Positions 1-64,000 of a stretch of 64,000 bases of DNA are shown here, in pieces; position 1 is the stretch's first letter; the number at the start of each line of letters is the position of its first letter. A program made the position numbers and the translations under genes. Source of the stretch: Podarcis muralis (Eukaryota). The stretch lies in the NCBI RefSeq assembly GCF_964188315.1, contig NC_135670.1, positions 15,748,001 through 15,812,000 of the forward strand. Direction: 5' to 3'. Under the pieces are notes generated by a model. That model worked only from the letters and a program-made list of their open reading frames with translations, did not search any database and was not told the DNA's origin.

Positions 1-76
1 CAGGGGTGGCTTCATAAGTCCAGCAGCCTGTGGCCAGCAGCACCGAGAGGACTGCGGCAGAGAGGAGAGTTGGCAT
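1..76 (-). CDS. GPHA2: Glycoprotein hormone alpha-2, first coding exon (partial, runs off the left edge)
   Basis: Acceptor tctctttcag| at 91-100, ATG at 76. Translation MPTLLSAAVLSVLLATGCWTYEATP(G) is a signal peptide followed by EATPG, matching my recollection of human GPHA2 EAVIPG-CHLHP. GPHA2 is near ARL2/SNX15 in human, which supports the call. Only 25 codons are visible. Confidence 0.68.
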   Translation of the reverse strand, partial: MPTLLSAAVLSVLLATGCWTYEATP

Positions 77-284
77 GGCCTCTGGGGTCTCTGAAAGAGA
101 GAGGCTTGGCATTGGCAAATACACAAGGCAACATCAGTGTGTGAGAGAGGGAGGGAGGGAGAGAGTGCACAAAACAGCACACATAGGACTGTTGGGTGAG
201 ACAGGACCATGCAAAAGTCATCTAGTTTGTCCCCCTGAAATGCAGAAATCACAGCTAAAGAATCCCTGGCAGATGGCCATCTAA

Positions 285-535
285 TCTCTTTTTAAAAAAC
301 TGCAAGGAAGGAGAGTCTACTACCTTCCGAGGAAGCCCGTTCCACTGTCAAACAGCTCTTACCATCGGAAGGTTCTTGGTAATGTTTAGATGGAATTTCC
401 TTCCTTGCCATTTGAATCTGTTGGTTCAGGTCCTCCCTTCTGGAGCAGCAGAAAACAAGCTTGCTCCATCCTCCATGGAACAGCCCTTCAGATATTTGAA
501 GACATCTATCCTATCCCCCCCCCCCCGTCTTCTCT
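285..535 (-). mobile_element. CR1 LINE 3' fragment
   Basis: Reverse complement resembles the CR1 ORF2 end (ctgctccagaag...ccatctaaacatt...aagagctgtttgacagtggaac), homologous to the copies at 7054 and 55392. Confidence 0.75.
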
Positions 536-557
536 GGTTGTGGCGTCAAAGCCACCT

Positions 558-916
558 AAAGGTAAAGGTACCCCTGCCCGTACGGGCCAGTCTTGCCAGA
601 CTCTAGGGTTGTGCGCTCATCTCACTCTAGAGGCCGGGAGCCAGCGCTGTCCGCAGACACTTCCGGGTCACGTGGCCAGCGTGACAAGCTGCATCTGGCG
701 AGCCAGCGCAGCACACGGAAACGCCGTTTACCTTCCCGCTGGTAAGCGGTCCCTATTTATCTACTTGCACCTGAAGGTGCTTTCGAACTGCTAGGTTGGC
801 AGGTGCTGGGACCGAACGACGGGAGCGCACCCCGCCGTGGGGATTCGAACCGCCGACCTTTCGATCGGCAAGTCCTAGGCGCTGAGGCTTTAACCCACAG
901 CACCACCCGTGTCCCT
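558..916 (-). mobile_element. Sauria SINE, full length, 14-bp TSD
   Basis: tRNA-like head with box B GTTCGAATCC and an (ACCTTT)n tail. TSD cgtcaaagccacct at 544-557 and 917-930. Confidence 0.93.
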
Positions 917-1504
917 CGTCAAAGCCACCTGGTTCCCTCCAAATGCTTTGGACTGCAAACTCCCACCACCCCCAGCCAACATGGCCATTTTGAACTACAA
1001 CTCCCAGTCATCTTGGCCGAGGCTGATGGGAGTTGTAGATTTCTCCCAGATGTTTTGGACTAAAGTTTTTAAAAACTGCAACAGCTGCTGGCAATGACCT
1101 GCTTGTGATGTCTCAACAACCTATTTGCAGCATCAAGTCCCCTGCCCAACCCTCTCCAGGTCTAATTGCGCACCAATCAATTGGGACGTGCCATTTGCAC
1201 ATCTTGTTGAGTGTGCAAAGTGGTTTTGAACAAAAGAACTTGTTTGCTGGATCAGGCCAGTGGCCCAGCCAGTCCAGTATCCTGTTCTTACAGTGGCCAA
1301 CCAGATGTCTGTGGAAACCAGCAACTCTCAACTGGTATTCAGAAGCATTTTTTGCTCCAATGTGGAGGCAGAGCATAGCCAATGTAGCTAGTAGCAATCG
1401 ATACCCCCATGAATCTGTCTAATCCTCTTCTAAAGCTGTCTAGGTTGCTGGCCTTCACTGACTCGTGTGGCAGTGAGTTCCATAGATAAACTACATTGAA
1501 AGTA

Positions 1505-1735
1505 CAGTGGTACTTGGGGTTAAGAACTAAATTCGTTCTGGAGGTCTGTTCTTAACCTGAAACTGTTCTTAACCTGAGGTACCACTTTAGCTAATGGGGC
1601 CTCCCGCTGCTGCCGCACTATTTCTGTTCTCATCCTGAAGCAAAGTTCTTAACCCGAGGTACTATTTCTGGGTTAGTGGAGTCTGTAACCTGAAGCGTCT
1701 GTAACCTGAAGCGTATGTAACCCGAGGTACCACTG
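1505..1735. mobile_element. Tc1/mariner(Tigger)-like MITE
   Basis: TA-flanked; TIRs cagtggtac(t)tggggtt / aacccgaggtaccactg. Same family as 29013, 36501 and 52333. Confidence 0.85.
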
Positions 1736-1912
1736 TAGTGGATAAAGTTAAGCTTTATTTTGCAACCTTTATCCCTTGCAGCATCACTCCAAGGCTGACT
1801 ATGACTTGCCCAAAATCCCATCCTCTGCCTGCGGGTCAGTTTGCATCACCCAGATTATCCTTGCAAACTGTGCTCTGAGTCCTAACCAGCCCCCATGTGC
1901 TCATGCACTTAC

Positions 1913-2040
1913 CTGCAGACCTTGATGGAATTATTCCAGCAGGCTAACAAAGCAGACTTTGACTTGTCTCCAGTCCTGAGAGATGTCTGTATCTCAGGTG
2001 GCTGCCTCTCCTCTTCACCTGAGCTCTTTCCTTTTTAAGC
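1913..2040 (-). promoter_or_regulatory. Probable non-coding exon 1 and core promoter of GPHA2
   Basis: Consensus donor CAG|GTAAGT on the minus strand (plus 1907-1915). TATA-like CTTAAAAAGG on the minus strand near 2031-2040. Lies directly upstream of the acceptor at 91. Confidence 0.45.
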
Positions 2041-2329
2041 TCCCACCTCCCTTGTCTCCCCACCCACTTCATCTTGACTGGGAGAAGTAAAGCGGTGCCA
2101 CTCACGCAGCAGCCCGCCCGCCTGCCAAAAGCGAAGCCCCACTGAAACCCAAGCGCCACAACGTGTCTGCCCTTCCAAGTTCCTGGAATGATTCTGCTGT
2201 TCTGGGCCCTGCTGCCTTGCAGTAACCGAGCCCGCAGCTGGCTAGCTAGACTTCCCCAAACACCTGCAATCCGCCCCCAACATAGAATATCTGCGCAAGA
2301 AAAAGCACAGAATGTGGGGGGAGCCTTGG

Positions 2330-3075
2330 CTGAGGTGCGTTAAGAACACAAGAAACTGGCTAAACTGACATGCAAACTGCGAGATAAGGACAACTGTGAC
2401 TTCAAAGAAGAATGGGAACTTTTTACAAATTATCTAAAAAGACAACAAAATGAACTGGACTCCTTGGCAGGTTTTGAATAAATATACACAAATTTATTGA
2501 TGGTTAATATAGTAGATAGGGACGCGGGTGGCGCTGTGGGTAAAATCTCAGCGCCTAGGACTTGCCGATTGTATGGTCGGTGGTTCGAATCCCCGTGGTG
2601 GGGTGAGCTCCCGTCGTTCGGTCCCAGCTCCTGTCCACCTAGCAGTTCGAAAGCACCCTTAAGTGCAAGTAGATAAATAGGTACCGCTTTCTAGCGGGAA
2701 GGTAAACGGCGTTTCCGTGTGCTGTGCTGGCTCGCCAGATGCAGCTTTGTCACGCTGGCCACGTGACCCGGAAGTGTCTTCGGACAGCGCTGGCCCCCGG
2801 CCTCTTAAGCGAGATGGGCGCACCAACCCCAGTCGGTCACGACTGGCCCGTACGGGCAGGGGTACCTTTACCTTTACCTTTAATATAGTAGATAGATAAT
2901 ATAAGAATCTATACAATTTTATAGTATGCAGATAACAATATGTGTTGAGAAATCAGAGAGAGGAGCTGAGGGAAGTCTTGGGGGGAGGGGAAAAAGGGGG
3001 GAATAATGAAGATGATATGTTTTGATATTTTGTTATGTTGAAATTGTTAACAAAAAAAATTAAGGAAAAAAAAGA
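2330..3075 (+). mobile_element. L1-like LINE 3' remnant interrupted by a Sauria SINE
   Basis: ORF-end-like reading EEWELFTNYLKRQQNELDSLAGFE*, followed by a G-rich and then A-rich 3' tail. Similar remnant at 8925-9440. Confidence 0.5.
2520..2879 (+). mobile_element. Sauria SINE, full length, about 16-bp TSD
   Basis: Head gggacgcgggtggcgctgtggg, tail cctttacctttacctt. TSD ttaatatagtagatag at 2504-2519 and 2880-2895. Confidence 0.92.
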
Positions 3076-3928
3076 ACACAAGAAGAGACTGCTGGATCAG
3101 GCCTGTGACCCATCTAGTCCAGCATCCTCTTCTCACAGTGGCCCACCCACAAGGGAAACATACCACCAGCAGCATTTGAGCACAAAAGCCCTCCCCTCTC
3201 CTGCAGTTTCCAGCAACTTGTATTCAGAAACATTTCCTGCCTCTGACCATGACGTTGGTGGCCATTCACTGCCCCCTGTGGCAGTGAGTTCCATAGTTTA
3301 GCAATGTAATGAGTGAGTTTCATTGGAGGTCCACTAACCCCAATATTATCTCTTCCTGGCACCATGACATTCTCTGACAGCCCCCTTGGCACTCATCAAG
3401 ACCCTGTCCTCCCCCTGCCCGCCCGTTTGAATTTAAATCAAGTTTTTATGGGGGGGTGGCTTTCCCGGGGAGGGTGTTGTCTATTCCTTCCTTCCTTTCA
3501 TTTATGTTGGGGTGTGTTTAGGTGTCTTGCAGAGAGGTTCTGAGCACAGCCAGGTTTTTTTTCTGCTGCAGAATAAGCATTTTGCCATGCCCACCACAAG
3601 AACCCCCGGAACCCAAGAAGGTAGAGGACTCTAAGGCAAGGGATCAGGGCTGGAAAGCTGGAATTATCTCAGCCTTATATAGAAGCAAATCTTCCCTTAT
3701 ACCAGCTCAGGATATTTGTTCATCATGCTCTGACCAGCAGCAGCTGTCCAGGGCTCTTAGACAGGGAGTCACTTCCAGCCCTGCCTGGAGTTGCCATTGG
3801 GGACTGAACCTTTTGCACCCAAATTTAATACTCAGCTGCTGAGTTATAGTCCTCCTGATAAAAAAAGCTGCCCCAAACAAATCTGTTGTCTACTGTGGGT
3901 TTTTAAAACTGTTTTTGTTGCTCTACCT

Positions 3929-4073
3929 GGATAGCTCACTTGGTTAGACCATGGTGCTGATAACGCCAAGGTTGCAAGTCCGAATCCCTGTATGGGACAG
4001 CTGCATATTCCTGCATTGCAGGGGGTTGGACTAGATGATCCTCAGGGTCCCTTCCAACTCTACGATTCTAGGA
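3929..4073 (+). mobile_element. tRNA-derived SINE with CR1-type 3' tail
   Basis: Box A-like tagctcacttggttag, degenerate box B gtccgaatcc, then ggggttggactagatgatcc...ccttccaactctacgattcta as in CR1 3' ends. Confidence 0.7.
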
Positions 4074-4763
4074 TATGTGAGCATAAGGAGATAGGTGGAC
4101 AGATTTGGACAAGGGGCATCAGTGGCTGTTGCCCATCCAGTCCACCTCCTCCTGGGGAAACTGCCCAATGGGAACAGCAGGCGAAGGCTCATAGCTTAGT
4201 GGAAGTGCTTTGAAGGCACCAGCTACAATCCTCACTGGCACCTCCAGAGAGGGCTGGGAGAGAGCTCTCTCTGAAACCCAGAAGAGCTGCTGCCAGTCAG
4301 AGCAGGAAACACAGAACTAGATGGACCAATGGTTTGGCATGGCAGCTTCCTCCTGTTCCTGTGCTGGGAATCAGGAAGGAGAAGCCCCAGGCTGAAGGTG
4401 TTCAAGGGACCAGAAAGGGAAACCCCTGCGGGCCAAGCTCTGTGAGCTGAGCTAGCGGGCAGGCGCCAAGGCAGCCTGTTTCCTTGCCAAGGGGCCTGAC
4501 AGTCTTCTGGCTCTTATGTGCACTAAGTGGGTAATTCTGTTGCTTCGGCAAAGATGCAATCGCCCTTTCGAGCGGTGCTTTATCCATTTTGATGTTGAGG
4601 TTATTCCAGGACACAAGGCTCTTGCTCCACCCAGGAGGACCCTCGCAGAGATGCAGCTGGATTGTGACTATCAGGTCTGCAGCAACATTTCTTTATTGAA
4701 TTTATATGCCCTCCTTCTCCCCAAAGGAGAAGAGGGCATCGAACAACAAGCGATGAAATAATA

Positions 4764-6697
4764 CTAATAAAAGCAATCCCAGTACAGGTGCGGACGAGAG
4801 TCGAGATCCACACTTAAAGGGCTCGTTGGGAGAGGAAGGTCTTCAGTAGGTGCTGGAAAAAATGACAGAGATGGCGCCTAAGACAGTGAATAGTTCCCAA
4901 AGTGAGGGTACCACCCCCTGGGTGGCAGTGGAATTCGGGGGGGGGTCTCTAAGAAGCAAGGGGGCAGCAAGGGGTGCTAGAAGCAAGAACATTATGTAGG
5001 ATCCCTTGCACCCTTGGCAAGGAGATGTTAGTCATTTGGAGGAGCGAAGGAGCACATGGCAAAGTAGGTGGGCTCCTAGCTACTCCCAGCCAGAGTGGAG
5101 AGGCACAATTTTGTGCCCCCCGCCCCCAATTCCGGGCCTGCGCCCTTGTGGGGGGGGGGTGTCAATCTTTCCAACTCCTGCCTAGAAGTATGAATGACTA
5201 TAAGGCTTTGAAAAGCTGGTATTATCATTGCATCAAGTTAATCCGTTTGGTGGAATTTACCTGGATTTTGTACAAATGTGCAATTAAATTGTTCCTGATT
5301 TGAACGCTACTGTATTGAGTTATTGTCTTCCTAGGCGGTTCATGCAAGATACTATTCCGCATCATGCTTTTTACAGGGTAGGGAAAGGGGCCACTGGGGA
5401 CGAGTCTTATGAAACCGAAGGGGCAGCGGCTGGAAAAAGTTTGGGAACCATTGCTCTAGGAAGTCGCCTTCTACCAGGTCAGACTCTTGGTCTGACCTGG
5501 TAGACAATATTGTCTGCTCTGACAGGCAGCAGCTCAGGCAGAGGCCATTCCCATCAATTCCTACCGGATCGTTCGAACTGGAGGTACTGGGAATTGAACC
5601 AGTGTCCTTGTGCATGCAGAGCTTGGGTTCTTTTGCCATTGAGCTATGACCTTCCCTAAATGAATTGTCTCTTTGTTCATTTATAAATCTAATAAATAAA
5701 TAAATAAATAAATTTTGTAGCCCATTCAATCCTCTTTGTCTCTTGCTGGGGCATTTCAGGGACATGTTAAGGGTATCGCAAGCATAATTGGAGTCAAACT
5801 GGAATCCTTTAACTGCCAAGAGAAGCTGCCCTCATGGAGCATGTTGGTCCTCCTACCTCTGTACTGCCTGCTCTGACTGGCAGCATTTATCTACTCTCTG
5901 GGCAGGGAAAAAGTCTGTATGCAAAGAGTGTGCTCTGTCATTGGCATGAGACTTTACTGCTAAGTATACATGCTAAGTATACATGTATAGGGATGTGGGT
6001 GGCGCTGTGGGTTAAACCACAGAGCCTAGGACTTGCCGATCAGAAGGTTGGCAGTTCGAATCCCCGCGACGGGGTGAGCTCCCGTTGCTCGGTCCCAGCT
6101 CCTGCCAACCTAGCAGTTCGAAAGCACATCAAAGTGCAAGTAGATAAATAGGTACCGCTCTGGTGGGAAGGTAAACGGCGTTTCCGTGTGCTGCTCTGGT
6201 TTGCCAGAAGCGGCTTAGTCATGCTGGCCACATGACCCGGAAGCTGTACGCTGGCTCCCTTGGCCAATAAAGCGAGATGAGTGCTGCAATCCCAGACTCG
6301 GCCACGACTGGACCGAATGGTCAGGGATCCCTTTACCTTTTTATACACGCTTTAACAAGCACTGCAGCGGTGAATTGCATTCATGCACCCAGGTTTCAAG
6401 TCCAAATCTGCTTTGCCCAGTAACTGACTTCCCTTGGTGGGGCAGAAAATCAGTGCTGTGCACCACCCATCTAGGTCCAGTGGCTTGCCTTTTCGGCCTT
6501 GGTGGAGGCTGGGCTCTTCAGCCAGACAAGGCATTTCCTCCTCCTTCTCCTCTTGGGAGTTTCCACTCACCTGCCCTGGGCGAGAGAAGACTTGCTCTAT
6601 CCAGCTGAAGAACAGGAGACTGAAGGGCCTTTGTGTGCCAGAGAGGCTTGCCCCGCTTTTTCCACAGTGCCTCCAGAGCAAAAGATAAGCCACCCAT
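4764..6697 (-). CDS. Candidate 71-aa microprotein, 2 coding exons (6697-6571, 4852-4764), no recognised family
   Basis: Strong acceptor ccctttcttcccttcag| (exon from 6787). First ATG in Kozak context ACAATGG. Donor CAG|GTGAGT at 6570. Acceptor ttttttccag| at 4853 is phase-compatible. TAG at 4764-4766, AATAAA at 4692-4697. No homology recognised. Confidence 0.3.
5990..6341 (+). mobile_element. Sauria SINE
   Basis: Full head, body and cctttacctttt tail, near-identical to the other copies. Confidence 0.92.
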
Positions 6698-7053
6698 TGT
6701 TTGGTTCCTTGAGCGCTTCTGATGGAATTGCTCAGTCAGAAAAGCTGAAGGGTGTCAAATCCACAAATCCGCTGGTTCCAAAACTGCCTGAAGGGAAGAA
6801 AGGGCAGAATGCAGCAAGAACATCTCAAATACATGCATGCATCCCTCCCCCCCTCTCTTTTTCTTCCAAAGGCCAGGCTGGTGCTCAACCACGGCACTTT
6901 AAAAGTGGGTGCTACTGTCCCATGGGGGGTTACCTGGGGGCGCAAGGTGGTGGCAGGAGGGGTCTGGAAGTATAAATAACTATCAGACTTTGAAAAACTG
7001 TCCTGATTCTTCTGACATTCCACTTCATTGGATCCAGTAGCATACCCTCCAAC

Positions 7054-7729
7054 AAGGATCTAGGAGTCTTGGTTGACCACAAACTTGACATGAGCCAACA
7101 GTGTGACGCGGCCGCTAAAAAAGCCAATGCAATTCTGGGCTGCATCAATAGGAGTATAGCATCTAGATCAAGGGAAGTAATAGTGCCACTGTATTCTGCT
7201 CTGGTCAGACCTCACCTGGAGTACTTTGTCCAGTACTGGGCACCACAGTTCAAGAAGGACACTGATAAACTGGAACGTGTCCAGAGGAGGGCAACCAAAA
7301 TGGTCAAAGGCCTGGAAACGATGCCTTATGAGGAACGGCTAAGGGAGCTGGGCATGTTTAGCCTGGAGAAGAGGAGGTTAAGGGGTGATATGATAGCCAT
7401 GTTCAAATATATAAAAGGATGTCATATAGAGGAGGGAGAAAGGTTGTTTTCTGCTGCTCCAGAGAAGCGGACACGAAGCAATGGATCCAAACTACAAGAA
7501 AGAAGATTCCACCTAAACATTAGGAAGAACTTCCTGACAGTAAGAGCTGTTCGACAGTGGAATTTGCTGCCAAGGAGTGTGGTGGAGTCTCCTTCTTTGG
7601 AGGTCTTTAAGCAGAGGCTTGACAACCATATGTCAGGAGTGCTCTGATGGTGTTTCCTGCTTGGCAGGGGGTTGGACTCGATGGCCCTTGTGGTCTATTC
7701 CAACTCTATGATTCTATGATTCTATGATT
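7054..7729 (+). mobile_element. Young CR1 LINE, 5'-truncated (RT C-terminus + 3' UTR)
   Basis: ORF 7069-7647 reads [43 protein letters not shown], the typical CR1 ORF2 end. (ATTCTATG)n tail. Confidence 0.95.
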
Positions 7730-7758
7730 TCTCAGATGAAAATGGCGATGTCCTATTC

Positions 7759-7793
<35 letters not shown>

Positions 7794-7880
7794 TATCAAT
7801 CTGACTGGGTTGCCCCAGCCACTCTGGGCAGCTTTCAACACACACACACACACACACTCTAAAACATTAAAAGAACTATA

Positions 7881-8118
7881 CAGGAGTACCTCAGTTTACA
7901 AACTTCCGTTCCGGAAGTCCATTCTTAAATCGAAACCGTTCTTAAACCGAGGTGCACTTTCCCTATTGAGGCCTCCCACCGACAGTGCCTTTCCATGGTT
8001 CGGATTCCGTTCTTAGACTGAGGTAAAGTTCTCAAACCAAGACACTATTTCCAGTTTTGAGGAGTTTGTAAACCAAATTGTTCTTAAACCGGACTGTTCT
8101 TAAACCGAGGTACCACTG
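7881..8118. mobile_element. Tc1/mariner-like MITE (related subfamily)
   Basis: TA-flanked; caggagtacctcagttt / aaaccgaggtaccactg imperfect TIRs. Confidence 0.75.
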
Positions 8119-8859
8119 TACAGGGTTGCCTTCAGACGTCTTCTAAAGGTTGTATAGTTAGTTATCTTCTTGGCTCGGGGGTCGCATAACTCCATACCCT
8201 CCAACTTTTCTCCAATGAAAATAGGGACGTCCTAAGGAAATGAGGGACGTTCCAGGATCAAATAAGAAACCGGGATGGCTTCTGTAAATCCGGGACTGCC
8301 CCTGGAAAATAGGGACACTTGGAGGGTCTGTTGTAGGAGAGGCGATGATTAGAAATGTTTCTTTGTAAGATAATGGCCATAGCTGCCGGCCAGTTAAGTG
8401 CTTCTCACAGCATCTAAATGAGGTTGCCTTGTTGCCATAGAGACAAATGGGTGGGCCTTTTCCCACCTCATCTTGCTGGATGCCAACATCCTCCTAGGGT
8501 GGTGAACAATAGGCCAAGCAATGATTCTGTGTAGGGAAGGGTTGTACGCAAGTGTTGGGCTGATGCTGGAAGTTGGAGACACAGAGGCATCTCTGCTCTG
8601 TGCTAGACTTTGAGGCTCTCCTGGAACCCTAGGGAGGATGCAAGATCTGTTGGGATGTTGATTCTGTGAGCGCCTCTATCCTAGGCTCAGGTGGCATATA
8701 TATGTGTGTGTGTGTTAATAAAACCATATCTTATGTATATTAGGGGTATATATTGAGGGGAGAGTTCTGCACCAAATGTACATATGTGATAAAATTGCAT
8801 ACCAAAATGGGAAATATGAGAAATGGAGACTAAAAATGCCAATGAATTTTCAGCAGCAG

Positions 8860-8896
<37 letters not shown>

Positions 8897-8924
8897 TGCC
8901 ACTACTGTGGTCTGTGTTTTGTTA

Positions 8925-9024
8925 GCCCAGAAATGGAAAATGAGTGAGGTCCCAACTAAAGAAGAATGGCAACTTAAGCTGACAGAATATGCACAGTTTG
9001 CAGACTTGACATATAGAATAAGAA

Positions 9025-9068
<44 letters not shown>

Positions 9069-9440
9069 CTTCATTGTTAATTTACAATCTGTGTACAGTG
9101 AAATTAACCAAGCCTCCACCCCCAAACACTCAATCTCATTGCACTCTGTGTGCTTGTCGCACAACACACCAACCCCAAAAGTCAGAATAAGAAGAATATA
9201 TGTTTAGAGAAGATTGAAAAATGTTTATTGAAAATGTTGGCAGCATAAAGATAAATTCAACAGTGTAAATAAGTTTTGATGGATGTAATTATGGAATACT
9301 GAATGGCTTAGTTTTTGTAAAAAAAATGCAGGGATTTATGAAACGCGAAATGAACCATGGAAAGAGAAGAAGGGAAGTCATTGGTATTTTAAGGATGTTT
9401 AAATGAGTATTCTAAATTGTAAAACAGAAAATTTATTTAA
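8925..9440 (+). mobile_element. L1-like 3' remnant carrying a secondary insertion
   Basis: Reads AQKWKMSEVPTKEEWQLKLTEYAQFADLTYRI, resembling an L1 ORF2 end, then an A/T-rich tail. Interrupted at 9028-9184. Confidence 0.5.
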
Positions 9441-12039
9441 TTAATAAATGGTGATGATGATGATGCACTGATGTGGAAATCTGTGGGGCTGAACTTAAGG
9501 CTTTGAATAACGAGAAACGCAGTGAAACTGAAATGGCTAGATTCACCCATCCCTCTTTCCTGAGCAGATGTTTCTGTGCTGAGAATGCCAGCTGCTTAGC
9601 AGACCACCAGCAGCTGCGACTCCTGCATTGCAGTGGGTTGAACTAAAAGACCATTGGGATTCCTTCCAACTCTCCAGTTCTCCGATTCTGCCACGCCAGG
9701 GACAAATGCTGTCCAGTGAAGCCTCAATGAGCTTCTCGGTGCTCTTAAGTCCCACCCAGACTCCTCTCTCCCACTCTGCTATGTGCACCCCTCCCCTCCC
9801 CCTTGGCAGAGCTGGCCTGGCAGAGCTTAAAATAGGAAATGGCCCATTAGCCTTTGGGTTGTACATCTGCCTTGTGCCCAGGGGCAGGGGCCAGGAGAAG
9901 TTACTGGAAGCAATAACGCAGGATAAAGCTCTTGCCATCAATATTTCATGGCGAGCTGGGGGGGGGGGTGTTGGATGCAGTCCTTGGGGAAAAGACGGGC
10001 TGCAAGCAATCTGTGGTGCTGCCAGGGCAGGGCTTTAGGGCAGACGTCCAGGGAATGGGCAGAAGGGCAGCAGAGGATGTTTGCTTGGCATATAATCTCA
10101 GGTGGGATAAATCCTGTTTCCATCGAAAGAGGGAACCCCCCCTCCTGCAAGTTCAGCCTTAGTCAACCAGACGTTTTGGACTAAAATATTGTGGGGAGGG
10201 GCAGTGTCAGACCCTCCAAGTGTCCGTATTTTCCAGGGACGTCCCTGATTTAGAGAACCCGTCCCAGTTTCTGATTTGATCCCAGAATGACCCGTTTTCC
10301 TTAAGAAGTCCCTATTTTCATTGGAGAAACGTTGGAGGGTATGGAGTTATCCAACCCCTGAGCTGTCTGAAGGCAATCCTATACAGGGAAGTTTTTATAA
10401 AAAAATGTTTAATGCTTTATTATGCTTTTATATATGTTGGAAGCCGCCCAGAGTGGCAGGGGCAGTGCTTTTTTTCTGGGGGTACATTTTGTGAATCTTT
10501 GTACTTTTGTCCATTTACTGTATTTATTTTTCCCAATTTTAACGATAAAATGGTGATTTTCTGCAGTCAAAAGAGGGTACCCCTAAACATTTTTTTTAAA
10601 GAAAAAAAGCACTGGGCTGGGGCAACCCAATAAGATGTGTGGGGTATAAATAATGAACTTATCATTATGGAATGGGACGTCCCTATTTTCATCGGAGAAA
10701 TGTTGAAGAGAATGCAGTGTGCGTTTGCGGGGAACGAACAGGTTTTAAAAACCACCTCCTTCCACCCTAGTCCTGATCTGGATTGGATCAGCTGCTTTTT
10801 CCTCATAAGAAAGAAAGCTGGGTGATCCTGAGCAGACTTTTAAGGAAATGCATTTAACATAATGTGTAGTTTGCAGTGCCCTTTTTAAGAAAAGAAAAAA
10901 GGTGCTGATATTCACCATGAAGCTGTTACAGTAAGTGCCACATTTTTAACATGTTGAGGAAAAGGTGCCAGTATTGCCTACCATTCAGTACCCCCCCCGG
11001 GGGGGGGGGGGGAGGAGCACTGGTAGTTTCACATAGGAAAAATCCCCCACCCCACAACTTGCTGCAATAATATAATACTCTGAGTTTATTATTTGTTTCT
11101 TAACATTTATATACCGCTTGGTGCTAAAAAAAAACCCATCAAGGCTCATTACAAAAAAGATGAAACAATACAATTCTTAATAAGAAAAATTAACAGTAAC
11201 TTCGGATTTTAAAGAAGTTGATATACGGTAACAAGAGACTAAAAGCAGATCAAGGCCTGCACCAACTTTCCAAACAACTGGGTCGCCTTGCCTAAACAAA
11301 AATGTTTTTTCGCAGGAACGAAATAAGTACAGTGAAGGCGCCTGCCTGATGTCAATAGGGCAGGGAGTAGGTCCTGCCACACGCAAAAATAGTGAGTTCT
11401 TACAAATGTAGAATGGGTATTATGTGGCACTTGTAACAGGGCCATTTCTGCCAATTGAAGTGGCCAGGTAGGAGTGAGGCGATCTCATAGCCCCAAGTTG
11501 TTTTGGGCCCCCAATGTCCCTAGGAATTGTGAGATATGCTCTGCGGAAAGCAGCTGCCCATCACTGTGCTCAGCTTGGGAATCCCCCACAAATTCCTTTG
11601 CAGCCTGCCAAATAAAACAGAAGGAAAATTGGGATGTGAATGCCAAAACTCAAGAGAGCGTGCAGAGGGGTGGGAGGCGGGAATAGGGGGTCTAGACAGA
11701 CCCCTGTGGATGACACTGTTTGAATGAAGTCTGAAGTGCCCTGGCACTCTCTGCTGACAGCGGAATCTTCCTGCCTGATCTTGCCCCGGCTAATAGCTTG
11801 CCTGGGTGCTTTTCAGAGAAATGATCCAACTTGGAAACAAAGATGAGGTACGATTCAAAAGAAAGAGAAGAAAGGAGGGCTTGTTCAGAGGTGGGGTGGC
11901 TTTCATCCTGTGTTTTCTTCTGCCTGTAGCCATAGAGACTGAGGGGGGGGGGGGGGAGACCACCAGGATAGTGAGATGGAAACATTCCCAAAGGAGAAAG
12001 CAGAGACTTTCTCCAGGGCTACCCTGTGAATTTCATGGA

Positions 12040-12330
12040 TGAAATATAAAGCCCTATATGGCTTAGGACCAGCCTATCTGAAGGACCGCATTCTCCCATA
12101 TGGACCTGCCTGGGCTCTGAGATCTTCAGGAAAGGCCCATCTTTTAGTCCTGCTACCTCCACAGGTATGCTTGGAGGAGACACAGGAGAGGGCCTTCTCC
12201 GTGGCTGCTCCCAGACTCTGGAACTCCCTCCCTGGAGAAGTCAAGCAGGCTCCCTCCTTGTTGTCCTTCAGCTGGCAGGGGAAAACTCTTTTATTTTGAC
12301 AGGCCTTTCTGAACTGACTGTTTTTTAAAG
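12040..12330 (+). mobile_element. L2 LINE 3' fragment
   Basis: YKALYGLGPAYLKDRI...RAFSVAAPRLWNSLP is the L2 ORF2 C-terminal signature. Confidence 0.85.
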
Positions 12331-14715
12331 AAAAGGCTTTGCTGGTTTTAATTGTCTGTATTTTAATAGATTTGTTTTTTGCATTGTTTTAATTCTGTTA
12401 GAATTGAATTACCTTTGAACGATGAACATTCATGTTCTTAGGGTTTTGTTTTTTTTGTATTTTATCTGTGTGGTTTTAATTTGTGTAAGACCTTGAGTAA
12501 TAATGAAACATAATAATGGAGACTTCAGTCCAGGTTACGAGTTCAGCACCCTGTTTGGGGCTCTCGCCTGACAATTGGGGCTCATCACACATCAAGTCTG
12601 TGGAGCCCGTGGCCCTTGCATTGTTGTGGGGCTGAGACTCAGGCTTTGTGCACACGACTCTATGCTCTGGCTCCAATGTGCTCCCTCTGTTAGCCACAGT
12701 CCATAGGTATCCTGTAGTTTATAGACAAAATACTGCCGTTGGATGAGTTTTCCCTCAAACCAACTCTCATCCAATTTGAAAATGCATGTGAGAGCCCATC
12801 CACACCACAGAATAAAGCGGAGTATGTACCCCTTGTGTGTTCTTTAATTTCCTCTCGTCTGTACAGTGTTGACCAGAAATAGCAGCTGTCCCGAACGTTA
12901 TCCCTGCCAAATCCGGTGTTTCCCTATCCTTGGGAAATCCCCAAAGGGAATCTGCTCTTCTTTAGCTGTACTCCTGCCAGTTTTCTGTGTGCTCCCGCCA
13001 CTGGTTGCACTGTGGATTTATATAATACCATTTTAGTAGTTTTATTTTCGATCCCTTTTCTGGCAATCTCTAACATCTGCCTTGCAGGGGGTTGGACTAG
13101 ATAACCCTTGGTGTCCCTTCCAACTCTACAGTTCTGTGAATTCACCTTTTTTGCACAGCATATTTGCTGAGCAGTCCATTTCAGCCCTAAGGCCTTGTTT
13201 CTGGCCAGTCACCTCCAGATCAATCCCCATGAGCTTATGTGTGGAGTTAGGACGTTTCTGTCCTGTTATGTATCACTTTACACCGGATCACACTGAAATG
13301 TGTTTTGTGTGTGTGTGTGTGTGTGTGTGTGTTTTGCCATTTTAACACCCAGCTTGGAGAGACTCAGGAAGGTTCTTTGCAATTCAAGCCAGGGATGGGA
13401 GAACCTGTGGCAACGCTGATGTTGCTGGACCACAAACCCCAACATCCCTGACCACAGACCATCCTGGCTGGTGGTGATGGGAGCCTGGAGTCCAGCAACA
13501 TCTGCAGGGCCGCTGGTTCCCCATCCCAGATTTAGACCATAGCAATTCTCCTGGAACCAAGTCAAAAGCAGACTTAAGATCAATAAAGGCGGGAGGGCGT
13601 TGAAGGCTTAGTGCCAGGAACTGAAGTATACATCTCTCTGCCAGGTGAGCTAATACACAGCGATGGTTGAGCGACCGGCTTTAAATCTAATCTCTGCCTT
13701 CCAAATAATACTATTATCCTCCTTCATACAAAGTTAAAGCTTATGTTTTAAAAACCTGGCATAAAGTTTTCCAATAACTGCCTTCCAAGAAGGCTAATGG
13801 GGAAATAATGATCTGGATTGGTCCCATCACCTTTTCTTAATGTGATGAGCTAGGAAAGTTTTACTCAGTGCTCCCCCCCCAAAAAAAATAGGTGCCAGTA
13901 CTCCCCATGGCTGTTAGTTAAGTCCCACACTTTTTAACAACAACAAAAAAGAGGTGCCAGTACGCTTTCCCTTGAGTACCCCTGAAAAAAGCACTGGCTT
14001 TACTGCATATACTGGGAGTCTTTCCAGTTCTGTTAATAAAATACGAAGGAATGAGAGTAAAGATATCGCACTGTTCTGGGAAAGATTTTAAGATATGAGG
14101 AGGTATATAATCTTGCTTTCCCAGAGCAATCAGATAAAGGATTTCACCTGACACTGCAGGTTGCCACTCTGCGGCATAAAGAAATGGTTCAAAACATCTG
14201 GAGGGTGCTGGCTTGGCTAGTCTTTTGCATTCCCAGTTTTATGTTTAGTATGATTGCAACAGAGCTCAGTTTACAACTCACATGCTTTCAGGAATGCCCC
14301 GAAACCCAAAAGATGCTCTGCTGGGTCACACCAGAGTGCCAGACCAGAAGATGCTTCATTTTCAGTCTGGCTCTCTGGCACGAATCAGCTGGGTCGTGCC
14401 TGAGCACCCGAACAAAAGCAGCTCATCTTTTGCTCTCGCTTGTCTTTTGCTCAGGACCAAAAAAGGAGCGTCCCTAATTTGGTCCCAAGAATGTTGGAGA
14501 GTATGCAGCTTGCAACAGCTTTGTCATCCCTATAATAGCAGAGAACACCCTATTGATCAACTCAAGGAGCGGGGTTTTCTCCAACACAGTTGTCTTGTCT
14601 TAGGGCTCATGCATTTCCTGTGCTTTATAAACACGGGTCCAAGAGGTTTTTCATTTGCCCCGCTGCTTTCCCCAGAAAAACCCATGATTTAGCTCTGAAT
14701 TGTAATTGTAATTGT

Positions 14716-15035
14716 AAAGGTACCCCTGACCATTAGGTCCAGTTGCGGACGACTCTGTGGTTGCGGCGCTCATCTCGCTTTATTGGCCGAGGAAGCCGGC
14801 ATATAGCTTCCGGGCCATGTGGCCAGCATGACTAAGCTGCTTCTGGCGAACCAGAGCAGCGCATGGAAACACCGTTTACCTTCCCGTCGGAGTGGTACCT
14901 ATTTATCTACTTTCGAACTGCTAGGTTGGCAGGAGCAGGGACCGAGCAACGGGAGCTTGCAGGGATTCGAACTGCCGACCTTCTGATCGGCAAGCCCTAG
15001 GCTCTGTGGTTTAACCCACAGTGCCACCCGCGTCC
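14716..15035 (-). mobile_element. Sauria SINE with TSD ctgaattgtaa
   Basis: Reverse-oriented head, body and tail with small internal deletions. TSD on both sides. Confidence 0.9.
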
Positions 15036-15317
15036 GCTGAATTGTAACAAATGTCAATCAGGTTTTCTGCAGAAAAGCACAGGACGAACCTCTACCCTAA
15101 TCTCAGTGCAAAGGCTTGATTTTTTTCCCACTGAAAAGAAGCCTGGAGTCTGTTATGGCCAAGAGGGAGGACTCCAGTTTTTCTACCTGGAAGGCAAACT
15201 TGTTTTGCTGGCTTAAGTACATGGCAAAGCGCCAACAAGATCATTGTGCAGAATTCACTGTTTATTTCTCATCCTGCCGCATCTTCCCAGGTTCCTCTGC
15301 TCCGTCTGGGGCACTGC

Positions 15318-16422
15318 CTATGTCTCGTCCTGGACTGCGTAGATCACAAAGTCATCGGGAAGGTCAGCCTGGGTGCTCCTCCTCTGCCTGTTCGCGGTGA
15401 GCCAGCCCGTGGCCAGGGCCATCTTGAGCTTGCGCAGCCTGTACATCAAGCTCACCAGCTCCTGCTCCATGTACCCCAGCGACTTCAGGCCAGACCGGAC
15501 AGAGCAGCCGCGCCGGGGCCCACAAGGCGTGTGCGGTGGGGGCATGCGGCAGTCCGTGACCTGATCAGAAAAAGGCAGCCGTGAGCAGTTGTTAAGACAG
15601 GGGCTGGGGAAGGCCACATTCCCTTGGAGGGGTCTGGGGAGCCACAACCAGGTAGGCTGCTCTTTCCTTGCGTGTTTTCTCCCACCCGCCTCTGGCATTT
15701 GCTGCCGGTTCATTTCCGGGCTTAACCCAAGGTGCTTGCAATAGTGTTTAAAACCCTGACAAACACAGGCCCCAAAGACCTGAAACACTGAATTCCCTAA
15801 TGACCCTTCTCAGCCCTGGTGGTTCTTCCTCTCCCTTCTATTTCCCACCACTAAGCCCTGGAGATGGAGGTTAATTGGGAGAGGAGAAGTCAAAATGTCT
15901 GTGCAATAATTTGCAGCCGGCTCCTTCCTGGCTGAAGCTTGCAAGCTGCATGTACAGGAAGAAGAAGAAGAAGAAGAAGAAGAAGAAGAAGAAGAAGAAG
16001 AAGAAGAAGAAGAAGAAGAAGAAGACACTCACACCCACCTAGAAATTCAAGCCCTCCTCCTGCTACTTGGAGGGGCCAGGAATACCTGGAGAGCCCTGGA
16101 GATCTGGCCACCCTATGTAGGCTTCTGCCCTTTGCCCCAAATGCCAGAGGGTGGGCTTGGAACCAGTTCTCTGCCGCCCCCAGGCACTCACCTCCGTGTC
16201 CCGCTGAGCCACTGGGCACTGCTCCATGGAGAAACCTCCCAGGAGCCAGACCAGGCTGTAGAAACACGCCAGGCTGAGGAGCCACAGCAGAATCTGCCCA
16301 TGCACCTGGTAGTTCTCCTGGTCCTCCGAGAGGCTGTTGTCCTGGTTGCTCAGGGCCCAGGCGGGGGCCAGCCACCCTAGCAAGCAGCAGATCCACCCAG
16401 CCAGGACAACATCCATGGCCAT
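15318..16422 (-). CDS. FAM209-like single-pass membrane protein A, 157 aa (exons 16422-16192, 15560-15318)
   Basis: Exon 1 MAMDVVLAGWICCLLGWLAPAWA (signal) ... ILLWLLSLACFYSLVWLLGG (TM) ... QRDTE|GTGAGT. Acceptor tttttctgatcag|, phase 0. Exon 2 contains SLGYMEQELVSLMYRLRKLKMALATG, versus recalled human FAM209A [26 protein letters not shown]; QRDTE matches QRDSE. AATAAA at 15261-15266. An in-frame upstream ATG exists at 16449. Confidence 0.75.
15958..16023 (+). repeat. (GAA)22 microsatellite
   Basis: Uninterrupted GAA tract counted directly, in the intron of FAM209-like A. Confidence 0.97.
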
Positions 16423-16470
16423 TTCCTGCCTTCCTCTGAGCCTTACCATGGCACTGAGCCACGAGCAGCA

Positions 16471-16480
16471 GTGACATCAC
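16471..16480. promoter_or_regulatory. CRE-variant GTGACATCAC upstream of FAM209-like A
   Basis: One mismatch from palindromic CRE GTGACGTCAC, 49 nt upstream of ATG 16422. Confidence 0.5.
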
Positions 16481-17605
16481 AAACCCCTGGGCAGGTGAGG
16501 TGGCCTCTTGCCCTCTCCTGGCAGGGAGAGCTGAGCCAAGAGACCCAGCAGGGACAGATGTCCTCTTTGATGGGTGGCCTTGTCTCCTTGAGAGGCTGTC
16601 AGAGGACAGTCCTCTCTATCTGGAGGGGTTGTGGGGGGGGCCATCCAAGGGGAGCAGAGCAAGGGCAGAAGCAGCAGACTGAGCAGGCACACCCACAATG
16701 GTGAGATGCATTTTATCTCTTCTTTAAAACATAGCCAATGGTTTCTGAACTGGATAATTAGCATATGGAAATGATATGCAAATTGCTACCCCACCAGGCT
16801 CCTTCAAGAGGAAGGGAAGGATATGAATGGAAGAAATAAATAAATGATATCTTGCCCTCTATTTTGGAGGCGGCGAGGGGGGCAATGTACTAAGTGGCCA
16901 CTTCTAGAGCTTGGGGATAACAACCAGGTGGTGGTTTGCACCATCTTGGGGCCCCAATTATTTGAATATGCAGGATTGGTTTCATTCTTTTTAAAAAATG
17001 CAAATAGCATCAGCTGTGTAGTGGGGGAGGAAACTGATAATTATCAGGACTGCAATAAGCTTCTGAAAGTGCTATTTGGCATGATGGGGACAGCCCTCGT
17101 TGGTGTTGAATGTGATCTTTCCTCCCCATGCAAATAGCAGCTTCAAAGGATTGAATTCAGGCAAGGAAATCAAAGAGTTAAAGCAAAAACACACATGCAA
17201 TGATGAAAGGTAACATTGGATCTATCCTCTGACAACAAAGGAGCAAGTATGGTTGCCTTTGCCTTCTCTAGATCAGTTAAGTTAGCTTACGACGAGAAAC
17301 CTATCCAAGTTATGTACATATAATAAACTACTTTATTATCCACTTACTCTGCAAGCATCTCTCTGTGTATAACTGCAAAAAGTAAGGTCTACTCTCCAAC
17401 CAAAATTCACAAGCCGTCTCCTTCTCCAACAGGTAATTTGGCTTGGGTGGGACGGGCAAAGTCCACTTGGCAGCTAGCCACAGGGGGAGGGTACACACAA
17501 TGGTGCAAGGGTCTGGGTACACACAATGTTCGTGTACATGCAGAACCCTTGGAACCGAACCCCTGCTTAAAATGCAATCATACTGCTATCAATGCCCCTC
17601 TCCTG

Positions 17606-17831
17606 TAGGGCTGGGCGATATCTGGTTTTCAAGATTGCGATGGCTCACCAACTAAACATTGAGATACAGTGATATATCACAATGTCTGAAATGAGGATGG
17701 AGCTATGCTTGGCTTCACGGTTTTTCCTGCATTGAGATTTTTGCTCGCGCCTGCTCTTGGGATTTGCTTCAGGAATCAAGAGAAGCATAGGCTGGCTTCA
17801 TGTTTGCCCCCACACTGTGATTTTTGCCTAG

Positions 17832-17874
<43 letters not shown>

Positions 17875-17967
17875 ATCATGATTTGCAATATATTGCCAGG
17901 TCTAAAATTATGATATGGACTTCAAACCAGTTTGGGATGATATATTGAGATATATCGCCCAGCCCTG
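17606..17967. mobile_element. hAT-type MITE
   Basis: TIRs tagggctgggcgata / tatcgcccagccctg; 8-bp TSD ctctcctg/ctctccag. Related copies near 32579 and 45939. Confidence 0.8.
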
Positions 17968-18159
17968 CTCTCCAGCATTATTCCCCCACCCCGACTTCTC
18001 CCTCTTCCCTGTGGCACTTCTGCCTGCATTTCCCAATTCCTTTGGCTGCAGAACCGGCGCAATTTCCGCCCCCATGAAGGTGCCCTGCAGCCTCCTCTGC
18101 CATAGATTTATTATTAGTATTTTGAGTTTTGCTTTCCAAACCCTCCCCGGTCCCCAGGC

Positions 18160-18648
18160 TCAGTCCTCCTCTTCGATGTCAAACACCACCAAGTTGAAGG
18201 CCTTGGCGCTTTCCCTGGCCAGCTGGCACTCGGGTGCCCGGCAGCCGCGGTGGCGCAGGGTGAGGGCGGCCTTGTGGTTCCGCACAAGCGTCACCAGCTT
18301 CACGAGCTCCATCTCCATCTGGAAGAAGGCGTGCAAGAGGTGCCGCTCCAGATCCTGTTCGTGGGCCAGCTGGGCTTCTTCCTGCAGAGGAGAGAGGAGG
18401 AGGAGGAGGAGGATGTTGGTCAGGCAGAGCGAGGGGCTGTGAACATTATAGGAAGATGCTTGAGATAAAACAGGCCAAGGGTGCCCCTAGCAGCCAGAGC
18501 AATGGTTGCCAAAGTGCTGATGAGGTCAAAAGGAAACCAGAGAAAAACTTTTAGCACCAACTAGGCTGCAGGAGTTGTCGAAGGAGGAGTCCAAGGCACC
18601 ATCCAACTGTCTTAGGGACTCCACTACAGATTTGTATAGGGTTTGCTC

Positions 18649-18693
<45 letters not shown>

Positions 18694-19686
18694 TTGTTAT
18701 TTATACCCCACCCATCTGGTTGGGTATCCTCAGCCACTCTGGGCAGCTTCCAACAAAAGATTAAAAATACATTACAACATCAGTCATTAAAAACTTCCCT
18801 AAACAGGGCTCCCTTCAGATGTCTTCGAAACGTCAGAAAGTTGTTTATTTCTTTGACATCTGACGGGAGGGCGTTCCACAGGGCGGGTGCCACTACCGAG
18901 AAGGCCCTCTGCCTGTTTCCCTGTAACTTCGCTTCTCGCAGTAAAGGCCCTCGGAGCTGGACCTCAGTGTCTGGGCTGAATGATGGGAGTGGAGATGCTC
19001 CTTCAGGTATACTGGGCTGAGGCCTTAGCCTGTTCAGTCTCCTAGCAGAGGTTTAGGACCTGAGTTTTCCTTCTCCTAGATGAGATAGCTTCCCAAGTGG
19101 ACAATCTCTTCCAGTACACCTCTGAATAACAGTTGCTCAGAATCCCAAGTGAGGAAGAGAGGATTGCTGTTGCACCCAGGTCCTGCTTGCTGGCGGCATC
19201 CCAGGACACTGGATTAGATGGGCCCCTCTATGACCTGACCCAGCTACAGGCCTCTCCTTGTGGAAATCTATTGTGATAACAGAACCTCCACGCTCAGGGA
19301 CAGTCTACCTCTGAATACCAGCTGATGGGGAACGATGACTGGAGAGTTGCCTTTGTGCTCAGGTACTGCTTGCGGATTTCCCTTTGGAGCACCTGGCTGG
19401 TCACTGTGGGGGCAGGATGAGCCCCCTTTGGCTCTTCTAATCTCCTTCTGTTTGTCTCCTGGAACCCCCCCCCCACCTCCTTTCCCTTTCTTACCCCTGC
19501 ATCTTCTGCCTTGGGCTTCGTGTGCAGCCATTTCGCTCCCAGGACCAGCACCAGAACCACAACGGAGCCAAATGCCAAGCTGTCCCAAGCCCCGGGGGAG
19601 ACGGCTTCCTTCTGCTCTTCCACCGCAGCACGGCGTACGGCAGAGCTTCCCTGGCAGAGCCACAACACCCACAGCAGGCTGTGCAT
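18160..19686 (-). CDS. FAM209-like single-pass membrane protein B, 137 aa (exons 19686-19495, 18381-18160)
   Basis: Exon 1 MHSLLWVLWLCQGSSA (signal) ... LAFGSVVVLVLVLGAKWL (TM) ... EDAG|GTAAGA. Acceptor ctctcctctgcag|, phase 0. Exon 2 has HAFFQMEMELVKLVTLVRNHKAAL and ends AFNLVVFDIEEED*. AATAAA at 18107-18112. An in-frame upstream ATG exists at 19785. Confidence 0.75.
18700..19020 (-). mobile_element. L2 LINE 3' fragment with (TAA)n tail
   Basis: Reverse complement gives RAFSVVAPALWNALP; adjacent (TAA)n at 18648-18693. Confidence 0.8.
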
Positions 19687-19736
19687 GGTGAATACAAATG
19701 GTGGCGGAGTCCCTGGGGCCAAGCGGGCCCTGGTCT

Positions 19737-19746
19737 GTGATGTCAC
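19737..19746. promoter_or_regulatory. CRE-variant GTGACATCAC (minus strand) upstream of FAM209-like B
   Basis: Plus strand gtgatgtcac, 51 nt upstream of ATG 19686. CCAAT on the minus strand near 19761-19766. Confidence 0.5.
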
Positions 19747-19874
19747 AGATGCGCCAGCCCCATTGGCCAGTCGCGTGGGTGACATCGGGAGAGGGTTCCG
19801 TCAGCTGGCCAATTGCTTATTTATTTGCTACCTTTTAATCCCCCCTGCTTTCCTCCCACATGTGGCACACATAT

Positions 19875-20226
19875 AAAAAAGGTAAAGGGACCATTGACCG
19901 TTAGGTCCAGTTGTGACCGACTCTGGGGTTGTGGCGCTCATCTTGCTTTATTGGCCGATGGAGCCGGTGTACAGCTTCCAGGTCATGTGGCCAGCATGAC
20001 TAAGGCGCTTCTGGCGAACCAGAGCAGCGCACGGAAACGCTGTTTACCTTCCCGCCGGAGTGGTACCTATTTATCTACTTGCACTTTGACGTGCTTTCAA
20101 ACTGCTAGGTTGGCAGGAGCAGGGACCAAGCAACAGGAGCTCACCCCATAGCGGGGATTCGAACCGCCGACCTTCTGATCGGCAAGTCCTAGGCCTTGTG
20201 GTTTAACCCACAGCGCCACCCGTGTC
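19875..20226 (-). mobile_element. Sauria SINE
   Basis: Reverse-oriented full copy. Confidence 0.92.
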
Positions 20227-21339
20227 ACAAATAAACAAATAAATGCCGTGGGCCCAACTGTGAGGAACTCCCTTCCGCAAGAAGTTAGACAGGCACTATC
20301 CCTTCAGAGTTTCTGGCACCTGGTCAAAGCTGTTCTGTTTCAGGAAGCCTTTGCACCCTGAATGTTCCTTGCTTTCTTTCCTTCCTCTTTCTCTTATTTT
20401 ATATATAAATATTTATTTATTAAAAAAACCAATTGTTATTTATATTAAATGCTCAAGGTTATAGATATTGGAGGCTCGATTTATGTTTTAATTTGATGTT
20501 TTAATATTGCATATTTTATTGCTGTAAGCTGCCCTGAGGCCTTCAGGGTGAAAAGCGGGAGAAGCGTTTTTAAATAAATAAAGAATATATTTCAGCAGTG
20601 TAAATGTTCTACTATTATTTTGCCTTACTTGGAATTCCGCTAAATACTGGTTGTAGGGGAGAGAAAGTTTCACAAAATGGGCATCTGGATGGCCACTGTG
20701 AGAACAGGATGGTGGCCTAGGTGGGCCATGGGCCTGATCCCACAGGCTCTTCTTAGGTTCTGAGGAGCAGGCATTGAGGCATACGCCAAGCGACTGGACC
20801 CAGTTAGTACCCTGGAAGCTGTAGCCCATCCAAGCTGTGACTTTGGGGCCACCTTCAAGGGGAGTCCTGCAAACAATGCGCCACAGTAGTCTACCCCGGG
20901 GCCTGACTCCCGCTCACACCCCTCGCTTGCACAAAAGGGTCCTGTGTGGTGGTCTTTGCCTGAGCGGCCTTCAGAGCAAAAGCTAGCCATCAAATCAAAG
21001 GTGGCATTAAACGTCTGAATGCACTTAAGGAGTCTGGGTCACAACAACAGTGGGAGAAGCAGGGTGAGGAATGCCATATTCAGGGAGGAAAGGCACCTTA
21101 TTAATCTCATTTCTAGCGCCACCCTTTTTCCTCCAAGGAGCTCCGGGTGTGGTGCGCAGGGTTCTCCCCCTCCTCATTTAATTTCCCCCACAACAACCCT
21201 GTGAGGTAGGTTAAGCGGAGAAGCAGTGACCGGCCCCCAAAGTCGCACCCAGGGCTGAGTGGGGATTTGAACCCGCGTCTGCCAGGTCCTAGTAGGTCAG
21301 CGCTCTAACCACTATGCATCACTGCCTCGCCCCCGCTCA

Positions 21340-21920
21340 GCAGAGAGCAGCCTCGCCTTATCGTTTGCAGGACCTTGGTGCGCCCTTCGTGCAAAGCCTG
21401 GGCGCGTTCCCACGTGCAAAGCCTGCCTTAGGGAGGAGCAGGCGCGCCCCCCTCCCCAACGAATAGCTTCGGGAGCGGATCGCTCGTTCTGTGTCTGTGT
21501 CTGTGTCCCCCCACCCACACCAGCCACGTGATGGAGCAGCAGCCCAACATGGCGCAGTCCTCCTAGGCCGCTCCATCCCAGCCCGGCGGGGAGGCCATCT
21601 GGCCTTGCAGAGCATCCCGGAGACCGGCAGGTAAGTGAGGCGGGGGTGGAGGTGGAGGGGGCGCACCAGAGTCCCTCCCCCCCCCCAGTGCAAAAACCCA
21701 CGCCATGCACGGTTCCCCAAACTGCCTTTCCCGCCCCTACCCCCCAGGTCCGCGGCTGGGATGGAGCCACGTGCCGGGTGGGGGTGGGTGGGGGTCGCCT
21801 TCTTGTGCCCTCCTCCGCCAGAGGAGAGGACCCGAGAGACGGCGACAACCTACCCCACCCCGTCGAGGAGAAGCAGGAGCCTTGCATCCAGGCGGCAAGG
21901 CGAGGATGGAGGACGTTGTG
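21340..21920 (+). promoter_or_regulatory. CpG-rich promoter and non-coding exon 1 of the RBM4-like gene
   Basis: High GC/CpG, YY1-like AACATGGCG near 21547-21555, donor CAG|GTAAGT at 21630/21631. Confidence 0.65.
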
Positions 21921-22556
21921 GTCCATCCAGATGCGGCTCCCATCACCAACATCTTTGCACCCCGGTTGGGGCTGGAGGGCATTGGAGGCCAGCAGCACAT
22001 CTGGAGGGTGACATTTGGGGGCGGGGTCTTTCCCCATCATCCCTGCTCTGCTGTTCAGAAGGTGGGGAGGGGTCTGCCTGGGTTCCACCAGTTCTGCAAA
22101 CCTTGTGGGGTGCTGGACGGGTGAGGGAGAGTGGGCTTCTCAGGGGCGAGGGGAGGAAATTGGGGCACCTTGGGGAGACGCTCACTGAACTCACCCCATG
22201 TATTTCTCCACCAGATTGTGGTCCTAGCAGTTTAGGGTAGATCTCTTGGAAAAACCAGATATAGAACATTGCAAAATATCTCATGAACCGGTGACCAAGA
22301 TCAAAATAGTCAGTCTCTGTTGAATATATCTGTTTAGCAGAGATAAGCAGAACAATAATTTTTATTATTATTGCTACTATTGTACTGCATTTGCTCAAAG
22401 AAGCTAAAGGGGGCATGCATGATTCTCCTCCTCCCCATCCTATCCTCACAACAACCCTGAGAGGTAGGTTGGGATGAGAGAGGCAGTGACTGGTCCCAAG
22501 GTCACCCAGTTAGTTTGATGGCTGAGCAGAGATCCTGGACTCCCAGGTCCTAGTGC

Positions 22557-22803
22557 CATGGGTAGGCAACCTAAGGCCTGGGGGCCGGATCCGGCCCAAT
22601 CGCCTTCTAAATTTGGCCCGCGGACGGTCCGGAAATCAGTGTGTTTTTTACATGAGTAGAATGTGTGCTTTTATTTAAAATGCATCTCTGGGTTATTTGT
22701 GGGGCATAGGAATTTGTTCATTCCCCCCCAATATAGTCCGGCCCCCCACAAGGTCTGAGGGACAGTGGACCGGCCCCCTGCTAAAAAAGTTTGCTGACCC
22801 CTG
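22557..22803. mobile_element. hAT-type MITE inserted into an older SINE
   Basis: Ends catgggtaggcaacc / tttgctgacccctg; inverted homolog of 34989-35287. Confidence 0.75.
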
Positions 22804-23654
22804 TACAATCTAACCTCTACAACTACCAACATTCAATATCCTTATCCAAGATCTGTTGAATAAATCTTTTGAACAACTAGAACAATTTATTTATTTCATA
22901 AAATGTATATACCACTTGATTGTTTTTTTAAAAAGGCACTTCAAAGCAATTTACAAAAAGATAAAACAATAAAATTAGCAGTAAGATAAAAAAGTAATGT
23001 AAGGAATTCAAAGAGTTAAAATAACAATAGACGAAAAACAAGATGTAACAACTCTCTAAACAATCCAAAATGTGCTAAGAAACAATGACCGATCTCAATA
23101 ACCCAGCCAGTAAGTTGGAACGGGTCTGTAAGTCAGTGGGCAGTGCCCATGCTTGGCATGTAGAAGGCATCAGGTTGAATCCCCACCAGCATCTCCAGGT
23201 AGGGTTAGAAATGTCTGAAGCCCTGATGAGCCGCTGGCTGCCAATGTTGACCAGCGTCTTCCAGCATGGTGCCATCTAGATGTGCTCAGTTGGGCTGAAC
23301 ATCTGGAGGGGAGTTGTAGTCTAAAACATCTGGAGGGGGCACCAGGTTGGGCAAGGCTTGGAGGAAAAACCAGATATCTGCAGATGTGGAGATGATGATG
23401 ATAGTATTTATATGCCACCCATCTGACTGGGTTGCCCCAGCCACTTGGGGCAGCTTCCAACAAAATGTGAAAACACAATAAAACATCAGCCATTAACATT
23501 TTCCCTGAACAGGGCTGCCTTCAGGTATCTGTTGGACACCTGTTGGGAAGGGTGGGAAATGGATGCCTCTGCATGAGAGAGGAAGAAGGGAGGGTCTTTC
23601 CCTTCTGCTCTGACCCCCTTTCCTCCTTCTTGCCCTCAGCGCAATTCACCCGCC

Positions 23655-24620
23655 ATGGTGAAGATCTTTGTGGGGGGCCTGTCTCCCGTGGTGACGGCCG
23701 AGGAGCTGAGGAAGCTCTTTGAGCAGTACGGGCAGGTGAACGAGTGCGACATCCTCAAGAACTTTGCCTTTGTGCACATGGAGAAGGAGGACGAGGCCCA
23801 CCAGGCCATCAGCGCCCTGCACAAGAGCGAGTTCTACGGGGCCCACCTGACGGTGGAATACGCCACCTCCAAGATCCGAAACGCCACCAAGATCTATGTG
23901 GGGAACGTCTCCGCTAAGGCCACCACCTCCCAGATCCGCCAGCTCTTTGAGAGGTTCGGCAAAGTGGTGGAGTGCGACATCGTCAAGAACTACGCCTTCG
24001 TCCACATGGCCAAGGAGAGGGAGGCCATGGATGCCATCTTGAACCTCAACGACACACCTCTGGAGGACCAGAAAATCTTCGTCACCCTTTCCAAGAGCAA
24101 CAGCTCCCTGCGGGCCGCCAAGGGGGCGGCAGCAGCAGCAGCAGTGCCCACCCCGCCTCCCCCGTCCCCAAGCTACTACTTGTCTAGGGGGCGGATGCCA
24201 CCCCCGCCCCCGGCCTACACCCCCTACTGCCCCCGGGCCTGGTACGACAGGGAGTACTGCGACCGCTACTCGTACGAGCTCTACGACCGGGCCCGGGCCG
24301 CCTACGACCGGGCCTTGCCCCCTCCCCCTGCCGCCTATAGGGAAAGGAGCCCCGTGGGCAGGCGGACAGCTGCCTCCACCGCCGTCGTGGCCCAGTACGC
24401 CGACCCCTACGCAGCCGCCGCTGCTGCGGCTGCCGCCGCTGCCGCCACCGCCGCCGCCAACCAGACCTACAACCCGGCCTACAACCAGCCAGGGTACGCA
24501 GCCGCTGCTGCCGCTGCCGCCACATACTCCCAGTACAGCATAGGAACCGCCTACAACGTGGCGGAGTACTACGAGAGGTACGCCAGCGCATACGCCGCCC
24601 AGTATGCGCAGACCTTCTGA
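23655..24620 (+). CDS. RBM4/RBM14-family RNA-binding protein, 321 aa, two RRMs + Ala/Tyr/Pro low-complexity tail, single coding exon
   Basis: MVKIFVGGL...CDILKNFAFVHM and KIYVGNV...ECDIVKNYAFVHM match RBM4 RNP2/RNP1 motifs. YRERSPVGRR resembles RBM4 YGRDRSPLRR. Strong Kozak GCCATGG, acceptor at 23639, 3' UTR donor at 24643, acceptor at 25381, ATTAAA at 25976-25981. Exact ortholog unresolved, so no symbol. Confidence 0.9.
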   Translation: MVKIFVGGLSPVVTAEELRKLFEQYGQVNECDILKNFAFVHMEKEDEAHQAISALHKSEFYGAHLTVEYATSKIRNATKIYVGNVSAKATTSQIRQLFERFGKVVECDIVKNYAFVHMAKEREAMDAILNLNDTPLEDQKIFVTLSKSNSSLRAAKGAAAAAAVPTPPPPSPSYYLSRGRMPPPPPAYTPYCPRAWYDREYCDRYSYELYDRARAAYDRALPPPPAAYRERSPVGRRTAASTAVVAQYADPYAAAAAAAAAAAATAAANQTYNPAYNQPGYAAAAAAAATYSQYSIGTAYNVAEYYERYASAYAAQYAQTF

Positions 24621-25168
24621 GCACGGTGTGCCTTTTCCGGCAGTAAGTGTCTGGAGGTCCTTGGTTGCTTGGGGTGGGGGGTGGCGGCGGGGTGGGAGGA
24701 AGCAAGGGGTCGTGGGCAGGAGAAGGGATTGCCTCAGAAACACCCCACCTCCTGGGCTTCAGCTCTACGGTGCTGGGGAAACCCAGCCAGATGGGCGGGG
24801 TATAAATAATAAGTTAATATTATTATTACAGTGTATTCTGCTGCATGTGGGCATTTGATTTCTGCACCGTGTCTTCTCCCAGCGATCGAGGCGTTTGCAG
24901 GGACACCTTCTAGACAGGAAAGAAAGAATTTGAGGAGGGTTCAGTGAGGGGCAGGGCCTGGGGAAGATATTGAGGGCCAGATCCAGGCCTGGGGGGCCAC
25001 AGTTGACACGAGCACAGTATTGTCTGTCCTGGCTGGCAGCTGCTGTTTACGGCAGGCTTCGCCAAGCTGTTGCCCTCCAGATGTTAGAGGGAAGGGAAGG
25101 CTTGGGAGGTTGTGGGATCAGCCCAGCAAGGTGGGCTCTCAGCTAGCTGGCAGGCTGGTTGGCCGGCT

Positions 25169-25213
<45 letters not shown>

Positions 25214-26400
25214 ACGGGGTCCAAGATTGTGCCCACTCCCCATGTCTCTCTGTTTGCCTGTGCAAAATACAGTACATAGGATTCAAACCTCTGTGTGTAT
25301 ATGATTCACACTTATTACGTCTGTGTAAATACAGACACACACACGCATGCATGCACCTGAATTGTGTAGATCTCTTTGCAGGCATCGCCACCGCAGTGTC
25401 TGTGAGGCCCGTTGCTGATCACACGCTGACTTTTTACTCCAGCTTCCTTCCAAGGTTGGTGATGCTGCATTATTTTTACCCCTTATCCTCCGTCCTTCCT
25501 GCCCTCTCGCCTTTTTCTTCCTTCACCCTCTTTCCTTTTTTTTTTTTTGATCCGGTCGTTACCTTTTTGTTAAAAAAAAAAAAAACCTGCTTCGAAGACC
25601 CGCCGCCTGCCTCGCCAACCCCCGCCTTTCGAACCCGCCGTGAGCCGAAGACGGTTTTGCTCGTAGAAACGTGCCCGCTTTTTTGAACTCTCCTCGTGCC
25701 CGGAGCAGCGGGCGTTTGCCAACCTCCGAACTCTCTGCCGGCTAATTCTTTGCTTGCCCCGTGGTGTTGCTGCCTGCCGAACCTCTGACCCCCGTGTCGC
25801 CCAGATCTCTGCCGGGCTCCTGAGCCGGGGAGAGAGGCCTCCCTTTGCTTCTGCTGTATTCCTGGGTACTGTTCTGTTCTGTTCTGTTTGTTGCCTTTGT
25901 ACAATCGGTTAATGGAGCTTGTTCCTGTCGTGGCAACTCGTTTGCTTTTTCCCCTTATTTTTTTAAATGTCGATCATTAAATGGCTTTTACAGAACCTCT
26001 CGCGTCTCGTCGTGAAATTACACCCACCCCAATCCCCGCCGCCGCCCGACTTCGCCTCTGCCTTCGATTTCCTCCACCCCACTTTCTGCATGGGGCGGGA
26101 GGGAATTGCCCATTCTTGCTGATCTCTACCGCATCGCCCTGTCCCCAAGTTTACTTCCTGCCTTCCCTCCCTCTGCTTTCCCTCCAGAGTGATCCTCTCT
26201 TTGGGCTCTGCCTCTCTCTTTGCCGCCACTAACTCCATCCGTCCGTCCGTCTCGCTCGGAGAGTTAGGGAACCATTGTCAAATCCGCAGCAAATTCTGGC
26301 TCCCGTCTGTGGGGCTGACTAACGCAGCCTGGGCTGGGCGTCTTGCAGTTTTTTAACCCTGTTTTTTCTCCCTCCATTGACTTTCTCTTTCTGTGGACAG

Positions 26401-27587
26401 CTGCTTCTGGAAGGCGACCTCGGGCAGGCAGAGCTGACCCGAAGCGACTCAGCGCCACCAGCCAGTCGAGAAGAAGGCGAAACTCCTGCAAGCGAACCTT
26501 CGGCCTCTTGCACTCGTAGCGTAGGCACTGGGAAGGAATGGGGTGTTTGGGCAGGGGTGAGCGAGGGGCCTGGAAAGAGGGGGGTTGTCTGGGTTAGGGT
26601 ACTACTGCAAGATGTTTTCCCCTCGCCTTCCTCCCCCCAGGCGGAAAGACCACTCAGGAGGGTGCGGGCGTGATCTGCCCCTGGGCTGGGGTGCCCGGTC
26701 CGGTTCTTTCTGCGGAGAGACAGCTGGGGTTGTCTGGGTTAGGAGACAGAGCCTTCCTGTCCTTGGGTTCCCATTTGCTCTGCCCCAAAGGGTTGGTTTT
26801 GTCTCTCTGAAAGGTAAGCAGAAGGACGGAGCCTCCGAGGTGTAAAGAAAATAGTCCGCTTGCTGCCTGGTCCCACTCGTTTGTTTTAGACCCCTCTTTG
26901 TCTTGCTGTCAGCTGACGGATCCCCCGACAGCAGAGCCAGATCTCGGGACCTCATGATGTGGGGAAGCCTGTGAGGTAAGCAAGCTGTTTCTCCCCCCCA
27001 CCCCGCCTCGGCTGGGGCTGAGGGAGGGGTGGTCTTTTGCGGAGCCAAAGCTGGAAGGGGGTGGGGAGCAGCTCTTGCAGGAGAAGCCTTCAGCTCCAAA
27101 CTCCCCACCCCACTAGCTTGTACGTGACCTTTCTTCGGTGTCCTCTGGGGACCCTCAATCATTAGAAGCCAAGGCAAGAGACAGATGTTTGTGGATCCCT
27201 TGAGGGGACACCTCTATCCCCATCTCCTCCTCACAAAGCAATACAGTTGTCCCTTGGAAGTCAAGCAGAATCTGTTCCGGGAGGTCCATTCAACGTCCAA
27301 AACGTTCAGAAACCAAATTGCGGCTTCTGATTGGTTGCAGGAAGCTCCTGCAGCCAATCGGAAGCCCCGCCGGACATTTGGGTTCCAAAGAACGTACGCA
27401 AACCGGAACAACCACTTTCCGGGTTTGCGGCGTTCGGGAGCCAAAATGTCCTAGTTCCAGGGCATTCAACAACCAAGATACGACTGTACTTGTGCCCCCG
27501 ACCCCTGCTTTCCCTCCTCCCTGGGTTCTCCCTTATCCTCCAAGTGGGGCCATGAGCTTCACCCTTTGAGCTGTGGTACGGCAAGAG
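26401..27587 (+). ncRNA. Chain of putative non-coding exons (26401-26556, 26641-26813, 26913-26975, 27545-27587)
   Basis: Each has a pyrimidine-rich AG acceptor and a GTGAGC/GTAAGC/GTAAGC/GTGAGT donor. Introns are 84, 99 and about 570 nt. The one spliced frame I followed stops at 26671-26673. Splice-site prediction only. Confidence 0.35.
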
Positions 27588-29012
27588 GTGAGTTTGCACC
27601 TCCCTGGCTTGGCTGGGGCTTGTAGGACGCAGAATCACAACCCCCCATGATTGTGTGGGTTTCACTTCCTGGCATGAACTCCTGTCTGGGTGACAGTGAA
27701 AGCAGGTTGGCACAAGGACCCCCAAAGAGACGGCTTTTCATCCATGTGGCCCTCGCTCCCCAGCTCTGGCCACTTGGCACAGGATCGTGCTGGAGTTGGG
27801 ACTCCAGCCGGCAGCGCGGCCTAATGGTCAGAGATCCCTGGAGTTGGCCAGGTACGGAGAGCTCCCACAGGTGCTTTGAGGGAAGGAAGAGGAAGCAGAT
27901 GACGAAGGGGGTGACCCGAGAGGGAAAGAAGCAGGAGTTTTCCCTAGTGGTTGCTGTTTCTGCTGCCGCACGGTCTTCCCACACGTAGCAGCAGCGTAGG
28001 GGAATAAAACGGATAGAGAAAAGTTTTTATCCCTCCCTTGGAAGTCATGGGCATCCACAGAAGCTGGATGCTGGAAGATTGAGGGCAAGGTCCTTCACAC
28101 TGCACACAGTTAAACTGTGGAACTCCCTTCCACAGGAGGCAGTGATGACCACCAACTTGGATGGCTTTAAAAGGGAATTGGACAGATTCATAGAGGAGGA
28201 TGCAATAAGCCATGATGGCCATTACTCTGCCTCCTGGGAGGCAGCAATGCTTCTGAATACCAGTTGCTGGAAACCACAGGAGGGGAGAATTGCTCTTGAA
28301 CTCATGTCCTGTTTGTGGGTTCTCCAATGGGGAATGGCTGGCCACTGTGAGAACAGGATGCTGGACTAGATGGGCCATCTTCAGCCTGATTCAGCAGGCT
28401 CTTACTCCATTCCTTAGGAGAAAATGCTTTTAATGGTAACTCCCAGTGATTGCAGAAAGGAAGCTGCTGCAGCGTACAAACCCAACCTGCCAGGGGGAAG
28501 GGCAGAGCGGAGGAGGCAGGTGAGCAGGGATTGGGTGGAGCAAGTGAGCTCCCTGCTGGCTATGTGAAAAGTGAGAAGCTTCCACAGCCGGTCTTCTCCA
28601 TCCTCCAGACATCACCAGAGTTCAGGGATGCATCCCAGCCAAGAAATGAAACTTTGGAGCAGGGCTTAGGGATAACCTTGAGGGTTAGATTGGAGCCTGG
28701 AGGGCGACTTTTGACTCCTAAGCTATCTGTAGGCCCTGGGGAGTGGGGCTTGAGATCTCATGGAGCACCAAGGAACATCACGAGTGCCTGAGAAATTAAA
28801 ACAGCTTTTAAAATTGGTGCCTGTGACTGTGTGTTTTGCTTCCCTGTCCCCCATCCCCTGCTTCCATTGACTGCTGGCGGTGAGAGGGGACAGCCCACCC
28901 CCCGCACCCGCCGTGCCCCATGCTTCTTTGGCCTGAAACAACTCTCCTGTTTTCGTAGCCCGGTGGCTGAGAATTATCTGCACCCTTCCCTAAACCGTGT
29001 TCTTTATTATTA

Positions 29013-29254
29013 CAGTGGTACCTCAGGTTACATACGCTTCAGGTTACATACGCTTCAGGTTACAGACTCCGCTAACCCAGAAATAGTGCTTCAGGTTAAG
29101 AACTTTGCTTCAGGATGAGAACAGAAATCGGGCTCTGGCGGCACAGTGGCAGCAGGAGGCCCCATTAGCTAACGTGGTGCTTCAGGTTAAGAACAGTTTC
29201 AGGTTAAGAACAGACCTCCGGAACAAATTAAGTACTTAACCCGAGGTACCACTG
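29013..29254. mobile_element. Tc1/mariner-like MITE
   Basis: TA-flanked, TIR cagtggtacctc(a/g)ggtt; opposite orientation to the 1505 copy. Confidence 0.88.
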
Positions 29255-30892
29255 TATTGTGTTTTCTTCCAAGCAGCTCATCAAGGTGGCGTACATGGTT
29301 CTCCCCTTCCTCATTTAATCCCCACCACAACCCTGTGAGGGAGGTTCGGCTGAGAGGCAGTGAGCTTCGTGGGTGGGTGGGGGATTCGAACCCTAGTCTC
29401 CCAGGTCCTGGTCTGACACTCTTTAACCACAACACCACTGCCACCACTGGCTCTTGTGGGGGGGAAATAGCTGTGTGTATGTTTCCAGGGTTGGGCAGTA
29501 CCTGTTGGCTGGGGCTGATGGGAGTTGTAGTCTGAGGACACCTGGGGGGGAGATAACAGGCTGCCCTAGAGCATGCCCTGCACCCCCCGCCATCATATGT
29601 GTGCCAGATTTAAGGTGTGCCAGAAAGGAAGCACCCCAAGTACAGTCTGCAACAGGTTAAGTCACTGGAGCATCAGCCTAGGGACGCAGAAGGCCTATCA
29701 AGCCTTCTGCCTTGAAACTGAGAAGAAACATCAGTTTGGCCTTGTGTTTTTGTGGCCTCCCCCACCCCCCAGCTCCTGCAGGGTTGGACCCAAAGATGAA
29801 TGCAGACGTCAGGACAAAAAGATCAGCCCCCCCCCCCCATCTAGCCTCCCCGCTGTCAAATGCAGGAACTACAACCTCAAATTCCAGGTTCCCTACCTTG
29901 GGACAAGAACCCAGCATGGTGTGTTTGGGTGGGCAGGGGGAGTCCCAAAGCCTCGTAACACTTCTCCCCCCACCCCCGAAATAACCCTTCTTCGGTATGT
30001 GAAGAGGTGGGGGGAAACTGCCTCCTAATATTTTAAAAGAGCTATAATTTATAGAGCATTTTTCACTCTATATCTCTGAAATTTGGAAGAGTGAATTTTA
30101 TAATGTGATGCCAGGGAGAATTACTGGAACCACCACCTCTTGGCTTGGATTAAGCAGATCCGTCCTTCCGATAGGCTGATTGCTGCTCTCTTCTTGAACA
30201 TTGTAAGAAATAGCTTACCGTAAAGACATTTTAAGGATGTGACCCTCTGCACATTTTAACTTTGGAGTCTACTGATGAACTCTGCGGACCTTGTTTCTAA
30301 GTAAACACGGATCCTATAGGTCTCTGTTGCCCCTCTTAACCTACAGATTGTTACTGTTGTTAATTATTATGATTAACATTAACATGTATGGCCCACTCTT
30401 CACTAGCAGGTCCCAGGGCAGCTTAAGCGAAAATTCTGAATTAAAAATAGTTAAAACAGATGGCAATCGCAGGAACAGGCTGGGCCCTGGAACACAAGGG
30501 CCCCTTCCCCCAATTTCAGCTGTGCGTTTTACAAAATGCAAAATAGTTAAAATGCACTTTCTCCTCTCTTGTATTAAAGTTCCCTAGGTGGGAAGAGAAC
30601 CAAAAGTTGACCGAGTTCCTGGGCAGATTCAGGCTTCAGGGCAGATTAAAAAAAAGAACTTACTCATGCAGCACATATCTGACGTATAGGAGGCAGTGAT
30701 AGCTACCAACTTGGATGGCTTTAAAGGAAGATGAGACAGATTCATGGAGGAAAAGGCTATTGATGGCTACTAGCCAGGATGGCTCTGTTCTGGCTCCGGG
30801 AGGGGAGAGGGCTCTGGTGCTCAAGTCCTGCTTGCAGGTTTCCTCAAAAAAAAAAAAAAAAAAAAAGACCCGTGCAGGCAATAGCTTATAAA

Positions 30893-31242
30893 GGTAAAGG
30901 GACCCCTGACTATTAGGTCCAGTCGTGGCCGACTCGGGGGTTGCGGCGCTCATCTCGCTTTATTGGCTGAGGGAGCCGGCGTACAGCTTCTGGGTCATGT
31001 GGCCAGCATGACTAAGCCGCTTCTGGCGAACCAGAGCAGCGCACGGAAACGCCGTTTACCTTCCCGCTGGAGCGGTACCTATTTATCTACTTGCACTTTG
31101 ACGTGCTTTCGAACTGCTAGGTTGGCAGGAGCAGGGACCGAGCAACGGGAGCTCACCCTGTTGTGGGGATTCGAACCGCTGACCTTCTGATCGGCAAGTC
31201 CTAGGCTCTGTGCTTTAACCCACAGCACCACCCGCGTCCCAC
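30893..31242 (-). mobile_element. Sauria SINE with TSD agcttataaa
   Basis: TSD at 30883-30892 and 31243-31252. Confidence 0.92.
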
Positions 31243-31431
31243 AGCTTATAAATCACTGCAATAAGATTTGTTCCAATGACATTGTTTGCAATAAAAACCA
31301 ACTGTTTGGGCGTCAGTAGGGAGGCTTGGTCAGTTGCCGACAGAAAAAGGATGCATAACTGAAAAAGCGAACGATGTGAAACAGATAAATACCGGAAATC
31401 TCTATAATTTATTGGAGAAGCAAGTTTTGTA

Positions 31432-31511
31432 CAGGGTGAGTCTTTTAAAAGAGGCCCCGTGGAACATGTGTACTCTGTATCCACAGGGCCTCTTTTAAAG
31501 GACTCGCCCTG
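31432..31511. mobile_element. 80-bp mariner-type MITE (near-perfect hairpin)
   Basis: TA-flanked; arms cagggtgagtcttttaaaagaggccc / gggcctcttttaaaggactcgccctg. Confidence 0.8.
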
Positions 31512-31687
31512 TATAAGCCTGTGAAAATGACAAGGAAAAGTTTTATTTATGGAGAAGCAAGTTTTAAAACATGGAAAGCTCCCGGGGGATCAAATTTTGT
31601 TGGAACAAATCTTACTGCTGTAATTTATAAGCTGCTGCCTGCATGGGTTGTTTTCTCTTCCCCCCCAAACTCACACATGCAGTTTGG

Positions 31688-31923
31688 ATTTGGATTTGAT
31701 ATCCTGCTTTATCACTACCCTAAGGAGTCTCAAAGCGGCTAACATTCTCCTTTCCCTTCCTCCCCCACAACAAACACTCTGTGAGGTGAGTGGGGCTGAG
31801 AGACTTCAGAGAAGTGTGACTGGCCCTAGGTCACCCAGCAGTTGCATGTGGAGGAGCGGGGAAGCGAACCCGGTTCACCAGATTACGAGTCTACCGCTCT
31901 TAACCACTGCACCACACTGGCTC
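31688..31923 (-). mobile_element. tRNA-derived MIR/L2-type SINE
   Basis: Reverse complement begins gagccagtgtggtgcagtggttaagagcggtagactc; same family as 39794-40030. Confidence 0.85.
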
Positions 31924-32274
31924 AGTTCCTGAGTTTGATGGAGGTTTCCTAGAAGAGTCACCAGGTTGGCCACTGTGAGAAAAGAATGATGGACAAGGGA
32001 GGCCCTCGGCCTGATCCAGCATGTTCTACGTTCGTCCAGGCGCAGTGGGAATAAACCAAGACACACGGGTGGAAAGGAGATTTACAAACATGTATTGTTT
32101 TTACAGTGCGGCCTGAGTTCCCAACAAAAGTGAGGCAGGGTTCGGGTGAAGTCAAGGGGCTGGATCTGTTCCGGGCAGCTTATGCCAGAGTGGGGCTGTG
32201 GAAGCAAACGGCCATTCTGCTCCCAAGCTGACGCACGGCCACTGCGGGTGGAGTGGGGGGTTCGGAAGCCCCAC

Positions 32275-35200
32275 TCACAGCTGTAGATGCTTCAGGTGCA
32301 GCTGGAAGATTTCCTCGGCCCTCTGGAGGTACTCTGCTGTCTTCTTCTTCACGGCCTCCCTCCGGGCTGCGTCGGGGTCCCCTGAAAGAAGGGAGGAGCG
32401 GGTCTTGGCTGATTGCTACAACCCTCCTGGCAACAAAAGGGTGGGAGGGCAGTGGCTTAGCGGTTAGAGGAATCTGCCTTGCATGCCCAAAGCCCAACAA
32501 AGACGAGTAACAGGACAGATGAAATTAAGTACATAGTCAAACCTCTGGAACTCACGTCTGCAGCAGGCAGTGATGACTAGGGCTGGGCAACATCTGGTTT
32601 TCATCATTGCGATATATCGCCAGCTAAGCATCGCAATATACTGATATATCACGATGTCTGAAATAAGCTTGGAGCTATGTAGAGGCATTGGACGGGCTCC
32701 ACGTGTTTTTACCGCATTGTGATATTTGCATTGCGCGCCCACACGTCGTGATTCACGATAAATTGGCAGGTCAAAAATTATGAAACCATTTCCCTCCCTT
32801 ATTTTTGAGGTTTTTTCTTGCAATCAACCAGTATATAAATCTTTTGAAATAAATAAAGGAGATTAAAGTGAGGGGGGGCAGGCAGGATGCCCTCAGAGAC
32901 CTTGAAAAGGCAAAGTTTACAGCCACGTTTACTTGGAAGCAAGCCTCAGCGAGTTGAAATGGGCTGACTTCCTAGAAGCCACATGGACTTGTGGCTCTGA
33001 CTCTTGGAGACCAATTCCCAGGCCCTCCACATGGGGAAAAGCCAGGTGTCCAGGGGGAGAGGAGCTGGAATATAGTTTGGGGACCAGGCATCGCCCGCTA
33101 CCTTGCAGTCCCTGCAGCAAGAGGTCAACGCCGCTGCGGTAGCCACAGAAAGCCTCCTTGTAGTCCTTGGCAGCTTCACTCTCCAAGGCCTGCCTGATGC
33201 GCTCTGTGGCCAACGGCAGGTAACTGCCTGGGTCCGACGCAGCAGCTCCTTCCTGGGCTACCTGGCCCGCTCCTGCGCTGGGGGCAGAAAGCGCTGGTCC
33301 ATGTCCTGAGGCAGCGAGAGCAGCCAGCTCTTCCTCGTGGGAGAGGCTGGCTGCACCGGGGTCTGGACAGAACAAAGAAAAATGTTATTTATCTATTAAC
33401 ATTTGCACACCACTGCAGCTTTTGAAAAAAGAGAAAAGAAAATCACAACGGCTTGCGGCAGTGGTGTCCAAACTTTTTTTAGGGTTGAAGTTGTTGAGGG
33501 TTTTTTTAAAGGATTTTACCCCTGGGGCCGGATTAAACCAGCCAGCGGGCCGGATTAGGACCCCAAAACCTTGGACATGCCTGGCTTACGGCAATAAAAC
33601 CGTACAATGAAACTATTAAAAAGTTAAAAACAGATCTCAATGAACCGTTGCAGAACGATGCATTTTTAACTGCCTACACCAGGGGTCTGCAACCTTTAAG
33701 ACAAAAAGAGCCACTTGGACCCGTTTCCGAAGAAAAAACAACAACTGGGAGCCGCAAAACCATTGCGACATTTAAAACAAATATATCTCCGGAGCCGCGA
33801 TCTAACAGCGGGCGGGAAGGTGACGTCGGGACGGTGCGTGACTAACGCACGCACCGCCCCCATGCGACGTCACAGCCAGTACAGCGCCCGCCACAGTGAG
33901 GAGTGTCGGGGCGCACAATGCGCCTCCTCCCCTCGCTAGTATCCGCCCCAGAGCCGCGGCAAAGATGTAAAAGAGCCACATGCGGCTCCAGAGCCGCGGG
34001 TTGCAGACCCCTGGCCTACACAGATACAGTGGAATAGAAAAGTCTCCAGCAGGCATTTAAAAGTTGGCACAAAAGGCGCCTGCTGAATCTGTAGTGGAAG
34101 GGAGTTTCACAGGACCGGGCCAACAACACTGAAGGCTCAGGTTCTTCTTGTTGTCAAATGAGCCTTGCAGCTCTGGGAATAACCAGCGACACTCCTGCAG
34201 ATGACCTCAGTGGCCAAACTGGGATATAAGGGTCCAAGTGGTCCCTGCAGTACCCTGGACCAAAGTTGTTTTGTAAATTAATGAAAGGGCCTTGAACCTG
34301 GCTCAGCTGTTTTAACAAGGCTGTCACATGTTCTTGGTCAGATGCTCCCATCAGCAGTCTAGTTGCTGCATTCTGCACCAGCTGGAGCTTTCGAACCAGG
34401 CCCAAGGGCAGCCCCACACAAAGCACATTGCAGTAGTCCAGCTTCACATACAGTGGTCAGGCTATACCTGACCAGGAACGGCCATAGCTAGCAAACCAAG
34501 GAGGATGATTTGGCCCCTAAGATGTAACCAGGAGTACCCTGCAAGCCATGTACTTGCTCCATCCAGAATACTTCCCACTGCTGAGTATCGTGGCAACAGT
34601 ACAGAAAAACTAAAAATCTCAACAATGCAAATTGCTTGCTGGTCATCTTCCTGGAACCGGATCAGTGTTCAGAAGTGGGGCGGGACCCTGCAACTTGGCT
34701 ACCTATATCCTACATGGTCCAGGGGCCCCCTCTCCGCCGCTTGGCGTTTGAGCCCACCTACCTTCCTTTGAGAAGGGATCAAACAGGGCTAACTCCTGGA
34801 GCGACAAGGGGCCGCGGGAGGGCGACCCCAGACCCTTCTCGCCTTCCTCCTCCTCTTCATCGCCGCCAAAGGCAAAGAGAGCATCCAAGGCCTCATCGTC
34901 ACACTTCTCGGGTGAGGAGGGCCTCCCTGTGGAGGGGACACTGATCAGTGCAAGGCATTGATAACCCCAATCCAGAAAACGCCTAGAGCAGGGGTCAGCA
35001 AACGTTTTCAGCAGGGGGCCAGTCCCCTGTCCATCAGACCTTGTGGGGGGCCGGACTATATATATTTAAAAGAACCAATTCCTATGCCCCACAAATAACC
35101 CAGAGATGCATTTTAAATAAAAGCACACATTCTACTCATGTAAAAACACTAGGCAGGCCCCACAAATAACCCAGAGATGTATTTTAAATAAAAGGACACA

Positions 35201-38200
35201 TTCTACTCATGTAAAAACACACTGATTCCTGATTTAGAAGGTGATTGGGCCGGATCCAGCCCCCGGGCCTTAGTTTGCCTACCCACGGCCTAGAGTGACA
35301 AGGCTTTGCAATGGCCCACTCAGCACTCGGACTCAAATGGGCTACAGAGGTGGTCCTGGCCAGACTGGGGGAAGGAACGGTGCGCTCTGGACGTGCGCAG
35401 GGCCTTTAGGATCTTCCACAGGTGCACAGAGAAAATGCGCCAGTCAGAGGTCAGATTGTTTCCCCTCCTATCCAGTTCCAAGAGGCATAAGCCCCCCCTC
35501 CCCATTTGTCATTGTAACGACTCGCCTTCATGAGTCCTTACAAGCTAAGCCTTAGCCGAGGCCTCCTTTGGGAGGTGAACACCATAAAAGGTACAGCCTG
35601 CGGCGGCTCACATCCAGTCTGGAAACTGCTGAGATAAATCCCATATAGGCTGCGTTACAGCAGTCCAGGCAGGAGGTCACTAGAGTGCGGACAACTGGGG
35701 CCAGGATGTCCTGATCTAGGACTGGCCACAAATCTGGCTCAGCTGGGCATCGTCAGGGATTGGACTCAAGAGGGCGAGATGGATCATTCCCCCCACCCAC
35801 CCCCTTTATGACGCTGCAGAATAAGAGGGATGTAGAATCGATTTATAGCAGGAGTTTGTGGAAAGTCACAGCTCAGATGAACAGAAGAGTTGGGAAGGGC
35901 TAGAAGAAGGGGGGTGGGAATTGTGGCAGGGCAGCCAAGTGACACATTGTCATCGGAGGGTATTTCTGATCCCCCTTCTCCCAGAACTCAGCGGGCAGGA
36001 ACAAAGGAATCAAAGACGTTTGACCACAAGCGGCCACCGTAAAGGGAGATGCTGTTGCTAGGAAGGAGGGAGGAGGAGCCCAGTTTGGAGCAACGCCATT
36101 ATTAAGGCTTGCTGCGTTCTTTTGTCTCTCACTACAGTGGTACCATGGGATGCAGGTGGCGCTGTGGGTTAAACCACAGAGCCTAGGACTTGCCAATCAG
36201 AAGGTCGGCGCTTTGAATACCCGCGACGAGGTGAGCTCCCGTTGCTCAGTCCCTGCTCCTGCCAACCTAGCAGTTCGAAAGCACGTCAAAGTGCAAGTAG
36301 ATAAATAGGTACCGCTCCGGTGGGAAGGTAAACGCCATTTTCATGTGCTGCTCTGGTTCGCCAGAAGCGGCTTAGTCATGCTGGCCACATGACCCGGAAG
36401 CTGTATGCCGGCTCCCTCAGCTAATAAAGCAAGATGAGCGCTGCAACCCCAGAGTCTGCCACGACTGGACCTAATGGTCAGGGGTCCCTTTACCTTTTTA
36501 CAGTGGTACCTCGGGTTAAGTACTTAATTCATTCTGGAGGTCCATTCTTAACCTGAAACTGTTCTTAACCTGAAGCACCACCTTAGCTAATGGGGCCTCC
36601 TGCTGCTGCCACGTCGCTGGAGAACAATTTCTGTTCTCATCCTGAAGCAAATTTCTTAACCCAAGGTACTATTTCTGGGTTAGTGGAGCCTGTAACCTGA
36701 AGCGTATGTAACCTGAAGCGCATGTAACCCGAGGTACCACTGTATTATGATTGTAAAACTCATGAAAAAGGGCTCTACCTTTGTTTTCTCTGCTCTTGCT
36801 GCAACAGGGGGAGGAATAGCTTTCCCGAAACCTTGACAGGTATAGGCACTCCTGGTTGCAAAAGCCACTTGGGAGTCCAGGGACAATTTGGAATCTAGGA
36901 GTATCCCCCGGGCAACCAACCTGGCCCTTCAGGGGGAGTGCAACCCCTCCCAGGAAATACACCTAATTCCTGGACACTGGAACCGCCCAGCCACCACACT
37001 TCCATCCTTACAGGTTTCAGCCTCGGTTTATTGGTCCCCAAGCTGTCCATCACTGCCAGCAGACACCTGCCCAGCCTCTCCTCCTTCTGATGGTATGGAG
37101 AGATACAGGTGTTTGCAACCAGCATACCTGCTCCCAGTCCCCGGGTGACAGCTCCCAAGGGTTTCATACAGGTGTTAAATAGTGTGGGAGACAGGCCATG
37201 GAGCTGGGTAACCCTCTCCTACTTTCTGGCAGTGGCCCTGTAGGTAGGGACAGAACCTCTCTGCAAGGCAGCACCATCCATCTCCCACCTGCCCAGGTCA
37301 CTCCAGAAGGACACCAGTGGTGTCAAAAGCCACTGAGAGGTCGAGGAGGACCACCAGGGCCACACACCCCCTGCCTTCCTTACCCAAATGAGCAGTGTTA
37401 AAAATCTTATCCAAATCTCCAGCCAGACCCACTTTTGCCACCGTTGAAATGTGGCCCCTGGAAGGTTATCTACATAAGGTTGTGGCCCTCAGGCTGTTAA
37501 TAGGTTCAGCTGTTTTAAATCCACCAGCACCCCATCATTGCAAGGGCCCCCACTGCTCCCTGTGGGGGTGAGGAGAGGGAGAAGGGACGGGAAAAGAAGA
37601 AAAAATGTCTCCTAGTTGTCCTACCCATCTCTTCTCCAAAAATACCCTTATCATGGTCTCTGCTCAAGTAAGGAAAAAAATTAAAGACCATGCCTGAGCA
37701 TGTGCAGAGTGCCTTTCTCCCCATGAGGAAAACAGAACACAAACTAGATCCACAACTTGTCTCGTTTTATGCCCAAAGCTCTGGAAGACTGTACCTTCCT
37801 CCTCCGTTCGTGGCTGCAGGGCACCACACTCCTCGCTCGCTGCCTCCGGAGTAACACCAGGGTTCTGCTGCTCCAAATCCAGGCCTCCCTGTTTGGAGTC
37901 CAGGAGCAGCTGCTCATCCACAGATCCCAGAGCATCCTCCGCTGGCTCCACTCCTTCCGAGGATGGCGGCACTGGGATCAGAGGGGGAGGCAGAGAGGGC
38001 AGGTCGCGGGTCTCCAGAGGTCTCCTCCCCTCCCCACTCTGCAAGACAGAAGCAGCAGAGAGTGGGTCCAAATGTCGGCTGGGCGGGGGGTGGGGTGGGG
38101 TTCCTTTATTTGAGGACCAGGGCAAAACTTCAGACAAGGACCCAGTGCCACTTTTGCAACCAAGGAGGGACCCAGGAACACAACTCCAAAGATGGTTTTA

Positions 38201-38617
38201 GCATTTTTGGAATGGTAGTGGCAGTGGGCAGGGAGACCACTTGGAAATTGCTGTGGGGTGTGTGGGGGGGATGTCTTGGTGGGCCCATAAACTATGTGTT
38301 TCCTTATTCACACAGCACAGAGTTAAACTACGGAACTCCCTCCCACAGGAGGCAGGGATGGCCCCCAACCTGAAGCACCTTTAGAGAAAAAGGTGGGATA
38401 TAAATAAATAGATGCAGTAAATAAATAAAACCTGCCCAGCCAAAAATACCCGAAAGAACTCCTTCAGCTGAGGGCTGTTGTTCAAGGCTGGGATGTCCAC
38501 AGTGAAGCGTAGCATGACCTCAGCCGCTTTCCGCCGCTCCTCAATCACCTCAGGCTCAAATCGGCCTGCAAAGAAGAGGAACAGATTCAAATCGTGTGTG
38601 AGGGGATCAGAGAACAC

Positions 38618-38661
<44 letters not shown>

Positions 38662-41347
38662 CGCTCTTGTGTACTAGCTACAACGACCCTGAAGCAATCC
38701 ACAAGAGGCCTCCGTTTTTCCGGCCTAGCAAAAATTCACCAGAACCCAAAACTTTCAGCTGCAGACCCTCAAAAATGGAATCTGGTGGGGCTGAACGATG
38801 GGAGATTGGAGGCAGGCAAAATGAGGCACACCTTCACATAATTTAGCTATGGAATTTGCTACCACAAGATATTGTGATTGCCCCCCCCCCCAATTTAAAT
38901 GGTTTTTAAAAACAGATTACTGGGAATCACAAGTTCAGGTCCTAGACTGGGGCAACCCAGAAGGGTAAGGTACAAGTAATTTATTATTATCCTCATCATT
39001 ATTATTTTAGCCTCTGGAGCAGCGGGAAGAAAGCTTCCATGTTACAGCCGTTTAGCCACCTTCAAATATCTGAAGGGCTGGCACTTGGAAGATGGAGCAA
39101 GCTTGTTTTCTGCTTCGCCAGAGCGGAGGACTTGAACCAATGGATTAAAATGGCAAGAAAAAAGATACCCCGGCTAAATTAAACATTAGGAAGAACTTTC
39201 CGAGGGTAGGAGCTGTTTTGACAGTGGAAGGGACGCCCTCTGAAAGTGGTGACTTCTCCTTCAATGGAGGTTTTTAAAGTGAGGTCGGGCAGCTATTTGT
39301 CAGAGATTCTTTAGCTGGGATTCCTGCATTGCAGAGAGCTGGACAAGATGACACTGCGGGGGTGGGGTGCCTTCCAATTCCATGTTTCCAATTCCATATT
39401 TTGCTTGGCTCCTGCTCAGGGGCTTCCCAGAAGGGGCGTCTGGCTGACCCCCATGGGGATGGGATGTCAGATCAGATGTGCCCCTCTTTTGGCTCGACCC
39501 AGCAGCTGCCCATCTCCCACCCAGCCGGAGACCCTCACCAAAGACGTGAGCCTTGGGGAAGGGGGGGAAATCCTCCAGTCGACGGAAGAGGTTGCGATGC
39601 GTGTACGCCAGGTCCCCGTGCAGCTTCTTGAAGTCACTGTACCGTTTCCAGACCACGATCTGTAGGAAGGAAGAGGCATGAGGACCGTGCTTGGAGTCCC
39701 CTCTCTCCTGTGGAAGATCTACGAAGCTGCTTCAGAGTCAGACCAATGGCCCACCTACTGCAGCTAAATACTGCCCACACAGTACTGCCCACAGAGAGCC
39801 AGTGTGGTGTAGTGGTTAGGAGCAGTAGACTCGTAATCTGGGTTCGGGTCTCCGCTCCTCCACATGCAGCTGCTGGGTGACCTTGGGCTAGTCACACTTC
39901 TCTGAAGTCTCTCAGCCCCACTCACCTCACAGAGTGTTTGTTGTGGGGGAGGAAGGGAAAGGAGAATGTTAGCCACTCTGCTTTGAGACTCTTTCGGGTA
40001 GTGATAAAGCGGGATATCAAATCCAAACTCTTCTTCTTCACACCAGTAGTTCCCAAACCTTATGGGTCCCACAAACTCCTCCCCGGTGCTCCCTACCCTA
40101 TCTATCAGAAAGCACTGCTCAGAATAGCACTTTGCATGACCCACTGAGGACAAAATCCCAAACGGCAACCGTTAATTCACATTTGTTCGAAATCCAGTTA
40201 AACACCACTTTTGTTTAATTATCTCAACAGAACCGAGGAACCTGACCCAAGTCTGGGAGGTATGTGCACCACCAGCACTCCGGCGTCCCAGAATCACCCT
40301 AGGTAATCCCATTGCCCCCGGGTACCATCTGCTTTGTGAAACTTTGTCTTGAGCTCCTTGGAGGCATGACAGGGTAGAAACAAAATGGGTAACATTTCTG
40401 AAGTGGCTGGCAAGGCCCACCCTCCCACCCTGCCTGGGTCACCCAGCAGGGACCTACCTCCTTGACATCTTCTGGGTTCACCTTTGAGACAAACTGGAAA
40501 GGGGACAAAAAGTGAGATTTTGAGCATGAGAAAGGGATTTGCAGCCAGCAAGGGGTACGTGTGTGTGTGTGTGTGTGTGTGTGTGTTGGAGGGGGCACGT
40601 TCTTTTCCTCCTGCACCAAGGAAGGTGGGGTTTCCTTGGGGCATCTTCCTTGGGGTGGAGTGTGCACTATGATCTCTATGCTCTCCAGAAAACTGGCAGG
40701 AAGTATTTTTAAAAGATAAACAAACCAGGCATATAGGGAAGAAAAAGCCTCGCTGAAGATCTGTTTCACACACCTATTGGGAGTTCTTTGAAAGGGACAA
40801 CAAGCATCTCGATTCATCTGTATTTGACATAGTGTATTTGGGACTTTCAAAAATCTTCTGATAAGGTACCTCACCCAAGACTCCTGAGTAAGCTTAGCAG
40901 TCAAGGAATAAGAGGCTTGAATCCTGCTTGCAGGTTTCTCTTTGGGGCAACTGGTTGGCCACTGTGAGAACAGGATGCTGGACTAGATGGGCCCACCATG
41001 GCCTGATCCAGAAAGCTCTTCTCAGGTTCTCCCAACAGACCCCCCTACTCCCTGTTTTAGGGGTCTCCAGTATCCAGAGATCTCTGCCATTCGTGAGACA
41101 CAGCTGAACCCCCAAGGGCAGAGCAGAGAGCAGGGTGTGGGCACAAATACCAGAGCTGAGGCCCACTCTGGGCCAGAAGGCTGTCATTATTTCCAGGTTA
41201 AGGAGAGAGAATGGGAGCTGTTATCCTAGCGGGATGTACTCAAGAGTTCAATGAAACTTACAGGGATGCATGCAGGATTGCAGCCATGTAGCCTGCAATA
41301 GTGCTACCTTATACCAAGTCAGACCAACTCAGTACTGCCGACGCTGA

Positions 41348-41388
<41 letters not shown>

Positions 41389-41873
41389 TCTTTGGGATTT
41401 CAGGCCAGCAGGCAGGGCTCTCTCCCAGACCTACCTGGAGATCGAACCTGGGATGCTCTGCTTGCAAGGCGGCCGCTTTTTCACCGCGCTACGGCCCTTC
41501 CTGTGTGTCTACTCAGACGTAAGCCCCACTGAGCTCAGTTGGGTTTACTTCCAGGTAAAAGCAAGAAGGGAGAACCAGAAGCCCTCTGCAAGGAGAGCAA
41601 GCCCACCCTAAGCTGGAAGCCACCGCCCCTTTGCCCGCGCTGAGCTTGCACTCTGCACATGCACAGAGGCTCGACGTCCAGCGAACAGGTGCAGCGGATT
41701 CATCTAGGCGGTGAGCATCTAGGCGGCTCCCCAGGTACGGCGTCTCCCCTTCCCTGCAGCAGCCGCTTCCTCACCTTGGCAGTCACTTTGTACTCGGTGT
41801 AGCCCTTGGGGTGGCTGCGGTGCTCGGTCACCGTGTAGTGCCGCTGGTACTCTTCCTTCACCCGGCGGGACAT
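32275..41873 (-). CDS. SNX15: Sorting nexin 15, 382 aa; exons 41873-41775, 40493-40458, 39659-39539, 38565-38450, 38038-37795, 34926-34762, 33362-33102, 32381-32275
   Basis: MSRRVKEEYQRHYTVTEHRSHPKGYTEYKVTAK, PX domain WKRYSDFKKLHGDL, GPLSLQELALFDPFSKE, and MIT domain ending VKKKTAEYLQRAEEI. All GT-AG junctions are phase-consistent; total 1149 nt. Confidence 0.96.
33680..34013. mobile_element. Young hAT MITE, perfect 15-bp TIRs, 8-bp TSD
   Basis: TIR caggggtctgcaacc / ggttgcagacccctg; TSD gcctacac at 33672-33679 and 34014-34021. Confidence 0.93.
34050..34500 (-). mobile_element. L2 LINE fragment
   Basis: KLDYCNVLCVGLPLGLVRKLQLVQNAATRLL is the L2 RT C-terminal motif. Confidence 0.85.
34989..35287. 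mobile_element. hAT MITE with internal tandem duplication
   Basis: TSD gcctagag at 34981-34988 and 35288-35295; the block ccccacaaataacccagagatg...catgtaaaaacac occurs twice. Confidence 0.88.
36147..36498 (+). mobile_element. Sauria SINE inserted at the terminus of a MITE
   Basis: TSD tacagtggtacc at 36133-36144 and 36499-36510. Confidence 0.92.
36501..36742. mobile_element. Tc1/mariner-like MITE
   Basis: TIR cagtggtacctcgggtt / aacccgaggtaccactg, TA-flanked. Confidence 0.88.
39794..40030 (+). mobile_element. tRNA-derived MIR/L2-type SINE
   Basis: gagagccagtgtggtgtagtggttagg head; body matches the 31688 copy. Confidence 0.85.
41352..41387 (+). repeat. (CAG)12 microsatellite in SNX15 intron 1
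   Basis: Counted directly. Confidence 0.95.
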
Positions 41874-42130
41874 CCTGCCGCCCCTCCGGGCGCTGCGGCC
41901 CCTTTAAATCCAGGACCGCCGGGCTGGGCGGCTCCTGCCCTCCTTTTGCTCTGGCGCCCGGACTCCCCCCCCCCGCAGTGCGCATGCGCGGCCCGTTGGC
42001 CGCTCCCATTGCCTAATACTCCAGGGACGAGGGAGCGTCTTCCAAGTGCAAGCCGGGACAGCACGCGTCAGGGCTCCTCTGCAAAGTGCCCGACGCGCAT
42101 TGCGTCCTGCTGCAAGACTAAGGGAGCAGA
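41700..42130 (-). promoter_or_regulatory. CpG island / SNX15 promoter
   Basis: CpG-dense; NRF1-like gcgcatgcgc near 41980-41989 and CCAAT (ccaacgg/attg context) upstream of ATG 41873. Confidence 0.7.
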
Positions 42131-42957
42131 ATAGGGTGGGGCTCACTGGGCCTGCAGAGTTTATGCTGGACACGTTTTGCATAGTAAGCCTGGAGTGGGC
42201 AGTCAATCCTGCGAGAAGGAAGCTCCATCTGTCTTCCAAGGGGACCAAGTTTGCAGGAGGCTGAGGCGCCTGAGGTTTAAGGAGGACCAGCTTAAGTTGC
42301 TTCTTTAATGAGAAATAGAGGAGCGGGGATTTTTTTCCTGCAAAAATTTGAATATTAAAATTACTTTTTCTTCCTCTTAGACAAATAGTATCACCAATGA
42401 AATATGGGCTAGCAGAGGTGTGTGTGTGTGTCCCCCCGATTCTTTCCTTTGCATTTTTTGTCATTCCCCTGGATTTCCAGACCATCCCTCTCTCCTCACA
42501 TTCACCTCCCTTGTTCCTGCCCTGTCATTTACTCTCTTATTCTTATTTACTTGCTATTTAACAAGATGTTATATACCACTCGTAGTAAACCTCTATAAAC
42601 TGTATACAATAAATATTAAAATTATCAATAATAGTGTTTAATACTCTTAAAAATAATCCAAAGCAACATGTCAGCATCTAGATATCTGGATTGGCCCCTA
42701 AAACAGGGAGTAGGGTGTGGGCAAAGGTGGGAGAATCTGAGATAGGCTTGCCTAAATTAAAACGTTTTCAGCCTGCACCCAAAAGGAGGACAGTGAAGAC
42801 GCACGCTTGCCTGATGTCCGTAGGCAGGAAAATGTAAGCTGCCGCACTAAGTCTGATAGTTTGCAAACATTTTTGCTGCTGTTGTTAGAAAATGTTCCAG
42901 GGTGCAGCAGTGGTTTCAGGTTGAGGGGGGAAAGCTCACAACAGTCTTTGGCAACTC

Positions 42958-43640
42958 GCACCTGGCTTGAGAGCAGTACATGTTAAAAGGATCTAGGAGT
43001 CTTGGTTGACCACAAACTTGACATGAGCCAACAGTGTGACGCGGCAGCTAAAAAAGCCAATGCAATTCTGGGCTGCATCAATAGGAGTATAGCATCTAGA
43101 TCAAGGGAAGTAATAGTGCCACTGTATTCTGCTCTGGTCAGACCTCACCTGGAGTACTGTGTCCAGTTCAAGAAGGACACTGACAAACTGGAACGTGTCC
43201 AGAGGAGGGCAACCAAAATGGTCAAAGGCCTGGAAACGATGCCTTATGAGGAACGGCTAAGGGAGCTGGGCATGTTTAGCCTGGAGAAGATGAGGTTAAG
43301 GGGTGATATGATAGCCATGTTCAAATATATAAAAGGATGTCATATAGAGGAAGGGAGAAAGGTTGTTTTCTGCTGCTCCAGAGAAGCGGACATGGAGCAA
43401 TGGATCCAAACTACAAGAAAGAAGATTCCACCTAAACATTAGGAAGAACTTCCTGACAGTAAGAGCTGTTCGACAGTGGAATTTGCTGCCAAGGAGTGTG
43501 GTGGAGTCTCCTTCTTTGGAGGTCTTTAAGCAGAGGCTTGACAACCATATGTCAGGAGTGCTCTGATGGTGTTTCCTGCTTGGCAGGGGGTTGGACTCGA
43601 TGGCCCTTGTGGTCTATTCCAACTCTATGATTCTATGATT
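42958..43640 (+). mobile_element. Young CR1 LINE 3' fragment
   Basis: Near-identical to 7054-7729, with a 15-nt deletion between cagttc repeats and a 1-nt frameshift. Confidence 0.95.
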
Positions 43641-44379
43641 CCCCATAGGGTGAAAAGCCAGCTTACTGCTACTAGTACCAATCTATTCTTGCTCTGCCTG
43701 ACATCTTTGTGAGGACTGCTCTTTGCCATTTGTGGAGGTAAAATTATGCATTTGTTTTTTAGTATTTGGGGGGAAATATTTAAGGTTCCTCACAGGGTTG
43801 TTGCACAGGGAGAACCGTGAATTTGCCACCTTGAGCTTTTTGGATAATAAATTAATAATAATGAACGTCTGGAGGGCACCACACTGGCAACCCGTGGCCT
43901 AGGGAGCAAGTGAGAAGAAAACCTTGGCAGTTAGATTTCCTCCAGCACAAGCCTGAGGAGATTTCCGTCCCCACACAAGGCAGAGGAATCCCCAGCCATC
44001 CATACTGGGACAAAGACAACCAGTCAGGCTGCTCCGGGGCCTAGGAACCTGTCCACTGTGCCAGTCCTGAGAGCCACAACAACAGCTTTATTGGCATGTT
44101 CTTAATATGATATGATCCCGTACAGAGAACTGGGGTGTTGGGGAGACCCCGAACATACACCTTCATTGTCCTTCCGCAGGCGGGGCCTGGCTCATGGCCT
44201 AGGACAGAAACAAGAGGGGCGCCCCACTCTTGCCCAACATAGCTGAGCAGCTTTCTCGATGAGGGCAGCGCCCAGGAAAGGCCCTTAAAACGCCCAGCAG
44301 GGGAAAACAGTTCCAAGTTATTAAGCCACGCAAAGCAGGTGAGCTGGAGGTGTTTGCGCCTGTTTCCCCCTTCTTCCTC

Positions 44380-47300
44380 TCAGTCTGCGGTGAATATCCG
44401 GCTGGATATATCGTCCAGCAGCCAATCGATACCCACAAGCAGGTTCTCCCCAGTGTAGGCGCTGCAGCCTTGAATGCACCAGTGGTGGCTGTGGATGCTG
44501 TCGAGATCGAGAGCCTGGAAAGAGGCAGAAAGATTGGGGTGGGGTGAGGGCCACGCATCTGGGAAGCTCAAAGGGAAAGCCTGCAGTGGGCCTTGAAACC
44601 AGGCTCAACTGCAGAGGTGGTGGGTAGCACCCAGAAAGGCTACAGGCCAGACACCACGCAGAACAGCCTTCGTAAAGCAGGCTTCTTCCAGATGTTTGGG
44701 ACTACAATTCCCACCAGCCCTGCGCTGGCTAGGGCTGATGTGCTTCCCGACTCCTCCAACTCCAAAAAATACAGTCGTCCGTAATTTTATGCATTCTTGA
44801 CTCATCATGGCTTCTTTTACTCTCTTATTTTAAAAGGCACAATTTGTGTGGGTGAAAATTGTGTTGTGTCCATGCTGTGGTCGTCTAGGTCAGGCATCCC
44901 CAACCTGCGGCCCTCCAGATGTTTTGGGACTACAACTCCCATTATCCCTAGCTAACAGGACCAGTGGTCAGGGATGATGGGAATTGTAGTCCAAAACATC
45001 TGGAGGGCCGAAGGTTGGGGATGCCTGGTCTAGATAATGCTAGGCCATATCTGATGTTTATGGTCTGCTGGCCAAATAAACTGAGCTGAAATTAACTTCC
45101 TCAAAGCCATGAGAGACACCCTCCCACCCTTGGTTTGCCCGGTACCCAAAGCCGCCCCATCTGCTCTCGCCAGGACTGTTAGTGATCCTCACCTCCTGGA
45201 TGGCGCTGGAGCTCAGGGCCCCAGGCAGGTCCTGCTTGTTGGCAAAGATGAGCAAGGTGGCCCCCGCCAGGCGCTGTTGAGACAGAAACAAAGATGTGAC
45301 CTAGGAAGGAGGGAGGCTTATCCCAAGTTGTCCGATTGTTCCACCAAGCTCAGTATGGTCCACACTGGCTGGCAGAGGCTCTCCAGGGTTCTTCTTGGGA
45401 GATGCCAGTGGGAAACGAACCCGGGGCCTTCTGCGTACAAAGCAAGTGCTCTGCCACTGACCTATGACCCTAAAAACAAACTAAGATTCTAGTCCTTGTG
45501 GTACCGGGACTTTCTGCAAGCAGAGTATGCATTGCCTACCGTGAGCTATGGTCCTCGTGATTCTAAATAAAGGGCTGATTTAAAGAGGGACACAGGAAGG
45601 GGCCTTACTCCAAGTCAGGCCAGTGGGCCAGCCAGCCAGTATCGTCTATGGCAGCCATTTTTGACTACAACTCCCAGTGATCACTGGGGCTGATGGGAGG
45701 GCTTGGGGAAGATTGGCCCACCATGACAGGAAGTGGGCAGTGCTTTTTTTTCTGGAGGGATGCAGGGGTACGCATACCCCTAAACATTTTGTGAATCTAA
45801 GTTTGGCCTCATTGAGGGGCAGTATTTCAATATGAGTAGGAAAATGAGAGTACCCCTAAACATTTTTTAAGGGAAAAAAAGCACTGGAAGTGGGTCTCCA
45901 GAGTTTTACTGTTATTATTTTATTAACCACCTTTCATTAGGGCTGGGCGAAATAACGTCCAAAACCGGTTTGAAGTTCATATTGTCATATTGGGTTTCAT
46001 AACTTTTGACCTGGCAATATATCACGAATCATGATATGTGTGTGTGTTCTGCAAAAAACACAATGTGGGAAAAACTGCGAAGCCAGCCAATGCTTCTCCA
46101 TAGCTCCATCCTTATTTCAGACATTGTGATATATCGGTAGTATCCCGATGTTTAGCTGGTGATATATTGTGATGTTGAAAACCAGGTATCACCCAGGCCT
46201 ACCCTTCACCTTAAGATTCCTGAGCAGGTCGCAACATTAAAACACAACCTTAAATACAATTTAAAGCAGATTGCAAACGTAAGAAAAAGGTGTATCCTAA
46301 AAATATACACCTCAGGTGTCAACGGCCAGAGTAAAGAAATGTGTCTTCGGCATTCTCCAAAGCTGTATAATGAAGGTGGCAGTCGCACCTCTGTAGGGAG
46401 GGAGTTCCACAGCTTAGGGGCCACCACAAAGAAGGCCCTCCTCTAGGCTGCCACCCCCAACTGAGGCTCTGGGGGTTGAGGAGCTACCAATGGGACCCCC
46501 CTCTGCCAATATCAGCACCCGAGAGGGTCTGTGGGGAAGGAGGCAACCTTTCAGATATTTGGGGCCTAATAACAACTTGGGCACCTTGAATCAGACCCAG
46601 TAACAAACAGGCATTTTAAGCAGGGGTTTCCACCTGGAGACTGAAGCAGAGAGCTCTTGCATGCCAAGCAAGTGTCCTACCACCCAGCGTCAAATCCCCC
46701 TGCCTGGTTAACCCTTGCAGTGCCAAGGCCAGGCAGAGCGCAAGGTCCACTCTGTCCTCTGCTGCAGAGCAGGTAGGCACTCCCAGCCCCCCTGGGCTCT
46801 TACCTCCTCCACCAGAAGGCTCTGGAGTTCCCTCTTGCAGTCATCTAGGCGCTGGCGGTCAGCGCTGTCCACCACCCAGATGAGGCCATCGGTGCTCTCA
46901 AAGTAGTTCCGCCAGTAGGAGCGCAGGGATTTCTGCCCCCCAACGTCCCAGATGTTCAGCTTGAACCTGCAAAGAGGAGACCCACAGGCAGGTGACAAAG
47001 GGGTGGAGGAAATGGGGGGGGGTCTAGGCGGGCAATGAAGGAGGAAGGGAGGGAGGAATGCAGAGAGGAGCCCCTTCCTCCTGTCACAGCAGCCCCTTGG
47101 CAGCTATGGGGAAAGGGGACGGGATGGAGCCCCTCACCCGCGGTGCTCCAAGGTCTTGATGTTGAAGCCCAGGGTGGGAGAGATGGTGTCGATCTCATCC
47201 CCATTGAACTTCTTCAGGATCGTAGTCTTTCCAGCATTGTCCAGGCCCCTGACATAGGGAGGTGAGTTAAAGGGACACAATTGCAAGAGAGGAGGAGGAG

Positions 47301-47923
47301 GAGGCCTGCTGCACTCCCTCAATTTCCTGCAGGTTTCTTCAGGGAACCTCTAAGCAAGGGGAAAGCCTGCTGCTCAGTGGCAGAGAGAGTGTGCTTTGCA
47401 TGCAAAACATCCCAGGTTTAGTCCTTGCTGGCACCTCCAGGTAGGGCCTGGAACTCTAGAGAGCCGCTGCTGCCAGCCAGTGTAGGCAGTACTGAGATAG
47501 ATGTGCCAATGGTCTGACTGGGTATAACGCAGCTTCCCGTGTTCCTATGCAGTCTGCTAGGAAACTGCTGGCTCTCGCCATATACCCTGCGGGATGCGTG
47601 GACGCGCAGATTCGGCTTGCACGGGCTCTGAGAGGCAAAGGCACTCTGCACACGCACAGAGGCGCCCTTTGCCACTTAGGTTCAGAAGACCCTGAGGATG
47701 CAGCTTAGAAATGCTGCCTGGTCCCCAGCCCTGGCCCTGCTCCACGCCTCGGAACAAAAGGAGGTGGAGGAGGAATGCGAAGCCCCGCGTGGACCCTCGC
47801 CCGGCCCCGCCACCCCTTCCCCTCTCCCTTCGCCCCTCTTCCCCGCGCGGAAGGATACAGCATCAGCAGCCGCAGCTCCCGCTCCTTCTGCTTCATCTTC
47901 TTCAGGATGCTGAGCAGCCCCAT
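44380..47923 (-). CDS. ARL2: ADP-ribosylation factor-like 2, 184 aa; exons 47923-47859, 47248-47138, 46966-46804, 45273-45193, 44514-44380
   Basis: [53 protein letters not shown], ending SSRIFTAD. Exons of 65/111/163/81/135 nt give 555 nt. AATAAA at 44087-44092. Confidence 0.98.
44891..45027. mobile_element. 137-bp palindromic hAT MITE
   Basis: TIR caggcatccccaacct / aggttggggatgcctg; TSD gtctaggt/gtctagat. Confidence 0.88.
47249..47858 (-). other. U12-type (minor spliceosome) GT-AG intron, ARL2 intron 1
   Basis: 5' splice site GTATCCTT. Branch-like TCCCTTTAAC about 17 nt before the AG, with no long polypyrimidine tract. Confidence 0.8.
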
Positions 47924-61500: not shown

Positions 61501-64000
61501 CACATCCCCCTTCACTTTGGGACCTTTCAAGTTCAAGTCAAAATCTGGCATGGAGATTTTGGGGGTCTTAAAATGCATATCAGGCATCTTAAACTTGGGA
61601 CCTCTGAGTTTTCCTTCAGGACCTTCAAGCTCAACATCAGGAACCGAAACATCCAGTTTAGGGCCATGTATATCCACATCTGGTGCTTTCAAATCACCTC
61701 CAATCTTGGGAAGAGATACATCCACATCTCCCTTCAGTTTTGGGCCCTTCAAGTTGAGGTCTACATCTGGCATGGATAATTTTGGTGCTTTGATGTTCAT
61801 CTCAGGCATCTTAAATTTAGGTCCTTTCAGTTTTCCATCAGGTCCCTCAATGTCAATGTCAGGAGCATCTATCTTAGGACCTTTGATATCTATTTCAGGC
61901 CCTCTTAGATCCCCTTCAAATTCTGGGACGGAAACATCCACATCACCTTTAAGTTTAGGCCCTTTCAAGTTTAGATTCATATCTGGCATGGAGATTTTAG
62001 GTGCCTTGAAATGCATGTCCGGCATCTTGAATTTAGGGCTTTTCCATTTTCCTTCTGGGCCTTCGAGTTCAACATCAGGAACATCTACATCTAATTTCGG
62101 CCCTTTAATATCGACGTCGGGCCCCTTCAGATCACCTTCAAACTTCGGTACAGACACATCCACGTCACCCTTCACTTTCGGCCCTTTGAGATTTAGATCA
62201 AAATCTGGCATGGAGATTTTGGGTGCCTTAAAGTGCATGTCAGGCATCTTAAACTTGGGACCTCTGAGTTTTCCTTCAGGACCTTCAAGCTCAACATCAG
62301 GAAGGTCAACATCTAGTTTGGGACCCTGGATATCCACATCTGGGCCTTTCAGGTCACCTTCCAGCTTTGGAACCGAAAGGTCAACATCTCCCTTCAGTTT
62401 AGGGCCTTTCAAATTGAAATCAACATCTGGCATGGAGATTTTGGGTGATTTGAAGTGCATGTCAGGCATCTTAAATCTGGGACCTTTCACTTTTCCTTCT
62501 GGGCCTTCAATGTCTAGGCTTGGTGCATCAATGTCCACCTTCGGAAGAGAAACATCAAGGTCTGCTTTGGGGAGGCTCACGTCCACATCTGGGCCCTCTG
62601 CCTTGAAGCTAGGCATTCCAAATTTTGGCATTTTGAATTTTGGCATTTTCAGTTTTCCTTCTGGGCCATGGAGGTCGACGTCCGGAGCATCAATATCCAG
62701 TTTGGGACCTTTGATGTCAATTTCTGGACCCTTCAAATCACCTTCAACCTTGGGTAGGGAAACGTCCACATCACCTTTCAGTTTGGGGCCTTTGAGGTTG
62801 AAATCCACATCAGGCATGGAGATTTTGGGTGCTTTGATGTTCATTTCAGGCATCTTGAATTTAGGGCTTTTCCATTTTCCATCTGGGCCTTCAAGTTCAA
62901 CATCTGGAATATCTACATCTAATTTCGGCCCTTTGATATCAATTTCGGGGCCCTTCAGATCACCTTCCAACTTCGGCACTGAAACATCCACAGCCCCCTT
63001 CACTTTCGGCCCTTTCAAGTTCAAATCAAAATCTGGCATGGAGATTTTGGGTGCTTTGAAGTGCATGTCCGGCATCTTAAACTTGGGACCTTTCACTTTT
63101 CCTTCTGGGCCTTCAATGTCCAGGCTTGGTGCATCAATGTCCACTTTCGGCAGAGAAACATCAATGTCTGCTTTTGGAAGATTTACATCCACCTCTGGAC
63201 CTTCTGCTTTGAAGCTTGGCATTCCAAATTTGGGCATTTTGAATTTTGGCATTTTCAGTTTTCCTTCTGGGCCATGGAGGTCGACGTCCGGAGCATCAAT
63301 ATCCAGCTTGGGACCTTTGATGTCAATTTCTGGACCCTTCAAATCACCTTCAAGCTTTGGTAGGGAAACATCCACATCTCCTTTCAGTTTAGGGCCTTTG
63401 AGGTTGAAATCCACATCAGGCATGGAGATTTTAGGTCCTCTGATGTTCATTTCAGGCATCTTGAATTTAGGGCTTTTCCATTTTCCTTCTGGGCCTTCGA
63501 GTTCAACATCAGGAACATCTACATCTAATTTCGGCCCTTTAATATCGACGTCGGGCCCCTTCAGATCACCTTCAAACTTCGGTACAGACACATCCACGTC
63601 ACCCTTCACTTTCGGCCCTTTGAGATTTAGATCAAAATCTGGCATGGAGATTTTGGGTGCCTTAAAGTGCATGTCAGGCATCTTAAACTTGGGACCTCTG
63701 AGTTTTCCTTCAGGACCTTCAAGCTCAACATCAGGAAGGTCAACATCTAGTTTGGGACCCTGGATATCCACATCTGGGCCTTTCAGGTCACCTTCCAGCT
63801 TTGGAACCGAAAGGTCAACATCTCCCTTCAGTTTAGGGCCTTTCAAATTGAAATCAACATCTGGCATGGAGATTTTGGGTGCTTTGAAGTGCATGTCCGG
63901 CATTTTAAACTTGGGACCTTTCACTTTTCCTTCTGGGCCTTCGATGTCCAAGCCTGGTCCTTCAATGTCTACTTTGGGAGCAGAAAGGTCAATGTCTGCT
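58516..64000 (-). CDS. AHNAK: AHNAK giant exon, C-terminal 1800+ aa (open at the right edge)
   Basis: Uninterrupted ORF with the AHNAK repeats GPKFKMPDMHFKAPKISMPDVDFNLKGPK and the C-terminal KSKIKMPKF...SPKGKFSFFKGKKSRHRSSSFSDE...KLKFGTFGG motifs. The frame stays open to 64000; the ORF-track start at 63951 is a TTG, not the real start. Confidence 0.97.
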   Translation of the reverse strand, partial: ADIDLSAPKVDIEGPGLDIEGPEGKVKGPKFKMPDMHFKAPKISMPDVDFNLKGPKLKGDVDLSVPKLEGDLKGPDVDIQGPKLDVDLPDVELEGPEGKLRGPKFKMPDMHFKAPKISMPDFDLNLKGPKVKGDVDVSVPKFEGDLKGPDVDIKGPKLDVDVPDVELEGPEGKWKSPKFKMPEMNIRGPKISMPDVDFNLKGPKLKGDVDVSLPKLEGDLKGPEIDIKGPKLDIDAPDVDLHGPEGKLKMPKFKMPKFGMPSFKAEGPEVDVNLPKADIDVSLPKVDIDAPSLDIEGPEGKVKGPKFKMPDMHFKAPKISMPDFDLNLKGPKVKGAVDVSVPKLEGDLKGPEIDIKGPKLDVDIPDVELEGPDGKWKSPKFKMPEMNIKAPKISMPDVDFNLKGPKLKGDVDVSLPKVEGDLKGPEIDIKGPKLDIDAPDVDLHGPEGKLKMPKFKMPKFGMPSFKAEGPDVDVSLPKADLDVSLPKVDIDAPSLDIEGPEGKVKGPRFKMPDMHFKSPKISMPDVDFNLKGPKLKGDVDLSVPKLEGDLKGPDVDIQGPKLDVDLPDVELEGPEGKLRGPKFKMPDMHFKAPKISMPDFDLNLKGPKVKGDVDVSVPKFEGDLKGPDVDIKGPKLDVDVPDVELEGPEGKWKSPKFKMPDMHFKAPKISMPDMNLNLKGPKLKGDVDVSVPEFEGDLRGPEIDIKGPKIDAPDIDIEGPDGKLKGPKFKMPEMNIKAPKLSMPDVDLNLKGPKLKGDVDVSLPKIGGDLKAPDVDIHGPKLDVSVPDVELEGPEGKLRGPKFKMPDMHFKTPKISMPDFDLNLKGPKVKGDVDVSVPKLEGDLKGPEIDIKGPKLDVDVPDVELEGPEGKWKSPKFKMPEMNIRGPKISMPDVDFNLKGPKLKGDVDVSLPKVEGDFKGPEIDIKGPQLDIDAPNVDIHGPDGKVKFPKMKLPKFGMPEFKGEGPHIDVNVPKGELELSGPSLNIEGPEGKLKGPKLKTPQISMPEIDLNLKGPKVKGDVDVALPKVEGSLKGPGIDIQGPGIEAKGPEIDLECPDVNLEGPEGNVKLPKFKMPKFGFGAKSPKADISLPEGELNVESPDISISGKGKKSKFKMPKIHMSGPKVKGKKAGFAVSGDMDASMKSPDLEGSISVPEASLKGDMNIKSPKGKKSMFGKLSFPDVEFDIKSPMFKADASLPKVEGEIKSPGIDVSSPSLKSPDLDITVPSGSASLPDVNIGGPDIHLKKPKFKFSGGNVDLAGPKLEGDLRGPSVDANLSAPDISLKGPSVNLPSMGVSAPSMSAPDINLKGPKLKGDIDLPQMEGQGLEGKLKMPKFGLPKIGKPGVKVEGPEVDLQGKLPSASVDVSAPSIGGSMSAPAVDVSLKGPKFGGDMGLSGDIKGPKIGFGTPDVDVSGFEGKLKMPKASGLDVNVSAPDLDVKAPTVKMASGGGISAPDFDVNLKGPKIKGDFGISGGITSPKVAVEAPDVNVEGSGVGIKIPCMKLPQFGIASEGGSISGPQIKGPEVDLKGHDISAPGFDLNVKGPSLKGDVNVSGGMKGQQIGVGAPGVKISGMGLDTGAPDVSLRGPSLNVSAPKVSGPELNMGMQGSGGLQFSGPKAGIDLKGPKLEVKGPSVGVNVPHGHLESPSGQVSFPKMKMPKFVVAGQELTGREVGVDVEFPQAPEASFHAGAVNVELEEPDIKLKKSKIKMPKFPFSKSKVKGSVGSPEISVSASGCEGELQASLGSLEGDVEVEGSASPKGKFSFFKGKKSRHRSSSFSDEHSSHSTPTGTLEHDKGKQAKLKFGTFGGIGAKTKGSYEVSGSDDEMK

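What the first reader, a model, noticed from the sequence alone, without database searches (positions are those of the whole stretch)
15261..19746. Tandem pair of FAM209-like membrane protein genes in a lizard
Two compact two-exon genes share an architecture: signal peptide, short luminal segment, TM helix, phase-0 intron, amphipathic helix, acidic hydrophobic end, and AATAAA about 50 nt after the stop. By my hand alignment to recalled human FAM209A ([29 protein letters not shown]), gene A matches 11/29 and gene B 10/29 positions. Gene A also has QRDTE at the exon end, against human QRDSE. Mammalian FAM209 is a spermatid inner-nuclear-membrane partner of DPY19L2 needed for acrosome biogenesis, and has been described mainly from mammals. 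A squamate pair would push this module back to the amniote ancestor. The paralogs are very divergent (old duplication) and lie in 11q13-like synteny, not the human 20q13 position. The ORF track splits both genes, so automated annotation could miss them.
Basis: partly seen in the sequence, partly recalled or inferred. Interest (0 to 1): 0.88.

Follow-up and report, generated by a model that had tools for sequence, protein, structure and literature searches.

The report
Squamate tandem pair of FAM209-like genes
Two neighbouring small membrane-protein genes of the wall lizard are real, spliced and conserved across lizards and geckos, and are probably distant relatives of mammalian FAM209, a sperm acrosome-anchoring protein that the literature calls mammal-only.

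Summary
On the minus strand of this Podarcis muralis window lie two two-exon genes: A (157 aa) and B (137 aa). Both have GT..AG phase-0 introns and an AATAAA 51 and 47 nt after the stop. Both splice junctions appear in RNA contigs of a related species. Both models already exist in NCBI, as isoforms X2 and X1 of one "uncharacterized" locus, LOC144325759, so annotation did not miss them.

The B-then-A pair also occurs in Podarcis lilfordi, Phrynocephalus, Sceloporus and Gekko. Both proteins occur in Sphaerodactylus, and a skink model fuses them. The duplication therefore predates crown squamates. A- and B-type proteins are homologous in the C-terminal domain (hhalign 93%, E 2.5e-7).

Homology to FAM209 is probable but not proven:
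- Pfam PF15206 is the best hit for most members, always at the same profile positions, but below the 27-bit cut-off (A 23.3 bits, B 17.6).
- Foldseek ranks human FAM209A first of 550,129 entries for gene A, but not for gene B.
- Mouse Fam209 fragments from a paper's primer table carry the squamate-invariant motifs (LEMELV; NNVTIYEIWGEED).

The locus resembles human 11q12-q13.1, not 20q13. Testis expression and function are untested. The scan noted this same stretch once before (s1-188966), not on other DNA.

The parts
16192..16422 (-). Gene A, exon 1 coding part: signal peptide, short luminal segment and TM helix, 77 codons. NCBI's model starts at the in-frame ATG at 16449.
   Evidence: RNA contigs cover it (X5 record 20, X7 record 3).
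15561..16191 (-). Gene A intron: GT..AG, phase 0, containing a (CTT)n microsatellite at 15946-16038.
   Evidence: X7 joint 15558->16190 (cut +2), with 26 nt on the shorter side. X5 record 20 has a 10-nt overhang, GCAGTCCGTG, equal to the start of exon 2.
15318..15560 (-). Gene A, exon 2 coding part plus stop: cytoplasmic domain with the amphipathic helix MEQELVSLMYRLRKLKMAL and the acidic end FVIYAVQDET.
   Evidence: Pfam FAM209 21.5 bits at profile positions 94-147. 100% match to XP_077776137.1.
15261..15266 (-). Gene A polyadenylation signal AATAAA, 51 nt after the stop.
   Evidence: X5 depth falls from 68 to 2 here.
16471..16480 (-). CRE-like element GTGATGTCAC, 57 nt upstream of the gene A ATG.
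   Evidence: The same octamer lies at -59 to -62 in the Phrynocephalus and Gekko A genes.
19495..19686 (-). Gene B, exon 1 coding part: signal peptide, luminal segment and TM helix, 64 codons. NCBI's model starts at ATG 19785, but the N-termini of orthologues support 19686.
18382..19494 (-). Gene B intron: GT..AG, phase 0, containing a highly repeated SINE-like element and an (ATT)n run at about 18640-19120.
   Evidence: Contigs X5 record 21 and X7 record 5 join 18380|19494.
18160..18381 (-). Gene B, exon 2 coding part plus stop: helix QMEMELVKLVTLVRNHKAAL, an HRGC....C motif and the acidic end FNLVVFDIEEED.
   Evidence: Pfam FAM209 19.9 bits at profile positions 93-134. 100% match to XP_077776136.1. 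AF2 helix with pLDDT 85-92.
18107..18112 (-). Gene B polyadenylation signal AATAAA, 47 nt after the stop.
   Evidence: X7 record 5 ends at 18103.
19737..19746 (-). CRE-like element GTGACATCAC, 59 nt upstream of the gene B ATG, with a CCAAT box at 19762-19766.
   Evidence: It is conserved at -63/-64 in the B genes of Phrynocephalus (canonical TGACGTCA) and Gekko, together with the GGCCAATG box.
16423..18159 (-). Intergenic spacer between B and A. It is transcribed as read-through in some runs, which probably explains why NCBI files both genes under one locus.
   Evidence: X5 record 21 runs from B exon 1 and exon 2 on to 16696. X1 and X3 cover 18382 down to 15100 evenly.

Best explanation
The stretch holds two separate, expressed, selectively constrained genes in tandem, B upstream of A, both on the minus strand.

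Shown:
- Each gene encodes a small type-I single-pass membrane protein. Exon 1 carries a cleavable signal peptide, about 20 luminal residues and one TM helix.
- After a phase-0 intron, exon 2 carries a cytoplasmic domain of about 75-80 residues. Its core is an amphipathic helix (ME-x-[ED]-L-V-x-L-x3-[VL]-R-x2-K-x2-L), and it ends in h-V-[VI]-Y-x-[IV]-x-acidic.
- The two genes are paralogues from a duplication older than crown Squamata.
- Each keeps its own CRE-like promoter element about 60 nt upstream of the ATG and its own polyA signal.

Inferred, about 0.75-0.8: both are distant homologues of mammalian FAM209 (Pfam PF15206). The family would then date at least to the amniote ancestor.

Inferred by analogy only, about 0.35: they are made in post-meiotic male germ cells, with transcription driven by a CREM-type factor through the CRE. 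They insert into the ER and nuclear envelope, and use the conserved cytoplasmic/nucleoplasmic helix to bind a DPY19L-type multipass partner and perinuclear scaffold proteins. This would help tether the acrosome to the spermatid nucleus, as mouse FAM209 does.
For: Gene reality:
- Exact NCBI models exist.
- Splice junctions are seen in RNA contigs of two samples.
- dN/dS between P. muralis and P. lilfordi is 0.17 for A and 0.28 for B, and 0.09 for B exon 2, against about 8% non-coding divergence.

Family and age:
- The exhaustive profile search returned only 8 further proteins. The 6 with a named source are all squamate, and they fall into A-type and B-type groups.
- Phrynocephalus carries the two genes under adjacent locus tags, in the same order and on the same strand.
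- Gekko carries B then A, with an RRM gene upstream in one of its two copies (L004).
- Sceloporus has an unannotated B exon 2 upstream of its A gene.

Paralogy:
- hhalign of A-type against B-type gives probability 93.4% and E 2.5e-7 over 52 C-terminal columns.
- tblastn of a Phrynocephalus A-type protein hits the Sceloporus B exon at E 6.5e-5.

FAM209 link:
- PF15206 was reported for 12 of 14 full-length proteins scanned and was the top-listed family for 11 of them. It always maps to profile positions about 89-147, with or without the TM region at 38-60.
- E-values are 5.6e-5 for A, 3.1e-3 for B and 2.9e-4 for Phrynocephalus B. The fused skink model gives 1.6e-6 at 28.3 bits, above the 27-bit cut-off.
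- Foldseek on the gene A model ranks human FAM209A first of 550,129 Swiss-Prot models. The alignment runs end to end (3-157 against 4-168) at 20% identity. FAM209B ranks 10th.
- The mouse Fam209 RT-PCR primer encodes LEMELV. The knock-in arm plus the guide RNA give the C-terminus LYNNVTIYEIWGEEDSE. This aligns to the squamate C-terminal motif, and only 1 of 20,000 shuffles scores as well.
- Size and topology match mouse FAM209: 170 aa, signal peptide 1-20, one TM, N-terminus luminal (PMC8627553).

Promoter: TGAYRTCA lies at -57 to -64 of both genes in three squamate families.

Restricted expression: two deep P. muralis RNA-seq runs have no reads on any exon, while other runs have spliced transcripts.
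Against: - Neither window protein reaches Pfam's gathering score (23.3 and 17.6 against 27 bits). Some orthologues (Gekko A, Sceloporus A, Sphaerodactylus A full length) give no or very weak FAM209 hits.
- No mammalian, bird or turtle protein reached E<1e-3 in the search of 1.84 billion proteins. A three-sequence profile would not be expected to reach them, however.
- Foldseek's E-value for FAM209A is only 0.15, on a model with pLDDT 53. The gene B model does not retrieve FAM209.
- The language-model neighbour searches list other small membrane proteins at low scores, not FAM209.
- The locus is not syntenic with the mammalian Tfap2c-Bmp7 position of Fam209.
- The tissue of the expressing runs is unknown. 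Transcripts in some runs extend upstream of the CRE of gene A.
- No localisation or interaction data exist.
Confidence: 0.68

Rival explanations
1. The pair belongs to a squamate-restricted family of small type-I membrane proteins that is unrelated by descent to FAM209. The resemblance comes from a simple shared architecture (signal peptide, TM, amphipathic helix, acidic tail) and chance or convergent motif similarity.
For: - All Pfam hits for single domains are below the gathering score.
- BLASTP cannot even link A to B.
- No non-squamate hit appeared in the exhaustive search.
- The chromosomal neighbourhood is different.
- The language-model searches and the gene B fold search do not find FAM209.
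- QRDTE is not conserved.
Against: - Two groups that share only about 25% identity both pick the same one of 24,736 Pfam families, at the same profile positions.
- FAM209A ranks first of 550,129 in Foldseek.
- The two squamate-invariant motifs are present, in the same order and at the very C-terminus, in real mouse fragments.
- Shuffle controls give P of about 1e-4 or less.
Confidence: 0.24
2. There is one gene, not two. This is NCBI's view: a single locus LOC144325759 whose isoforms X1 and X2 use alternative promoters and exons.
For: - Both proteins are filed under one LOC.
- Read-through RNA runs from B into the spacer and across A.
- A skink gene model fuses B with A's exon 2.
Against: - The two coding sequences share no exon.
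- Each has its own conserved CRE/CCAAT promoter, start codon, intron, stop and AATAAA.
- The P. lilfordi, Phrynocephalus and Gekko annotations call them as two genes.
- In X5 and X7, exon depth far exceeds spacer depth, and the B contig of X7 ends at B's polyA site.
Confidence: 0.05
3. The open reading frames are chance features, or the genes are decaying pseudogenes.
For: The proteins are short, the sequence is GC-rich with many overlapping ORFs, and structure-prediction confidence for A is low.
Against: - Spliced transcripts exist.
- dN/dS is 0.17-0.28.
- Frames, introns and motifs are intact in at least six squamate families.
Confidence: 0.02

Closest known systems
Mammalian FAM209 (FAM209A/B in human, Fam209 in mouse; Pfam PF15206)
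   Same: - Length 137-170 aa, with a cleavable signal peptide, a short luminal segment, a single TM and a C-terminal cytoplasmic/nucleoplasmic domain (PMC8627553).
- PF15206 is the best hit for most family members, and the match is collinear with the profile.
- Foldseek top hit for gene A.
- Shared LEMELV-type helix motif and N-x-V-x-I-Y-E-I-..-EED C-terminus.
   Different: - Scores fall below Pfam's cut-off, and identity to human FAM209A is about 20%.
- The squamate genes form an ancient tandem pair; the primate FAM209A/B duplication is recent.
- The locus is next to SNX15/SAC3D1/AHNAK-like genes, not between TFAP2C and BMP7.
- B-type proteins have an extra conserved H-x2-C-x4-C motif.
- Testis specificity, inner-nuclear-membrane location and DPY19L2 binding are unknown here.
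NCBI Gnomon models XP_077776137.1 / XP_077776136.1 (LOC144325759 isoforms X2 / X1, Podarcis muralis), and the P. lilfordi proteins CAI5797949.1 / CAI5797948.1
   Same: Identical exon-intron structures and coding sequences for both genes.
   Different: - The NCBI models start at upstream ATGs (16449 and 19785). For B, this buries the signal peptide and includes the conserved CRE in the coding sequence.
- NCBI files two non-overlapping coding sequences as isoforms of one gene.
- The models carry no family name.
Other small testis-type single-pass proteins suggested by the language-model search (TMCCDC2 PF15844, TEX46 PF17671)
   Same: Small chordate membrane proteins with a helical cytoplasmic part.
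   Different: Cosine scores of 0.49-0.58 are far below the level at which such hits mean anything. There was no Pfam hit to these families at E<=10.

Membership tests
FAM209 (Pfam PF15206) | Whole-protein score at or above Pfam's gathering cut-off (27 bits) | tested here: not met
   - Gene A scores 23.3 bits (E 5.6e-5) and gene B 17.6 bits (E 3.1e-3).
- The best single-domain orthologue scores 21 bits.
- Only the fused two-domain skink model passes, at 28.3 bits.
FAM209 (Pfam PF15206) | Architecture: signal peptide, short luminal part, one TM, C-terminal domain of about 90 aa, total about 130-170 aa | tested here: met
   for the lizard proteins. The mouse description is in PMC8627553. The Pfam match of A spans profile positions 38-147 of 149 in one stretch.
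FAM209 (Pfam PF15206) | Conserved helix motif of the FAM209 domain (mouse ...LEMELV...) | tested here: met
   The mouse RT-PCR primer translates to LEMELV. In squamates, M-E-x-[ED]-L-V is invariant or nearly so across 16 domains. Only 6 mouse residues were available.
FAM209 (Pfam PF15206) | C-terminal hydrophobic-aromatic-acidic end (mouse NNVTIYEIWGEEDSE-stop) | tested here: met
   The mouse end was derived from the knock-in oligo and the guide RNA. One G is evidently lost in the printed oligo. The peptide aligns to squamate HMM positions 69-79, and 1 of 20,000 shuffles scores as well.
FAM209 (Pfam PF15206) | Two coding exons with the intron just after the TM segment | not tested
   The lizard side is shown. 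The mammalian gene structure is known to me only from memory, and the paper mentions only a 'first exon'.
FAM209 (Pfam PF15206) | Orthologous genomic position (mammals: between TFAP2C and BMP7, 20q13) | tested here: not met
   The window carries an RBM4-like gene, an SNX15-like MIT exon, a SAC3D1-like gene and AHNAK-like repeats. The Fam209 position in mammals comes from the title of PMC6137755 in the FAM209 hit list and from general knowledge.
FAM209 (Pfam PF15206) | Testis / round-spermatid-specific expression | tested here: inconclusive
   Expression is restricted: there are no reads in two deep RNA-seq runs, and spliced transcripts in others. Tissue labels are coded, however, and cannot be queried. 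The conserved CRE near the start fits spermatid promoters but is not specific to them.
FAM209 (Pfam PF15206) | Inner-nuclear-membrane localisation and association with DPY19L2 | not testable with these tools
   This needs antibodies or tagging and co-immunoprecipitation in lizard testis.

The most novel reading that the evidence does not exclude
FAM209 is not a mammalian invention. An amniote-ancestral FAM209 gene survives in squamates as an anciently duplicated, CRE-driven tandem pair in an 11q13.1-like interval next to SNX15. Both copies act with DPY19L-type proteins at the spermatid nuclear envelope. The acrosome-nucleus anchoring module studied in globozoospermia would then predate mammals, and the mammalian gene would have been relocated to 20q13.
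Probability: 0.3. Interest if true: 0.65.

Novelty: new variant of a known kind. Interest (0 to 1): 0.5.

Why it matters
The paper that defined FAM209's function states that orthologues exist only in mammals (PMC8627553). A conserved squamate pair with the same architecture and motifs would move the origin of this acrosome-anchoring component back to the amniote ancestor or earlier. It would also name a set of currently "uncharacterized" reptile genes, and supply natural sequence variation showing which residues of the FAM209 domain matter: ME.ELV, R..K, and the C-terminal VIY.I-acidic end. Finally, it would give a testable case of subfunctionalised paralogues in sperm-head formation outside mammals. 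This extends a small family; it is not a new kind of system.

Tried and rejected
- BLASTP of A against B found nothing. Paralogy became visible only with profiles.
- The word-indexed homologue searches were run on exon-2 regions and on an 11-sequence alignment at E<=10. They were meant to fetch mammalian FAM209 sequences for a profile-profile test. They returned only squamate proteins, so that test could not be run.
- The PDB sequence search with the family profile gave only noise, at E above 0.7.
- The ESM-Atlas feature searches for A and for a B orthologue gave low-scoring, mixed small membrane proteins and no FAM209.
- The Atlas shape search gave generic helical matches.
- Foldseek on the gene B model gave no FAM209 among the top 30.
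- An HMM scan of all six frames of the window found no third copy.
- MAJIN, the germ-cell inner-nuclear-membrane protein that lies near SNX15 in human, was considered as a positional analogue. It was rejected: its topology differs (C-terminal anchor; from general knowledge) and there was no Pfam hit.

Full report
**What is there.** The window is Podarcis muralis chromosome sequence (record OZ076970.1). Two compact genes lie head to tail on the minus strand.

Gene A:
- It has an ATG at 16422, with an alternative in-frame ATG at 16449.
- The donor follows 16192 (GAG|GTGAGT) and the acceptor precedes 15560 (TTTTTCTGATCAG|GTC). The stop is at 15320-15318 and AATAAA at 15266-15261.
- The spliced product is 157 aa.

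Gene B:
- It has an ATG at 19686.
- The donor follows 19495 (GGG|GTAAG) and the acceptor precedes 18381. The stop is at 18162-18160 and AATAAA at 18112-18107.
- The spliced product is 137 aa.

Both introns are phase 0. Each protein has four features:
- a hydrophobic N-terminus ending in a small-x-small motif (AWA|L, SSA|V);
- one strong TM segment;
- a maximum helical hydrophobic moment (0.46-0.47) that falls exactly on the conserved motif;
- a C-terminus with net charge -4 or -5.

**The genes are real and already modelled.** The word-indexed protein search returned NCBI XP_077776137.1 ("uncharacterized protein LOC144325759 isoform X2", 166 aa) for gene A. It returned XP_077776136.1 (isoform X1, 170 aa) for gene B. 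Both have exactly these exons but upstream start codons. Podarcis lilfordi has both as separate hypothetical proteins.

RNA evidence comes from contigs of a closely related species:
- Run X7 has a joint 15558->16190 (cut +2, CT..AC on the plus strand, 26 nt on the shorter side). This is the gene A intron.
- A second X7 contig joins 18380|19494, the gene B intron, and ends at 18103, just past B's AATAAA.
- Run X5 shows the same B junction. For A it shows a 10-nt overhang identical to the start of exon 2. Exon depth is 68-114 against 14 in the intron.
- Two deep P. muralis RNA-seq runs (1.9 billion letters sampled from each) have no read on any exon, so expression is restricted.

In X5, and more so in X1 and X3, RNA continues from B's exon 2 through the spacer and across A. 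This read-through probably explains why NCBI files two non-overlapping coding sequences under one locus, and why a Lerista gene model fuses B with A's exon 2.

Between P. muralis and P. lilfordi, dN/dS is 0.17 for A and 0.28 for B (0.09 in B's exon 2). Non-coding divergence is about 8%. The counts are small but point consistently to purifying selection.

**A squamate-wide tandem pair.** A profile of A plus B was searched against 1.84 billion representative proteins. It returned ten proteins with E<1e-3: the two queries and eight others. The six with a named source are all squamate.
- A-type proteins came from Phrynocephalus, Sphaerodactylus and Sceloporus.
- B-type proteins came from Phrynocephalus, Pogona and Sphaerodactylus, plus two unnamed Logan contigs.
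- A later search added Gekko kuhli (B-type) and the fused Lerista model.

The gene order is conserved:
- In Phrynocephalus the two genes have consecutive locus tags and lie B then A on one strand, about 4 kb apart.
- In Gekko kuhli both copies of the locus have B, then A about 3.3 kb downstream. One copy (L004) also has an RRM (RBM4-like) gene upstream on the other strand, as in Podarcis.
- In Sceloporus an unannotated B exon 2 lies upstream of an A gene whose C-domain exon is duplicated.

Every copy has the same two-exon layout. Geckos are among the earliest-branching squamates (general knowledge), so the duplication predates crown Squamata.

BLASTP cannot align A with B. hhalign of the A-type alignment against the B-type alignment gives 93.4% probability and E 2.5e-7 over the C-terminal 52 columns. 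One cross-type tblastn hit reaches E 6.5e-5. The window has no third copy.

**Conserved promoter element.** I checked it across species. A TGAYRTCA octamer sits 57-64 nt upstream of the signal-peptide ATG of both genes in Podarcis, Phrynocephalus and Gekko. It is the canonical TGACGTCA in the Phrynocephalus B gene. The B genes also keep a GGCCAATG box about 20 nt further upstream.

For gene B this element lies inside NCBI's N-terminal extension. CRE-bearing, TATA-less promoters are typical of CREM-dependent spermatid genes (general knowledge). They are not specific to such genes, however, and some contigs of gene A extend upstream of the element.

**Relation to FAM209.** Evidence for:
1. Pfam. 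PF15206 was reported for 12 of the 14 full-length family proteins scanned, and was the top-listed family for 11 of them. It always maps to profile positions about 89-147, and for several proteins it extends collinearly back over the TM region (38-60).
   - Gene A: 23.3 bits, E 5.6e-5.
   - Gene B: 17.6 bits, E 3.1e-3.
   - Phrynocephalus B: 21 bits, E 2.9e-4.
   - The exon-2 products alone, without any TM segment: 21.5 and 19.9 bits.
   - The fused skink model: 28.3 bits, E 1.6e-6, above the 27-bit cut-off because two domains add up.
2. Foldseek. The AlphaFold model of A (low confidence, pLDDT 53) was searched against 550,129 Swiss-Prot models. Human FAM209A ranks first, aligned end to end (3-157 against 4-168) at 20% identity. 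FAM209B ranks tenth. The E-value (0.15) is not significant by itself. The chance that an arbitrary top hit is this particular family is of order 1e-5. Foldseek also uses residue similarity, so this is not independent of item 1.
3. Real mouse sequence. Table S5 of PMC8627553 lists a Fam209 RT-PCR primer whose complement encodes LEMELV. It also lists a knock-in oligo and a guide RNA. One G is evidently missing in the printed oligo, since otherwise the FLAG tag would be out of frame. ME-x-[ED]-L-V is the invariant core of the squamate domain. The squamate C-termini read FNLAVYDIVEED (B-type) and D.VIYTIQDET (A-type). The mouse 17-mer aligns to exactly that part of the squamate HMM, and 1 of 20,000 shuffles does as well.
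4. This is a lead only.
5. Mouse FAM209 is described as 170 aa, with signal peptide 1-20, one TM, a luminal N-terminus and a cytoplasmic/nucleoplasmic C-terminus. This is the same plan.

Evidence against:
- No single-domain protein reaches Pfam's cut-off, and a few orthologues give no hit.
- No non-squamate protein was reached at E<1e-3. That is expected for a three-sequence profile and a 1.8-billion library, so it says little.
- The gene B model and both language-model searches do not retrieve FAM209.
- The locus is not the mammalian one.

I put homology at about 0.75-0.8. I do not file the proteins as Pfam members.

**Neighbourhood.** The order, running from upstream of B to the window's end, is as follows.
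- An RBM4-like two-RRM gene lies at 21906-25418 on the plus strand, divergent from B.
- An exon with a MIT domain lies at 32932-33375 on the minus strand. This resembles SNX15.
- A SAC3/GANP gene, like SAC3D1, lies at 50200-51102.
- A 1,811-codon open frame of AHNAK-type repeats lies at 58516-63951.

In Sceloporus, a gene with a faint cystine-knot hit lies downstream of A. This could be GPHA2.

**Mechanism.**
- Shown: two co-oriented genes, each with its own conserved CRE-like promoter element, make spliced mRNAs for type-I membrane proteins. Their constrained part is a cytoplasmic amphipathic helix (AF2 pLDDT 85-92 in B) plus a short hydrophobic-aromatic-acidic tail.
- Inferred from probable homology: mouse FAM209 sits in the inner nuclear membrane of spermatids and associates with DPY19L2, SUN2/KASH2 and ACTL7A. 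It is required to keep the acrosome attached (PMC8627553; PMC13752377). The lizard proteins are most likely nuclear-envelope or ER adaptors of male germ cells, binding partners through the conserved helix.
- The two ancient paralogues differ. A-type proteins have a P-x-R-G-C motif and a conserved LW.LSL..FY TM segment. B-type proteins have H-x2-C-x4-C. This suggests divided or paired roles.
- None of this was testable here.

**Verdict.** Novelty is moderate. The genes are annotated but unnamed, no paper in the library links FAM209 to reptiles, and the primary paper says the family is absent outside mammals. This is an extension of a known small family, not a new kind of system.

Noticed in passing
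window 58516-63951 (-): An open frame of 1,811 codons made of AHNAK-type repeats (e.g. MPKFKMPKFGMPSFKAEGPEVDVNLPKADIDVS). It is probably part of the giant AHNAK exon. It gave no Pfam hit.
   Followed up: partly
window 32932-33375 (-) and 50200-51102 (+): An exon with a MIT domain (SNX15-like) and a single-exon SAC3/GANP gene (SAC3D1-like). Together they place the window in a human 11q13.1-like block.
   Followed up: partly
window 21906-25418 (+), ORF 23655-24620: An RBM4-like gene with two RRMs, divergently oriented about 2 kb upstream of gene B. An RRM gene occupies the same position next to one Gekko kuhli copy of the pair (L004).
   Followed up: partly
window about 17600-17990: A repeat of about 380 bp in the B-A spacer, bounded by inverted ends (CAGGGCTGGGCGATAT ... 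ATATCGCCCAGCCCT) and containing a (GT)n run. RNA contig depth is 10-20 times that of its surroundings, with many internal joints. It looks like a MITE-type transposon family.
   Followed up: no
window about 18640-19120 (gene B intron): A SINE-like repeat followed by (ATT)n. Summed contig depth reaches about 50,000 in RNA runs, so the family is abundant in transcripts genome-wide.
   Followed up: no
window 18159-18480, run X19: Single-cell RNA-seq reads cover gene B exon 2 mostly in the '+' orientation label, with no reads on exon 1. I could not decide whether this reflects the library chemistry or an antisense transcript.
   Followed up: no
L006:11236-11508 and L006:12216-12479 (Sceloporus undulatus): The A-type gene has a tandemly duplicated C-domain exon, giving a 240-aa protein with two FAM209-like domains. 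The B-type exon 2 at L006:8488-8712 is not annotated.
   Followed up: partly
L003 and L004 (Gekko kuhli CM122936.1, at 3.9 Mb and 0.85 Mb): The whole B-A locus is present twice on one chromosome, with near-identical coding sequence and in opposite orientation. This is either a recent segmental duplication or an assembly duplicate.
   Followed up: no
P0013 (Lerista edwardsae): A gene model fuses the complete B-type protein, without its last residues, to the A-type exon 2. This could be a prediction artefact or a real read-through splice form.
   Followed up: no
window 7069-7647 (+): A 192-aa open frame resembling the C-terminal end of a CR1/L2-type LINE ORF2 (judged by eye). It gave no Pfam hit.
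   Followed up: no
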